This document shows positions 1 to 64,000 of a stretch of DNA of 64,000 bases, one piece after another. Within the stretch, counting starts at the first letter, position 1. Each line of letters begins with the position of its first letter. The DNA comes from Cyanobacteria bacterium P01_A01_bin.123 (lineage in GTDB: Bacteria; Cyanobacteriota; Cyanobacteriia; Phormidesmidales; Phormidesmidaceae). The notes under the pieces were generated by a model. That model was not told the DNA's origin, did not search any database, and saw only the letters and a list, made by a program, of their open reading frames with translations. The stretch is from contig JBCBZT010000009.1 of assembly GCA_039815185.1 (NCBI GenBank), positions 137,244 to 201,243 of the forward strand, given 5' to 3'. The translations under genes and the position numbers were made by a program.

Positions 1-660
1 GAGGTGAACTGGAAGACGAATGGTGCGGGACTGATCCGCGATCGCTCTGGTGATTGCCTGACGAATCCACCAGGTCGCATAAGTCGAAAACTTATAGCCT
101 TTCTCGTGGTCAAACTTTTCAGCTGCCCGAATTAAGCCTAGACTTCCTTCCTGAATTAAATCTTGGAAAGACAGCCCCCGGTTCATATACTTCTTTGCAA
201 TCGAAACAACGAGGCGGAGATTCGATTGAACCATTTTGTCCTTGGCTCGACGTCCCAGATGGAGACGACGACGAAACGCTGGTAGTGGCATTTCGACAGC
301 TTCAGCCCACTCGCCATCATTGGGTTCCCGTTCAAGAGACTCAGCTAACTGTTCACGAATCCGCTCTAGTTCCAGCAGATCAGAAATCTTACGGGCCAGT
401 TCAATCTCTTCTTCTGCCCGCAGCAAACGGATGCGGCCAATTTCCTGTAGGTAGAGACGAATGGAATCTTCTGTATAAGGCTTCTTCTTAGTTTGAGCAC
501 GACGGCGGGTTGCTTTCCCCTTCGTGGCCTTTACTGGTTCTTCCTCAGCGGCTTCCGAACTTTGAGGCGTGAAACCCTCGTTGCCATCGTTATCAATCAA
601 GAGATCTAGATCACTGGTAGGTTCAATGGTTCCGAGTACATTGTTAGCTGCTTGGGTCAT
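1..660 (-). CDS. sigA: Principal RNA polymerase sigma factor SigA/RpoD (5' part; runs off the window start)
   Basis: Manual translation from ATG at 660: [11 protein letters not shown]...[22 protein letters not shown]...[81 protein letters not shown], i.e. sigma70 regions 1.2-2.4. GAGGA RBS upstream. Absent from the ORF track because the stop lies outside the window. Confidence 0.96.
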
Positions 661-1088
661 GCCGCGTTCCTCATGCTCCTTAATCGTTCAAAATCAAAAA
701 TTCGAGCTTACGTCCCAATTGTTGGGTGCAAACTCAGGTGTTGGGGCTGACATTCTAGGAGAATGCTACTTAGCTTCAATCTCAATGCTGTGGCGTCGAT
801 CAACGCCGAAAACCCTTAGCTCCCATCAGGTTCATCAAGGACGTAACGAACCCAGTTAGCGTGGGCATCTTCAAATTGTAGCTTTTCAAACAAATAATGC
901 GCCATAAGATTTGGAGCAATTCTTTTGAAATCAGGTTAGTTGATTCAAACCTAACCCAGCTGATCTGAATAGTGACGCCAGTGTATTTACTTAGCATAGC
1001 TATTCTACCTAGAAGCCGCCATAGAATCCGCCAAACGGCTTATTTTCCTCTGGATAGCCTTATTTCCCTTACATGGAAAACTGTCTTT

Positions 1089-1129
1089 GCATAGAGAATC
1101 GTGGCGCTCGCCGCAATGATTCTCTATGC
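1089..1129. repeat. Inverted repeat (12-bp perfect arms) upstream of sigA
   Basis: GCATAGAGAATC-N17-GATTCTCTATGC. Confidence 0.6.
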
Positions 1130-1294
1130 TGCAGCATTAGGACGCTCTTAAATCGCCAGTCCCCCTTGGAGGCAAGAACTTTAGCAACTGCTATACCGGC
1201 TTCTCACTAAACAGATACAGACAATGCCCTAAAGGCCTGATGCAGGCTCAGATATGCCTATACAGAGCTTTTTCAAATGGAAGGCGATTGACCT

Positions 1295-1696
1295 TTAGAC
1301 ACAAGACTGTTTTGCCCAAGCGGACTGGACTAGAGTTGTTAAGATGTCGCCGCTCAAAGGCTTGACTAAAAAGCCATCAATTCCTGAGTAGTCTTCTTCA
1401 TAAATCCAACTGGGATTATGGGACTCAGTTAGGGCAACAATAGTCACGCCAGATTTTTGGCCAGAACTTTGGATAGTCCACCTCAGCTTGTGAACCAACG
1501 ACTGAGCTGAATCTTGATGATTTCCGGCCAAAATGACCAGATAAGGCGCTATTTGCCCAGCCCTAGCCACAGCCTGCTCAATAGAATTAGCAACAAATAC
1601 CGAACATCGGAGCCTCTTCAAAACAGACTGAACGATCTGTAAATCGCCACACTGCTGATCTAAAAGAAGAATATATTCTTGTTGGGAAACTGTCAT
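1295..1696 (-). CDS. Stand-alone receiver-like domain (atypical response regulator)
   Basis: REC layout ILLLD / YLVILA / IVALT / GIDGFLVKP; the phosphoacceptor Asp position holds Ala. Confidence 0.8.
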   Translation of the reverse strand: MTVSQQEYILLLDQQCGDLQIVQSVLKRLRCSVFVANSIEQAVARAGQIAPYLVILAGNHQDSAQSLVHKLRWTIQSSGQKSGVTIVALTESHNPSWIYEEDYSGIDGFLVKPLSGDILTTLVQSAWAKQSCV

Positions 1697-2245
1697 AAGT
1701 GGCTAGATGCGTTGGGCATCTCCAAAATTCACCTGAAGTAACGCTCGTACAACTCATGCAAAAACGCTATTGTTCTGAAATTGATTACTCTGAAATTGAG
1801 TAACCAGCTCAGGATTCGCACCCTTCAATAATAGAGGGATTCAAATTAAGACTCCCAATGCTATTTACTTTCTTAAGCTGTTTGACTTGAATTGGGTTTT
1901 GAGTATCAAGAAATATCAATTCACTTTGCATAACGCCCTAATTCAAGTTACGCATCGAAATTGAATTTAAATTAACTTAACCTTCTCAAGATACTTCCTG
2001 GAGATCGCAAAACCTTTGCTGAACATGGCTTTGAAGGAATATAATGATCAATTTCTAAGTGTCAACTCTAGAGAATTGGAAAGCTTTATTAAGATGCCAG
2101 CTTTACAAAGCTATCATTTATTTAATCGATATTAAAAACCAAGCAAAAACTAGCAGCAATGAACTCTAAGACGCTTATTACGTCTAGGACTCTGAACGTT
2201 CTTTGTAGTGAAAACAACTTTATTCAAAGAATAAATGTGTGAACC

Positions 2246-2836
2246 ATGAACATCCATAGTTCTAAGTCCTGTCTTGCTCAAATGCACAAAATAGATCGAT
2301 TCCTTTTAGGATTGCTTGGGTTATTTTTGGCTCTAGGAGTGTGGGCCTGTGATCAATTGGCAGAAGAGTTAACTATCGTTGTGCAAGACTACACGGCGAT
2401 CGCAGACGTAACCTATAGCTGGCAGGTAGAGTATGCCGAGAGTTTTGACATTGCCCGGACGATTCGCCAGGAGACGTTTGCCTCGACTCACCTGACAAAC
2501 CGTAATGGTGTTGCCCCTGAAGGGGCAGTGACAGGCCCAGATGATCAGGGACTTTGGTGGCCTGCTTTACCCCCTCGCCCAACGGTTGACGAACTCGAAG
2601 CCCGGCAAAAAGAGGCTCGAGAAAAGCGAGCTGACCCAACATTGTTAAAACAGGTGAACTATCGCATTGAGTTTGTAACGGATGGGGTAAACCAAACTGC
2701 TGCCACCAAACACATTGTCTACCGTCAAGTCGTAAAAGCTCATGCGGCAGGCCAGGTGCTAATGCTCACGCTTACCCCAGGACAAAATTTTGTGGTTAAT
2801 GCAGAGCCCCACGAGGGTGATGGAGAAACATTTTGA
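2246..2836 (+). CDS. Hypothetical exported protein, probable lipoprotein (start may be 2282)
   Basis: Hydrophobic N-terminal stretch followed by VWAC lipobox-like motif. Confidence 0.7.
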   Translation: MNIHSSKSCLAQMHKIDRFLLGLLGLFLALGVWACDQLAEELTIVVQDYTAIADVTYSWQVEYAESFDIARTIRQETFASTHLTNRNGVAPEGAVTGPDDQGLWWPALPPRPTVDELEARQKEAREKRADPTLLKQVNYRIEFVTDGVNQTAATKHIVYRQVVKAHAAGQVLMLTLTPGQNFVVNAEPHEGDGETF

Positions 2837-2863
2837 GCCGATGGCATCGGCTCAAAATGTTTC
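2825..2863. terminator. Perfect 19-bp inverted repeat over the stop codon; probable terminator hairpin
   Basis: GAAACATTTTGAGCCGATG-G-CATCGGCTCAAAATGTTTC. Confidence 0.65.
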
Positions 2864-2936
2864 AATTCTGTAATATAACCTCTAGTTATAGATGGGTTTG
2901 GGGCACATTAGGACAAGCGTTAATCCAGTCTTAACC

Positions 2937-3416
2937 ATGTCTACTCGGAGCCTGTTTGTTTCGATGCTGCTAGGTGTAGGAGTGTGTCTCACCGCAACCA
3001 CATTGCCAAGTCATGCTCAAGCGGTTGCGGTGAGTGCTGTGCATCAGGCAACGGCAGCGGCATTGGTTGAGCGGGGTAATGATTTTTATCAACGGGGCGA
3101 TGTGGAAACTGCGATCGCTTTCTATACCACTGCGATCGAACGGGATCCCAATTCGGTTTTGGCCTATGTAACCCGGGCTGGAGCCTATGGTGGTACAGGC
3201 GACTATGACGCCGCAATTGCAGACTACAATAGCGCGATCGCAATTGACTCTAATGCTGCCTCTGCCTACGGTGGTCGTGGTTATGCTCGTTATCGCAGCG
3301 GTGACACTGACGCCGGCATCGCCGACCTCTGGGATGCGGCCTTACTGTTTCGCAAGCAGGCCCGTATGGATGCCTATCATGAAACCCTGGGTGTGATTAG
3401 ACGCCTTGACCCATAG
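2937..3416 (+). CDS. Secreted tetratricopeptide-repeat protein
   Basis: Signal peptide ending SHA-Q, TPR consensus (RGNDFYQRGD...AYVTRAGAY...AYGGRGYARY); ATG 2937 preferred to 2892. Confidence 0.85.
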   Translation: MSTRSLFVSMLLGVGVCLTATTLPSHAQAVAVSAVHQATAAALVERGNDFYQRGDVETAIAFYTTAIERDPNSVLAYVTRAGAYGGTGDYDAAIADYNSAIAIDSNAASAYGGRGYARYRSGDTDAGIADLWDAALLFRKQARMDAYHETLGVIRRLDP

Positions 3417-3496
3417 GATTTGGTTTGGATTTGATTTTTAAGCTCCCATTGTATTTTCCTTAAAAAGCTCCTAAGTATTGATGCGCTTAAGCTAGA

Positions 3497-6400
3497 GTGA
3501 GACAGCGCAAAGTGGCCAAATATTGGGGGATTGTGGTGACGCGAAATGCAAGAGTGCTGAGAACTATCTTGAAAATTGGCTTGGGTTGCTTGGTGGGTTT
3601 TGCCTTGGCGATTTCGGGCCTGTTTGCCAATTTGACTCCGGCCCAACTCGTCTCACTGCCGAAAACACCCCAGGCAAAAGCATCCCAGTTTGAAATATCA
3701 CCTGCAACGTCTCCGTCAGTAGCATCCCCAGCCCAGACGCCATCAGCTGAGCTATCCAGAGCTGCTCATACCCTAGTAACTCTGGATGGGGCTGAATCCT
3801 CTAGCTCTGGGACAAAGCAACCCAATCCAGAATCTTCTTCAACTATCAAAGCTGCTGAGGAAAACGCCAACGGTAGTGAGAATAATGGGGGTTTGCGTCC
3901 CTTTGACCAAGTCGTTGGGGGTCTAGAGCCGTTGGCGGGGATGCTGACACTTTATCGCGATCGCGACAAAGGCAAACTCTATCTTGCACTAACGCCTCAG
4001 CAACTGAATCGCAATTTTCTGCTGGTCACGACCCTAGAATCAGGCATTGGCGAAGCAGGGCTGTTTAATGGTTGGCCGATCAGCGATCAGGTGATTCAGT
4101 TCCGCCGGGCTCCGGCTAATCGTCTGCAAGTAGTTGTGCCCAACTTTAACTTTCGAGGCGAGGGGCAACAGCGACAGATTGAAAATAGTTACAGTGACTC
4201 GATACTCTATGGCTTGCCTATTGTCAGCATCAAAGCCGATGATACGGTGCTGATTGACTTCAGCAGCCTACTGCTGAGTAACGACCTGGCTGACTTAACC
4301 GGCAGATTGGGGTGGGCTTTAGGAGGCTACATTCCCGATTCCACCACCTCTTACATGTCTGAGGTTAAAGCGTTTCCCCAGAATCTGGAAGTCGAAGCCA
4401 ACATTGGCTTTAGTGGCCTCTCGGATGGCGGCGTGGGGGGCTTTCCCTTTGGTTTTGGCAGCCTGCCTGATTCTCGGGGATTTAGCATCTCGGTACACTA
4501 CAGCCTATCGGAGTTGCCTACTGACAACGGCTACCGTCCCCGTCTGGCCGATGAACGCATTGGCTACTTTGTCACCGCTTATCAAGAACCTCTGGCTTAC
4601 GAACGCCGAGATCCCTTTGTGCGCTATGTCCAGCGCTGGCACTTAGAACGTCAACCCTCGAATGCTGAACTCGCCCCCCCAAAAGAACCGATTGTGTTTT
4701 GGCTGGAGAATACAGTGCCTGAACGATACCGGGACGCCATTCGCGAAGGGGCACTATGGTGGAATGCTGCCTTTGAGCAAGCGGGGTTTGCAAACGCGAT
4801 TGAAGTGCGGCAGATGCCTGACGATGCTGACTGGGATCCAGCAGATGTGCGCTACAACACGATTCGCTGGTCAAATTCTTATCGGCCTTGGGCAGTCGCT
4901 TTGGGGCCATCGCGAGTAAATCCGCTGACGGGTGAGATCCTAGATGCCGATGTGATTATTGACGCCAATATCATTCGCCAGCTCCGGGGAGAATATCAAA
5001 ACCTAGCCGGTAACGGGTCGGACAATACTTATCTTTACAGCCAACTGTGTGGTCATCGGTTCCAAGCCCATATTGAACGTTGGTTGGCAATGCAGCAGGG
5101 GATGGATTTGGCCGAGGTGATGCAGCAGGGGTTTGAACTACCAGGGTTGTCTTTAGCAGACCATGACGTTACGCACAATACTTGCTTTGGGGTAGAATCT
5201 TCGCGACAGTTAGCCTTTGGCGGTTTGATGTTGTCTACTCTGCGGTTAGACCCGGCCAACCCGACAGCGGTCAACGCTTACATTCAGCAATATCTAAGTA
5301 TGCTCACGGCCCATGAGGTCGGTCATACCTTGGGATTGCGCCACAATTTTCAGGGGAGTTTGCTGCGATCGCCTGACGAACTCAATGACCCCAGTCTCAC
5401 CCAAACTGAGGGCATTGCCAATTCTGTCATGGACTACTTTCCGGCTAACTTAGCACCGCCAGGAGCCCCCCAAGCAGACTATTTTCCCAATCAAGTGGGG
5501 GCCTACGATCGGTTGGCTGTCGAGTATGGCTACACCGATACCGGAGCCATGCATCCCAATCAAGAAGTGCGTACGCTAGAAGCGATCGCCCAACGCATGA
5601 GCATTGAGGGTTTGGCCTATGCAACCGACGAGGACATTTTTAGCTTTTTAGATCCAGAAGCGCAGGCCTTTGATTTAAGCAGCGATCCAATGCAGTTTGC
5701 CCAGTGGCAAATGGACAATGCCCGAGAACACTGGCAGCGGCTAGATGGTGCCTATCTGTTACCGGAGCAAGGCTATGAGGAATTGCGCGATCGCTTTGAA
5801 ACAGTCTATTGGTATTACGCCAACCAGGTGTTTACCCTGTCAGGCTATGTCGGTGGGCAAAACTTCAGCCGCCAACGGGCTGGCGACAGTGCTATTAGTG
5901 GTCGGCTGCCCTTTGAACCCGTGCCCATTGAGCAGCAGCGACAGGCATTAGCGTTGCTTAATACCTATGTGTTTGCCCCCGATGCCTTCCAGTTTTCCCC
6001 AACCTTGATCAACCAACTGGCTCCCGAGCGCTGGTACCACTGGGGCAGTCTTCCGATCATTGCCCCGCTGGAGTACCCAATTTACGATCGCGTTTCTTTT
6101 CTTCAGGGTTTAGCGCTGATTGATGTGCTCTCGGGTGCCCGACTGTCTCGCTTACAGTCCGTTGCCATCGGCGATGCAGCAAGTGAAACGCTGAGCATTC
6201 CCGAACTATTTGACACAGTACAAGGAGATGTTTGGCAAGAACTAGCTGACTCTGACACGGGCAATGTTTCCACCCTGCGTCGGGGATTACAACGCCATTA
6301 CCTCGATATTCTCACAGGGCTGGTGTTGCAAAACCCTAGTCAACCGACTAACTTTTTAGAGCTAGTAATTGCTTTTGAAACCCTCTATGCACCAGAAGAC

Positions 6401-6562
6401 GCCAAGGTGATCGCGCGTTATAAACTGCGCCAGCTAGCACAAGATATTCAAACCAGTCTTGATCGCCACGGCGATCGCCTAGATGTGTCTACCCGCGCCC
6501 ATTTAGAAGACAGCCGCGATCGCATTCAGCAAACGCTCAGCGCACGGCGCACGGCGGGATAG
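3497..6562 (+). CDS. Zinc-dependent metalloprotease (DUF5117/DUF4953-type metzincin); true start probably slightly downstream
   Basis: HEVGHTLGLRH zinc motif, SVMDY Met-turn, PRLADERIGYF and NPLTGEILDAD motifs, N-terminal signal anchor. Confidence 0.9.
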   Translation: MRQRKVAKYWGIVVTRNARVLRTILKIGLGCLVGFALAISGLFANLTPAQLVSLPKTPQAKASQFEISPATSPSVASPAQTPSAELSRAAHTLVTLDGAESSSSGTKQPNPESSSTIKAAEENANGSENNGGLRPFDQVVGGLEPLAGMLTLYRDRDKGKLYLALTPQQLNRNFLLVTTLESGIGEAGLFNGWPISDQVIQFRRAPANRLQVVVPNFNFRGEGQQRQIENSYSDSILYGLPIVSIKADDTVLIDFSSLLLSNDLADLTGRLGWALGGYIPDSTTSYMSEVKAFPQNLEVEANIGFSGLSDGGVGGFPFGFGSLPDSRGFSISVHYSLSELPTDNGYRPRLADERIGYFVTAYQEPLAYERRDPFVRYVQRWHLERQPSNAELAPPKEPIVFWLENTVPERYRDAIREGALWWNAAFEQAGFANAIEVRQMPDDADWDPADVRYNTIRWSNSYRPWAVALGPSRVNPLTGEILDADVIIDANIIRQLRGEYQNLAGNGSDNTYLYSQLCGHRFQAHIERWLAMQQGMDLAEVMQQGFELPGLSLADHDVTHNTCFGVESSRQLAFGGLMLSTLRLDPANPTAVNAYIQQYLSMLTAHEVGHTLGLRHNFQGSLLRSPDELNDPSLTQTEGIANSVMDYFPANLAPPGAPQADYFPNQVGAYDRLAVEYGYTDTGAMHPNQEVRTLEAIAQRMSIEGLAYATDEDIFSFLDPEAQAFDLSSDPMQFAQWQMDNAREHWQRLDGAYLLPEQGYEELRDRFETVYWYYANQVFTLSGYVGGQNFSRQRAGDSAISGRLPFEPVPIEQQRQALALLNTYVFAPDAFQFSPTLINQLAPERWYHWGSLPIIAPLEYPIYDRVSFLQGLALIDVLSGARLSRLQSVAIGDAASETLSIPELFDTVQGDVWQELADSDTGNVSTLRRGLQRHYLDILTGLVLQNPSQPTNFLELVIAFETLYAPEDAKVIARYKLRQLAQDIQTSLDRHGDRLDVSTRAHLEDSRDRIQQTLSARRTAG

Positions 6563-6576
6563 ACGTAGGGATTAGG

Positions 6577-6942
6577 TTATTCGGCATAAACGGTTTCATC
6601 TGCTTTTTGCCAAGCTGGATCCACGATGCAAATAAACACCAGCGGTTGGTCGCCGCAGTTGTGAATAAACTGTTTGGCACTGGGCGGGATGTAAACGGCA
6701 TCTCCTGCTTCTACACGCTGAGTTTCGTCATTGATGTGCATCTCTCCTTGACCGCTGAGAATGTAATACACCTCAGTTGTTTTCAAGGCATGGGTAGCAG
6801 AGGTTTGGCCCACAGGGACAATGGCGTGAGCCAAACTGTAGCGCAGGGCTAGCGGCTGTTTGTCTGGATGCAAGAGTTCTCGCAGTAGGGTGCCGTCACC
6901 TGCGACAAACTCTGGACAGTCCATTAGTTTTTGTATGAGCAT
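6577..6942 (-). CDS. Cupin-domain protein
   Basis: H-x4-EVYYILSGQG and GDAVYIPP cupin motifs; ATG at 6942 (MLIQKL). Confidence 0.88.
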   Translation of the reverse strand: MLIQKLMDCPEFVAGDGTLLRELLHPDKQPLALRYSLAHAIVPVGQTSATHALKTTEVYYILSGQGEMHINDETQRVEAGDAVYIPPSAKQFIHNCGDQPLVFICIVDPAWQKADETVYAE

Positions 6943-7075
6943 TGCAAGTTGCCTATTAGCTTTTCTCCTTAGCCAACATGAGTTCAACTAACAGAGTTGA
7001 CTATTCACAATTTTTTCTGTGTACATATACAGACAATCTGTCTGATGTTCTAATCATCCATCGTAGACAGCATTC

Positions 7076-7282
7076 TTACTGCCCACGCTCCGGCTTACAA
7101 TCTGCAAAGCCCAGTGCCTTACTGTCCAGAAAGCTGGCAATTGCCATTTCAACGACAGTCTCAACTGGATACTCTACTTCAGCGGCACGAGTGACTAAAT
7201 CTGCACGAATTTGCTCAGATAATCGCCCTAAAATCACTTCAGCATCAGTAGGGGAAAGTTGCTCTTGAAGTTTGGCCTGCAT
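7076..7282 (-). CDS. Small hypothetical protein (68 aa)
   Basis: Protein-like composition, AAGGTG RBS-like sequence upstream; resembles small cyanobacterial hypothetical proteins (YPVETVVEMAIASFLD). Confidence 0.7.
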   Translation of the reverse strand: MQAKLQEQLSPTDAEVILGRLSEQIRADLVTRAAEVEYPVETVVEMAIASFLDSKALGFADCKPERGQ

Positions 7283-7746
7283 GGCATCACCTTCCAGTTG
7301 GGGTTTGAGCGTTGTAAGGGGGTTCAGTTGCCTGAGGTTAAGCTGTGATTCGCTTCAGCACTGTTTACGTAGGTGAAAGCTGATGGTAGCCACATCGCCC
7401 TTTAGTCTCGGGATATCTACACCCTCGCGGCGAACATGCTGATGGGCACCATGCTTACCTGCGGTAGCTACTGCTCTAATAAGCTCTGCAAGCTCAAGCA
7501 GCGAATTCTCAGAACCACAAAGTATCGATCTCAACATGATGATGACCCCCGTCAGGATCGGGGCTATTTAATCCATATATAAAGGCTTCTAATATATCTG
7601 ACGTGCACGTTTTCATTAATGCTCTGACTGTGGGGTATCTGCGTTCAGAACTCTAAAAGAAGATGACTATGCAAGCGAAGTTTCTGCTGCAAATAGGTGA
7701 TAAACAAGCCTAACGATTTCAAAGTTCACAGGGGTAAACTCTATCC

Positions 7747-8070
7747 CTAGCCATCTACCTTTGCCACAGGCAGATGCCACTGGGCCGACTCAAAATCCTC
7801 ACAGCCAATCGCTGTTTCAGAGAGGGCATCGGTCGGATGTACGGGGCATTTAAGATGGTAGTTTTGGGTGAAATATTTGCAATCAGCACAGGGGATACGG
7901 TGCATGGTTTGAGCACGAGAAAAGCCATCGCGGAGGGCACTCCAAAGGGTCCACACACTAATGCCCACAATCAGCCAAGCCAAGCCAAAACATAGCGGTA
8001 CCCGCATCGGCTGAATCCACTCGATCAGTTGATATAGGCCACGCAACACAAATACGATGACAAAATCCAC
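7747..8070 (-). CDS. Small membrane protein with Cys-rich C-terminus
   Basis: TM helix then CADC...KCPVHP...GCEDF; GTG start at 8070 chosen over 8139. Confidence 0.75.
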   Translation of the reverse strand: MDFVIVFVLRGLYQLIEWIQPMRVPLCFGLAWLIVGISVWTLWSALRDGFSRAQTMHRIPCADCKYFTQNYHLKCPVHPTDALSETAIGCEDFESAQWHLPVAKVDG

Positions 8071-8188
8071 GATTGCTAACGATTCTAAATTCTTGTTTCT
8101 ACGAGCATAGAAAGAATATCTAACTGCGATCGCGGACATTTACAGGACTTTGTGTTTCGTTGCATGTCTTGCCAATCTAGCCCCCCCA

Positions 8189-8992
8189 TCACCGTTCGGC
8201 ATTTCGCAGCAAATCCAACCGCAGCTGGTGGGCTGGACTCAAAAGCCGATAAAAGGCTAGCAACACTATCCCAAACGTCCCAAGCGCCGTCCCTGAGGCA
8301 ATCATAAAGACAATCACGATCTGATACCGCACTGCATCGATAGGACTAGCCCCCGCGAGAATTTGGCCAGTCATCATACCGGGTAGACTAACCAGGCCCA
8401 TCACCATCATGGAGTTGGTGATCGGAATCATGCCCGTCCTTACTGCCTCTTGAATCTGCGGGCGAGCTGCTTCCCAACGAGTTGCTCCCAAGGCCAGTAG
8501 CGTTTCAACTTGGGTTTGCTGGTTGACCAAGCTTGCCATGAAGCGGTCTAGACCGAGGGAAACCCCATTGAGCGTGTTGCCCAACACCATGCCCAGCAAG
8601 GGAATCAGGTACTGCGGGTCATACCAGGGATCGACTCGGATGATTGCCCCTAATGCCAACCCCGTTACTATCGCTGCCGCAACCAACACTGATAAAACAC
8701 TGTTCCAGTACATGCCCGCAAAACGTCGTTTGGTGCGTCCGACGGCGGATTGTCCGGCGACGCCAGCCATCAGCAGACCGATGGCAACGATTAGCCAGGG
8801 ATTTTGCTGGCTAAATAACCACTCCAATACAAACCCAATTAGCAGCAGTTGAACCACCATGCGCAGGCTGGCAATGATCAGGGATTGGGTTAGCCCTAGA
8901 CGAAAGGCAATCGAAATGCCCAAGTTGGCGATTATCAACAACGCAGCTAAGACAAGCTGGCTGTAGGAAATATCGAGATAATCAGTTGTCAT
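8189..8992 (-). CDS. fetB: UPF0014/YbbM (FetB) ABC permease
   Basis: RMVVQLLLIGFVL, LIPLLGMVLGN, GLVSLPGMMTGQILAGASP..AVRYQ signature. Confidence 0.88.
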   Translation of the reverse strand: MTTDYLDISYSQLVLAALLIIANLGISIAFRLGLTQSLIIASLRMVVQLLLIGFVLEWLFSQQNPWLIVAIGLLMAGVAGQSAVGRTKRRFAGMYWNSVLSVLVAAAIVTGLALGAIIRVDPWYDPQYLIPLLGMVLGNTLNGVSLGLDRFMASLVNQQTQVETLLALGATRWEAARPQIQEAVRTGMIPITNSMMVMGLVSLPGMMTGQILAGASPIDAVRYQIVIVFMIASGTALGTFGIVLLAFYRLLSPAHQLRLDLLRNAER

Positions 8993-9680
8993 GACTGGCA
9001 ATAAATTGCTGGAGATTTAGCTGTTTGGAAGTGACCCGATCAATCTGGTTGGGATCGTGGCTGGTCCAGATGCAGGCGCGATCAGGCGCAGCTTGCAGCC
9101 AGTGGTTGAGTAATGCTTCGACTTGGGTTGTGGTTTCTGGATCGAGGGAGGCGGTGGGTTCATCGAGCAGCAGCACTTGGGGGTTTAGCTGCAACGCCCG
9201 TAATAACCCTAAAATTTGGCTCTCTCCCCCGGACAACTGAGGCGCTGATAGGGATAGGAACTCAGGGCGACGGTTGAGCGCTGCTAAGTCATTCAAGGTG
9301 CGATCGCGATCGTAGGTGCGATCGCGATGGGCTGAAAGTTGAAACACCATTTTGAGATTTTGCTCAACACTACCCTCAAATAAGCTGGGCCGTTGGGGGA
9401 GATAGATCACTTTGGTGCGGTAAATGGGCAGTGACCACTGCGATAAAGATTTGCCTGCAAAGGAGACAGTCCCCGCTTGGCACGAGTCCAACCTCACCAA
9501 AGCCCGCAACAATAAGGTTTTGCCCGAACCTGAAGGGCCAACGAGTCCCAGCCGCATGTGGGGTTTGAGGGCAAAGGTGACGCCCTGCCAAAGCCAACGT
9601 CCAGACAGCTTGCGACCCAAATGCTCGACTATGAGCAGAGGTGTTGATGGAGAGATTGAGCGAGCTTGGGTATCAGACAT
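8982..9680 (-). CDS. fetA: ABC ATP-binding subunit (FetA/YbbL-like)
   Basis: Walker A GPSGSGKT, LSGGE, LLLDEPT, H-loop; overlaps the fetB start. Confidence 0.85.
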   Translation of the reverse strand: MSDTQARSISPSTPLLIVEHLGRKLSGRWLWQGVTFALKPHMRLGLVGPSGSGKTLLLRALVRLDSCQAGTVSFAGKSLSQWSLPIYRTKVIYLPQRPSLFEGSVEQNLKMVFQLSAHRDRTYDRDRTLNDLAALNRRPEFLSLSAPQLSGGESQILGLLRALQLNPQVLLLDEPTASLDPETTTQVEALLNHWLQAAPDRACIWTSHDPNQIDRVTSKQLNLQQFIASHDN

Positions 9681-9754
9681 TGGGATTAACTAGAACCAGA
9701 GCCTCCAAGTTTCTAGCCTACAATCGAATCAAACCAAAGCTTCCTGAAGCTACT

Positions 9755-9845
9755 ATGCCTTCACCTTTTCCAGGAATGGATCCCTACCTACAAATTTTCT
9801 GAGGCTGACCAAGCCTGGATCAATACTTTGCATGCGCCGACTTGA
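9755..9845 (+). pseudogene. DUF4058-family gene remnant (N- and C-terminal ends only)
   Basis: MPSPFPGMDPYL (family N-terminus) joined out of frame to KFSEADQAWINTL (family-like C-terminus). Confidence 0.7.
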
Positions 9846-9950
9846 CTCATACTGTTCGATTGATTTTCGCGATAGGATTTGAGTAAGGACATGGTATGCC
9901 GGACTGCGGATCCCATGTGGCCGATATTGAGTTAGGACAGGCAGGCAACA

Positions 9951-10169
9951 ATGTTTATGGATGAACTTACCCCCATTTTTACAGAATTGGTGGGCCAGCC
10001 AGTTGCTTTCTTCGGCGGGCTGTTTTCGGGTGTCTTCCGTCTCAACCTAGAAGACGATCCGGTCAAAACCTGGCTAGATAACCAAGCAGGAGCATCGACT
10101 GGAACCACACCTAGCGACCATACTCATAATGGCAAAGCCAATGGTCCACAGACCATTTCAATTGATTAA
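9951..10169 (+). CDS. Conserved cyanobacterial hypothetical protein (72 aa)
   Basis: MFMDEL.P.F.EL..QPVAF.GG..SG.FRLNL.DDPVK.WL...GPQ.I.ID pattern. Confidence 0.85.
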   Translation: MFMDELTPIFTELVGQPVAFFGGLFSGVFRLNLEDDPVKTWLDNQAGASTGTTPSDHTHNGKANGPQTISID

Positions 10170-10193
10170 TCGCCAGATAAACGTCAATAATCT

Positions 10194-10661
10194 ATGGATG
10201 GTTGCGGGTTAACCCTACCCCAAGATCTAACGTCGGGGAAACCGACGTTGATTGCTGATGAATGTATTTGGGTACAAGTGTGGCGGAGGACACGCACGAA
10301 TAACGCCTTGATTGAAGTGATTGTGACCCGGCGATCGCTACCAGATACTTCTCTCAAACAGTTCATTCAGTGCCAAACCAGCACATGGATTAAGATTGAC
10401 GCCCAGACAGATATTGCTATACCAGGTGCGCTCAAGGCCAAACGGGTCGAAGGGCTAGTGAATATCTACGAAGATCCGGTACCAGAGTGCAACGAACACA
10501 TCACGGTAGTTTACGCCCTGAATCATCAATACGAATTATTTACCCTGGCAGTGCGAACCCTGCCCCAAGTGGCCCAAGGTGCTCGGGCTGAAATTGAATC
10601 CTGGATTGCTTCCTTTAGGCTTGATGCCACCAAAGCGCGAAGATCAGCACCTTTCTGTTAA
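10194..10661 (+). CDS. Hypothetical protein
   Basis: 155-aa ORF filling the gap between co-oriented genes; no motif recognised. Confidence 0.55.
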   Translation: MDGCGLTLPQDLTSGKPTLIADECIWVQVWRRTRTNNALIEVIVTRRSLPDTSLKQFIQCQTSTWIKIDAQTDIAIPGALKAKRVEGLVNIYEDPVPECNEHITVVYALNHQYELFTLAVRTLPQVAQGARAEIESWIASFRLDATKARRSAPFC

Positions 10662-10689
10662 GCGAGATCATTCTCTGGATGGGATAACG

Positions 10690-13600
10690 ATGGCACAGAT
10701 CGTTCTGATTGCTGGATTTGAAGCCTTTAACACCGAGCTATACCGGGAAGCAACGAAGCTTGCTATGGCCCGTTGCCCAGGGCTGGAAGTTCAGGTGTTT
10801 TGCGATCGCGATATTACTATCCAACCTGATGCTATCGCTTCTGCTTTAGCCACCGCCGACGTCTTCTTTGCCAGCTTGATTTTTGACTACGACCAAGTCC
10901 TATGGCTTAAAGAACGGGTGGCCGATATTCCAGTGCGGCTGATTTTTGAGTCTGCTTTGGAACTGATGGCCCTAACCTGCCTGGGCAAATTCACCATCGG
11001 CGAAAAGCCTAAAGGCATGCCCAAGCCGATCAAGTTTATCCTCAGCAAATTTGGCAGCGGCAAAGAAGAAGACCGCCTCGCAGGCTACATCAGTTTTCTG
11101 AAAGTTGGCCCCAAGTTACTGAAATTCTTACCCGGTCGCAAACTTCAGGACCTGCGCAACTGGCTGATCATCTACGGCTACTGGAATGCAGGCGGAGCCG
11201 AGAACGTCGCTGCCATGCTGCAATACCTCGCGCAAGCGTATTTGGGGTTAACCGTCGGGGAAATTCCACCCGCAATTGAAACCCCCAACATCGGTTTGCT
11301 GCACCCAGACTATGACGGCTATTTTGAATCACCTCAGGCGTATTTGGATTGGTATGTCAGTCGGGAGTCAGAAAAGGCAGAAGGCAGAAGGCAGAAGGCA
11401 GAAACAATCCAAAATTCCTCCCCATTCCCCCATCCCCCCACCTCCCCATCTCTTCAATACGCTCAGGACAAGCTCCTCCCCTCCCCTCCCGTCATCGGCA
11501 TCCTCCTCTATCGTAAGCACGTCATCACCCGCCAACCCTATATCCCCCAACTAATCCGTCAGTTTGAACAAGCGGGACTCATCCCCTTACCGATTTTTAT
11601 CAACGGTGTGGAAGGTCACGTGGCGGTACGAGATTTGATGACCACGGAGTATGAACAGGAGCAGCGGGCGAAGGGACAGATTGAGACCGCTTCCCTTTCC
11701 TCATCTGCAGTCAAAGTCGATGCGATCGTCTCTACCATTGGCTTTCCCCTGGTGGGTGGGCCAGCTGGGTCGATGGAGGCGGGGCGGCAGGTGGCGGTGG
11801 CAAAGCGTATCCTCAGCGCTAAAAATGTGCCTTACTTTGTTGCTGCACCGCTGCTGATTCAAGATATTGCTTCTTGGACGCGCAAAGGCATAGGTGGACT
11901 GCAAAGCGTCGTGCTCTATGCCCTACCGGAACTCGATGGGGCGATCGATCCGGTGCCCCTGGGGGGACTGGTGGGGGACAAAATTTATCTGGTGCCCGAG
12001 CGGGTACAGCGGTTGACCAGTCGGGTAAAGCAGTGGGTTGAACTACGGCGGAAGCCGGTGAGCGATCGCAAAATTGCCCTGATTCTTTACGGCTTCCCCC
12101 CAGGCTACGGGGCAACTGGAACAGCCGCCTTGCTCAACGTGCCTCAATCTTTGATTTATGTTTTGCAGGCGTTGAAAGCGGCTGGGTATACCGTCGGAGA
12201 TTTGCCAGCAGACGGTGAGACCTTAATTGAAAAGGTCAAAGCTGCCGATGAAGCAATCCCGGCCCAGATCCCTGGGTTCTTCGGAGAACCCAGGGATCTA
12301 CAACCACCCGTCACGGTTTCCGTCAGAACCTTAGAAAAATGGCTGACCTATGTGCAGCGGCACCGCATGGAGAAGCAGTGGGGCAACTTTACCCGCACCG
12401 GGATTAAGACCTGGGGAGATGAGTTTTTGCTGGGGGGTGTGCAGCTGGGCAATGTCTGGATTGGGGTGCAGCCCCCTTTAGGCATTGCTGGAGATCCGAT
12501 GCGGCTGATGTTTGAGCGAGATCTGACGCCCCATCCCCAGTATGCGGCCTTCTATGAGTGGCTCAAGCGAGATTTCCAAGCCGATGCGGTGGTACATTTT
12601 GGCATGCATGGCACGATGGAATGGTTACCGGGTTCACCCTTAGGCAATACGGGTTACTGCTGGCCCGATGCCCTGTTGGGCAATACTCCCCACCTATACC
12701 TCTACGCCGCGAATAACCCTTCAGAATCCATGCTGGCGAAGCGGCGGGGCTATGGGGTGTTGATTTCTCACAATGTGCCGCCCTATGGACGAGCTGGACT
12801 ATATAAAGAGCTGTTGACCCTGCGAGATTTGATCGCAGAGTATCGGGAAGACCCCCAGAAAAATGCAGTCCTGCGGGATGCGATTTTGAAAGCGATCGCG
12901 GATTCTGGTCTCGATGCCGACTGTCCGTTTACTGAAGCCCAAAAGCTCGGCATTGAGTTCACGCCCGAAAATGCTCGCATGTTTAGCCCGGAGGTGTTCA
13001 ACCACTACATTGTCGATCTGTATGACTATCTGCAAGTGCTAGAAACACGGCTGTTTTCCAGCGGCTTGCATGTCTTGGGTCAAGCACCGACGATAGACCA
13101 ATTGCAAAGTTATCTAGCGGCATATTTTGGGGAGGGGTTAAAGGGTGAGGTCGTAGAGGCGATCGCGCGAGCAGAGGAGCGGGGGAGTGGGCTTCGACGT
13201 GAGCTCAGCCGAACGGGAGTGGGGGGAGAGATTGCTGACTCTGCTTATGATCCTTTTGCCGATCATGAGGCTGCTGCCAAAACCATCCTCCAGCGGTTCT
13301 ATGGGCGAGAAACAGACAAGACTCAGCTAGCGCAGATTCAAGGGCGGATTATAGAGGCTTTGAGCATTTGCGATCGCTTGGCCCAAACCCCCGACGAAAT
13401 TACAAATCTGCTGCGAGGACTCAATGGCGAGTACATTCCGCCCGCGCCGGGGGGCGATTTGTTGCGGGATGGGCCGGGAGTACTTCCCACGGGGCGTAAT
13501 ATTCATGCCTTAGATCCCTACCGGATGCCGTCTCCGGCAGCGAATGCGCGGGGACGAGAAATTGCCCGTAAAATCATGGCTCAGCATCTGGCAGAACAGG

Positions 13601-14670
13601 ACGCTTACCCGGAAACGGTGGCCGTGATGCTATGGGGGCTAGATGCGATTAAGACCAAGGGAGAATCGCTGGGAATTTTGCTGGAATTGGTCGGCGCAGA
13701 GGCTGTTAAGGAAGGGACCGGACGGATTGTCCGTTATGAACTGATTCCGTTAGAACAGCTGGGTCATCCCCGGATTGACGTACTGGGCAATTTATCTGGG
13801 ATTTTTCGAGACAGTTTTGTCAATATCATCGAGTTGCTGGATGATTTATTCCAGCGGGCGGCGACAGCCGATGAACCCGAGGAGCAAAATTACATTCGCA
13901 AGCACGTGCTGGCATTACAGGCAGATGGGGTAGAAAATGCAGCGGCGCGTTTATTTTCTAATCCAGCGGGGGACTATGGTTCCCTCGTGAACGATCAGGT
14001 CGTGGATGGGAACTGGGAAAACAGTGCGGAATTGGGGGCGACCTGGCGCGATCGCAACGGGTTTAGCTATGGCCGCAGCGATAAGGGGCAAGCCCGCCCC
14101 GAAATCCTCAAGACCCTACTGAGGAGTACCGATCGCATTGTGCAAGAAATCGATTCGGTCGAGTATGGACTGACCGACATTCAGGAATACTATGCCAACA
14201 CCGGAGCGCTCAAACAAGCCGCAGAACAAGCCGGGGGAAAATCCGTAACCGCCAGCTTTGTAGAAAGTTTTTCGAAGGACACCACCCCCCGCAGGTTGGA
14301 CGATCTGCTGCGTATGGAATATCGAACTAAGCTGCTCAACCCTAAGTGGGCTGAGGCAATGGCGGCCCAGGGCAGCGGCGGTGCCTATGAAATTTCCCAG
14401 CGAATGACGGCAATTATCGGTTGGACGGGCACGACGAATTTCCAAGATCAATGGGTCTATGACCAGGCCGCTCAAACCTATGCTTTAGATGCAACGATGG
14501 CTGAGCAGTTGCGCAAAGCAAACCCAGAAGCCTTTCGCAACATTGTGGGACGATTGATTGAGGCTAATAGCCGGAATTTTTGGCACCCTGATGAAGAGAC
14601 TGTGGAAAAACTACAGGCCCTCTATGATGAAGCTGACTTGACCTTAGAAGGCGTTGTCAGTCCTGGCTAG
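10690..14670 (+). CDS. bchH: Magnesium chelatase subunit H / CobN-family paralog
   Basis: STIGFPLVGGPA, HFGMHGTMEWLPG, YAANNPSE...AKRRG, LPTGRNIHALDP, RTKLLNPKW; ATG 10690 (MAQIVLIAGFE) preferred to 10579. Confidence 0.9.
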   Translation: MAQIVLIAGFEAFNTELYREATKLAMARCPGLEVQVFCDRDITIQPDAIASALATADVFFASLIFDYDQVLWLKERVADIPVRLIFESALELMALTCLGKFTIGEKPKGMPKPIKFILSKFGSGKEEDRLAGYISFLKVGPKLLKFLPGRKLQDLRNWLIIYGYWNAGGAENVAAMLQYLAQAYLGLTVGEIPPAIETPNIGLLHPDYDGYFESPQAYLDWYVSRESEKAEGRRQKAETIQNSSPFPHPPTSPSLQYAQDKLLPSPPVIGILLYRKHVITRQPYIPQLIRQFEQAGLIPLPIFINGVEGHVAVRDLMTTEYEQEQRAKGQIETASLSSSAVKVDAIVSTIGFPLVGGPAGSMEAGRQVAVAKRILSAKNVPYFVAAPLLIQDIASWTRKGIGGLQSVVLYALPELDGAIDPVPLGGLVGDKIYLVPERVQRLTSRVKQWVELRRKPVSDRKIALILYGFPPGYGATGTAALLNVPQSLIYVLQALKAAGYTVGDLPADGETLIEKVKAADEAIPAQIPGFFGEPRDLQPPVTVSVRTLEKWLTYVQRHRMEKQWGNFTRTGIKTWGDEFLLGGVQLGNVWIGVQPPLGIAGDPMRLMFERDLTPHPQYAAFYEWLKRDFQADAVVHFGMHGTMEWLPGSPLGNTGYCWPDALLGNTPHLYLYAANNPSESMLAKRRGYGVLISHNVPPYGRAGLYKELLTLRDLIAEYREDPQKNAVLRDAILKAIADSGLDADCPFTEAQKLGIEFTPENARMFSPEVFNHYIVDLYDYLQVLETRLFSSGLHVLGQAPTIDQLQSYLAAYFGEGLKGEVVEAIARAEERGSGLRRELSRTGVGGEIADSAYDPFADHEAAAKTILQRFYGRETDKTQLAQIQGRIIEALSICDRLAQTPDEITNLLRGLNGEYIPPAPGGDLLRDGPGVLPTGRNIHALDPYRMPSPAANARGREIARKIMAQHLAEQDAYPETVAVMLWGLDAIKTKGESLGILLELVGAEAVKEGTGRIVRYELIPLEQLGHPRIDVLGNLSGIFRDSFVNIIELLDDLFQRAATADEPEEQNYIRKHVLALQADGVENAAARLFSNPAGDYGSLVNDQVVDGNWENSAELGATWRDRNGFSYGRSDKGQARPEILKTLLRSTDRIVQEIDSVEYGLTDIQEYYANTGALKQAAEQAGGKSVTASFVESFSKDTTPRRLDDLLRMEYRTKLLNPKWAEAMAAQGSGGAYEISQRMTAIIGWTGTTNFQDQWVYDQAAQTYALDATMAEQLRKANPEAFRNIVGRLIEANSRNFWHPDEETVEKLQALYDEADLTLEGVVSPG
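11374..11490 (+). repeat. In-frame STRR-type repeats plus a 21-nt dispersed element inside the chelatase gene
   Basis: AAGGCAG x4, CCCCAT-type runs, CTTCAATACGCTCAGGACAAG at 11452-11472. Confidence 0.75.
12266..12299. repeat. In-frame 34-bp palindrome in the chelatase gene
   Basis: AGATCCCTGGGTTCT-TCGG-AGAACCCAGGGATCT. Confidence 0.75.
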
Positions 14671-16727
14671 CGAGCTAAAAAGTTAGTCTCAATTGCATCT
14701 GCGGCTAGCGGTTGTGAAAACAAGAATCCTTGACCTAATTGACATCCAAGCTGTTGTAGCTGTTGCAGTTGTTGGGGGACTTCAATGCCTTCTGCGATCG
14801 CGGTCAACCCAAGTTGACTGCTCAAAGCGATAATGGTGCTCACAACTTGGTGGTTTCGAGTTTTGGCCTGCATTTGCCCGACAAAAGATCGATCGATTTT
14901 CAAGTTGTGGACGGGTAAGCGGTGAAGATAATTGAGGGATGAATATCCCGTGCCAAAATCATCAATGCTAATCTGAATACCTTTTGGTGCCAATTGAATC
15001 AATAAATCGATTGTCTGATCGATATCCTCAATCAACATGCTTTCAGTAATTTCTAAGGTAATTAGATTTCCTGCCAATTGGGTCTCAACCAATATCCGGT
15101 TGATTTCTTCAACCAAATTGATATTTCGGAGATCTTGAGCAGAAAGATTGACGCTAATTTTGAGCGGGTTTTGGTTTGGAAACTGATTTTGCCAACTGAG
15201 CATTTGTTGACATGCTCGGGAAAGAACCCAGTTGTCGAGGGCCATAATTAAGTTGGCTTCTTCGGCAACTGAGACGAATTCTCCAGGTAAAATTAGCCCC
15301 CGAGTTGGGTGTTGCCACCGTACCAAAGCCTCAAAACCAATGAGTTGATTCTTAGCTAAGTCAAAAATCGGTTGATAATGGACGATAAACTCTTCTTGAT
15401 CGAACGCTCTTCTTAAATCTGTCTCTAAGGTAAGTCGTTGAAGCGCTTGGGCATGCATTTCCGCTCCAAAAAATTTGTATGAGTTATGTGCTTTCGCCTT
15501 GGCTTGATACATCGCAATATCGGCATCACGGATTAAATCAGAAGCCTGTTGGTACTCCTTGCTGCCCATGACAATGCCAATGCTGAGACTCGTGAATATT
15601 TTATGATTACTGATGATCAAGGGTGTTTTAGAACCTGCCAAGATCCGTTCAGAAATCTGAATGACTTCTTCTGTGCTGCTAATATCTTCGAGCAAAATGA
15701 CAAATTCATCACCGCCCAGCCGAGCGACTAAATCAATGTTGCGCAGATGGGTTTGTAGCCGTTGCGCGATCGCGATCAACAGCTGATCACCAATCAGGTG
15801 TCCTAAGCTATCATTGACGACTTTAAATCGATCTAGATCTAGAAATAGAACTGCATAGCGGTAGTTTCCAAAGCGCTGCACACGACGAATTGCCAGTTCA
15901 AGCCGTTCTTTTAACAGGGTTCGATTCGGTAACCCCGTTAATGGATCGTGAAGTGCATTATAAATAATCTTGTTTTGAGCCTGTTTGAGGTCGCTAATAT
16001 CCCGACAAACGCAAATTAATAATCCATCTTCTAAAAGGGTTAGCGACACGCCTTGGGGAAAGGTAGATCCATCCTTGCGCTGCGCGATCGCTTCGCCTTG
16101 CCAAGCGCGATCGCGTTCTAGCGCAGGTAAAACGTCTCGCTCAAATCGATCGACCTCTGCTGGGGAATACAAAACCCGCCAAGTCTTGCCTAAAATGTCT
16201 TCAGAGCAGTCATAGCCAAACAGCCTGAGATGGGACTGATTGGCATAGAGATAGGTCTCGTCCTGCAAAATCCCAATCCCGTCAATGGCGGCCTCGATGG
16301 CAGCTTGTTGTCGTCTTAGCAAGACTTCAGCTCGCTTGCGTTCTAAGCGAACTTGAGCATCCCGTACTTCCCGCCGCACAGCCTCTGGCAACCGGGTTAG
16401 GTTATCCTTCATGAGATAATCATGGGCTCCTGCCTTCATCATCTCTACGGCCAAGCGCTCACCAATAGTGCCTGAGACTACGATGAAGGGAATGTCGAAC
16501 TGGCTTTGTTGAACCAGTCTCAGCGCCGCCGGAGCATCAAAGCTAGGGAGGCGATAGTCTGAAACAATGACATCCCAAAGCTGGGTTGTGAGTAAAGCCT
16601 GTAGTGATTCAGCCGTTTGCACCCGTTCCCAAGTGACGGTAAAGCCATCCCGGCGCAGTTCCCGAAGCAGCAGCAACGCGTCATCTTCTGAATCTTCGAT
16701 GATCAGAACCTTAAGCACTTCGCCCAT
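14667..16727 (-). CDS. REC-PAS-GGDEF-EAL diguanylate cyclase/phosphodiesterase
   Basis: IIEDSEDD/VSDY receiver, PAS, HDPLTGLPNR, RLGGDEF, FEALVRW, DDFGTGYSS. Confidence 0.95.
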   Translation of the reverse strand: MGEVLKVLIIEDSEDDALLLLRELRRDGFTVTWERVQTAESLQALLTTQLWDVIVSDYRLPSFDAPAALRLVQQSQFDIPFIVVSGTIGERLAVEMMKAGAHDYLMKDNLTRLPEAVRREVRDAQVRLERKRAEVLLRRQQAAIEAAIDGIGILQDETYLYANQSHLRLFGYDCSEDILGKTWRVLYSPAEVDRFERDVLPALERDRAWQGEAIAQRKDGSTFPQGVSLTLLEDGLLICVCRDISDLKQAQNKIIYNALHDPLTGLPNRTLLKERLELAIRRVQRFGNYRYAVLFLDLDRFKVVNDSLGHLIGDQLLIAIAQRLQTHLRNIDLVARLGGDEFVILLEDISSTEEVIQISERILAGSKTPLIISNHKIFTSLSIGIVMGSKEYQQASDLIRDADIAMYQAKAKAHNSYKFFGAEMHAQALQRLTLETDLRRAFDQEEFIVHYQPIFDLAKNQLIGFEALVRWQHPTRGLILPGEFVSVAEEANLIMALDNWVLSRACQQMLSWQNQFPNQNPLKISVNLSAQDLRNINLVEEINRILVETQLAGNLITLEITESMLIEDIDQTIDLLIQLAPKGIQISIDDFGTGYSSLNYLHRLPVHNLKIDRSFVGQMQAKTRNHQVVSTIIALSSQLGLTAIAEGIEVPQQLQQLQQLGCQLGQGFLFSQPLAADAIETNFLAR

Positions 16728-16729
16728 GA

Positions 16730-17152
16730 TTACAGCTCTTCTGGCAGTGGTTCATTAATGAGCACCCAATACAACCCTAATTGGGTAACAGCATGGGTAA
16801 ATTGGTCAAAATCAACGGGTTTTCGCACATAACTATTAGCCCCCGAACTATAGCTTTCAATAATGTCACGCTCCTCGCTAGAAGATGTCAGCACAACTAC
16901 GGGTAGCAGTCGTGTTTGGGGATTGGCTCTAATGCGTTGCAAGACTTCTAGACCATCAATCTTGGGTAGTTTGATATCCAACAACACCACACTCGGTAAC
17001 GGATCCGCTGCAAATAGGACTGCCAGGGCTTCTTCGCCGTCACGGGCAACCTGAATGGGGTTGGTCAACTTGGCCCGTTTCAAAGCCCGAATAGTTAACC
17101 GTTCATCGTCGGGATTATCTTCAACTAGCAAGATTGGACGAGGAGATGCCAT
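16730..17152 (-). CDS. Single-domain response regulator, Rcp1-like
   Basis: [39 protein letters not shown]. Confidence 0.93.
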
Positions 17153-17155
17153 GAC

Positions 17156-20100
17156 CTATGCTCCTATTTTGCCGAACGTATATTGAGGAAGCGTGAAATA
17201 AAAGGTCGCCCCCTGCTCGACAACACCCTCTGCCCAAACCCTGCCCCCGTGACGATGAATGGCCCGTTGAACAGTTGCTAGGCCAATTCCTGTGCCTGGG
17301 AATTCGTGGATCCCGTGGAGTCTTTGGAAGACGCCAAAGAGCATTTTGGCATAGGCCATATCAAAGCCTGCGCCGTCGTCTCGGACAAAGTAAGTGGATT
17401 GTCCGCCTTGATGAACCATGCCGAATTCAATGCGGGCTGTTGGGTGATGGCTGGTAAATTTCCAGGCGTTTTGCAGCAGGTTAGTCATCATTACCCGCAT
17501 CAGCGTCGCATCAGCCCAAACGGTTGCTTCTGGAGCAATAACAACATCAACGTGCCGCTCCGGTGACAAGGTTTGTAGTTCAGCCACTAGCTCATGGACT
17601 AAAGCCGTTAGGTCAACTTTGATATATCGAATTTCAGACCGAGACACCCGAGATAGGTTCAGCAGATCATCGATCAACATGCCCATCCGAGTCACGTTTT
17701 TGCGAATCCGATCGAAGTAATCTTGACCTTCTTCGTCAAAGGTTTCGCCATAGTCTTCGAGTAGGGCCTTGCTAAATCCGTCAATGGCGCGTAGCGGTGC
17801 TCGCAAATCATGGGAAACCGAGTAGGCAAAGGCTTCCAATTCTCGATTAGATGCCTCTAACTGGGCGGCGTACTGCTGAATTTGCGCTTCGGCTTGTTTG
17901 CGACTGGTAATGTCTGTGTGGGTGCCAATCACCCGTAGTGGCTGCCCTTCTGCGGCCCATTCGATCACTTGACCCCGATCAAGAATCCATTTATAGCTGC
18001 CATCTTTGCAGCGCAGGCGATGTTCGTTCTGGTAGATGATGGTTTCGCCCCTAAAGTGTTGATAGGTGTCGGCGTAGGCTTGAGCTTTATCGTCAGGATG
18101 GATGCGGCTGTCCCATTCGAATAAGCTATCGCCGATTTCATCTTCGGCATAACCCAGCATGGCTTTCCATTGTCGAGAGTAGAAAAGGGTGTTTGTCTGT
18201 AAGTTCCAGTCCCAAACGCCATCGCCCGAACCTTCTAGGGCAAATTGCCAACGGGCTTCGCTCTCTCGCAGGGCAGCTTCAGCTTCTTTTAGGTCGGTAA
18301 TGTCACGACCCACTGCCTGGAATTCAATGAAATTACCACCGGGGTCAAACAGGGCGCGATCGCTCCACTGCTGCCAGCGAATCTTACCGTCGGGTGCAAT
18401 GACTCGGTGCTCACAGGTGGCGACCGGATTATTCACAGACAGGCTACGGAAGGTTTGGAGTGGGATATCTTGATCTTCGTTGGGAATCAGCGGGGTAAAA
18501 CTTTGACCTAGAAGGTCTTCGGGTGTCTTCTGGAAAAACTGGCAGTAGGCATCGTTAACAAAGGTCAGGGTGCCGTTGGGCAAAAAGCGACAAATCAGTT
18601 CTGTTTGATCGGCAATGATGCCCTGATAGTAAGCGCGGCTGGCCTCAAGCGCGATTTCAGTTTCCTTATGCTGGCTGATATCAATGTGACATCCAACCAT
18701 CCGTAGCGGATTACCGGCCTGATCCCATTCAATTACCTGCCCCGAACACAGCACCCACACGGTTGAACTATCCTTGTGGCGATAGCGAACTTCGCTGGCG
18801 AAGGGAACTTTACCCCGACTTTGGACATGGCGGTTGAAACAGTCGAGTACCTTGGGTAAATCTTCTGGAAAGATCAGGTTTTGCCAACTATCAGGGGTAT
18901 TAGGGAGTTCGTGGTCCTCGTAGCCGAACATCCGTTTAAAGCCAGGACTGAGGTACTCCGAATGATTGGGGATGTCCCAATCCCAATATCCGGCCAGCAC
19001 ATTGTCTAAAACCTGTTCGAGTAGGGTTAATTCTTGACGAATTTGTTCCGCCCGCGATCGCTCGATTTCAGCTCGATTGCGTTCGGCTTCTAGTCGTTTG
19101 CGTTCGCTGATATCGCGGATCATAAAGAGGACTTCATCGTCGCTGCTTTTGATGATTCTGACTTCTTCATCTTGGATACGATCGCCGATTTGCAGTTGTT
19201 GTTCGTAAACTTGCAGCTCATTCGTCTGCAAGGCTTGCTGCACATATCGAAACTGTTCTTCGGCAAGCGCTTTGGGCAACACGTCAGCTAACGATTGACC
19301 TGGCAAATCATTTGCTTTGGGCACCGCCGCAGAGTCTCGATAGGGGCCCACAAATCCCCGATAGATGCCATCTGCACCCACACGAAACATCAGGTCAGGA
19401 ATTGTCGCTAGGATCGCCTGACTTTGGGCTTCACTGTCCCGTAGCTCCAGTTCTGTTTGTCGATGCTGGGTGACATCAGCCGCCATTGAAATTACTGCCC
19501 GACGCCCGTCAGGTAGCAGACCTAATGGGGCAGAGCTAAACTGCCAGATCCGCTGTTCACCGTTTCGAGTCGTGATCATAAATTCCCCCTCATCCCAGCG
19601 AGATTTGAGGGCGTACTGCTTGGCCATGATGGTTTCGAGTACGCTAGCTGCGCGTTCACCATAGGCCTGTTGTGTCCAATCTTGGAGGGTGGGAATATCC
19701 GAATGGGTATAGCCCGTTAGTTCAGTCCAAGTGCTGTTGATTTGCAACACTTCACCGTCTTCAGCATGGATCATAATCGGCAGCGGCGCGTTGGCGATCG
19801 CCTGCCGGAAGCGCTGTTCACTTTCAAGCAAACGGTTTTCAGCTTGTTTGCGATCGCTGATATCTCGCACTAGGGTGAGCACCTCGTCGTCGCCGTAGGG
19901 CACTATCCGGACTTCTTCAATCTGGATGCTGCCGTCTACAGAGAGGTCTTGTTCACAGATCTCGATGGTGTTGGTTTGCAAGGCTCGTTGAATTGTGGCT
20001 ACGCGCTGTCGGGCAACCGCCGGGGGCAGGCTTTTAGATATGTGGACGCCGACAAAATCTGCGGGGCTACCGCCTACGAGCGGAAAGTTGGGGGCAGAGA

Positions 20101-21055
20101 TAAATTCTAGGCAAACACCTTCTCGGTTGACGCGGGTGATCAGGTCAGGGATGGCCCTAATTAAAGCCTGCTGATGGGCTTCGCTTTGTTGGAGAGCGGC
20201 TTCTGATCGTTTACGATCGCTGATGTCAGTGATCGTTCCGATGTAACCGGTAATTTGCCCCTCAGCGTTGCGTTCGGCAACGGACTGCGTGTAGACCCAC
20301 CGCACCCCACCGTCAGAATGTTGAAACCGATATTCAAGTTGGAAGGGAGTATTCTCGCTAACCGATGCTTTCCATGCTGCGATCACTCGGAGACGATCAT
20401 CAGGATGAATCGCGCTTTGCCACTGATTTCCCAAGGCAACTTCTGGTGGGAAACCGCAAATCTGACAGCAGCGGTCGTTGATATAGACACAGTTGCCTGC
20501 TGGGTCGTGGCGAAAAATTCCCACCGGGATTGCTGCCAAGGAGAGATTGCTGGGTTCATTAGGTGTTATCTGGTTCCAGCGTTCTGCAGCATTGCACACG
20601 GAAAGCAAACTATCCTGCGTGACCAGACCCGCTAAGCCGTCTTGATCGTCCAAGATGGGCAAATGGTGAACGTGGTGGCTTTGCAGTAAACCAATGGCTG
20701 CAAATAGATCGATGAAGGCTGACTCCCTTAGCGTGGTCACATTTCGGCTCATGACCTGTCGCATAATCAGGGGAGTTTCCCCCGACGACGCGGGCGAGAT
20801 CAAGCGCCGTTGCTGGGCAACTAGGCATACAACATCTTGGGCCGTCAAAATGCCAGTCAATCGGTTGCCCTCGACCACCAGCACGCAGCTCGAACGCGTG
20901 TCTAGGGGGGCTTCATTTCCTGGCCCGGCTGATTGCCCGTTAGCCATTAGCGCGATCGCCTCCATGACGGGGGTTTCTGGCGAAACGACTAGGGGATTGC
21001 GAACAATCGCAGCGGTTAGCGTAGGCGAGGTGACATGTGCGGCGTGAGTGGACAT
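17156..21055 (-). CDS. Cytoplasmic CBS-pair / multi-PAS sensor histidine kinase
   Basis: N-terminal CBS pair, repeated PAS/PAC (DISDRK), H-box SVSHDLRAPLR, NLLQNAWKF, DDGAGF, GTGIGL. Confidence 0.95.
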   Translation of the reverse strand: MSTHAAHVTSPTLTAAIVRNPLVVSPETPVMEAIALMANGQSAGPGNEAPLDTRSSCVLVVEGNRLTGILTAQDVVCLVAQQRRLISPASSGETPLIMRQVMSRNVTTLRESAFIDLFAAIGLLQSHHVHHLPILDDQDGLAGLVTQDSLLSVCNAAERWNQITPNEPSNLSLAAIPVGIFRHDPAGNCVYINDRCCQICGFPPEVALGNQWQSAIHPDDRLRVIAAWKASVSENTPFQLEYRFQHSDGGVRWVYTQSVAERNAEGQITGYIGTITDISDRKRSEAALQQSEAHQQALIRAIPDLITRVNREGVCLEFISAPNFPLVGGSPADFVGVHISKSLPPAVARQRVATIQRALQTNTIEICEQDLSVDGSIQIEEVRIVPYGDDEVLTLVRDISDRKQAENRLLESEQRFRQAIANAPLPIMIHAEDGEVLQINSTWTELTGYTHSDIPTLQDWTQQAYGERAASVLETIMAKQYALKSRWDEGEFMITTRNGEQRIWQFSSAPLGLLPDGRRAVISMAADVTQHRQTELELRDSEAQSQAILATIPDLMFRVGADGIYRGFVGPYRDSAAVPKANDLPGQSLADVLPKALAEEQFRYVQQALQTNELQVYEQQLQIGDRIQDEEVRIIKSSDDEVLFMIRDISERKRLEAERNRAEIERSRAEQIRQELTLLEQVLDNVLAGYWDWDIPNHSEYLSPGFKRMFGYEDHELPNTPDSWQNLIFPEDLPKVLDCFNRHVQSRGKVPFASEVRYRHKDSSTVWVLCSGQVIEWDQAGNPLRMVGCHIDISQHKETEIALEASRAYYQGIIADQTELICRFLPNGTLTFVNDAYCQFFQKTPEDLLGQSFTPLIPNEDQDIPLQTFRSLSVNNPVATCEHRVIAPDGKIRWQQWSDRALFDPGGNFIEFQAVGRDITDLKEAEAALRESEARWQFALEGSGDGVWDWNLQTNTLFYSRQWKAMLGYAEDEIGDSLFEWDSRIHPDDKAQAYADTYQHFRGETIIYQNEHRLRCKDGSYKWILDRGQVIEWAAEGQPLRVIGTHTDITSRKQAEAQIQQYAAQLEASNRELEAFAYSVSHDLRAPLRAIDGFSKALLEDYGETFDEEGQDYFDRIRKNVTRMGMLIDDLLNLSRVSRSEIRYIKVDLTALVHELVAELQTLSPERHVDVVIAPEATVWADATLMRVMMTNLLQNAWKFTSHHPTARIEFGMVHQGGQSTYFVRDDGAGFDMAYAKMLFGVFQRLHGIHEFPGTGIGLATVQRAIHRHGGRVWAEGVVEQGATFYFTLPQYTFGKIGA

Positions 21056-21213
21056 GGATTTCTAGTTTTAGAAACTGGAAAGTCTACTGAACCGAGTTGA
21101 CAAGCTGATACAGGATCAAACTAATTTTTTCTGAAGCAATGCCCGTTTTGAGGCAATGCATACTTTTTCTTCAAGATAAAAACTTAAGTCTTCGAATCTA
21201 TCGAGTTGGTGCC

Positions 21214-22917
21214 TCAATCTACAGCATCAACAACTTGAGCTGTGGAGGTCTCAGGATCACGCCAAAATGTCAGCCGATCGCTGATCGGTTGCAGCACGGT
21301 ACCGGGATAGTAAAACTGCAAAATGCGATCGCTGGGCCAGCCTAATTCCCCCAAATGGTAGGTTCCGGTTTGGCTCATGCCGACGCCGTGTCCCCAACCC
21401 CCACCGACAAAGGCATAGCCCTTGAGAACAGGTTCAGGTGCTGTTTCCCCGTCAACGACTGGCGGAGCTGCTTCATACGTTGGGTCTAGATAGAACAGCA
21501 GGCTTTTGGGGCCATAGAGGGCACGGATAATTTCGTCTTTTTCAAGTTCGACAGTACCCAAATCGGTTTGGATGGCCAATCGCTGGACGCGACCGCCTGG
21601 TGCTCGCTCAATCACCTGAAGCTGTCCCATGTAGGTAAATCCGGCGAGGGGATGCTGACGGTTGTTGAGATATTCTTTGAGTTCACGACTAATCTCGGCT
21701 AGAGTACTCTCTCGCCGCCAGCGAAACAGCTCCCAATCTTCTTCGTTAAATCCGGTTTCTAGGGCCAAAAACGCCCGTAGGTTTTGTTCATCAGATAGGG
21801 GGTATTGGTTCAAATCCCAAGCGTTTTGTACCGAGTCAACCACCGAACGCAAATAGGGTCGATCGGGGCCATTCCAGACGTCGCTAAAGCGGGCCGTAAC
21901 CCCCCCGGTTGTTGATGAATACAGGGCATCCACTAATTCGTCTTCATAGGTCAATACCTGGCCTCGCGTTGCCGCGATCGCCTGATCGGCAACTGTGGCC
22001 GTACCGCCTAACCCCCAATACACCTGACACTGAGTATCGGCACACAGTTCGTAGTCATCGATTGTAAAGCGGCGCAGGTTGCGCAGGGCATAGGTACGGG
22101 CCAAAATCGCCTGGGCTTCAATTGCGGTGCGGGGAGCACTGGGGCCGATCTCATGGGGTACAACCCCCCGCAAATAGGTTTCAATCGGCACGTCGTTGAC
22201 CAGGGTGTAGGTGCCGTAGGCATTGGGTTGGAGTTGCAAGGTGCCGCCGTAAAGCTTGCGATCGCGCTGTCTTGCCCCGGCAATCACCCGAATCCGTTGA
22301 TTGGCGCTGTTAATCTCGATGCGATCGCGGTTGTAGCGATAGCCATTGGCCACAAACGAAGCCTTCGGGACTGCATCCAGCACATGGGTATCGAGATAAA
22401 CCCGGTTTAACCCCTGGCCGCGCAAATTTCGCAACAAGAGACGACGCAAGAGGGGCGTGCTGTATACCTCGCGCTTGGCCCAAACTTCCCAACCGTCAGG
22501 CTGGGCAATTTCGGTTTCAATGCCGCGATCGCGCCACTGGTTAGCACTGTCTTCAGCACTTTCAAAACTGCGGTGGGTGCTCAACACCAGCTGTTCTTGG
22601 AGGGCAGGTTTAGCCAAGGGCACCGTTACCATATCTAAGGTTAGTCGATTGGTGGCAACTGCCTCAGCTTGTCCGTTGGTTTCAAAACTGACCGTCAAGC
22701 GATCGCCTGTCAGCGGCTCGATCACCAGCGTGTCGGTCGCCTCCTCACCAAAGCGCTGCACCACGCCCACTTCAATCACTGGGTTTTGTGGTGCTTGGGC
22801 CACAACTGGCGTCGCGACACCGATTCCCAAGGCTATCGGCATCAACAAATTCAATCCGCTTTGCAGTCGCCGCTGCAACACATGACTCGTTCTTGGCACC
22901 AGATTAACTCCCAACAA
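21214..22917 (-). CDS. SpoIID/LytB-domain protein
   Basis: ETYLRGVVPHE, EAQAILARTYA, CADTQCQVY, GWGHGVGMSQ, ILQFYYPG. Confidence 0.92.
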   Translation of the reverse strand: MLGVNLVPRTSHVLQRRLQSGLNLLMPIALGIGVATPVVAQAPQNPVIEVGVVQRFGEEATDTLVIEPLTGDRLTVSFETNGQAEAVATNRLTLDMVTVPLAKPALQEQLVLSTHRSFESAEDSANQWRDRGIETEIAQPDGWEVWAKREVYSTPLLRRLLLRNLRGQGLNRVYLDTHVLDAVPKASFVANGYRYNRDRIEINSANQRIRVIAGARQRDRKLYGGTLQLQPNAYGTYTLVNDVPIETYLRGVVPHEIGPSAPRTAIEAQAILARTYALRNLRRFTIDDYELCADTQCQVYWGLGGTATVADQAIAATRGQVLTYEDELVDALYSSTTGGVTARFSDVWNGPDRPYLRSVVDSVQNAWDLNQYPLSDEQNLRAFLALETGFNEEDWELFRWRRESTLAEISRELKEYLNNRQHPLAGFTYMGQLQVIERAPGGRVQRLAIQTDLGTVELEKDEIIRALYGPKSLLFYLDPTYEAAPPVVDGETAPEPVLKGYAFVGGGWGHGVGMSQTGTYHLGELGWPSDRILQFYYPGTVLQPISDRLTFWRDPETSTAQVVDAVD

Positions 22918-23170
22918 AATTCCTCAATCGTGTTCTAGTCGACCCATCAGATTAAGGATAATTCCTCTCAACGGAGCACACCTTAGCAAAGCCTAACCTA
23001 CTCTGCCAAAACTTATGATGCTGACAGGATTCAATCAACATCGAAAAATTGGCACAAAACAAAAAATAGCGAGACTGCCGTAGCGGCTCAGGCGGTATCC
23101 TGCCAACGGCTTACGACAAATTTTCCCGGTCATGATATTCCTATAGAGGTCAGGCCCAACCTCAACTTTC

Positions 23171-24604
23171 ATGGCTCTCTCCCGTCCTCGAAAAATTTCG
23201 CGATCGCCCAGTCGTAAGCTTTCCATTCGCTGGTTTGAAAAGGTGATGGCGTTGATTGCGCTGATCAACCTTTGCCTGGTGGTGTTTGACCTGAGCTACA
23301 TTCGCTTCCGGGATTTTTATCTGCGCTATTTTCCAGAATTGACCCAACAATACGGCGAACGCTACAAAGGCATCGAACCCGAACGGTCGACCGTTGCCTA
23401 TTTAGAGATCGTCGATAATTTAGAAGACCAGGTCACCCAAACCGGGCTCCAGTCTATCCAGGCCGAGACCCTGCTGTCCCAACTGCAAGAACAAAGCAAC
23501 GCGCTGATTGACGAAAATCCTTTCCAGGTGGCCGATAAGTCGGGCACCCTAGAGCGGATTAAAAACCTGATGCGCGATCGCATCGGCACCGATTCTTCTA
23601 AAGAAGCCTTCCGACGATTTTGGAGTGCACAATACCTGAGCCGACAAGACGACAGCAGCGGCATTGACTTTTTTAACGAAGAAATCAGGCCGCTGATGGA
23701 AACCAACTATTTTCGTGGGATTGGAGAAGACGGTGGCCCCTTAGACCTGTTTTGGAAACTCGATCGCTGGTTTGTTGCCATCTTTGCTGTAGAGCTTTTG
23801 CTGCGGACCCTGTACCTATCTCGGAAATATAAAGGTGTTAACTGGCTCGATGCCATTATCTGGCGTTGGTACGACGTTTTGCTGTTGTTGCCCTTTTGGC
23901 GTTGGCTACGAATTTTTCCCGTGATTGTGCGGATCAACCAGTCGAAGCTGATCAACCTTGAACCGCTTCGTAACCGCATTAATCGTATCTTTCTCTCTCA
24001 GCTCGCGGTCGAACTGACTGAAGTCGTGGTGCTGCGAATTATCGACCAATTTCAAAACCTTTTGCAGGAAGGGAAGCTCAGCAGTTGGTTATTTAATGCT
24101 GGCTCCAGTCAACGCTACGTCGATCTCAACGGCGTTGACGAAATTCAAACGATTTCTCAGCGGGTCACATCCGTGCTGCTTTATCAGGTACTTCCCCAAG
24201 TCAAACCCGAAATTGACACCATCGTCCAGCACAGCTTGACCAGTGCCTTTAACCAATCCCCAGCCTATGAGGGGTTCCAGCGTTTACCAGGGATTGGCAA
24301 CCTACCCGACCAAATCAGCCGTCGGATTGCCGCTGAAGTCACCCAAAATCTCTACAACGCCGTTATCAATGCCCTAGAAGATAGTCGCGGAGCCGAATTG
24401 ACCCAAAAACTAGTGACCAGCTTTACCGAGAACCTCCGCGAAGAGATCCAAAAAGAAGACACGCTTGATGAAATTCAGGCCTTGGTTGTGGAGTTGTTGG
24501 ACGAAGTGAAAATCAACTACGTGAAGCAGCTGCCTGATGAGGACATTGATCGGTTGCAGCAGCAAACCCAGCGGTTCTATGGCGCGACTCAGCGAGGAAA
24601 GTAG
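23171..24604 (+). CDS. Conserved cyanobacterial membrane protein of unknown function
   Basis: 477 aa with several TM segments and a helical C-terminus. Confidence 0.85.
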   Translation: MALSRPRKISRSPSRKLSIRWFEKVMALIALINLCLVVFDLSYIRFRDFYLRYFPELTQQYGERYKGIEPERSTVAYLEIVDNLEDQVTQTGLQSIQAETLLSQLQEQSNALIDENPFQVADKSGTLERIKNLMRDRIGTDSSKEAFRRFWSAQYLSRQDDSSGIDFFNEEIRPLMETNYFRGIGEDGGPLDLFWKLDRWFVAIFAVELLLRTLYLSRKYKGVNWLDAIIWRWYDVLLLLPFWRWLRIFPVIVRINQSKLINLEPLRNRINRIFLSQLAVELTEVVVLRIIDQFQNLLQEGKLSSWLFNAGSSQRYVDLNGVDEIQTISQRVTSVLLYQVLPQVKPEIDTIVQHSLTSAFNQSPAYEGFQRLPGIGNLPDQISRRIAAEVTQNLYNAVINALEDSRGAELTQKLVTSFTENLREEIQKEDTLDEIQALVVELLDEVKINYVKQLPDEDIDRLQQQTQRFYGATQRGK

Positions 24605-24805
24605 AAGGATGGGGAGATGGGAGAAAACTGGAATGGTAAATGGGTGGCCCTACGATCTAAAATCGCAAGTCTAAAATCCAAAATGCCAAAATGATTGATA
24701 TAGAAATATAGAAGTTGTCACTTGGGGAGAATCCTGCGCTACACTATGCATTGCAGTTGGCGGTCACCGATCGCTGATTGTCCCAGGTCAAATTGATTTC
24801 GTGGG

Positions 24806-24836
24806 AAGTGGGCGAATTTCACCCACTTTTTTTATT
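24806..24836 (+). promoter_or_regulatory. rimP leader hairpin with U-tract (attenuator-like)
   Basis: AAGTGGG-CGAATTTCA-CCCACTT followed by a T run just before the rimP ATG; matches the AGTGGG/CCCACT rimP leader pattern. Confidence 0.7.
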
Positions 24837-24849
24837 GGAAATTGGTCAA

Positions 24850-25317
24850 ATGACTCATCCCCTTGTGCCCCATATTCTTGAACTGGCGGCCCCGGTTGCT
24901 GAAAGCTTGGGGCTAGAAGTGGTTCATGCGGTGTTTCAAACCAATCAGTCTCCCCCGGTGCTGCGGATTGACGTTCGCAATATCAACCAGGAAGATACAG
25001 GGCTTGATGACTGCGAACGCATGAGTACAGCTTTAGACACAGTGTTGGATGCCAGTGAAATTGTGCCAGATGCTTATGTCCTAGAAGTTTCCAGTCCTGG
25101 GGTATCTGAGCAGCTCAGTCGCGATCGCGACTTTATAGTCTTCAAAGGATTTCCGGTAGAAGTGGTGTTGAGCGAACCCCACCGCGGCAAGCGTGAATGG
25201 CTGGGCAAACTCAATGGACGGGATGACGCATCCGTTTATCTCAATCGTAAGGGTAAAGCGATTGCCCTACCCCGCGAGCTGGTTCAGCTTGTCCAACTTA
25301 GCAACCACGAAGAATGA
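24850..25317 (+). CDS. rimP: Ribosome maturation factor RimP
   Basis: MTHPL...LDDCERMS...YVLEVSSPG...F.GFPV; first gene before nusA. Confidence 0.95.
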   Translation: MTHPLVPHILELAAPVAESLGLEVVHAVFQTNQSPPVLRIDVRNINQEDTGLDDCERMSTALDTVLDASEIVPDAYVLEVSSPGVSEQLSRDRDFIVFKGFPVEVVLSEPHRGKREWLGKLNGRDDASVYLNRKGKAIALPRELVQLVQLSNHEE

Positions 25318-25348
25318 GGATATTAGCTTATGGCAGGCGTTACCCCTT

Positions 25349-25390
25349 GATTCAGGAGTCAGAAGTCACAACGCTTCTGACTCCTGAATC
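25349..25390. repeat. 17-bp inverted repeat between rimP and nusA
   Basis: GATTCAGGAGTCAGAAG-N8-CTTCTGACTCCTGAATC. Confidence 0.7.
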
Positions 25391-25455
25391 TACTGGCCAT
25401 TTACAACTTAAGCCAATCCCCAATTCCCCCATTACACTTCCTAGAGGTTTAGCCC

Positions 25456-26985
25456 ATGTCTATGGTCAACTTGCCCAATTTGCAGGAAATGATCGAAGAA
25501 ATTAGTCGTACCAAAAACCTGCCTGAGCATGCGGTCAAAAATGCACTGCGGGAAGCGCTACTGAAGGGCTACGAGCGCTATCGCCGCACCCTCCGTATGG
25601 ACAGTTCCCAATTTGATGAAACCTACTTTGAAAATTTTGATGTTGAACTTGATCCAGAAGGAGAAGGGTTCCGCGTCTTGGCCACCAAAACCATTGTTGA
25701 AGCTATTGATAATGGCGATCACCAGATCGCTCTAGCTGAGGTTATCGAAGTGGCTCCTGAGGCTCAAGTGGGCGATACCGTAGTCTTAGATGTTACCCCA
25801 GAACAGCGAGATTTTGGCCGCATGGCTGCGATTCAAACCAAGCAGGTACTAGCCCAGAAGCTGCGGGATCAACAGCGCAAACTGATCCAAGAAGAATTTC
25901 AAGAGTTGGAAGGCTCCATACTTCAAGCGCGAGTGCTGCGGTTTGAGCGTCAGTCTGTGATTATGGCCGTCAATAGTGGTTATGGCCAACCCGATGTCGA
26001 AGCCGAACTGCTCAAGCGCGACCAACTCCCCAATGACAATTATCGTGCCAATGCTACGTTTCGGGTGGCACTCAAGCGGGTCTCAGAAGGGTCTCACCGG
26101 GGGCCACAACTCCTAGTTTCCCGCGCCGATGCCGGACTTGTCGTTGAGCTCTTTTCTACAGAAGTCCCGGAAATTGAGGACGAGGTTGTACGCATCGTGG
26201 CCGTAGCCCGCGAAGCCAATCCCCCGTCTCGCTCGGTTGGGCCCCGTACCAAAATTGCGGTCGACACCCTCGAACGCGATGTGGATCCAGTGGGGGCCTG
26301 CATTGGTGCTCGGGGGTCTCGAATTCAGGTGGTCGTGAATGAACTCCGGGGCGAGAAAATTGACGTTATTCGCTGGTCTCCTGACCCTGCAACCTACATT
26401 GCCAACGCCCTGAGCCCAGCGCGGGTGGATGAAGTGCGGTTAATGAACTCAGAAGAGCGCCAAGCCCACGTTTTAGTCCCTGAAGATCAGCTCAGTTTAG
26501 CGATTGGTCGAGAAGGGCAAAACGTTCGCCTAGCGGCCCGGTTGACAGGTTGGAAAATCGACATCAAAGATTCAGCTAAATATGACTATGACGCTGAAGA
26601 TGCTAAGGCCGAAGCCCTAAGGGCCGAGCGGGAAGCAGCGGCCGAGGCTGCCGCCGCCGCTCAAGCTGAAGCCGAAGCCGAAGCCGCCGAGGCAGCAGCT
26701 TGGGCAGCCCAAGCTGCTGCTGCTCAAGCCGAAGCGGCATCGATAGCGTCAGCCGATGCCGTTGAAGTGGACACGACTGAGGAGATTGATGCAGTAGACG
26801 AAGCTGCTCAAGGGCCAGATGCTTTGTCCGCCGAACCAGAAGAGGCTGAAGAACCAGAAGAATTGGCTGCATTAGACGAGGAAACTGCCCTAGACGACCC
26901 AGATGAAGACCTCGATGAAGACCCAGATGAAGACCCAGATGAAGACCCAGATGAAGACCCAGATGAAGACCTCGATGAAGACTAA
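25456..26985 (+). CDS. nusA: Transcription termination/antitermination factor NusA
   Basis: FGRMAAIQTKQV, VDPVGACIGARGSRI, LSLAIGREGQNVRLAARLTGWKIDI. Confidence 0.97.
   Translation: MSMVNLPNLQEMIEEISRTKNLPEHAVKNALREALLKGYERYRRTLRMDSSQFDETYFENFDVELDPEGEGFRVLATKTIVEAIDNGDHQIALAEVIEVAPEAQVGDTVVLDVTPEQRDFGRMAAIQTKQVLAQKLRDQQRKLIQEEFQELEGSILQARVLRFERQSVIMAVNSGYGQPDVEAELLKRDQLPNDNYRANATFRVALKRVSEGSHRGPQLLVSRADAGLVVELFSTEVPEIEDEVVRIVAVAREANPPSRSVGPRTKIAVDTLERDVDPVGACIGARGSRIQVVVNELRGEKIDVIRWSPDPATYIANALSPARVDEVRLMNSEERQAHVLVPEDQLSLAIGREGQNVRLAARLTGWKIDIKDSAKYDYDAEDAKAEALRAEREAAAEAAAAAQAEAEAEAAEAAAWAAQAAAAQAEAASIASADAVEVDTTEEIDAVDEAAQGPDALSAEPEEAEEPEELAALDEETALDDPDEDLDEDPDEDPDEDPDEDPDEDLDED
26896..26982 (+). 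repeat. 12-bp coding tandem repeat at the nusA 3' end
   Basis: GAC(CCA/CTC)GATGAA x7, encoding D(P/L)DE. Confidence 0.9.
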
Positions 26986-26996
26986 GCTTAAAGCCT

Positions 26997-27263
26997 ATGG
27001 AACCCAATATCCGGCGCTGCATTAGCTGTCGTCGTCTTGCCCCCAAAGCGTCATTTTGGCGCATTGTTAAACGCTATCCCGCAGGAACGATAGAATTAGA
27101 TCAGGGGATGGGGCGGTCAGCCTATTTGTGTCCAACCAAAGATTGTCTTCGCGTAGCGCAAAAAAAGAATCGCTTGGCGCGATCGCTTAAAGCGAAGGTT
27201 TCTCCTGAAATCTATGGCGTGCTTTGGAGCCGATTGCAAACTGATCACCTTGACCTCATCTGA
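26997..27263 (+). CDS. ylxR: YlxR/DUF448 family RNA-binding protein
   Basis: RRCISCR...GRSAYLCP...C; position between nusA and infB. Confidence 0.92.
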   Translation: MEPNIRRCISCRRLAPKASFWRIVKRYPAGTIELDQGMGRSAYLCPTKDCLRVAQKKNRLARSLKAKVSPEIYGVLWSRLQTDHLDLI

Positions 27264-27650
27264 ATCCGTTTACCATTACGCAGCTTCAAGTTCGCTAATG
27301 CTTAGCTTTGAAGTTCGCCAACGCTCAACCCAGGATTCAGCGAGTTAATAGATGTTACTGGAGGCAGGGTATTTGCCAAGCCAACCTTTAATGTTTTGAG
27401 TGCGGGGCAATCGGTTCTACTTGGGATGAACCATCTATGATCCCGGCCTAAGTGCGTCTCATCAAATGTGCATAGGGGTAAAAAGCACTATCAGCTTGTG
27501 GAAGCAATTCTGTTTCCAGCCTGCTATGCTGAAGTTCCAACGAATAATCCAAGGGGAGTTGATGGCTTTCTAATTACTGATTTCGTAGCGATGTAGTTTC
27601 GTGAGAGCAGTGACCATTATGTAACGACAAGGCTTTAGAGAGGGAAACGG

Positions 27651-30600
27651 ATGAACAACGGCAAAGTTAGGATTTATGAACTATCGAAGGAGCTGAATCT
27701 GGAAAACAAAGACATTCTTGTTATCTGCGATCGTCTGAGCATTTCTGTCAAGAGTCATAGCAGCACAATTACAGAAGAGGAGGCAGCCCAGATTCGATCG
27801 GCTGCCAGTAAGTATAGTGCAAGCAATGTGGGTGCCAGGCGTGTCGCAAAGCCGGTTAAGCCCGAGAAACGCAGTAGTGCCCGCCCGCCGGTTCGTAAAC
27901 AGCAGATTCTAGAAATTCGCCGTCATAAGTCCAGTCAACCTCAGCCCCCAGAGCCTCCCCCTACGCCGGAGCCCGCTAATCCCCACCCAGCCGAATTGAC
28001 CGCAGTGGGGCGTAATAACGATAGCCCTGTTGCACCCTCCCCGGTGCGGCCAGTCCCTCGGCCCGCTAGCCCGGTCAATAAGAGGACAGTCCCCAAACCA
28101 ACGAAGGTCGAAGCGCCCAAGCCTAATCGGCCTCAAGCTGCCACACCCACAACGGCAGTAGAACATCCAGCTCCTCAACCACCAGCCAGTCTTGAGTCAG
28201 CCACCCAGGAGGAAATCAAGCCCAGAGCTTCGTCTCTGGTATCTCCCCCATCTCGCCCGGTCAAGCCTAGCCCGTCTCGCCCTGTTTCAACATCATCTGA
28301 AGGCAGGCAGAGCCCGATGCCCAAGCGCCGAGAGCTAGTTCCGGCAAGAGCATCTGCACAGTCCCCTTCACCGAACGCGCCGATCCCCATTACTGAGGTA
28401 GATGACGACGGCGAACCAGTGCGTTTGAAACCCAAGCCTAAGCTCAAGCGACCCAAGACTGAGCCGGTTCAAACCGATCAAGACGTCGTTGATCCTACTC
28501 AAGAGGAGTCTGCAAGTGAGGTTCCTAGTCTTGGCGATGGCGATGACTTGCTAATTCTTAGACGCCCTAGTCCACCGCGCACACCATCTAAGCGGAAATC
28601 CCGTGAAGAAGAAGAGAATGACGATCAAGAAATGCGGCGGGCAAATAAGGGGCCCAAAACCAAACAGCGACGTGCTCAGGCTGCCGATGAAGACGAAGAT
28701 CTAGATGAAGTGCTTGACCAGGGTGATGTTGATTTAGCACCTGCCCAACTTAGTCTTTCTCTGGCTCGTCCTAGTAGACCCAAGTCAAAGTCTGCACCTA
28801 CTTCTAGACCCGCTGCGACCAGTGCGCCCCCCAAGCGCCGTACTGGGAATAGTCAGGACAATTCTAGAAATCAGCGCCGTCGAGAGCAGGTTGAAGAGCC
28901 AGCCCGGCCAGAAAAGCTGGTGCTGACCTCAGGGCTGAGTGTGCATGAATTGGCCAATCGCATTTCTGTCCCAGAAACAGAGATTATCAAGTCTTTGTTC
29001 TTCAAAGGCATTGCCACCAATATCAACCAAACTCTAGACATCCCCACGGCGACGATGGTGGCTGAGGAGTTTGAGATTGAAGTAGAAACTGCCGAAGTTG
29101 AATCAGAGGCTCGAAAAGTTACGGAGATGTTGGATGTGGCCGATTTGGAAAATCTCCAACGTCGCCCACCTGTGGTTACGATTATGGGCCATGTTGACCA
29201 CGGTAAAACGACTCTGCTCGATTCTATTCGTAAAACTAAGGTCGCCCAAGGGGAAGCCGGAGGCATCACCCAGCATATCGGGGCTTACCACGTTGATGTA
29301 GAACATGGGGAGCAATCTCAGCAGATTGTCTTTCTGGATACGCCGGGTCACGAAGCATTTACAGCCATGCGTGCTCGAGGAACGCGGGTGACTGATATTG
29401 CCATCCTGGTTGTGGCTGCCGATGATGGGGTACGGCCCCAGACCATTGAGGCAATTAGCCACGCGAAAGCGGCGGGGGTACCTTTGATTGTGGCGATCAA
29501 TAAGATCGACAAAGAGAGTGCCCAACCTGACCGGGTGAAGCAAGAACTCATGGAATACCAGTTGGTTCCTGAAGAATGGGGCGGCGACACCATCATGGTA
29601 CCTGTCAGTGCCCTCAACAACGAGAATCTAGACGACCTGCTAGAAATGGTGCTGCTGGTATCTGAGGTCGAAGATCTCCATGCCAACCCCGATCGGGCTG
29701 CTCGTGGAACCGTGATTGAAGCCAATCTAGACAAAGCTCGGGGGCCGGTTGCTACCCTACTGGTGCAAAATGGCACGCTAAAGATTGGTGATTCTCTAGT
29801 CGTGGGTTCGGTCTTTGGTAAGGTTAGGGCGATGATTGACGACCGCGGCGATCGCGTGAGTGTGGCCTCTCCTTCCTTTGCTGTCGAGGTTTTGGGTCTC
29901 AATGATGTCCCCGCAGCCGGTGATGAGTTCGAAGTCTTTGCAGATGAAAAGCAAGCCCGATCTGTGGCTAGCGATCGCGCCGATAGTCAGCGTCAATCTC
30001 GTCTGCAGCGGGCGATGGCATCCCGTCGTGTGACGCTCAACACGCTCTCAGCCCAGGCCCAAGAGGGTGAACTGAAAGAACTCAACCTGCTGCTCAAGGC
30101 TGATGTCCAAGGATCGCTTGAAGCCATCTTGGGTGCCCTACAACAGCTGCCCCAAGACGAAGTCCAAATTCGAGTCTTGCTCGCAGCCCCAGGGGAAATC
30201 TCAGAGACTGATGTTGACCTAGCGGCGGCTAGTAGCGCGGTCATTATTGGCTTTAATACCACCCTTGCCTCTGGTGCAAGGCAAGCTGCCGATCAAGCTG
30301 GTGTTGATGTGCGTGATTACGACATCATCTACAAGCTGCTAGAAGACATTCAAGGTGCAATGGAAGGTCTGCTAGAGCCTGAACTAGTCGAAGAACCTCT
30401 GGGACAGGTGGATGTTCGTGCGGTCTTCCCCGTACGTAAGGGATTTGTAGCCGGCTGCTATGTCCTCTCGGGCAAGGTTAGTCGCAACTGTCGCATTCGG
30501 GTTGTCCGAGACGGCGGCATTCTTTTTGAGGGCAATCTCGATTCGTTAAAACGGATGAAGGAAGATGCCAAAGAAGTGGCTGCTGGATTTGAGTGCGGGA

Positions 30601-30692
30601 TTAGGGTAGATAGCTTTAACGACTGGAAAGAAGGCGATAAGATTGAAGCCTTCAAGCTTGTGAGTAAGCGTCGCACCCTAGCCATGGCCTAA
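27651..30692 (+). CDS. infB: Translation initiation factor IF-2
   Basis: [46 protein letters not shown]. Confidence 0.98.
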
Positions 30693-30696
30693 AGCA

Positions 30697-31881
30697 ATGG
30701 TGTCCTATCGTCAAGACCCTTACCTGTGGGTTCACTTAGCAGGGCTAGCGGCTCTGCCTTTGCTGCTCGATATCTGTTTGTTGGGGCTTGCAGTCGGTAC
30801 CCCGCGGTTGCCTGTTTGGAGCGAGATGGGGCTACTGATCCTGATCGGTGTGGTGCCTGTTATATGGATGCAGTGGCAGCGCCCGTTCTATATCTTTAGC
30901 CTGCTACTGCTGGCCATTCGCCCAGCCCAACTGAGTGAAGAACGACGACGGATGTTGCCCTACTTCCGATCGTTTCCGGTTAGAGTACTGACGGCGATCG
31001 CGCCTGTACTCCTAATCTGGGTGCTGTGGCAACTCTATTGTCTGGCTCCAATTGCGGCTAGCATCACGCCCTTTGCCAAGTATGGCCGTGGCGTAGGGTT
31101 GCTGGTGGCCGCGATCGCGTTTCTAGCCTGTAATCTGTTCCTGCAAGTGCCCCTGAGCGTCCTGCGGGTTTTGCTAGTGGGTGAACAACAGCTAGCCCAA
31201 ACCGAACCTATCACCCCAGAAGAGATTCCAAATCGCTTTACGTCGTTTGGTCTGCAGATCAATCAAATTTTGCCTGAGATTTCAGAAGCGTCCCCCCAAC
31301 CCTCCTCGGCTCCGCCTGATGCATCTAGCAGGGTAACGGTCGAACAATCTACGGTTGAGGAATCTGTGCCAGAATCAGTGACAACCCCATCAGCCCAGCC
31401 AACTGACCTTGACAGTGCACCCGATGCTGTTGCTGATATTGAACCTGATACGGCGCAAAGTGGGATCTCTGAGATTGAGCAAAGCCTTAATGGGACTGAA
31501 ACTGTGGAGCGTGCCGTAGAGTCTGGCACCCTTGAATCTACGGGTGATCCTGATGACGCTGAAACCGAATTAGAAAATCAGGCTTCTACACTTGCTTTGT
31601 CTGAGGTTCACGAAACAGTAGGGCAACAAACCGATGATGCTGATGCATTAGATTTAGAGGCGTCTGATGCTGATGAGGTATTGGCCGATCAGGAAAATGA
31701 CCCTTTACAATCAGCACTAGACCAGGCAGCAGATGTTTCAGAGAAGGCTACGAAGTCTCTGCCTGACTTGGTAGATCAGTCTGCAGATTCCGAACTCCTC
31801 ACAGCTTCAAACGACACTGATGGGGAAGTCTCCCCCCCGGAAACGTCGACCATCGATGATGATGCGTTGGATGAAGTCTAA
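30697..31881 (+). CDS. Cyanobacterial low-complexity-tail membrane protein
   Basis: DPYLWVHLAGLA N-terminus, four TM helices, long acidic low-complexity tail; follows infB. Confidence 0.88.
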   Translation: MVSYRQDPYLWVHLAGLAALPLLLDICLLGLAVGTPRLPVWSEMGLLILIGVVPVIWMQWQRPFYIFSLLLLAIRPAQLSEERRRMLPYFRSFPVRVLTAIAPVLLIWVLWQLYCLAPIAASITPFAKYGRGVGLLVAAIAFLACNLFLQVPLSVLRVLLVGEQQLAQTEPITPEEIPNRFTSFGLQINQILPEISEASPQPSSAPPDASSRVTVEQSTVEESVPESVTTPSAQPTDLDSAPDAVADIEPDTAQSGISEIEQSLNGTETVERAVESGTLESTGDPDDAETELENQASTLALSEVHETVGQQTDDADALDLEASDADEVLADQENDPLQSALDQAADVSEKATKSLPDLVDQSADSELLTASNDTDGEVSPPETSTIDDDALDEV

Positions 31882-32301
31882 ACCCCATTCGACTTGAATC
31901 AGAATTAGGACGGTTTAAACCTGTTCCCTAACTTAAAGAGATGAAGCTTGAATCAGCACTCAAAAGATAATTGAACTTCCAAACTTCCACGACTTAATTT
32001 TGTAGTCTTAGCCACATTGTTTTAATCATCCAGTCTCGCTCAACTGCCCTGATAGAGAGGCAATCTAGCCCAAAATTGGATACAGTATTGTCGTGATTGC
32101 TATGCATTTGAGATTAATAAAATAGGCAAAAATAGCTCGGAATCATAGGGATTTCATAAAGTCTATTGATGGGCTAAACAATAATGTGTGACGATATACA
32201 CAACCATTGCACTTGCGTTGAGTTACGCTTTAAATGTAGAAGCTTTGAAGTTCCAGATTCAATGGAAGCCTTGAGGTTCAAGTTAATATTTTGAGGGTTT
32301 T

Positions 32302-32502
32302 ATGGAAGGTACACCAGCTTCAATTCACGATCATTTTGCTGGAGATGCTCAAATCTGGCAAAGCTTGAAACGAGCCATTAGCAACAGCTCAGGGTTTCAG
32401 CGCTGGCAGGGTGAACAAGACGCCAAACAGCTGAACCTTTTCTCCCATGACCAATTGGTAAGTCGTTATCTCCGAGAGACCTTGGAAACCCTGGCTTATT
32501 AG
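32302..32502 (+). CDS. Conserved small cyanobacterial protein (66 aa)
   Basis: WQSLKRAI..SSGFQRW...V.RYLRETLETLAY pattern; GAGGG RBS. Confidence 0.85.
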   Translation: MEGTPASIHDHFAGDAQIWQSLKRAISNSSGFQRWQGEQDAKQLNLFSHDQLVSRYLRETLETLAY

Positions 32503-32606
32503 CGGTAGCCTTTAATACCTTCTCAAGGGTTGAAGGCGACAATTATCATACTATTGATTTTTATTTAATTTTATAGGTCGAAAACCTTGCCCATAGCTTA
32601 TTGCCT

Positions 32607-32645
32607 AGAAATGACGTAGAGCCCAATCGGCCCTGCGTCATTTCT
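32607..32645. terminator. Intergenic hairpin, possible terminator
   Basis: AGAAATGACGTAG-N13-CTGCGTCATTTCT. Confidence 0.45.
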
Positions 32646-32775
32646 GCACTTTATAAGGATAGTTGCGTTTGAACGTTTAGGATTGATAACCCAGACGTAT
32701 CAGATTTGGTAACTCAAGGTAGCGATCGCGGTTGGGCTGACACACTTGAACCCAGGAACATCAGAGGATTTTGTC

Positions 32776-33663
32776 ATGAAAGGGTTTGTTCAGCGATCGC
32801 GGCTCTCTCGGTGGGCACTTTCCACTTTGAGTTTGGTGTTATTGGCAAGTTGTGGCGCCTCTGGCGTACCGACCGAAAGTGGCGATACTGCGATGGCTCC
32901 CGCTACGGCTGAAGCAGAATCGATGCCATCTGATTCAGCAGATGGGCAGGAAGCACTGCTAGCCGATACGTCCACCGTACCGACGGTACGTTCTGTCCTA
33001 GTCAAGCAGGCAAACCTGAGTTTAACCGTCGAGTCTGTCGATGAAAGCCTGGAGAGTATTGCTGAGATTTTGGTTGCGCAGCGAGGCGATTTACTAGAAC
33101 TCCATGATGAACAGCGGTTTACAGCTAGGGGAGCAGCCTACGTAACTCTGCGCTTGCGGGTGCCCAAAGACAATCTGGAGACTACACTAACCGCTCTCAA
33201 AGCCCTGGGAACCCTTGAGCGGCAATCTATCACGGCAGAAGAGGTGTCTGAACAACTGGTAGATCTAGAAGCACGGTTGCGCAATCTGCGTAAATCAGAG
33301 GAATCCTTGCTCAAAATTATGGAACGGTCAGGCTCGATCCCAGAAGTTTTAGAGGTATCACGGGAACTCAGCACCGTCCGCGCCTCAATTGAGCAAATTG
33401 ATGCTCAGCTTAAAGCTCTGCAAAACCGAGTGGCATATTCCACCATTCAGCTCCAGTTGACGCCAGTTAACGCCCCCCAATCCCCCCAAGCTCCCCTACC
33501 CGAAACCTTGGGAAATACCTGGCAAAACGCAGCTGAGTCCGTTAGCCAACTCACTGTGGGGTTATTGAAAATCGGATTGTGGCTGCTAGCCTATAGCCCT
33601 TACTTTGCTTTCGTGGCGATCGCTTTAGGCCTGGGGTACCGCCTTAGAAACCGTCAGGCGTAG
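32776..33663 (+). CDS. DUF4349-domain lipoprotein
   Basis: LLASC lipobox, LRLRVP, EEVSEQLVDLEARL, RVAYSTI, C-terminal TM. Confidence 0.9.
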   Translation: MKGFVQRSRLSRWALSTLSLVLLASCGASGVPTESGDTAMAPATAEAESMPSDSADGQEALLADTSTVPTVRSVLVKQANLSLTVESVDESLESIAEILVAQRGDLLELHDEQRFTARGAAYVTLRLRVPKDNLETTLTALKALGTLERQSITAEEVSEQLVDLEARLRNLRKSEESLLKIMERSGSIPEVLEVSRELSTVRASIEQIDAQLKALQNRVAYSTIQLQLTPVNAPQSPQAPLPETLGNTWQNAAESVSQLTVGLLKIGLWLLAYSPYFAFVAIALGLGYRLRNRQA

Positions 33664-33688
33664 GCGTGGAGGGCAACTTTCCCCTGAC

Positions 33689-34699
33689 TCAAACCTCGTA
33701 ATATTCCCGATACCACTGGACAAACTTATCAATCCCTACTTCCAAGGGAGTGTCGGGACGAAAGCCAACATCGGCCATCAGGTCGTCTACATCAGCATAG
33801 GTCGTTGGGACATCCCCGGGCTGCATGGGCATCATTTGCTTCACCGCAGTTTTGCCCATGGCCGCTTCGATCACTTCGATAAAGTGCATCAACGTGACGG
33901 GGTTGTTATTGCCAATATTGTAAATTTTGTAAGGGGCACAGGTCGGTAAATCGGCGGCGATCGCAGTTGCCTCGTCCACCGCTTTCGGCGGATGGTGCAT
34001 GACTCTCACAATCCCTTCCACAATATCGTCAATATACGTAAAATCTCGCTTCATGTGTCCGTGGTTGTACACCTGAATCGGGTCACCTTGGGCGATCGCC
34101 CGGACAAACTTGAAGTAGGCCATGTCAGGTCGTCCCCAGGGACCATAGACCGTGAAGAATCGCAGCCCTGTCATCGGAACACTGTACAGATGACTGTAAG
34201 AGTGGGCCATCAACTCATTGGCCTTTTTCGTAGCCGCATACAGCGATACAGGGTGGTCAACATTGTCAGTCACCGAGAAAGGCACCTTGCGATTAGCCCC
34301 GTAGATAGAACTTGAGGAGGCAAACACTAGATGAGCCACATGAGACTGACGACACCCCTCCAAAATATTGACAAACCCCGATAGATTACTGTCTGCATAG
34401 GCAAACGGATTTTGCAGTGAATAGCGCACCCCCGCTTGGGCCGCTAAGTGAACAACACAATCAAATGACTGCTGCTGAAACAGTTCGCCCATACCTGCTC
34501 GATCGAACAAGTCAAGCTGCTGAAAGGTGAAGCCTGCTTGGGGAATCAATCGGGCCAGTCGATCTTGCTTCAGCTGCACATCATAGTAGTCATTTAGGTT
34601 GTCGATACCATAAACCCGATAACCATCTGCCAACAGGCGATCGCTTAAAAAGTAACCGACAAATCCTGCAGCTCCCGTAACCATCACATTCATAACCAT
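33689..34699 (-). CDS. NAD-dependent epimerase (UDP-glucuronate 4-epimerase-like)
   Basis: TGAAGFVG, HLAAQAGVRYS, YAATK, RFFTVYGPWGRPDMA, MQPGDV. Confidence 0.93.
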   Translation of the reverse strand: MVMNVMVTGAAGFVGYFLSDRLLADGYRVYGIDNLNDYYDVQLKQDRLARLIPQAGFTFQQLDLFDRAGMGELFQQQSFDCVVHLAAQAGVRYSLQNPFAYADSNLSGFVNILEGCRQSHVAHLVFASSSSIYGANRKVPFSVTDNVDHPVSLYAATKKANELMAHSYSHLYSVPMTGLRFFTVYGPWGRPDMAYFKFVRAIAQGDPIQVYNHGHMKRDFTYIDDIVEGIVRVMHHPPKAVDEATAIAADLPTCAPYKIYNIGNNNPVTLMHFIEVIEAAMGKTAVKQMMPMQPGDVPTTYADVDDLMADVGFRPDTPLEVGIDKFVQWYREYYEV

Positions 34700-35487
34700 G
34701 TCGCTCCTTTCAAGACAAGCGGGTTGACATCTACTCAGTAGAAGGGCATTTCTTAATGATGCTGTCAGGCTAGTTGCAGCGAAGCCTGACTCATCGCTTC
34801 GTAAGGTTAACGCAGGGAGCTAGCATGATCATGCATCTTGAGGAGTCATGGAGTCCTGCTAGCATAACCGATCCAGGGCTGCACTCGACCAAATCTAGTC
34901 TAAGCCCTAAGCCTTTTCCCGTTGAAAACCGAATCAGTCCGGATCGGCACAAAATTTAGCGATGCAAAGCCTCACATCCCTGATGGTTTTACCCGCCCCC
35001 TGATGAGAAGGTGCAATGTATCCGGTTGAATGAGGGACAAGGTTATCGCCAATTACCATCGGTTTCGCAATTAAAAACTTCGTTTAATCCTGATTCTGAA
35101 GGGAAAAATCAGACAGTTTAAGCGTCACCGACAACCCCATTGCTCAAGGACACAACCGTTCATTTCTAGGTCAACGAAAATCAATTGATCAGGCTAATTG
35201 CGATCCCTTCTAGTCCCGTTTAACCCTGATGGAAGCTCCCCTCAAGGTATGGTTCTACCCTATCTCTTGATCGGCCGATAACCCTCTATCCGCAGGCCTT
35301 ACACTGGTTTTTAGAAAATTTCCTAAAGGCGATCGCGACTTTTCTTTCAGCTTAACTTCAAACTTTTTCGAGCTTATCGATTTGCCTTAACTTGATTTAT
35401 TCAAACAAACGAACCGATTTTAAGCATCGATGCTAGGATTGCCAGAGAAGAAAAAGAGAGAAACAATATCAAGGACGTAACATTCAC

Positions 35488-37641
35488 ATGCAAGAGATTG
35501 ACAAGTCGATTTCCTTTGATGGTAGGGATATTCGACTTAAAGTAGGGCTGTTAGCCCCCCAAGCTGGTGGTTCAGTTTTAGTCCAGTCTGGGGAAACAGC
35601 AGTATTGGTGACAGCAACCCGCTCCTCAGGCCGAGAAGGCATCGATTTTTTACCGCTACTGGTCGATTACGAAGAACGCTTATACGCTGCTGGACGCATT
35701 CCAGGAGGCTTCCTCCGCCGAGAAGGGCGCCCCCCAGAGCGGGCAACTCTGATTAGCCGTCTGATTGATCGCCCCATGCGTCCCCTATTTCCCCAGTGGT
35801 TGCGTGACGACATTCAAATCGTCGCGACCACCCTGTCCATGGATGAACAGGTTCCGCCTGATGTGCTAGCGGCAACGGGGGCATCCATTGCCGTATTAGT
35901 TGCCCAAATTCCGTTTAATGGGCCCATGGCAGCAGTACGCGTGGGCCTAGTGGGTGATGATTTTGTGATTAACCCCACCTATGCCGAAATTGAGAACGGT
36001 GATTTAGACCTGATCGTTGCGGGTTCCCCCGATGGGGTAATCATGGTCGAAGCTGGGGCCAATCAATTACCTGAGCAAGACGTGATCGAAGCTATTGACT
36101 TTGGCTATGAGGTCGTGCGTGATCTGATTAAAGCCCAGGAAGAACTGCTCACAGAATTGGGGCTTGAACGCATCACTGAGCTTGAACCTGAAGCGGATCC
36201 AACCTTGGATGATTTCGTTCGCGATCGCGCTACCGAGGGCATCAAGCAAGTTTTGAGTCAGTTTGAACTGGCCAAACATGAGCGGGATGAAAAGCTTGAT
36301 GTCATCAAAGCTGAAATTGCCACAGCCATTGAAGGTTTAGCAGAGGATGATTCTGTCCGGGGGGCGGTTGAAGCCAATGGCAAAGCCCTAGGCAAAACCT
36401 TCAAAAGTCTGACTAAAAAGCTGATGCGTCAACAAATCATCGACGACAGCGTCCGGGTCGATGGTCGCAAGTTAGATGAAGTGCGGCCCATTTCTTGTCG
36501 GGTAGGGCTGTTGCCAGCAAGAGTTCACGGTAGCGGTTTATTTAACCGGGGACTCACCCAGGTAATGTCCATTGTTACCCTAGGTACCCCTGGGGATGCT
36601 CAAATGATGGACGACTTACACCCAGATGACGAAAAACGCTACCTGCACCACTACAATTTCCCCCCCTATTCCGTTGGCGAAACGCGTCCCATGCGCTCTC
36701 CCGGTCGCCGCGAAGTCGGTCACGGTGCTCTTGCAGAACGGGCTTTGGTGCCTGTGCTGCCCCTCAAAGAAGACTTCCCTTATGTCATTCGGGTGGTTTC
36801 TGAAGTGCTATCTTCCAACGGTTCCACTTCTATGGGTTCTGTCTGTGGATCGACCTTGTCGCTGATGGATGCTGGGGTTCCCTTGAGCAAACCCGTCAGT
36901 GGTGCAGCCATGGGGCTGATCAAAGAAGGGGATGAAGTCCGCATTCTGACCGATATTCAGGGGATTGAAGACTTCCTGGGTGACATGGACTTCAAAGTGG
37001 CAGGAACCGACAGTGGCATCACCGCCCTGCAAATGGACATGAAGATCACGGGCTTAAAGTTAGACATCATTGCCGCAGCCATTAACCAAGCCAAACCGGC
37101 CCGCATGCATATTCTTGAGAAAATGCTGGGGGCAATCGACCAACCCCGTACTGATCTCTCACCCTTTGCCCCGCGCTTGCTCACCTTTAAGATTGATCCA
37201 GAACTGATCGGCATGGTGATTGGGCCTGGCGGTAAGAAAATCAAGAGTATCGTGGAACAGACAGGAGCCAAGGTCGATATCGAAGACGATGGCACCGTAA
37301 CCGTCTCTTCCCTCGAAGGTAAGGCCGCCAAACACGCTAAAGCCCTAATCGAAGGCATGACCAAGAAACCTTCAGCTGGGGATGTATTTGCCGGTAAGGT
37401 GACCCGCGTGATTCCCATTGGGGCCTTCGTGGAGTTCTTACCGGGTCAAGAAGGGATGGTGCACATTTCTCAGCTAGCCGACTATCGCGTCGGCAAAGTT
37501 GAAGACGAAGTGAATGTTGGCGACGATGTGGTGGTCAAAGTCAGAGAAATTGACGGTCGAGGTCGGATCAACCTCACCCGATTAAATATTCACCCCGATG
37601 AAGCGGCCGCCGCTCGTGCCGCTCTAGAAGAAGCCTCTTGA
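35488..37641 (+). CDS. pnp: Polyribonucleotide nucleotidyltransferase (PNPase)
   Basis: [48 protein letters not shown] and S1 domains. Confidence 0.98.
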
Positions 37642-37678
37642 CCCAAACCCTGAGGCTAAACTGACCGGATTATGATTG

Positions 37679-37710
37679 ACGGGATGTTCAAAGGTGAACA
37701 TCCCGTTTTT
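37679..37710 (+). terminator. Rho-independent terminator of pnp
   Basis: ACGGGATGTTCA-AAGG-TGAACATCCCGT-TTTT. Confidence 0.85.
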
Positions 37711-37759
37711 AAATCATTTAATACGTTTCAAGACTCAAGTTTTCAAATCGGATTTGGTT
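37696..37759 (-). repeat. Dispersed element family A, partial copy
   Basis: GACTCAAGTTTTCAAATCGGATTTGGTT (37732-37759) differs at 2 of 28 positions from 45785-45812. Confidence 0.7.
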
Positions 37760-37840
37760 TTGGGAAAAAGCTAATTGAGAATGTATCTATAGGTTGGAGA
37801 GTATCCATCCCTTTGCCCGTATAAACCTGACTATTTTGCC

Positions 37841-38215
37841 ATGACTTCAATCAATCGCACGTTGTTACGCATCGTCGGCATGGGCTGGGTCTGCTTTATG
37901 GTCGCTGGGGTCATCATCAGCCAGGTTTTTGCAGCTCCGACGGTGACGCTGCTGGTTGATCGCAGCTATTGTGATGCCGCTGATTGGCAGCGTGTGACCA
38001 CCCAATACGACGCCCTCTATCGCCAGAACCAGCAGGGTCGCGTTGAAATTGAGCGGCTCGTTCTATTTAGTGACTTGGGAGAAGAGGTGCTAGACGAACC
38101 CCTAAGTCCAGAAGACTTTCAAACGCTGTCTACCTATGGCAAAGCCAATCCCGATCGGCAGCAAACCCTAAAAGCCGAGTATGCCAATGCCCAATTGCTA
38201 TCCTGCGGCCAGTAG
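37841..38215 (+). CDS. Hypothetical exported protein
   Basis: N-terminal TM/signal, LLVDRSYC motif. Confidence 0.75.
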   Translation: MTSINRTLLRIVGMGWVCFMVAGVIISQVFAAPTVTLLVDRSYCDAADWQRVTTQYDALYRQNQQGRVEIERLVLFSDLGEEVLDEPLSPEDFQTLSTYGKANPDRQQTLKAEYANAQLLSCGQ

Positions 38216-38333
38216 TCGCTCCAATTATTCGCCATAGTGAATTGTCTGCTTGACTGTTCTTGATGTCGCTATAGCGTCTCTACCTTTATCTTTCTCCTGA
38301 TTTTCCATTGCCAAAATCATTAGAGAGGGATAC

Positions 38334-38371
38334 TACGTAGGGCGATCGCGATCACGCGATCGCCCTATGTA
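38334..38371. repeat. GTAG-type REP-like palindrome built from two HIP1 sites
   Basis: TACGTAGGGCGATCGCG-ATCA-CGCGATCGCCCTATGTA. Confidence 0.75.
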
Positions 38372-38474
38372 TAGCGCTGACCAGATTGCTTAATACACCG
38401 AGTATCGCCGGGATGCCGAGTTTGCAGGCAATCTGGCTCGCAGTCTTGTCCTCACAGAGTTGGCGACTGCTATA
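38370..38474 (+). repeat. Dispersed element family B (MITE-like, TATAGC...GCTATA ends), copy 1
   Basis: TATAGCGCTGACCAGATTGCTTAATACACCGAGTATCGCC...GCAATCTGGCTCGC...GGCGACTGCTATA; homologous to 50003-50108. Confidence 0.8.
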
Positions 38475-38483
38475 TCACTGGGG

Positions 38484-40133
38484 TCAAACGCCAAGCCCGG
38501 TCAAAACACCAGACTGCCCCTCCAGTGCTAGGAAGGAGACGGCTTCGGTGGTGTGGTTAAGTTCACTATCGCGGGATTGCTCCTCGTGAACACCAACCCC
38601 AAAACTATTGCTGTTGATGGCGTCAAGCCGCAGATTGGCTGTGTCTGAACCATAGAAGGAGCCCAGCTTAGCAATTAGTGACGGGGCAGCATTGAAGTCT
38701 GCCGCAAAATTGACCTTGCCGCGATTGTGAGTGTGGCTGCGGCCAGTCGTGCCGCCTTGCAACAAGGTATCACCATCGGATCCTTGTCCTTGGTCAACAG
38801 CTAACCAGCCAATGGTTTCTTGGACATGTGTACCCTGATTCAGGGCTTCTTCTTCTTGCATGGCAACTTTAAAGCCGTTTGAGGTCTGTCCAGTGGTGCG
38901 GGTGGTGACCCAATCCCCACCATTGAAAGTTTGTACCTGAGACAGCACCGTAGGCGCGGACTCAAAACCGGTTAAGTTAACCGAATCAAAACCTTTGGAG
39001 GTAAGTCGATTTGAGTTGCGCGTGCCTGCCGAGAGACGGGTGCCATCAGCCAGTTCCCAGTCTCCAGCCTCCATGACGAGATAGGAAACCGATTCGTTGG
39101 TGTGTTTACCGTCTTTGTAGTTGGGCTCCTGAAGGCGGACTTGGAAGGTGCTATCTGTGATGTTGCGGAGGCGGATGGCAGCTGGATCCGAGCCGTTCAA
39201 GGAGGGGTCGGAGACGATGACGACGGGGTTATCGTAAGTGTCATCGAGAGTGATGGTCTTCCACTGGTGGTTGAGGCTGAGTTTACCGTACTCACCAATT
39301 ACATCAGCTGTCGGCGTCGGGTTGCCTGAACCGCCACCGGTAGGAAGGTCATCAGTATCCAAATCGAGCTTGACGTTTTTAGAATTAATGGTGACTGTTT
39401 TGTTGACCGCTTGAGATAGGCCACCGCCGGAGAATGTGACATCGTATTTTCCCGGTGTTAAGGCAACTTGATAGCCCCCTGAGCCATAAGTATTCGTGCT
39501 AAATACGGCGTTATCAGACTGACGGGTTGCCTTGACTTGAATACCGCCGAGTCCTTCGCCAACGGTATAAAAATCATCGTCGGTTACGCCATCATCGAAA
39601 GCGACCCCAGTGAGAAAAGTAGATGATCCAGATTTGGCAAAGTTCTGGGTCGCCATGACCGCGTTGTATCCCTGAAATTCACCCGTACGAATGCCAATAC
39701 CAATCTCTTTGAAATTATCATTTAAGATGTTGGTGCGGTGACCTGAACTCTTAAATAATCCCTCATGCTGCGTGCCGACATAGGCTGTTACATTAGGCGT
39801 TCCAGTGGTTCCTCGCCAAGATATGTTTTCTCCCCATGTCCAGCTACCTGTAAAGTCGTAGCCAGCAGATCGCATCCGATCCCCCGCACTGCTTCCGCCA
39901 GCGCCTGTGTGGGAAAAGGTATCGGTGTTGAGCATCCACTGGCTATGGTTGCGGGATGAATCGATCAGGTCGAAATTAAAGGCTAGAGGCTGTTTGGAAC
40001 TGCCTGAGATCGTGCCTGATGGTAGCCCCTGATTGAGACCAATGCCGTATTGAGCGGCTTCGGCATTGGGATTAGACCTAGCCCGATTCACCAATTCGAG
40101 CATATATTGCTCATTTGCCGAGGGTTGTGCCAT
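38484..40133 (-). CDS. CAP (SCP)-domain extracellular protein with beta-rich C-terminal domains
   Basis: EQYMLELVNRAR, HSQWM...FSHTG, WGENI, SSGHRTNIL, EIGIG, TQNFA. Confidence 0.9.
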   Translation of the reverse strand: MAQPSANEQYMLELVNRARSNPNAEAAQYGIGLNQGLPSGTISGSSKQPLAFNFDLIDSSRNHSQWMLNTDTFSHTGAGGSSAGDRMRSAGYDFTGSWTWGENISWRGTTGTPNVTAYVGTQHEGLFKSSGHRTNILNDNFKEIGIGIRTGEFQGYNAVMATQNFAKSGSSTFLTGVAFDDGVTDDDFYTVGEGLGGIQVKATRQSDNAVFSTNTYGSGGYQVALTPGKYDVTFSGGGLSQAVNKTVTINSKNVKLDLDTDDLPTGGGSGNPTPTADVIGEYGKLSLNHQWKTITLDDTYDNPVVIVSDPSLNGSDPAAIRLRNITDSTFQVRLQEPNYKDGKHTNESVSYLVMEAGDWELADGTRLSAGTRNSNRLTSKGFDSVNLTGFESAPTVLSQVQTFNGGDWVTTRTTGQTSNGFKVAMQEEEALNQGTHVQETIGWLAVDQGQGSDGDTLLQGGTTGRSHTHNRGKVNFAADFNAAPSLIAKLGSFYGSDTANLRLDAINSNSFGVGVHEEQSRDSELNHTTEAVSFLALEGQSGVLTGLGV

Positions 40134-40321
40134 TTTTTAGACTCCACGTAGGAACGACAGTTTGGCAGTGTCACCCAGTCATACGCTGCATCAGCGCTCT
40201 AAAATCAAAACAAAAGTTTCCCCCAATTGGCTGTGAGGGAAAGTGAGTGTTCAGGAGGGCACAACAGAATCGATTACTCAATCGGGGCTATAAGTTACCC
40301 CGATCAAAGAGACGTGAGTCC

Positions 40322-43300
40322 CTAGCTGCGCTCTGTGCAGCGTTGCAGATAGAGGCGGGCAATTTCGTCATCAGGATTTTCATCTAGGCAGGCTTGAAAC
40401 CCTTCGGCAGCTTTGGTGTAATTGTGTTGGGTATATTGCAGCAATGCCATTTCAAAGCAAGAACGGGTGTTGACTTTCCCTAGGGCGATCGCTTTAGGAT
40501 CGGCATCAAACACTTCATAAACGCTGATTGCTGATGACCGTCCCCGCACGGCGACCCGATCTACCAGGCGAATGCAGTAATCATTCGAATCATCCAATTC
40601 TAAAAACGTTTGGCTGGAAATTAGCAGCGACGCCGCATACTCTTTGGTGAGCTGTTCAATCCGAGCCGCGACGTTAACGGTGTCGCTAATCACGGTGCCA
40701 TCCATGCGGCTAGCGCCCCCCACGGTACCGAGCATTAAATTGCCCGTGTTGATACCAATACCCAAGCGCACAGGGGCTAGGTCTTGGGCCAAACGTGACT
40801 GGTTAAAGCGGCTTAAGGTACGCAGCATACTGATGGCTGCCCGTAGCGCATCGTCGGCGCTGCCGTCAAACAAAGCCATAATGGCATCGCCAATGTATTT
40901 GTCGATAAAGCCACCGTGTTCGGTAATTGCAGGTTCCATGCGGGAGAGGAAGTCATTAATAAATTTGAAATTTTCCGCTGGCGTCATGGTTTCTGACATT
41001 GCCGTAAAGTTTCGAATATCGGCAAACAGCACCGACATTTTGCGCTGGGTTTGATCGCCGATTTTGACATCAACAATGCTGTCTTTATTTAACAGTTTTA
41101 GAAACTGGCTAGGCACAAACCGTTCGTAGGCTTGGTTGAGTTCTGCCAGGTTTTGGTTGAGCTTTTCTTGTTCGCGGTAGAGCAGAGCGTTTTCTAGGGA
41201 AATGGCGGCTTGGCCAGAGAGCAAATTCAAAATTTCTAGCCGTTGACCGGTAAAAGCCCCGGTGGTCAACCGATTTTCTAAATAAATAACGCCGCGCAAC
41301 TGGCCTTTATAAAGCAAGGGGGAGCAGAGAATGGATTTTGGTCTTTCTGCCAACACGTAGGGATCGTTAACAAACTGACCCTGAACAGTGGCGTTGTTAA
41401 GCATCACCGTTTGCTTGGTGCGCATCACATAATGGGCGATCGCGACAGAAAGCAGAGTCCCTAGCGTTTCCGACTCGAAGGGAATCTCTTGCAAAACCGT
41501 CATCGTTTCCGTGCCATCGGGTTCAATGCCCCGGGCTGCCTGTAACAGCCACTGATCGTCTTGCTGTAGGATGAGATAGCCAATTTGGGCCCCAGCATTT
41601 TCGACGGCCAGCTTGATCAGCTGTGACAGTAAGTTTTCCAGCACGATTTCATCGGCGATCGCTTGGGATGCTCGAATCACTGAGAGCAAATCAAAGTTTG
41701 CCGAGCCTGCGGTAGAAGATGCAGTTGAGGCCGTTATCGTTTCCCCAGCCAGCAACGGATCACGGAGGATGATGGCTTGGGAGAGCCACTGGGGATAGCG
41801 CATTTCCATCAGCCTGACTTTCGTCATGGCTCCCCAGCGGGCATAGGTGTGAAACGCATTGGTTAAATAGGTGATGCCAATGCGCTCATGACCCAGTTTG
41901 AGGTTGAGTTCCCCAGACAGTTCGTAGGCCATCGCCACCTCTTGCACATAGCCCTGTTGACTGGCTGCTTCAATAGCGGCGTTGTAGAGGGCCAGGGCAC
42001 GATCGTCGTTGCCCTGAACCCGAGCCAATTCTGCTGCCACTAAGTCGTATTTATGTTGATGATTCATCGGGGCATGATTAGCCCAATACTCTAGCTTTTG
42101 CTGGTTTTGGGTCACAATCTCTAGGGTTTGGGCTTGGCTAGTGGCGTCATCGCTGTTATAGCGCGCTAGGCGAATCAACGAATCATAAAAGTACAGCAGC
42201 GCCACTTCGCTCGCGGCCGTCACCCCTAATAAAACTTTGGCAGCTTCGGTGGCACTGGTGAGGGCAGCATCGTAGTTGCCCAGCCAGTAAGCCAGCATCA
42301 GCTTGTGCAAATGCAATTCATAGCACCCCAACAAATTGCCGGTTGCTTCATACTGAGTCAGGTTGGCGAATTCGTCATAATAGTCTCCTACCAATACCGT
42401 AGGCTGACTGGTTTCGTGGCTGAGGTTGACCACGACCTGGGTTTGCAGCGCAATCAAGTTAAGTGCTGCTGCCTGCTTAATTTGGGCAACGAATTGCTGA
42501 GCGTCTTGCAGCCGCCCCAACAGATCCGAAAGTTTGTAGCCGGTTAGATAGAGCAGATGGACATCGCGCCAGTAACACCAGGCCACAAATTCCCAATCCC
42601 CTGTTTCTAAGCCCAGCTGTAAGCTGGATTGAAACAACGGCAGACTTTCATGGGGATGGCACCGCCAAGGATTGATAAAGTTGGCGACCAAAAAAATCAC
42701 CCGATTTTTTAGGGCTTCACCCCCAGGCGCTTCGACCAAGGTTAGTGCAGCTTTCCCCAGTTGATAACCCATCTCAATATCCTGGGTGACGCCACACATC
42801 AATAGGCCATAGCTAGCGTAGGCAAAACTTGAGAGGGGGGCATTCCCTTGTGCTAAGGAAAGGCGCACCATGGCTGTGATTAACAACACATAGAGGTTGG
42901 GCCGGACAATGTAGGCCGATGAGGCCATCCGCCCCATGACCTGCATGGCTGTCAGGGCTTGCGGATCACTCATCTGGGGCAAATTGCCCAGGTCGGTAAT
43001 GTCACGGCTGGCCAAGAGTTGGGCCGTGGTGAACAATGCTTCGCCAACGGCTGCCTGGGTGGGAGTACCGGGCAGGTCGATACTGAACAGCTTGAGGGTT
43101 TCAAGGCCAATGGCGATCGCGTCGGCGAGCTGCTTTTGGGCAATCCGGGTTCGAATTTGAATGTCGTAGGCAGCTGCGCTGTCAAAATGGGACTGGGCCC
43201 GATGCAGTAGTTGCTGAGTTAAGCCATCACTGGCTTCAAAACGACCGGTCAAATAGGCCACTTCTGCCGCTTCTTGGTGAATTGCTAGGGTCAGGGGATA

Positions 43301-45694
43301 GTCTATATCCCAGTCTTGCTCAGTGATTAGGGCTAAGCCGCTATTGGTGTAGTTGAAGGCTGGATCATAGGCCGCTGCTCTTTTGGCCTTTTGGGCGGCT
43401 TCCAGGTTGAGCTGTATCAGGGTGGCCCGGTCGATGATTGTGCGTGCCACTGCCATCCCCGCATTAAGCTGGTTAACGACGTCAAAAATAACGTCTGATC
43501 GTCGCTCATCAGGGGTTTGAGCAAGCAATAACTGCCCTAGGCGGGCATGAATACTGGCCCGCTGATCCGCCGTCACAAGGGAATAAGCGGCCTGGTGTAC
43601 CCGATCGTGAAGAAACCGATAGATCCACTGGGTCGATGATAATGGCGCGTCCCGCAGGTCATCCTCAGTCAGGGCCATAGACGTTTGCACTTCAAAATTG
43701 ACGGGCAGGATCATGCTTTGCTGTAGCGCTGGCATTAGGGTGCGGGCCAAAGTTAGCGGGGACTCATCGGTCATCGTCGCCAGCATATTCAGCTCGAAGC
43801 GAGTACCGACACAGGCAGCGATCTTGAGGATTGCTTGGGTCTCAGGGGCCAGTCTTTTCAGATTGCTGACAATCAGGTCGATTAAATCTAAATCGGTGAT
43901 GCCGACCGTTTGAATTTGATCGAGATCCCATTGCCAGTGCCCCGCATCGAAGTCAAACCTTAACTGCCCTGCGTTGTAAAGGGTGGTGAGAATTTGGGTG
44001 ACAAAAAATGGATTGCCCTGGGTCTTTTGGTAAAGCAAATCAACGAGGACACCCAGCGCGACTGGATCGCTCTCGGGTAAGGCATCACTCACTAACGACA
44101 AGACGGCCTCTGGGGTCAAGGGAGCGACGGCCAAATCTACAGGGGCATAACCTTGAGCTGCGATCGCGTTTAAGGTCGCCACCAACGGATGCCCGAGGGA
44201 TACCTCATTGTCACGGTAAGCCCCAATCAGCAACAAATGGGTCTCTCCGTGGGGTAAGGTCATCTGTTCTAGTAGCTTTAGGGAAGCAATATCTGCCCAC
44301 TGCAAATCATCTAAAAAAATTACCAGTGGATGAGCTTTGCGAGCAAACACCTGCACCAGTTTGGCAAACAACCGCGTAAACCGATTTTGGGCTTCTAGCG
44401 GTGGCAAATCGGGCAAAGCAGGCTGGGAGCCAAGGATTAATTCTAAGGGTGGGATCACCGCTACAATTGCCTGGGCCGAGTTGCCCAAGGCCTTTAGGAT
44501 GTGGAGTCGCCACTGTTCAAGCTGGGCCGTTTTTTCGGTCAACAGCTGGTCAATTAGGGCCTCAAATGCTTGACGAATTGGGTGATAAGGAATATCTCGT
44601 TTGAGCGGATCTCCCTTACCAACAATAAAGTAACCGCGCTGACGAGTCACTGGAATTTGAATTTCATTCACCAGGGATGATTTGCCAATACCCGAGTAGC
44701 CCTTCACAGTCACGACTTCGATGTGGCCTGTTTCACCCGCCTGACTCACGCGTTCAAAACTTTCCAGTAGGGCCTGCACCTCCTGTTGACGACCATAGAG
44801 CTTTTGGGCAATCCGCAGCTGACCCGATCGATCCTGCTGACCAATGGCAAAGCGGTCAATGTCGCCCTGGCTTTCCCATTGGCTGCGACAGCGTTCTAAA
44901 TCTGCTTTGAGGCCGAAGGCACTCTGATAGCGGTCTTCAGCATTTTTGGCCAGCAGTTTATGGACAATATCGTGAATCACCGGAGGAATGCCAGGGGCTA
45001 ACTCCGCCAGCGATCGCGGTTGTTTAGCCAAATGACAATGTACCAGTTCAATCGGATCCTGGGTTTCAAACGGACGCCGCCCGGTGAGTAATTCGTAGAA
45101 GGTTACCCCCAACGAGTAAAAATCAGTGCGATAGTCCAGACTGCGGTTCATCCGCCCTGTTTGTTCGGGAGACATGTAAGGCAGGGTGCCCTGGAGGTGA
45201 TGGGGGGTGGTGACGGTCTTGTCTTCCCGAGCCAAAATTGACGAAATGCCAAAATCAGTAATTTTGACCCGTCCCGTTTGCCTATCTAGGATAATATTGG
45301 CCGGTTTCAAGTCCTTGTGAATCACCTTGTGGCTATGGAGATGGCCTAGGGTATCTGAAAGTTGCACGGCAATCTTGAGAAATTCAGTCAGCGTGGGTAA
45401 TCGTTTCCCTAGGCTTTCTTTCAGCGATTCATGGCCGAATGCCTCTAAAATCAGCGCCAACCCATTGTGATATTTCTCTAACCCATAGGCCCGAACAATC
45501 CCGTCAATGTTTAACTCACTGACCAGCTGATATTCATGGCGGAGCCTGGCAATATCGTTGAGATCGGGGTATTGGTCTTTGAGTAGCTTAACCACCACCG
45601 GCAAGTTGTCGGCTTGCCGCACACCCCGGTACACATCGACCTTAGGCCCACGATAAATAACGTCAGTAATGGCATAGTTCGGTAGGTCGAGCAT
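40322..45694 (-). CDS. Ser/Thr kinase - AAA ATPase - GAF - class III adenylate cyclase multidomain protein
   Basis: IHKDLKPAN, DFG, YMSPEQTGR; GYSGIGKS, FLDDLQWAD, FLHDRV; GAF SILCSPL; FADIRNFT, DKYIGDA, TVISDTVNVAARIE; ATG at 45694. Confidence 0.93.
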   Translation of the reverse strand: MLDLPNYAITDVIYRGPKVDVYRGVRQADNLPVVVKLLKDQYPDLNDIARLRHEYQLVSELNIDGIVRAYGLEKYHNGLALILEAFGHESLKESLGKRLPTLTEFLKIAVQLSDTLGHLHSHKVIHKDLKPANIILDRQTGRVKITDFGISSILAREDKTVTTPHHLQGTLPYMSPEQTGRMNRSLDYRTDFYSLGVTFYELLTGRRPFETQDPIELVHCHLAKQPRSLAELAPGIPPVIHDIVHKLLAKNAEDRYQSAFGLKADLERCRSQWESQGDIDRFAIGQQDRSGQLRIAQKLYGRQQEVQALLESFERVSQAGETGHIEVVTVKGYSGIGKSSLVNEIQIPVTRQRGYFIVGKGDPLKRDIPYHPIRQAFEALIDQLLTEKTAQLEQWRLHILKALGNSAQAIVAVIPPLELILGSQPALPDLPPLEAQNRFTRLFAKLVQVFARKAHPLVIFLDDLQWADIASLKLLEQMTLPHGETHLLLIGAYRDNEVSLGHPLVATLNAIAAQGYAPVDLAVAPLTPEAVLSLVSDALPESDPVALGVLVDLLYQKTQGNPFFVTQILTTLYNAGQLRFDFDAGHWQWDLDQIQTVGITDLDLIDLIVSNLKRLAPETQAILKIAACVGTRFELNMLATMTDESPLTLARTLMPALQQSMILPVNFEVQTSMALTEDDLRDAPLSSTQWIYRFLHDRVHQAAYSLVTADQRASIHARLGQLLLAQTPDERRSDVIFDVVNQLNAGMAVARTIIDRATLIQLNLEAAQKAKRAAAYDPAFNYTNSGLALITEQDWDIDYPLTLAIHQEAAEVAYLTGRFEASDGLTQQLLHRAQSHFDSAAAYDIQIRTRIAQKQLADAIAIGLETLKLFSIDLPGTPTQAAVGEALFTTAQLLASRDITDLGNLPQMSDPQALTAMQVMGRMASSAYIVRPNLYVLLITAMVRLSLAQGNAPLSSFAYASYGLLMCGVTQDIEMGYQLGKAALTLVEAPGGEALKNRVIFLVANFINPWRCHPHESLPLFQSSLQLGLETGDWEFVAWCYWRDVHLLYLTGYKLSDLLGRLQDAQQFVAQIKQAAALNLIALQTQVVVNLSHETSQPTVLVGDYYDEFANLTQYEATGNLLGCYELHLHKLMLAYWLGNYDAALTSATEAAKVLLGVTAASEVALLYFYDSLIRLARYNSDDATSQAQTLEIVTQNQQKLEYWANHAPMNHQHKYDLVAAELARVQGNDDRALALYNAAIEAASQQGYVQEVAMAYELSGELNLKLGHERIGITYLTNAFHTYARWGAMTKVRLMEMRYPQWLSQAIILRDPLLAGETITASTASSTAGSANFDLLSVIRASQAIADEIVLENLLSQLIKLAVENAGAQIGYLILQQDDQWLLQAARGIEPDGTETMTVLQEIPFESETLGTLLSVAIAHYVMRTKQTVMLNNATVQGQFVNDPYVLAERPKSILCSPLLYKGQLRGVIYLENRLTTGAFTGQRLEILNLLSGQAAISLENALLYREQEKLNQNLAELNQAYERFVPSQFLKLLNKDSIVDVKIGDQTQRKMSVLFADIRNFTAMSETMTPAENFKFINDFLSRMEPAITEHGGFIDKYIGDAIMALFDGSADDALRAAISMLRTLSRFNQSRLAQDLAPVRLGIGINTGNLMLGTVGGASRMDGTVISDTVNVAARIEQLTKEYAASLLISSQTFLELDDSNDYCIRLVDRVAVRGRSSAISVYEVFDADPKAIALGKVNTRSCFEMALLQYTQHNYTKAAEGFQACLDENPDDEIARLYLQRCTERS

Positions 45695-45732
45695 AGGGGC
45701 TGGAAGCAATCCCAAATAGGTAACAGACCTCA

Positions 45733-45812
45733 GTCACATCCCGATCGATAATTTTCTCAGTAGGGTTGCAGAGCTTTGCGACCCGACTCAAGTTTTCAAA
45801 TTGGATGTGGTT
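45733..45812 (-). repeat. Dispersed element family A (80 bp, GTAG-hairpin core)
   Basis: Reverse complement AACCACATCCAATTTGAAAACTTGA-GTCGGGTCGCAAAGCTCTGCAACCCTAC-TGAGAAAATTATCGATCGGGATGTGAC aligns end-to-end with 59627-59706. Confidence 0.8.
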
Positions 45813-45944
45813 CAACCGCTCAGTTGGCGAGGTGATTTCTTTCAGATATCCTTTGCTTCGCCCAAGCCCGGTTGCAGAATTTGGTGGTCAAAACGTAGAG
45901 TTATTAACCCTTGACAAATGATAAACCTGTTTACTGGATTAGGT

Positions 45945-48266
45945 TTATAACCGTTTACCCAAAATCCAAGAGTCGCCTTCTCCAATGATAGTTTTGCCAT
46001 AGGTGAGATCAAACTCGCGCTTCAGGATAGCGCGGGCTGCTTGCATACTCGACATGACCGTTGCCTCAATACAGCCTGCATTGTAAGTGTTATCGATCCA
46101 GTCCCCGGTGAGGTAAAGATGGTCAAAGCCCGATTCGTCGGTTTTGAGCCGAAAGACACCGCTACCCGGCACAGCCATCACGTAGCGTTCTGTGGGAAAG
46201 ATATTAATTCGCCAGTATTGAGATTGGAAACGCTCCTCCAATCCAGTTTGGTTGGCGGTGAGGTCAACCAAACGCTGAGGATCTAACCCTTCTGGGTTAT
46301 CAATCAGCGTGCTATTGGGCCATAGGGTCCCGATATCATTTCTCAAAAACTGGAGTGTACGGGCATCGACCTCAGCCTGAGCTTGGGCTGGGAAGCCTAG
46401 CTGATCTTGGGGTGGAATCCCAGGATCGGCAATCACGCCAGTGAAATAGGCCAGGTTATGGGGGGTGTTGTCGACCGGCCAATTTTCAAGCGGCAGCAAA
46501 TGGGCCATATCAGAATAAGTATCTAGCGGCTCCACATAGGATCCCACGACGGCGCTGGCAAAGGGCCATCCCAACTGGGTTAAGGTTGGGGTGAGCCAAA
46601 GCTGTCCCCCCTGAGTGGGTACGGTTTTAACATTGTCAAACATGGCTTGCCACTTGGGTTGCGCTGCGGCCAATTCGCCACAGATAAATGGCAGTGCTGC
46701 TAGAGAAATGCCTAGCACGACAATATCGAAGTCTTCTCCTGCCTTGAGAGAAAGGATTTCTACGTCTTCCCAATCCGACCAAAAAGATTCCAAGTTAATC
46801 TTGTCAGCTTTGAGGGTGTCCCCTTCCACCAATTGTTCGTAGCGGGGAGAACTGGGCCAGCACAGCAATCCCTTCACAGCAATCAGCGGGTCATACGCTT
46901 GGCTAGGGTCTTTCAGCGTCACCTGTCGCCCCAGCACAATTTCACCAACGGCACTTTGGTCATTGTTGAGGCCCAAATGCTTCACGCGGTGGAAGAATTC
47001 GAACTTAACGCCACGATTTTTGAGAACCTGGTAAATCGGGGTGAACACCACATCTCCCATACCCCCCTGCATCTTCCACATGATCGAGCCGTTGTACTGA
47101 AAGATCACCGTGGCCATAATGCGGATGGCAACCCCAGCGGCAAGTTGGGGATTGGTGATATCTCCTTTGGGGAAGGAATAAACCAAATCATAGAGGACGC
47201 GAACAAAGGCCGATTGCAACGTCGTGTTTCGAGCCCCGTGCTTGAAGAGCCAGTCACGATAATCTAGATGATCGATTGCGGCCAAGTTGCCGCTATAGAC
47301 GATGCCATCGACAAACAGTCCGCGAATATTGGCCAGGGCTAGATCAATCAGAGCTAACCGCCAGCGACCTTCGTAGACTTCTTCGGTGTCTGGGGTTTGT
47401 CGCCGCTGTAAACGACTGGCAAAGCGATCGAGCAGGTTAATCAACAGGCTGTGTTGGTCGTCTTGGTGCAGGCTAGGGTTTTCGGGCAAAGCTTCCACCA
47501 ACTGCATGGCCAAGTTAATAAATAGAGATTCCCCGCTGGGGTCAACCTCCATCAGATTGTCGGGATGTTCTACCACATCGGCCAGCCAGGACTGCCAGCG
47601 GCGAGGGGCTTGCACTAGCGATCGCAGCAAATCAGCCGGTAACCGAAAGAACGCATCATCAAAGATGATTTCAAACAGCTCTTGACTCACATCAAAAGCT
47701 TCTGACAGTTTGGCCAAAATGGGCGGAAAACCGGCGGGTTGCCGAGCCTGAATATCTTGCTGCACTTTGCGATAGTCGAGATACAGCTCAAAGACGAATT
47801 GCAGTGTGGTGTAAATGTGGCTCCAGAGGGAGAAGTTGGCCCCCCCTTCCCATGGCTTCAACCGATTGGTGGGGAAGTCGAGTTCAATTGGGTTCCAGTT
47901 TCCTTCGGCATACTCTTGCAACACAATCAAATCATGGGGCTTAAAGGCATCTTCGACTGTGTTATGGGGGCCGTCACCCCCCATTTCGTCATAGCACTCT
48001 TTCATCACCCGGAAGGCATTTTCATAGAACCCAAAGAAGATATGCAGACCGTGTTCTTCAATCCGATAGGTTGGTTCGGTGTGGCCTTCGGGAATGGTCA
48101 TATTGCGACCACTGGCCCCTTTGCCGCCCAATCGCCATCCCAGTTGGTAAACCGTGATGTCGTAGAGGCTATCCCATCCGGGGTGGCTGGTGAGTTCAAG
48201 GGCGGTGGTAAGGGAGGCCATGCCGCCGCCGAGGACGGCGATTTTTTTGCGGGTGGTGTGGGTCAT
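45945..48266 (-). CDS. Uncharacterised FAD/NAD(P)-binding oxidoreductase (amine-oxidase/desaturase-like superfamily)
   Basis: KIAVLGGGMA Rossmann, RLGGKGAS, EEHGLHIFFGFYENAF, LYLTGDW...GCIEATVMS. Confidence 0.88.
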   Translation of the reverse strand: MTHTTRKKIAVLGGGMASLTTALELTSHPGWDSLYDITVYQLGWRLGGKGASGRNMTIPEGHTEPTYRIEEHGLHIFFGFYENAFRVMKECYDEMGGDGPHNTVEDAFKPHDLIVLQEYAEGNWNPIELDFPTNRLKPWEGGANFSLWSHIYTTLQFVFELYLDYRKVQQDIQARQPAGFPPILAKLSEAFDVSQELFEIIFDDAFFRLPADLLRSLVQAPRRWQSWLADVVEHPDNLMEVDPSGESLFINLAMQLVEALPENPSLHQDDQHSLLINLLDRFASRLQRRQTPDTEEVYEGRWRLALIDLALANIRGLFVDGIVYSGNLAAIDHLDYRDWLFKHGARNTTLQSAFVRVLYDLVYSFPKGDITNPQLAAGVAIRIMATVIFQYNGSIMWKMQGGMGDVVFTPIYQVLKNRGVKFEFFHRVKHLGLNNDQSAVGEIVLGRQVTLKDPSQAYDPLIAVKGLLCWPSSPRYEQLVEGDTLKADKINLESFWSDWEDVEILSLKAGEDFDIVVLGISLAALPFICGELAAAQPKWQAMFDNVKTVPTQGGQLWLTPTLTQLGWPFASAVVGSYVEPLDTYSDMAHLLPLENWPVDNTPHNLAYFTGVIADPGIPPQDQLGFPAQAQAEVDARTLQFLRNDIGTLWPNSTLIDNPEGLDPQRLVDLTANQTGLEERFQSQYWRINIFPTERYVMAVPGSGVFRLKTDESGFDHLYLTGDWIDNTYNAGCIEATVMSSMQAARAILKREFDLTYGKTIIGEGDSWILGKRL

Positions 48267-48517
48267 GGTGAGTGTGAAGGAGGGTAGGGGAGCGGGTAGG
48301 GCGGAGGTGGGGAGTAGGTAGGGTGGTGTGTTAGAGGGGAGAGTGTAGGGGGCAGAGGGGGGGTAAGGTGAATTTGGTGGTGTTAATTTGTGGGTTCGAT
48401 TATCTTGGTTGCGCCTTGGCCAAATTTAGAAGTAATCAAGGGAAGTATCAAGCTCTAGAAAAGGCGAGCAAGATGCTTGCACTCAACACAGAATGCTGAA
48501 CCCATCCAGGAGTTTGA

Positions 48518-48549
48518 TCTCCCCATCTCCCCATCTCCCCATCTCCCCC
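48518..48549. repeat. Octamer tandem repeat
   Basis: ATCTCCCC x4. Confidence 0.85.
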
Positions 48550-48565
48550 AATCCAGACCAGGCGA

Positions 48566-49798
48566 TTAAGGATTTTCCCAAATCACTTTGGCATTGCCGC
48601 TGCTGAAGTCGAAGTTAACCCAAAAGGCAAATTCGACGGGGATACGATCTACTTCGCCCCCCTGAACATTGGCGTCTTTTACGGTCAGACCGAGGGTTTC
48701 GACGAGGGGGTGGCTGGCGAATTTGCCGATTTCAACCACGAAGGGAGTACCCAGGGATTCGGTGCCTAAAATGCCGCCAGCATGGAATTGGGTGAGGTTG
48801 AAGGGAAATTCTAAAATGCCCTGGTAGCAGGCTTTGGTGCCGATGGTGCCATCGCGGAATTGCTTTAGGGTGACGGCGGGGACTTCAAAATTGAGTAGGT
48901 AGTCGGCCAGATTAAAAGGGAGTTGCCAACCGGGGATTTCAAATGTGCTGGGGTCGTTAATTAAGACTTTGACCAGGGCTTGGCCGACATCTTGGAAACT
49001 CTGCCACGGCTTGATGGTGACGGGATCAGTGGCCCGCACTTCGATCAGCTTTTCCCACTGGGCTCCGGTTTGGGGAGAGAGCGTTTTCCAGGTGAGGGTG
49101 TGTAGGATGGCGGGTTGTTGCAGGTTTTCGAGATCGGGCATTTGAAACCCGCCGAGGGCTTTGGGAATGCCGTAGACTTCTCGCCCGGAGGCCATCACGG
49201 GAGAGTTATCGACAAAGATATAGGGAATGAACCAGGCGAGACGTTCAACTCGAAAGAGGGGGCCAACTTTTTTGCCGACTAGGGTGAGGATCCAGATGGC
49301 GGCTTCGTCTTCGCCGACAAAGCCCCGCTGACTATCGGGTGGATCGGTGGAGCTGATCTGGTCGATTCGATCGAAGGTGAGCAGGATATAGGGAATGGCT
49401 GCTTGGTAGTGTACGTTACCTTGGGCTGGGGTATTGAGGAATTTGTCGCAGAGCTGTTGCAGTTTGGGCAGTGCCCCTTCTAAGACGTAGCCGTAGAGGT
49501 TGGTGCCTTTGAGCGTGTAGGGTTGGGCGAAGGTTTGGTCGCTAGGATTTGAGATGTAGTCAGGCAGGGATGTGCGCGATCGCGTCCCGCAGCCCCCTGC
49601 AAAAGCAGATTGTAAGTCTTGGGCAATGACGCTGCCCGCTTGCGTTAAATGGGTGATTAATTGTTGGGGATCGGTGCGGAGTTGGGTGAGCTGTTCGTCA
49701 AGGCGGGCTGGGTTAGTCAGCAGTTCTTTGAGATTATGAGTGGCTCCCAAAGCGAGGTGTAGCCCGGTTTCAAACGAGGGAAAGGGGGATTGGCTCAT
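48566..49798 (-). CDS. Acetoacetate-decarboxylase-fold protein
   Basis: PYIFVDN...SGREVYGIPK (ADC-family GRExxGxPK Schiff-base Lys motif), LKQFRD, SHPL. Confidence 0.78.
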   Translation of the reverse strand: MSQSPFPSFETGLHLALGATHNLKELLTNPARLDEQLTQLRTDPQQLITHLTQAGSVIAQDLQSAFAGGCGTRSRTSLPDYISNPSDQTFAQPYTLKGTNLYGYVLEGALPKLQQLCDKFLNTPAQGNVHYQAAIPYILLTFDRIDQISSTDPPDSQRGFVGEDEAAIWILTLVGKKVGPLFRVERLAWFIPYIFVDNSPVMASGREVYGIPKALGGFQMPDLENLQQPAILHTLTWKTLSPQTGAQWEKLIEVRATDPVTIKPWQSFQDVGQALVKVLINDPSTFEIPGWQLPFNLADYLLNFEVPAVTLKQFRDGTIGTKACYQGILEFPFNLTQFHAGGILGTESLGTPFVVEIGKFASHPLVETLGLTVKDANVQGGEVDRIPVEFAFWVNFDFSSGNAKVIWENP

Positions 49799-50002
49799 GG
49801 GGATTGAGAGAAGTGGAATGCCGTACAGGATGCCGACACCGCTATTTTAGTTGCTGGGGTTTAGTGATGCCGCTGATCCCTAGGGGTAATTTTTATTCTT
49901 TGAGACTTAATTGTGCTGTGGCTGCTTGCACCCCATTCCCCCCAACTCTTGAGCCCCTCATACAACCCATCCAGCAGCGTCAAAACTGTGGCCTTTTCCT
50001 CA

Positions 50003-50108
50003 TATAGCACTGGCCAGATTGCTTAATGCACCGAGTATCGCCAGGGTGCTTAGTCCACAAGCAATCTGGCTCGCGGTAGCGCACAAAGCTTTGTGGCTAC
50101 CGCCATAG
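50003..50108 (+). repeat. Dispersed element family B, copy 2
   Basis: TATAGCACTGGCCAGATTGCTTAATGCACCGAGTATCGCC...GCAATCTGGCTCGC...GGCTACCGCCATAG. Confidence 0.8.
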
Positions 50109-50110
50109 CT

Positions 50111-50179
50111 CAGAAACCGGGTTCCTGATCAAAGCATCTGGCAAAGCCGTCAGACCCGATCAAAGAAACCCGGTTTCTG
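50111..50179. repeat. Short element with 13-bp terminal inverted repeats
   Basis: CAGAAACCGGGTT ... AACCCGGTTTCTG. Confidence 0.7.
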
Positions 50180-50202
50180 GGAGCGTCGCTTCTGGGAGGA
50201 TT

Positions 50203-50879
50203 TTAAGCGATCGCGACGAAATCGCTATCTCCTAACACCGTTGTCACAGTGTTGAGCACCGCCAGGGTTTCATCCCCAAAGCCAATCAGGGTGTTACCGT
50301 CCAATTGACTGATGTCGAGCTGACCGAAGCTCAACCCGCCCGCCAGACCAATGAAGTCCGTGCCGACTTCAAAGTCCACGATGGTATCAGTGCCTTCGCC
50401 CGCAGCCAGGACGAAGGTGTCGCTCCCCTGACCGCCTGAGAAGTCATCTCCGGTCAGAACATCGTTACCGAGCCCCCCCCAGAGTAAGTCGTCGCCATCA
50501 TCGCCCCAGATGGCATCGTTCCCGGCCTCACCAAAGAGGCGATCGTTGCCGGCTTTCCCGCCGATACGATCGTCTCCGTTGCCGCCGAGAATGATATCGT
50601 TGCCACCTGCAGTACCGCCAGAATTGCGTGCGTTGCGATCGCCCCGCAGCACATCATCACCGTCACCCCCGAGAATCAGGTCATTTCCTAATTCTCCAGC
50701 CGCTCCCGAGACGAATCTCGCTCGATCAAGACCAATGCGCTCAGTAATCGCAACCTCACCTGTGGTTGGGTTGAGCGTGAAGCGTACAAGCTCCGGTTGA
50801 AATTCAGGTAGCTTGAAAATTCGCTCATTATCGCTGTCTCCATTCACATCGCTGGAGCCAGCATCGGGGCCGCGATCGC
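50203..50879 (-). pseudogene. 3' fragment of a secreted phytase-like/RTX calcium-binding protein
   Basis: Frame is open from the HIP1 site: DRGPDAGSSDVNGDSDNERIFKLPEFQPELV..., then GGxGxD RTX nonapeptides and GSDTFVL...DTIVDFEVGTD; no plausible own start. Confidence 0.7.
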
Positions 50880-50895
50880 ACTATGCATAATAACC

Positions 50896-51342
50896 TCAAA
50901 GCATTTCGATTAGATGCTGATAGTAATCGAGAGTAACCGGATCATTGCCCCCTTGATTTATATAATTCTGTCTAATTGTTTCATAATCTGAACGAGCGGC
51001 CTCTATGTCACCAATCAAAAAGTACGCTGTGGCTCTTTCTAGATAGAACTGCTCATTATTAGGATCTGCTTCAATTGCTTGACCGAAACTGTTGATTGCA
51101 TCTTCTATAGCACCATTACTTAAATGCTCATAACCAAAATTTGCATAATCTTCAGCAGTCATTTCAGCTGTTAAACTATCGCGAGGCTTACTCTGTCCAC
51201 ATACATTGCTTAAATCTATAATTTCACCTCCCTCTTGCTCTATATAACAAAGTGGATCTGCAGCGACCGATCCAGCATATGCCAGGAGCATAATCCCAAG
51301 GAGAAGGAACCTTTTTGGTATTTTGCTAATCCTAAACACCAT
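50896..51342 (-). CDS. Exported TPR protein (AT-rich)
   Basis: Signal peptide, CYIEQ...IDLSNVCG, TPR (AINSFGQAIEADP...YLERA); visibly lower GC than flanks. Confidence 0.8.
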   Translation of the reverse strand: MVFRISKIPKRFLLLGIMLLAYAGSVAADPLCYIEQEGGEIIDLSNVCGQSKPRDSLTAEMTAEDYANFGYEHLSNGAIEDAINSFGQAIEADPNNEQFYLERATAYFLIGDIEAARSDYETIRQNYINQGGNDPVTLDYYQHLIEML

Positions 51343-51478
51343 AGCTCAAATTTAGATTAAGCCAATACTCTTAATTTTTGAAGCTTACAGCATTTAAGAA
51401 GTTGACAAAGACAAGATGCGCAAAAGTTTAGCGTAGTCTACAGATATTCACTTTAACGAAACTTTGAGCAAAAAGGGT

Positions 51479-51692
51479 GGTTGTGTTGCAAGAAATTATG
51501 AAGGCAGTAATTACGTTATACTTGTAATCTTTGTTATGCAGGGACTCCGAAGATTTCGTTGATGAAAGAGATCTGTCCTATAACATTCCCTTTTGCAACC
51601 CCATTGCTCTGACCTTTACGGATCATATTCATCACCTCATAGCCTTGGAGCGTATGCCAGGCTGTGTTGAATGAGCTAAAGCTAAGACCAGT
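51479..51692 (-). mobile_element. IS6-family remnant (transposase C-terminus plus one terminal inverted repeat)
   Basis: GLSFSSFNTAWHTLQGYEVMNMIRKGQ...FINEIFGVPA* resembles the IS6 DDE C-terminus; GGTTGTGTTGCAAGA at 51479 resembles the IS6 IR GG(T/C)TCTGTTGCAAA. Confidence 0.82.
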
Positions 51693-51849
51693 GCGATCGC
51701 ACTGGATTGCTAGGGTCGCTGAGATCGATGATTTGCACTTCCGGATCACCGGAGACCACGAATAGCTTCTGGGAAGCCGAGTCGAAGGCGTTGATTTCAG
51801 CACCGATATCGCTGGTAAAGCTACCCACTTTTGTCAGGAAAGCATCCAT
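51682..51849 (-). pseudogene. 5' fragment of a choice-of-anchor-I / alkaline-phosphatase-like secreted protein
   Basis: Manual translation MDAFLTKVGSFTSDIGAEINAFDSASQKLFVVSGDPEVQIIDLSDPSNPV, then HIP1 and a stop; GGAG RBS upstream. Confidence 0.68.
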
Positions 51850-52063
51850 TATTACTTAAACTCCAGAAAAGATAATGTGGGGCAAATAATCTCAAGAGCA
51901 AAATCTGTCGTAAAGAGCTGCCCTCAGCTCTTTGTGTTTAGGGCATAGAGCAGAGCTTGCGGTGCGATGCTCGCTCGGAGCGAAATTTTCGAGGGAAAAG
52001 ACTTTTGAGGTCAAAGATTTTGCTGCGGCTAAGTCTGGGTCGCGCGTCCGTTTTTAGCATTGA

Positions 52064-52092
52064 GGGTTGTGGCAACAACGTCACCACAACCC
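52064..52092. terminator. Hairpin downstream of the nuclease gene
   Basis: GGGTTGTGG-N11-CCACAACCC. Confidence 0.5.
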
Positions 52093-52108
52093 CCAGCCAA
52101 AATCAGAT

Positions 52109-55100
52109 TTAGACCCCTAAGTCATCAACGATCGTGAAGTTCCGGGCAACGGTTCCAAGCAAATCACCATTCAGGTTATTTCTTGAATAAAGGTCAAACT
52201 CGATGGTGTTATCGCCCTGGGGCAGTAGGCCAACGCCTCCCCCTCTGTAGTTATTGCCGTTATTGCCAAACAGTGCGTAGGGTTCGACATTCTCGGTCTG
52301 AGTTACCTGACCATCGTTGAGATCGAGGAACATACTCTCAACCTGGCCAAAGAGGAGGCTGTCATCGGGCACAAATGCTGCAATGGTGACATTTTTACCT
52401 GCAAGTGTGCTGGCTAGGATTTCATCGCCCTCCTCAAGTGGGGTCAGTAATTGATCGGTGTCAGCATTGAAGAAGGCAACATCAATATCCAACGAACCGG
52501 AAATATCGTCGATGATCGTAAAGTTGCGGGTAACTGTGCCAAGCAGATCGCCTCGCAGCCGATTTTGAGCATAAAGATCGAACTCGATGGTGTTATCGCC
52601 CTGGGGCAGTAGGCCAACGCCTCCCCCTCTGTAGTTATTGCGATTATTGCCGAACAGCGCGTAGGGTTCGACATTCTCAGTCTGAGTTACCTGGCCGTCG
52701 TTGAGGTCAAGGAACATGCTCTCAACATTGGCGAAGACGCTATCGTCAGGGACGAACGCAGCAATAGTGACATTGCGACCAAAGAGATCACTCGCTAGGA
52801 TTTCATCGTCTCCCTCAAGTGTCGTAATCACAGTGTCACTGTCTGCATCGTAGATCGCAATCTCAAGGTCGGTAGCGGTGTCAGATGCAAGTTCAAGGCC
52901 AACAATCAAGGGATCGTGATCAGAGTTGCGGAAGGGAGTTGTGCCATCAAAGAGAGCCGGATTGCGACCAAAATCGAGGTTGTAGTCAAAGGCATCGGGC
53001 TCATCTGCATTAATGTGCCATTCGGTGGTTCCAGTGACTTGCGGTAGCAGACTGGAGGAGGCTAATCCATAGTCTAGGGTGCCTTGTTGTCCATCAAAGA
53101 CGAAGGAGTAGGCTGAATCGCCCTCAAACAGTTCTGCCAGGTTGGTATATCCGGCTGCTTCCAGTGTAGTGAGGGGATCTTCCTGAGCATAGGCATTGAG
53201 ATCTCCCAGAATCAGGAAGTCGCTGTCACCACTGCCCGTAGGATCGGTGGCCAACCAATCGGCCAGGGCTTGAGCAGCTTTGGTGCGGGTATCGTTCCAA
53301 AAACCTTGGCCATCTCCCTGATCGACATCTGGGTTAGATAACGGCCCCCCTTCAAGCCCAGAATCACCCTTGGATTTGAAGTGGTTGACGACGGCGGTAA
53401 AGGTTTCCCCATTGGCGTCTTCGAAGGTTTGGGCGATCGCCGGACGGTTCCGTTGCAGCCCTGTGCCGTTGGGGTCGGTAAAGCTGGGGGCATCTAGAAT
53501 GGCGACATCCCCGACAGGGGTTACTGCATTGGTTTTGTAAATCATGCCGACGGTGATGGCATCCGTTCCCACTAAACCTGGGGTGCTAATGAAAGCGTAG
53601 GTAGTGCCAGTTCCAGCAAGGGCTGCATTCAGTTCGGCGACGAGGTTAGCCAGGGCGGCATCGTCGCTGCTATTTTCTAGTTCAACCAGCCCCAGAACAT
53701 CGGCATCCAGTTCAACTAGCGTGGTGACCAGCTTTTGCGTTTGGCGATCAAATTCTGCAGTTGCAGGTTCTACACCAAATTCTGTCAGGTCATCAGCCCC
53801 ACGAGGTTCTAGGCCAGCCTCTGTGAGGGGATTGTCGTTGAAGGAAATGCCATCATCCAGCGTAGTGAAGTAGTTGAGGACGTTAAAGCTGACGACCTTC
53901 AGGTTGCCTCCGACCGGATCTGGGGTTTCTGGACGGGGATTGGTGGCTTGGAAATCGACTGGATCTACGGGCTGAATCCGGTAGTCACCGAAGCCAAAGC
54001 TGAGGACACCCGTGAGGTCTGTTACCGTATCTCCCCCTCGGAGCGGATTGTTGGCACTGAGGGGATTGCCGCCTCGACCATGAATAATCGGGTCGGGGTT
54101 CTGAACAGTCTGGCCATCGTCTAAAACAATGCGCCGTTTCTCGATCGCCTCTTGGTGAGCCGCAAACCCAGCAGCATCAGGCGCATTGAACTGGGTGAAC
54201 TGATCCAGGCGTCCGTCGGTGCCAGGGGCGTTGCTATCGCCATCAGCAGACAGCACCACTTCACCGAAGCGATCCAGATTGAAATACTCGGTGACAAAAA
54301 GTGTTTCAGGAATGGTGATCTGCATTCCCTCATAGGCTTCTAAGTCGTCAACCGTTGTGACTGGGAAGTTAACCGTTGCGGCTGTCGGTAGGGTATCGGT
54401 ACCTTCGACAGAAACGGAGACATTAGTGAGTTCAGTTAAGCCTTCGAACTCAGTGACTGTACCCGTAATCTGAACCACATCACCCACGTTGACGTCTACT
54501 GCCGGGGAGCTGCCATCAAAAATGAAAAGTCCTTCAGAGGTGGTGGCATCAGCGTCCGCATCTACATCTTGCTCTTGGACGAAGAAGCCGTTCAGATCGC
54601 CATCGGTGCCCGCAGCACCATCCTGGAAGTCGCCGACCACAACGGCTTCGATCGTTACCTGTTGACCTTCGATGGGGCTGGATGCGCCATTGCCTTGAAT
54701 CGCCGAAATGGAGGTGATCGCCACACCATCATCGTTTTGGATGGTGCCGTCTGCAGTTGCACCGGTAATGTTTGCATCGCCGGACGCATTAGATAGGGTA
54801 ACGGTGAAGCTTTCATCCAATTCAGCCTCGGTGTCGCCAGTGACATCTATAGTCACCACTTGGCTGGTTTCGTCAGCTGCGAAGTTGACGAAACCAGAGG
54901 GCAGTGCCCCACCAAAGTCATCGGCATCTGCCGCAGTGCTGGATACTGCGAAGTCAACGCTGGTTTCACCCGTGGTATTTCCAGAGCGGTTAACTGTAAA
55001 GGTGAAGGGTGTTGTGCCTGCGTCTCCTTCGGCTTGGTCTGCATCTGTGGGCGCAATGCTGAGATTGGTATTGGTGCCTGATGCTTCAGCGATGACGAAG

Positions 55101-56266
55101 TTGTCAACGCCAAAGTCTTCATCGCCCGCATCCAGACTGACACTCAATTGAAGATCTAGGGTGGAACCTGTGCCAGCGATCGCGGCAGTGAAAGCCTGAG
55201 CCGCATTACCCAAGGTCGCGCCATCGCCAACGCCGTCAAAGTCGGTATCTTCACGGAAGAAACCGTTGAATGGCCCACTATTGCTGGTAAAGTCTGCGCC
55301 AGAGAACCACAGTAGATTTTGGAAACCCCCACCGTCAATCTGATAGCTCAGGCGAATGAAGTCGGCATCATCAATGTCGCCGGGGTCATCAAAGAACTCA
55401 GCAAAGTCACCGCTGAATTCCAGATTGCTCAAACCGCTGATGTCTAAACCAGACCAGGTGACCGTGATCGGTAAAGTTGCCCCTTCACCATCCAAGTCTT
55501 GCCCGGTCAAGAAGCTGCCCTCAAAACCCGTATAAGCTTTGATGCCATTGGGTTGGGGGTCGCCACCAAAATCTCCACCTCCCGCGCCATCAGAAATACC
55601 GAAAAAGTCAAACCCACTACTGACGCCTGCATCTGAGAAGAAAGGTGTACTCGTGGTGAACTGGGTGGCATCATTGAAGGTTTCAGTCAGCACCGCACCG
55701 CTGCTATTGCCGTTATCCACGGTGAATGCATCATTTGGTAGCTGCTGGCGATCGCTGTTGCTGCCTGTCCAGTTACTGGGATCACTGATAGCCGCTAGCA
55801 ATTCTGCCTGTGTGCCAGACGTGATGCCTGTATAGATGGCGTTATCAATTTCGTCTAGGGCAAGGGCTGTTTCACCATTCACCAAGCCTGTCGGTAGGGC
55901 TGATGTGTTAGAACTCGTGGCATCAGCTTGCCACACCCCCGGATTACCTTCGCTATTGAGGGCGTAAATAAAGGTGGGATTAGCATCTTCTCCCTGGTAG
56001 GCCAAAATCTGATCACCGCTGGCAGAGAAGGCAACACTGCTGACAGCAGGATTGATCACAGTACCTGCAGGGATGTTCTCGGTAGCAGTCCAGGTAAAGG
56101 TTCCTTCGTTAGCCCGGAAACCACCTGCGGCAAACCAACCGTTGTCGGTAAATTTAATCTCAGTGCCAGTTTCTAAATCGACGAGGGGAACAAAAGCAAA
56201 TTCATCGGGATTGTCGAAGTTGAAACCGATGATGGCAATATCGCCAGACGTGAGGATTGTAGCCAT
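52109..56266 (-). CDS. ExeM/NucH-family extracellular endonuclease with Calx-beta and duplicated C-terminal domain
   Basis: ISAIQG OB domain, SFNVLNYF, VVNHFKSKG, LGDLNAY, GTLDY, WHINADEP, SDHDP. Confidence 0.92.
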   Translation of the reverse strand: MATILTSGDIAIIGFNFDNPDEFAFVPLVDLETGTEIKFTDNGWFAAGGFRANEGTFTWTATENIPAGTVINPAVSSVAFSASGDQILAYQGEDANPTFIYALNSEGNPGVWQADATSSNTSALPTGLVNGETALALDEIDNAIYTGITSGTQAELLAAISDPSNWTGSNSDRQQLPNDAFTVDNGNSSGAVLTETFNDATQFTTSTPFFSDAGVSSGFDFFGISDGAGGGDFGGDPQPNGIKAYTGFEGSFLTGQDLDGEGATLPITVTWSGLDISGLSNLEFSGDFAEFFDDPGDIDDADFIRLSYQIDGGGFQNLLWFSGADFTSNSGPFNGFFREDTDFDGVGDGATLGNAAQAFTAAIAGTGSTLDLQLSVSLDAGDEDFGVDNFVIAEASGTNTNLSIAPTDADQAEGDAGTTPFTFTVNRSGNTTGETSVDFAVSSTAADADDFGGALPSGFVNFAADETSQVVTIDVTGDTEAELDESFTVTLSNASGDANITGATADGTIQNDDGVAITSISAIQGNGASSPIEGQQVTIEAVVVGDFQDGAAGTDGDLNGFFVQEQDVDADADATTSEGLFIFDGSSPAVDVNVGDVVQITGTVTEFEGLTELTNVSVSVEGTDTLPTAATVNFPVTTVDDLEAYEGMQITIPETLFVTEYFNLDRFGEVVLSADGDSNAPGTDGRLDQFTQFNAPDAAGFAAHQEAIEKRRIVLDDGQTVQNPDPIIHGRGGNPLSANNPLRGGDTVTDLTGVLSFGFGDYRIQPVDPVDFQATNPRPETPDPVGGNLKVVSFNVLNYFTTLDDGISFNDNPLTEAGLEPRGADDLTEFGVEPATAEFDRQTQKLVTTLVELDADVLGLVELENSSDDAALANLVAELNAALAGTGTTYAFISTPGLVGTDAITVGMIYKTNAVTPVGDVAILDAPSFTDPNGTGLQRNRPAIAQTFEDANGETFTAVVNHFKSKGDSGLEGGPLSNPDVDQGDGQGFWNDTRTKAAQALADWLATDPTGSGDSDFLILGDLNAYAQEDPLTTLEAAGYTNLAELFEGDSAYSFVFDGQQGTLDYGLASSSLLPQVTGTTEWHINADEPDAFDYNLDFGRNPALFDGTTPFRNSDHDPLIVGLELASDTATDLEIAIYDADSDTVITTLEGDDEILASDLFGRNVTIAAFVPDDSVFANVESMFLDLNDGQVTQTENVEPYALFGNNRNNYRGGGVGLLPQGDNTIEFDLYAQNRLRGDLLGTVTRNFTIIDDISGSLDIDVAFFNADTDQLLTPLEEGDEILASTLAGKNVTIAAFVPDDSLLFGQVESMFLDLNDGQVTQTENVEPYALFGNNGNNYRGGGVGLLPQGDNTIEFDLYSRNNLNGDLLGTVARNFTIVDDLGV

Positions 56267-56569
56267 ATCTAAAAACTCTGGAGAACGCTAACGACGAAGC
56301 AACGAGGCACACGAAACTGACGCGATCGCTAATGCTGCGATCGCCCAGAAGAAGCAAAAGTGGTTCTGTAAAACCACATACAAAATTGCAGGCAGACGTA
56401 AAGAGACGGTAAAGCCCTAATTAAGGGCAAGAAACTTTACTCAATCTTCAAGAAGAACTTTCGGTTTTTACTGAAACCGCCTGAAGGCATCATCGCTGCT
56501 TTATCAAAACGATTTAGGGATACTCAGTGCCTCATGCAATAGGTTCACAGCCATCCGATTTGAGAGATA

Positions 56570-56647
56570 AATCACATCCAATGTGCAAACTTGAGTTTTT
56601 GGTATGAATTTTTAGTTTTAGCGGAAACTGATGGATCTGGATGGGGT
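56570..56647 (+). repeat. Dispersed element family A (AT-rich core)
   Basis: AATCACATCCAATGTGCAAACTTGAG...GGAAACTGATGGATCTGGATGGGGT. Confidence 0.7.
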
Positions 56648-56721
56648 CAAAGTTCAAAGGGGACTGGATTGATGCCTAGCTGTGGTGCGTCTGGACAAGA
56701 CTAAGTTGGCGTGAAATAACC

Positions 56722-56769
56722 ATAGACAAAACACTAAAAAAGAGCTTTAATTGATAGAGCAGAGTCTAT
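56722..56769 (+). promoter_or_regulatory. NdhR/CcmR operator sites (autoregulation)
   Basis: Exact ATAG-N8-CTAT at 56754-56769; ATAG-N8-CTAA at 56722-56737. Confidence 0.75.
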
Positions 56770-56821
56770 AAAGTAATGTAAACAGTTCTTTGTAGATAGT
56801 TCACATTTAGGAGGCGGTTCG

Positions 56822-57796
56822 TTGATCCACGCCACACTACACCAACTCAAGGTATTTGAAGCTACTGCTCGCCACGGCAGCTTTACCCGTGCTGCAGAGG
56901 AGTTGTTCTTAACCCAACCGACGGTTTCGATTCAGGTCAAGCAATTGACCAAAGCCGTTGGCTTGCCATTGTTTGAGCAGATTGGTAAACGGCTTTACTT
57001 AACCCAAGCGGGTCAAAAATTGTTGGACACCTGTCAAAACATTTTTGAAGGTCTCGAACAGTTTGAGATGTCTGTGGCTGACCTCAAGGGTATGAAGCAA
57101 GGGCAATTGCGAATTGCCGCCATTACCACCGCCAAATATTTTGTACCCCGGTTGCTGGGGCCATTTTGCCATCGATATCCTGGCATTGACATTTCGCTCA
57201 AGGTGACCAACCACCAGCAGATTCAAGAGCGCATGGCTAATAATGAAGATGACCTATATATCGTTAGTGATCCTCCCGATCAACCAGATCTAAAGACCCA
57301 TTCATTTTTGCCCAATCCGTTGGTCGTGATTGCCCCTCAAACCCATCCCCTGGTCGACAAGGCGAATATTCCCATTACAGCCTTGAACGATGAACCCTTC
57401 ATTATGCGAGAACCTGGTTCTGGAACTCGCAAAGCGGTTCAAAAACTATTTACGCAACACAAAATCAATGTCAAAGTGCGCCTGGAGTTGGGCAGCAATG
57501 AGGCCATCAAACAAGCGATCGCGGGCGGTCTTGGCATCTCCGTTTTATCCCAGCACACGATTATTTCAGAGGGGACGCGGGGTGAGTTCGCTGTGCTCGA
57601 TATTGAGCATTTTCCGATTGAACGCTACTGGTATGTGGCCCACCTAGCAGGTAAGCAGCCCTCTGTTGTGGCTGACACCTTCTTGCAATACTTGATTGAC
57701 GAAAGTCAATCTACCGCGAAGAAATTTTTGCCAGCCTTAGATCCGCATTTCGACTCACTACCGTCTAACGCTCCAGCCCTGAGCGAAAGCCTGTAG
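56822..57796 (+). CDS. ndhR: LysR-type carbon-concentrating-mechanism repressor NdhR/CcmR
   Basis: ATLHQLKVFEATARHGSFTRAAEEL, NNEDDLYIVS, IPITALNDE, ELGSNEAIKQAIAGG, SQHT..SEG; TTG start after AGGAGG; operator upstream. The CmpR paralog is the alternative call. Confidence 0.82.
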   Translation: MIHATLHQLKVFEATARHGSFTRAAEELFLTQPTVSIQVKQLTKAVGLPLFEQIGKRLYLTQAGQKLLDTCQNIFEGLEQFEMSVADLKGMKQGQLRIAAITTAKYFVPRLLGPFCHRYPGIDISLKVTNHQQIQERMANNEDDLYIVSDPPDQPDLKTHSFLPNPLVVIAPQTHPLVDKANIPITALNDEPFIMREPGSGTRKAVQKLFTQHKINVKVRLELGSNEAIKQAIAGGLGISVLSQHTIISEGTRGEFAVLDIEHFPIERYWYVAHLAGKQPSVVADTFLQYLIDESQSTAKKFLPALDPHFDSLPSNAPALSESL

Positions 57797-57828
57797 AACG
57801 GGTGGATAAGCACAATCGAATTGAGGTA

Positions 57829-58719
57829 CTAGCTTTTCAATTCCTGTTTTTGCAGCAACTGCTGCCGTCGCATTTTTTGCTTAGCCCGTTTTTCTGGGGT
57901 GAGGCTGTCGTAGCAATGGGGGCAAACAATCCCAGCTTCATAGCGGTCAGAGGTTTGATCGGCTGTGCTGATGGGATGACCGCAGGCCCGACACAGATCA
58001 TAGGTGCCGGGTTCGAGGCCATGGCGCACGGCTACCCGCTCGTCAAAGACAAAGCATTCTCCGTGCCAGCGACTCTCAGCTCTAGGGACGGTTTCCAAGT
58101 ACTTTAAAATGCCGCCTTTGAGATGATAGACCTGCTCAAAGCCCTGGTTTAACAAGTAAGCAGAGGCCTTCTCACAGCGAATGCCCCCGGTGCAAAACAT
58201 GGCGACCTTCTTATGCTGCTTGGGGTCGAGTTGGGTTTGCACATAGCTCGGAAAGTCTCGAAATGACCCCGTTTTGGGATTTTGTGCCCGCTCAAAGCTG
58301 CCAATCGCCACTTCATAATCATTGCGTGTATCGATTAACACCACGTCCGGATCTTCAACCAGCTGGTTCCAATCAGCTGGATCTACATAGGTGCCCACCT
58401 GTTGAGTTGGATCGGCTTCAGATTGACCGAAGGTGACAATCTCGCTCTTGAGCTTAACCTTCATGCGCTCAAAGGGCAGGGTCGCAGCAGTCGAATATTT
58501 TGCCTCTAGTGCAGAGAACCGTGGGTCTTTTTGAAGTTGGGTCAATAGGGCTGCGATCGCATCAGAAGACCCTGCCACAGTACCATTGATGCCCTCGGAT
58601 GCCAGCAAAATTGAACCCATCAACCCCCGAGACTGACAAAACTCCAGCAGGGGCGATCGCAGTTCAGCGCAATCCGGCAACCTGACAAATCGATAAAACG
58701 TAGCCACCACAACCGTCAT
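57829..58719 (-). CDS. trhO: Rhodanese-domain tRNA hydroxylase TrhO (UPF0176)
   Basis: EGINGT, DTRNDYE..IG.F, MFCTGGIRCEKA, HLKGGILKYLE, CFVFDER. Confidence 0.92.
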   Translation of the reverse strand: MTVVVATFYRFVRLPDCAELRSPLLEFCQSRGLMGSILLASEGINGTVAGSSDAIAALLTQLQKDPRFSALEAKYSTAATLPFERMKVKLKSEIVTFGQSEADPTQQVGTYVDPADWNQLVEDPDVVLIDTRNDYEVAIGSFERAQNPKTGSFRDFPSYVQTQLDPKQHKKVAMFCTGGIRCEKASAYLLNQGFEQVYHLKGGILKYLETVPRAESRWHGECFVFDERVAVRHGLEPGTYDLCRACGHPISTADQTSDRYEAGIVCPHCYDSLTPEKRAKQKMRRQQLLQKQELKS

Positions 58720-59399
58720 AGACTTCTCAGCAAAACCTGATTCATCTCGTAACACAAAACCGCTGCTCCAATCGGCACGGTCAAATTATCAATGCCCAAG
58801 CGAGAGAAGGCTTCTAACCCTGCAGCGACCGTAGCCACCACTGATGCCACGACCCAAGTTTGCCAGAGATTACCCTGCACCCCCAGCAGCACTAAGGCAC
58901 AGACGCCATAGCTGACAACTGCCATAGTGAGAGACCCTTCCCAGCTTTTGGTCATCCCCCACAGTTGATAAGGGTGGGCCCCAAACCGCTGGCCCACCAG
59001 AGCAGCTAGCCCATCTCCCCAGGTCATAATTAAAATACCAATTACCGCGTACTCAGGCACCTGCAGCGACCAAAAAGCAACTCCCAATAGGCCAATGCTG
59101 ATGGCGTAGAAAAATGTGCCGAAGCTCTTGCGACCCACACTATCGAGTCCGGGAATCACAGGATAACGATAAGACAACAGGGTAATAGTGCCAAATAAAA
59201 TAGATGCAGTAACGACAACCCAGGCTGGAATCTGGAGCCACCAGGCAATCAAAATCACGTTGCCCGCCCCAATGTGAATCACCTTGCGAACCATCTCAGG
59301 TTGGCAGAATGGACTGCGTCGGAGCACCTCGGCACTGCCACCCACTAACGCTAACCAAACAACAGCAACCCCAATTTTACTTAAAACTGAAAGCGTCAT
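58716..59399 (-). CDS. Phytol/dolichol kinase family membrane protein (start uncertain)
   Basis: RKVIHIGAG, WGDGLAALVG, KSWEGS, GIDNLTVP. Confidence 0.9.
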   Translation of the reverse strand: MTLSVLSKIGVAVVWLALVGGSAEVLRRSPFCQPEMVRKVIHIGAGNVILIAWWLQIPAWVVVTASILFGTITLLSYRYPVIPGLDSVGRKSFGTFFYAISIGLLGVAFWSLQVPEYAVIGILIMTWGDGLAALVGQRFGAHPYQLWGMTKSWEGSLTMAVVSYGVCALVLLGVQGNLWQTWVVASVVATVAAGLEAFSRLGIDNLTVPIGAAVLCYEMNQVLLRSL

Positions 59400-59626
59400 T
59401 CCGTCACTAACCATAACCCTCATCACTACTCTGCGCCAACGGGCATGGTTGATTGAATTGCCTAGCCCCAGCCCTGCTATGCCCTTCACCGTATTACATT
59501 TTGCCTTGCTAGTGTGAACACAGAACGACCCTAACCCTTATCCTTGCGGACGATTGACAAAAGTCGGTGTAAGATCAGTCGTGGTTTGTTCGGTAAGGTG
59601 CAGTCTCCATTACTGGGAAAGATTTA

Positions 59627-59706
59627 AACCACATCCGATTTGCAGCCTCAAGTAGGGACGCAGAACCTTGCACCCTACAAGGGAAAAATGTGGATCTGAA
59701 TGTGGC
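59627..59706 (+). repeat. Dispersed element family A (80 bp, GTAG-hairpin core)
   Basis: AACCACATCCGATTTGCAGCCTCAA-GTAGGGACGCAGAACCTTGCACCCTAC-AAGGGAAAAATGTGGATCTGAATGTGGC. Confidence 0.8.
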
Positions 59707-59729
59707 CAAGGTTTACATCAAACTTATAG

Positions 59730-61002
<1,273 letters not shown>

Positions 61003-61061
61003 GACTTATTGGGACGGTTGCAAAGATAGATGATGCCCCGGTCAAGCTATGCCTGAAAAGG

Positions 61062-61223
61062 CTAAACAGCGCAGCTAGGGCGCACGCAGTATGCCAAATG
61101 CATGGGATATCCCTTAGCTTCATAAATCCGATCAACACAGGTGAGTGCAGTTTCTAAGTCTCTATAAGCACGGAGAACGCGCTCTTTTCCGTCGGCATAG
61201 CGAATGCAAAGTTCCCAAGACAT
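61062..61223 (-). CDS. Unannotated small protein (53 aa)
   Basis: MSWELCIRYADGKERVLRAYRDLETALTCVDRIYEAKGYPMHLAYCVRPSCAV*; AGGAG RBS upstream; below the ORF-track length cut-off. Confidence 0.7.
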   Translation of the reverse strand: MSWELCIRYADGKERVLRAYRDLETALTCVDRIYEAKGYPMHLAYCVRPSCAV

Positions 61224-61437
61224 ATCTACTCTCTCCTGCTATGGGGTGGGTTTAGTTGAATCGCGCTGACTCAGTGTTCTTATCAACAACTTGGCAGCTA
61301 GCTTTATGAAGCTTTCATCAAGTTGATGTAGCTATCATAAAGTTGTGATCAGGATCATGCACTCCGGGAAATCTACTAATTTGTCTCCGAGAATTTGCGG
61401 ATAAGTTAGTGATTCGCGATCGCGCTAATCTTCCCGA

Positions 61438-61477
61438 GCATTTCTCCCCCAGGCATTTCTCCCCCGGGCATTTCTCC
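61438..61477 (+). repeat. 15-bp tandem repeat (about 2.7 copies)
   Basis: GCATTTCTCCCCC(A/G)G repeated just upstream of the ATPase gene. Confidence 0.8.
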
Positions 61478-61514
61478 TAAGATTAGGTGGAGATCGCCCT
61501 ATGACCTGCTGCTA

Positions 61515-63065
61515 ATGCCTAAATGGTTTAACACCGCTGGCCCCTGCCAATCTGATATTCACTACATGCTCTCTCCGCTGGCGCGGGTACCCCAGTTAGA
61601 GCGCCTGATTGCTCAACGGGGTTATTTTGTGATCCATGCTCCCCGGCAGGTGGGCAAAACCACTGCGATGTTGGCCCTAGCCCAGCAACTCACCGCTAGT
61701 GGGCAGTACGCTGCTGTCATGGTGTCCGCAGAGGTAGGTGCTGCCTTTCCCCATGATCCAGGTTTGGCTGAAGCGGCAATCCTGGATGCTTGGGCAGACG
61801 ATGCCACCTTTTGGCTACCGCCAGATCTTCATCCCCCCGATTGGCCAGCCTCAGAACCCGGTCGGCAGCTTGGGGCTGCTCTGAGTGCCTGGGCCCAAAA
61901 ATCGCCCCGACCGTTAGTGGTATTTATTGACGAAATTGATGCGCTGCAAGATGAGACGTTAATTTCAGTCTTACGCCAACTTAGGAACGGCTATCCTAAA
62001 CGTCCGCATCGATTTCCCCATGCCCTGTCTTTGATCGGGGTGCGGGATGTGCGGGACTACAAAGTTGCTGCTGGTGGCAGCAACCGTCTCAACACCGCCA
62101 GTCCTTTCAACATAAAAGTAAAGTCCCTGACGCTAAGGAACTTTACCGCTGTGGAAGTGGCACAACTCTATGCTCAACACACTGCTGAAACCGGACAGAT
62201 CTTTGAGCCTGAGGCTATCCAACACGCCTTTTCCTTAACTCAAGGGCAACCCTGGCTCGTCAATGCATTGGCCAAAGAAATTGTGGAAGAGATGGTCAGA
62301 GATCAAACTCAGCCCATCACGGTTAAGCATTTTGAGTCTGCTAAGGAAATCCTGATTCAACGGCAGGATACCCATCTAGATAGTTTGGCCAGCATTCTTC
62401 GAGAAGACCGGGTTCGAGCTGTTATTGAACCGATGCTGGCAGGGCAAGAGTTAGGGGATATTCCGAACGACGATCGTCAGTTTTTGGTGGACTTGGGATT
62501 GGTGGTGCGGAGTTCATCTGGAGGGCTAACCCCAGCTAATCCGATTTACCGAGAAGTGTTACCTAGAGTCTTAGCCGGGGGCTCTCAAGATAGCCTACCC
62601 ATGATTCGCCCCAGTTGGCTGACCCCTGACGGAAACCTCAATCCTGAACAGCTGCTCCAGGCATTTCTCAAATTTTGGCGACGGCATGGCCAACCCTTAC
62701 TCAAAAGTGCGCCATACCATGAGATTGCGCCCCATTTGGTATTGATGGCGTTTTTGCATCGGGTGGTCAATGGGGGCGGTACCCTAGAACGTGAATATGC
62801 GATTGGTTCTGATCGGATGGGTCTTTGTCTGCGCTACGGGGCGGTAACCCTAGGGATGGAGCTCAAGGTTTGGCGGGAGGGCCGCCCTGACCCGCTTAAG
62901 GCAGGGTTACAACAGCTAGATCGGTACCTGGCAGGACTGGGATTGAAGCAAGGCTGGTTAGTCATTTTCGATCAGCGGTTAGGGCTCCCGCCGATTGCAG
63001 AACGCACTACCACTGAAGCGGCTGTAACACCGAGCGATCGCGATATTGTCGTGATTCGAGGATAA
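61515..63065 (+). CDS. AAA-like ATPase with C-terminal PD-(D/E)XK-like domain
   Basis: FNTAGPC, HAPRQVGKTT, VFIDEID, TQGQPWLVN, REY...ELKVW, GLQQLDRY. Confidence 0.88.
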   Translation: MPKWFNTAGPCQSDIHYMLSPLARVPQLERLIAQRGYFVIHAPRQVGKTTAMLALAQQLTASGQYAAVMVSAEVGAAFPHDPGLAEAAILDAWADDATFWLPPDLHPPDWPASEPGRQLGAALSAWAQKSPRPLVVFIDEIDALQDETLISVLRQLRNGYPKRPHRFPHALSLIGVRDVRDYKVAAGGSNRLNTASPFNIKVKSLTLRNFTAVEVAQLYAQHTAETGQIFEPEAIQHAFSLTQGQPWLVNALAKEIVEEMVRDQTQPITVKHFESAKEILIQRQDTHLDSLASILREDRVRAVIEPMLAGQELGDIPNDDRQFLVDLGLVVRSSSGGLTPANPIYREVLPRVLAGGSQDSLPMIRPSWLTPDGNLNPEQLLQAFLKFWRRHGQPLLKSAPYHEIAPHLVLMAFLHRVVNGGGTLEREYAIGSDRMGLCLRYGAVTLGMELKVWREGRPDPLKAGLQQLDRYLAGLGLKQGWLVIFDQRLGLPPIAERTTTEAAVTPSDRDIVVIRG

Positions 63066-63106
63066 GAGAATCAGAGATTTTAACAAATATATTCTTGTGA
63101 GACCTC

Positions 63107-64000
63107 TCATTTGTCTCCTGCTATCAACCTTTTCAGTTGCTCTAGCAGATTTAACTTCTCTATGAAATTGGGATCTAGCTCAATCATGAGGATTAAAGCA
63201 GAAAATATACAAGCGCCTACGACTGCATAATCAAGAATGCTTTCAGAAGTAAGTCTGAAGGGTGTTATCTGTAATATTCCTATAAACAGGAGTGGTAGTG
63301 AGGCTCTGAATATGAGACTGCCATATCTCTTAAATTGGCGATTCCTTATTTGACGCTTGGTTATACGGTTTATATTGCTCCTTAATTCATGTACATCAAC
63401 TTTTGGCAATGAATGCCAATCACCTTCTAAGAGCAAATTGAGGCTATCTGAAAACCGATTTAGCAAGCTGTTTTTCGTCTCGTCCATAGGTGTATAGAGC
63501 CATAATTTTAGCTCTCGAAACCCGTTAGAAATTTTGCCCATCTCAATTTCAATCATGTATGAGCTGTAAGCATCCTTGGTTGCAAGGATGCTTACCACTT
63601 CATCTTCAAAATAATCCGCTAGCCGATCAATTTTTTTTACATAGAGATGCCCTAAATTTTACGTCTTCAATATTATTTGTTTCAAGAAGATATAAAATTT
63701 TGAAAACCGATTCAACGATGTAACTGTGCACAAACTGCTTCGTTAATATTCTAGCCAAAGCAAAGCGCATGATTGGGGAAAAGAAGATGTATGCGACAAG
63801 AAAGATCAACAAATAAAGACCAAAAAGCGTCGCCGCAAATGAATAGCTGCTTCTCCAATAAAAACCAAACGTAAAAGTTACCGTAAAGGTCAAGAAGATA
63901 ATCGCCAATGATAAAAAGGCTGCCTTATACCAATAAAGCTGATAATTGAATGATTCTCGGACTTCTTTAGAAGCCGTTGTCAAAAATCCTGCAACGATAA
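63107..64000 (-). pseudogene. AT-rich membrane protein gene split by a homopolymer frameshift (5' end outside the window)
   Basis: ORFs 63627-63983 and 63107-63598 join in frame if the A8 run (T8 at 63631-63638) is A7; frame open to the window end. Confidence 0.7.

Follow-up and report, generated by a model that had tools for sequence, protein, structure and literature searches.

Does a segment of foreign DNA that begins and ends exactly at HIP1 sites record an exchange between such sites, or did unrelated breakpoints happen to fall on a common motif? The question is raised by a broken gene for a secreted-type enzyme in the 64,000-nucleotide window analyzed here (G000:C43:137244-201243), which belongs to a cyanobacterial genome of 8.09 Mb with 50.2% G+C. 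The function of HIP1 is described as open for three decades (PMC5861425, PMC13756078). By genome count, G000 contains 9126 HIP1 sites, one per 886 bp. Neighboring sites lying ~820 bp apart are therefore average and not remarkable alone, so that the finding depends on the position of the true breakpoints. Mapping against contigs of sister strains placed them at 50878 and 51701, which goes beyond chance spacing.

Anatomy of the broken gene

The features of the locus are listed in Table 1. On the plus strand, both junctions read GCGATCGCACT. The initial annotation had placed the HIP1 sites at 51693-51700 and 50872-50879 and the start codon at ATG 51849, and these coordinates and the common junction sequence all hold. 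Its description of an AT-rich insert with a TPR gene and a cut IS6 end was also borne out. The insert has 38.6% G+C, versus 51% and 57% in the flanks; the TPR ORF matches Pfam TPR_11 (E 8e-8), and the C-terminal end of the IS6 transposase gives a weak match to PF13610 (E 0.023, below the cut-off). The gene is now dead. The event itself has no function that we can recognize, and it is of interest for the trace it preserves of HIP1-ended DNA entering chromosomes.

Table 1. Features of the broken gene (window positions) and duplicated segments of G000 that end in HIP1 on both sides (contig positions)
Feature	Position	Strand	Remarks
5' remnant, codons 1-50 of 1706-residue secreted-type enzyme gene, ATG 51849	51701-51849	-	100% identical to P0001 residues 1-50
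GGAG ribosome-binding-like site of 5' remnant	51861-51864		
HIP1, 5' junction; center of perfect 18-bp palindrome (51688-51705)	51693-51700		Not in intact allele
Decayed IS6-family (ISAcma1-like) element, 3' end; ~52 last transposase codons, stop 51534-51536	51479-51692	-	
Right end of decayed IS6 element	51479	-	IS6-bearing contigs of X1 and X3 end there
TPR protein gene, intact, 148 residues, hydrophobic N-terminal stretch	50896-51342	-	Passenger of insert
Start of next donor gene, ATG 50888, M-H-S-A-I-A into HIP1, cut at HIP1	50880-50895	-	Putative donor gene start
HIP1, 3' junction; CGATCGC (minus strand, 7 bases) common to intact allele	50872-50879		First base is the donor's
Middle remnant, residues ~288-337, phytase-like domain start	50729-50878	-	48/49 residues identical to P0001; X5 record 4299-4448
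Second lesion, 25 bases replacing ~3610 (residues ~338-1540), in frame, without HIP1	50704-50728	-	X5 record
3' remnant, RTX calcium-binding repeats (PF00353) and C-terminus, last 166 residues	50203-50703	-	164/166 identical to P0001
Both-end HIP1 duplication	C15:63238-63633 and 65067-65462		396 bp, 96%
Both-end HIP1 duplication	C101:407-652/C124:118732-118981		250 bp, 89%
Both-end HIP1 duplication	C111:14841-14965/C21:3919-4043		125 bp, 90%
Both-end HIP1 duplication	C112:24079-24165/C9:5611-5697		87 bp, 91%

The surroundings have peculiarities of their own. A 105-bp repeat at 50003-50107 has about 198 matches in the genome (167 of at least 90 bases) and very high depth in all four sequencing runs compared below. 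It resembles a miniature inverted-repeat element, and some copies adjoin HIP1. Upstream of the broken gene lies a 1385-residue secreted-type nuclease/phosphatase gene (52109-56266; Exo_endo_phos, Calx-beta), at whose end a domain of ~125 residues occurs twice, the copies being ~85% identical. Run X5 has a 384-base step back at this doubled domain, which may represent a further copy or cross-matching between both copies.

The intact allele and the reality of the replacement

Four of the nine listed public sequencing runs (X1, X3, X5, and X7) were compared at the locus. In X5, which comes from the independent study P2, one 5668-base contig matches 50016-50703, 50729-50878, and 51701-52208, and at the joint from 50878 to 51701 it has 711 other bases where the window has 822. 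The contigs of X3 (study P1) and X7 (study P3) stop at the same two HIP1-side places as the X5 joint; all three runs match up to 51701 and then stop. Depth over the TPR-gene region (50963-51415) is zero in X3 and X5 and near zero in X7. The X5 pieces sum to 5121 bases, arithmetically 1706 codons plus a stop.

A protein search with the 5' remnant gave P0001, which has the same 1706 residues, is 100% identical over the query, and contains choice-of-anchor I, phytase-like, and exo/endo-phosphatase domains and RTX repeats. All five MAG members of its cluster read NPV-ALST and HP-DRGP at the two joints. The spacing from V50 to P287 in P0001 is 1+708+2 = 711 bases, the same as in X5. A more distant homolog of 2327 residues in genome G004 also holds both flanks. 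As judged from these alignments, the flanks belong to a single gene for an ordinary protein of several domains, with no fusion of different genes. The intact form is the common one, and sister strains carry it.

Since the 711-base spacing recurs and one protein holds both flanks, resident DNA was replaced, 711 bases out and 822 in. The initial annotation had argued for replacement over mere interruption and suggested a search for an intact homolog with both flanks; P0001 is such a homolog, and the breakpoints map to the HIP1 sites. Displacement of the lost parts to another place in G000 by reciprocal exchange or inversion was considered and rejected, as residues 51-287 and 338-1540 have only distant paralogs there (≤39% identity). 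A scan of JGI metagenomes for DNA of the intact allele gave 11 loci, all at ≤73% identity.

An assembly or library chimera joined at HIP1 would give a similar picture. The assembly of G000 is of the metagenome type and has a contamination rating of 6%, and X1 is possibly the source of G000 and thus not independent. However, a separate unitig build of X1 covers the locus and both joints in a single 2149-base unitig (50078-52226) with 0 differences and a depth of 35.5, compared with 35-41 in the flanks. In addition, a word of 8-11 bases is too short for merging assembly-graph paths, and no intact-allele joint is listed for X1. The unitig without differences at flank depth indicates that the structure is real in that population. 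The misassembly that the initial annotation had named as a risk is unlikely, and a chimera at HIP1 seems very improbable.

A second lesion without HIP1

The same gene carries another lesion at 50704-50728, where the X5 record jumps from 688 to 4299, that is, ~3610 bases there versus 25 in the window. No HIP1 lies at this lesion, so that HIP1 is present at two of the four breakpoints of the gene. A search for the source of the 25-base filler found no match of at least 14 bases elsewhere in G000. The filler keeps the reading frame and has a short hairpin inside. The 3.6-kb loss is a separate, HIP1-free event, which may have come before or after the HIP1-bounded replacement. This lesion, the unique palindrome described below, and the origin of the flanks from one protein are points beyond the initial annotation.

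The two joints

The joints differ in what the recipient contributed. At the 3' joint, the intact allele matches up to 50878, with the CGATCG core and one more base of HIP1 (7/8), which amounts to a 7-base microhomology. At the 5' joint, the intact allele ends at 51701, the base adjoining HIP1, and no codon choice for V50-D56 yields HIP1 or a 7-of-8 variant (best 6/8). The reciprocal HIP1-to-HIP1 exchange proposed in the initial annotation therefore has to be given up: the recipient had CGATCGC (7/8) at one end, and NPV-ALST cannot encode HIP1 at the other. With such a recipient, the donor is the most likely source of the HIP1 ends.

The 5' joint is a perfect 18-bp palindrome, unique in G000, of which one arm belongs to the recipient and the other to the donor; the two share 5 inverted bases of microhomology. 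Palindromic extension by at least 5 bases is found at 50 of the 9126 HIP1 sites (0.55%). The palindrome suggests a template switch at this joint. Long palindromes centered on HIP1 were rejected as a special class, for non-HIP1 cores behave alike (0.60% versus 0.55%). Genome-wide, perfect palindromes of 26-46 bp without a loop greatly exceed chance expectation in G000, whatever their core (for example, C29:62992-63037, C94:185109-185154, and C9:93914-93953), and 0.2-0.26% of 8-bp palindromes extend by at least 7 bases versus ~0.006% by simple chance. Such long palindromes may have arisen where template switching made a hairpin perfect.

A direct repeat of 11 bases, made up of HIP1 and 3 more bases, lies on both sides of the insert, and the repeated site is absent from the intact allele. 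Such a repeat is the mark of a single-crossover integration, and the event might have had two steps: a circle excised from a donor by HIP1-HIP1 recombination would have entered through one crossover at one site, and an independent deletion, earlier or later, would have removed the 711 bases. HIP1-HIP1 excision and plasmid recombination have been reported (Gupta 1993, Akiyama 1998, and Robinson 1997, as cited in PMC13756078 and PMC4390886), and the same gene suffered another large deletion. Nevertheless, the intact allele lacks the 11-base site that the circle would need. If the deletion came first, one extra base is required that X3, X5, and X7 lack; if the insertion came first, a later deletion must have ended exactly at the edge of HIP1. 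No intermediate allele was present in the four runs compared. We regard the circle route as unlikely. Under direct capture of the donor piece through short homologies, which we prefer, the 3 further bases that the 3' end of the donor shares with the 5' side of the recipient are left to chance (1 in 64). An island integrated by an integrase at an att site was rejected because the 11-base repeat is not in the intact allele and the insert has no integrase-sized ORF.

Origin of the insert

The donor DNA was not found among 173 genomes of the order or in 6 plasmids. The best donor-like matches, both in genomes of the same family, are 80% for the IS6 part and 69% for the TPR part, and a plasmid copy annotated as "IS6-like element ISAcma1 family transposase" matches the IS6 end of the insert at 79%. 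Among TPR relatives, P0014 is a 91-residue fragment from another sample with 93% identity, and a homolog in genome G012 is 57% identical. In G012, a second ORF starts 7 bases past the TPR stop, the same spacing as that of ATG 50888, and the 3' HIP1 on the donor side looks like part of the first codons of the next donor gene. These similarities point to cyanobacterial accessory DNA as the donor. The initial annotation had spoken of unrelated DNA, which is right in that the insert has no relation to the replaced part of the gene and too strong as regards its source, given these same-family matches.

In relatives, similarity to the IS6 part sets in at 51693-51689. Of the related IS6 copies, 22 could be read upstream, and HIP1 is absent from the position of the 5' joint in all of them; 21 have the reading K-R-x-x-x-[P/S]-[G/A]-L, and the other is truncated itself. 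For the 5' HIP1, the donor must therefore have been mutated or truncated earlier. The HIP1 sites at the two ends are nevertheless likely to be those of the donor, which itself was not recovered. The IS6 element is a passenger of the insert. Transposition of an ISAcma1-like element would account for one IS6 end in the insert, but the element is cut and lies inside the insert, and neither junction falls at its end. IS6 insertion or a composite transposon was rejected on the same grounds: the single IS end (51479) is 213 bases inside the 5' joint, and 711 target bases were lost.

HIP1 at breakpoints across the genome

Low-copy duplications in G000 (at least 85% identity and at least 70 bp) were analyzed after removing self-hits, hits that were tandem or self-palindromic, ends closer than 150 bases to a contig end, and stretches under more than two hits. 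HIP1 common to both copies terminates 12 of the 250 ends, in 8 of the 178 segments. The expected number is 1.13 from genome frequency, 1.3-1.5 from local density, and about 1.2 from an empirical co-extension null using all alignments of at least 85%. HIP1 is also the commonest terminal 8-mer of these duplications. A variant filter allowing up to 4 hits per stretch gave 13 HIP1 ends of 373, and at an identity of at least 90% the count was 5 of 128 versus 0.6 expected. HIP1 occupies both ends in 4 of the 118 two-ended segments (Table 1), compared with 0.005-0.008 expected. The C15 pair sits in a HIP1-dense cluster of small genes (16 HIP1 in 6 kb). Past the HIP1 ends, the sequences are 15-38% identical, which is chance level. 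Since both duplicate copies carry HIP1, the site pre-existed in the source. HIP1 abutting duplication ends on one side only is not enriched (9 versus 3-10 in control offsets), which favors pre-existing source sites over newly written scars.

The latter result bears on the idea that repair of the joint created or completed HIP1, a process that would also account in part for the abundance of the motif. The 5' HIP1 is found in neither the intact allele nor the IS6 relatives, and the 3' site has changed from 7/8 to 8/8. One possible codon choice for V50-A51-L52, GTC GCA CTG, would put the 7 bases after "GCGAT" in the recipient, so that a 5-base palindromic insertion would be the whole change, and long loop-free palindromes are in excess in G000. 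That excess, however, is equal for non-HIP1 cores, the enriched duplications carry HIP1 in both copies and not at one-sided ends, and new HIP1 sites reportedly come about by substitution and not by indels (Robinson 1997, via PMC13756078). We consider a newly written HIP1 improbable.

The positive test in G000 rests on small numbers, and even there ~95% of duplication ends are without HIP1, so that the effect concerns a minority (~5%). As G000 is rated 6% contaminated, some of the "duplications" may be strain mixtures. HIP1 is described as preferentially conserved (PMC5861425), and such conservation could draw alignment ends to HIP1. A cruder, unfiltered count over all G000 repeats (at least 90% identity) showed no excess, with 22 HIP1 versus 23-40 expected. 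G+C change-points in G000 gave no HIP1 peak at their poor resolution, which misplaced the present junction by 76 bases.

A strain comparison was also negative. Between the sister genomes G077 and G060 (~96% identical, 0.49 Mb aligned, 0.42 HIP1 per kb, 2.7 times fewer than in G000), none of 172 breakpoint ends touches HIP1 or CGATCG, while controls gave about 1; events shorter than 30 bases, longer than 30 kb, or touching N runs were excluded. In the parts of the G077 and G060 genomes searched for duplications, 0 of 20 and 0 of 110 ends, respectively, are at HIP1. G001, of the same genus as G000, is only 70-77% identical, too distant for breakpoint mapping. A search for close HIP1-rich pairs in genera g17, g3, and g18 found 91% at best, to a fragmented genome, and this pair was not used. 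HIP1 density across 20-kb pieces of genomes of this family (L057-L076) has an approximately eightfold range, from 6 to 53 sites.

These numbers also set the odds for ordinary illegitimate recombination whose two ends fell on the commonest 8-mer of the genome by chance or generic microhomology, a coincidence then picked by the scan. For one event, both ends at HIP1 are expected by chance in ~1 of 8000 cases. Scaling the 27-57 replacements per 0.49 Mb between G077 and G060 to 8 Mb gives, by arithmetic, ~0.06-0.12 both-end cases per genome, too many to neglect when many cyanobacteria are scanned. The locus was chosen post hoc from a very large scan and, with hundreds of strain-level replacements per genome, is by itself not compelling. 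The negative sister pair speaks for chance as well, as does the title of Robinson 1997, which reports similar excision rates in Escherichia coli and Synechococcus. Chance leaves unexplained, however, the four duplications of G000 with HIP1 at both ends and the palindromic 5' joint with its 0.55% background. We judge chance or generic microhomology to be slightly less probable than the circle route.

Proposed mechanism

Here, we propose that an 822-base piece of accessory DNA was captured by short-homology (illegitimate) recombination, with its ends likely at HIP1 sites of the donor, a reading to which we give somewhat better than even credence. In the first step, donor DNA, probably entering by natural transformation, would have ended or been processed at two successive HIP1 sites. 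In the second, one donor end would have annealed through CGATCGC to the near-HIP1 of the recipient. In the third, the other end, without a partner site, may have been joined by fold-back or template switching onto the 5-base complementary word of the recipient, which would have left the perfect 18-base palindrome at the 5' joint.

The comEC gene of G000 is intact, with an open frame of 772 residues. Ku (PF02735) was found in none of seven genomes including G000, in a search whose control was positive in Bacillus subtilis, and Ku/LigD non-homologous end joining was rejected on this result. The HIP1 ends may have been made by methylation-guided processing, a nuclease, or repeated excision. G000 has three C5-methyltransferase matches, and inspection by eye recognized no CGATCG-cutting nuclease beside them. 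A C5-methyltransferase-like ORF at C82:190500-197500 lies among phage- or plasmid-like genes, and a 180-residue ORF overlaps it in another frame. The HIP1-free second lesion, the null result for G077/G060, the IS6 relatives without HIP1, and the unrecovered donor count against this mechanism.

Comparison with known HIP1 recombination

Double illegitimate or homology-facilitated illegitimate recombination is a feature of natural transformation in Acinetobacter and Streptococcus, where foreign DNA replaces resident DNA of similar length via microhomologies of a few bases. The present locus resembles it in combining replacement with microhomology (7 bases long at the 3' joint; 5 bases, inverted, at the 5' joint) and differs in its tie to a genome-wide motif.

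Within the HIP1 literature, the closest cases are the smtB deletion flanked by HIP1 in Synechococcus PCC 6301 (Gupta et al. 1993) and HIP1-promoted excision (Robinson et al. 1997; both via PMC13756078 and PMC4390886). As presented there, they share with the locus breakpoints at HIP1, an inactivated gene, and the absence of a locally encoded recombinase. In those deletions, however, two resident HIP1 sites are reduced to one, whereas here DNA was gained, two sites are present, and the recipient had one near-site. Site-specific plasmid recombination at HIP1 in Synechococcus PCC 7002 (Akiyama et al. 1998; via PMC4390886 and PMC9239245) likewise connected DNAs without other similarity through HIP1 or the CGATCG core, but it was a laboratory event between plasmids with matching sites, unlike a natural chromosomal replacement with one end lacking a recipient site. 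In PCC 7002, HIP1 in donor DNA is also reported to raise transformation, even non-homologously placed when methylated (Kamoku and Nielsen, 10.1101/2024.09.10.611283). There as here, HIP1 counts on the donor side, which suggests that it acts in DNA uptake or processing. Those constructs had homology arms of 250-1250 bp, whereas the locus shows no arms, and the joints themselves are at HIP1. The same literature mentions an inversion near HIP1 sites (PMC9239245) and the insertion of SDR5 into HIP1.

As in the HIP1-to-HIP1 class of Gupta 1993 and Akiyama 1998, the breakpoints lie in or abut HIP1. That class has HIP1 in both partners at each crossover, which is not the case here. With the recipient HIP1 missing at a crossover, the event stands outside the two-site class, though it works like HIP1-linked illegitimate recombination.

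Significance

As far as our search shows, published links between HIP1 and recombination consist of a laboratory-selected deletion, plasmid experiments, one inversion (PMC9239245), and transformation efficiency. Our literature search, with incomplete coverage of subscription journals, brought up neither a natural replacement bounded by HIP1 nor a HIP1 excess at breakpoints. HIP1-linked deletion and recombination as such are already published. The locus provides a natural, base-resolved before-and-after pair for HIP1 recombination, and its asymmetry separates models, as the HIP1 ends seem to be those of the donor and not of the recipient.

A wider idea can be offered tentatively, and we think it more doubtful than the capture itself. 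In HIP1-rich cyanobacteria, HIP1 might be where incoming or displaced DNA is cut or handed over, and the stretch between two HIP1 sites might be a unit of homology-independent capture and duplication that needs no matching site in the recipient. Because duplication ends in G000 have HIP1 ten times more often than expected, this idea can be tested by strain comparison and a simple transformation experiment. If it is true, HIP1 would be given a direct role in horizontal transfer, one that can be read from comparisons of strains.
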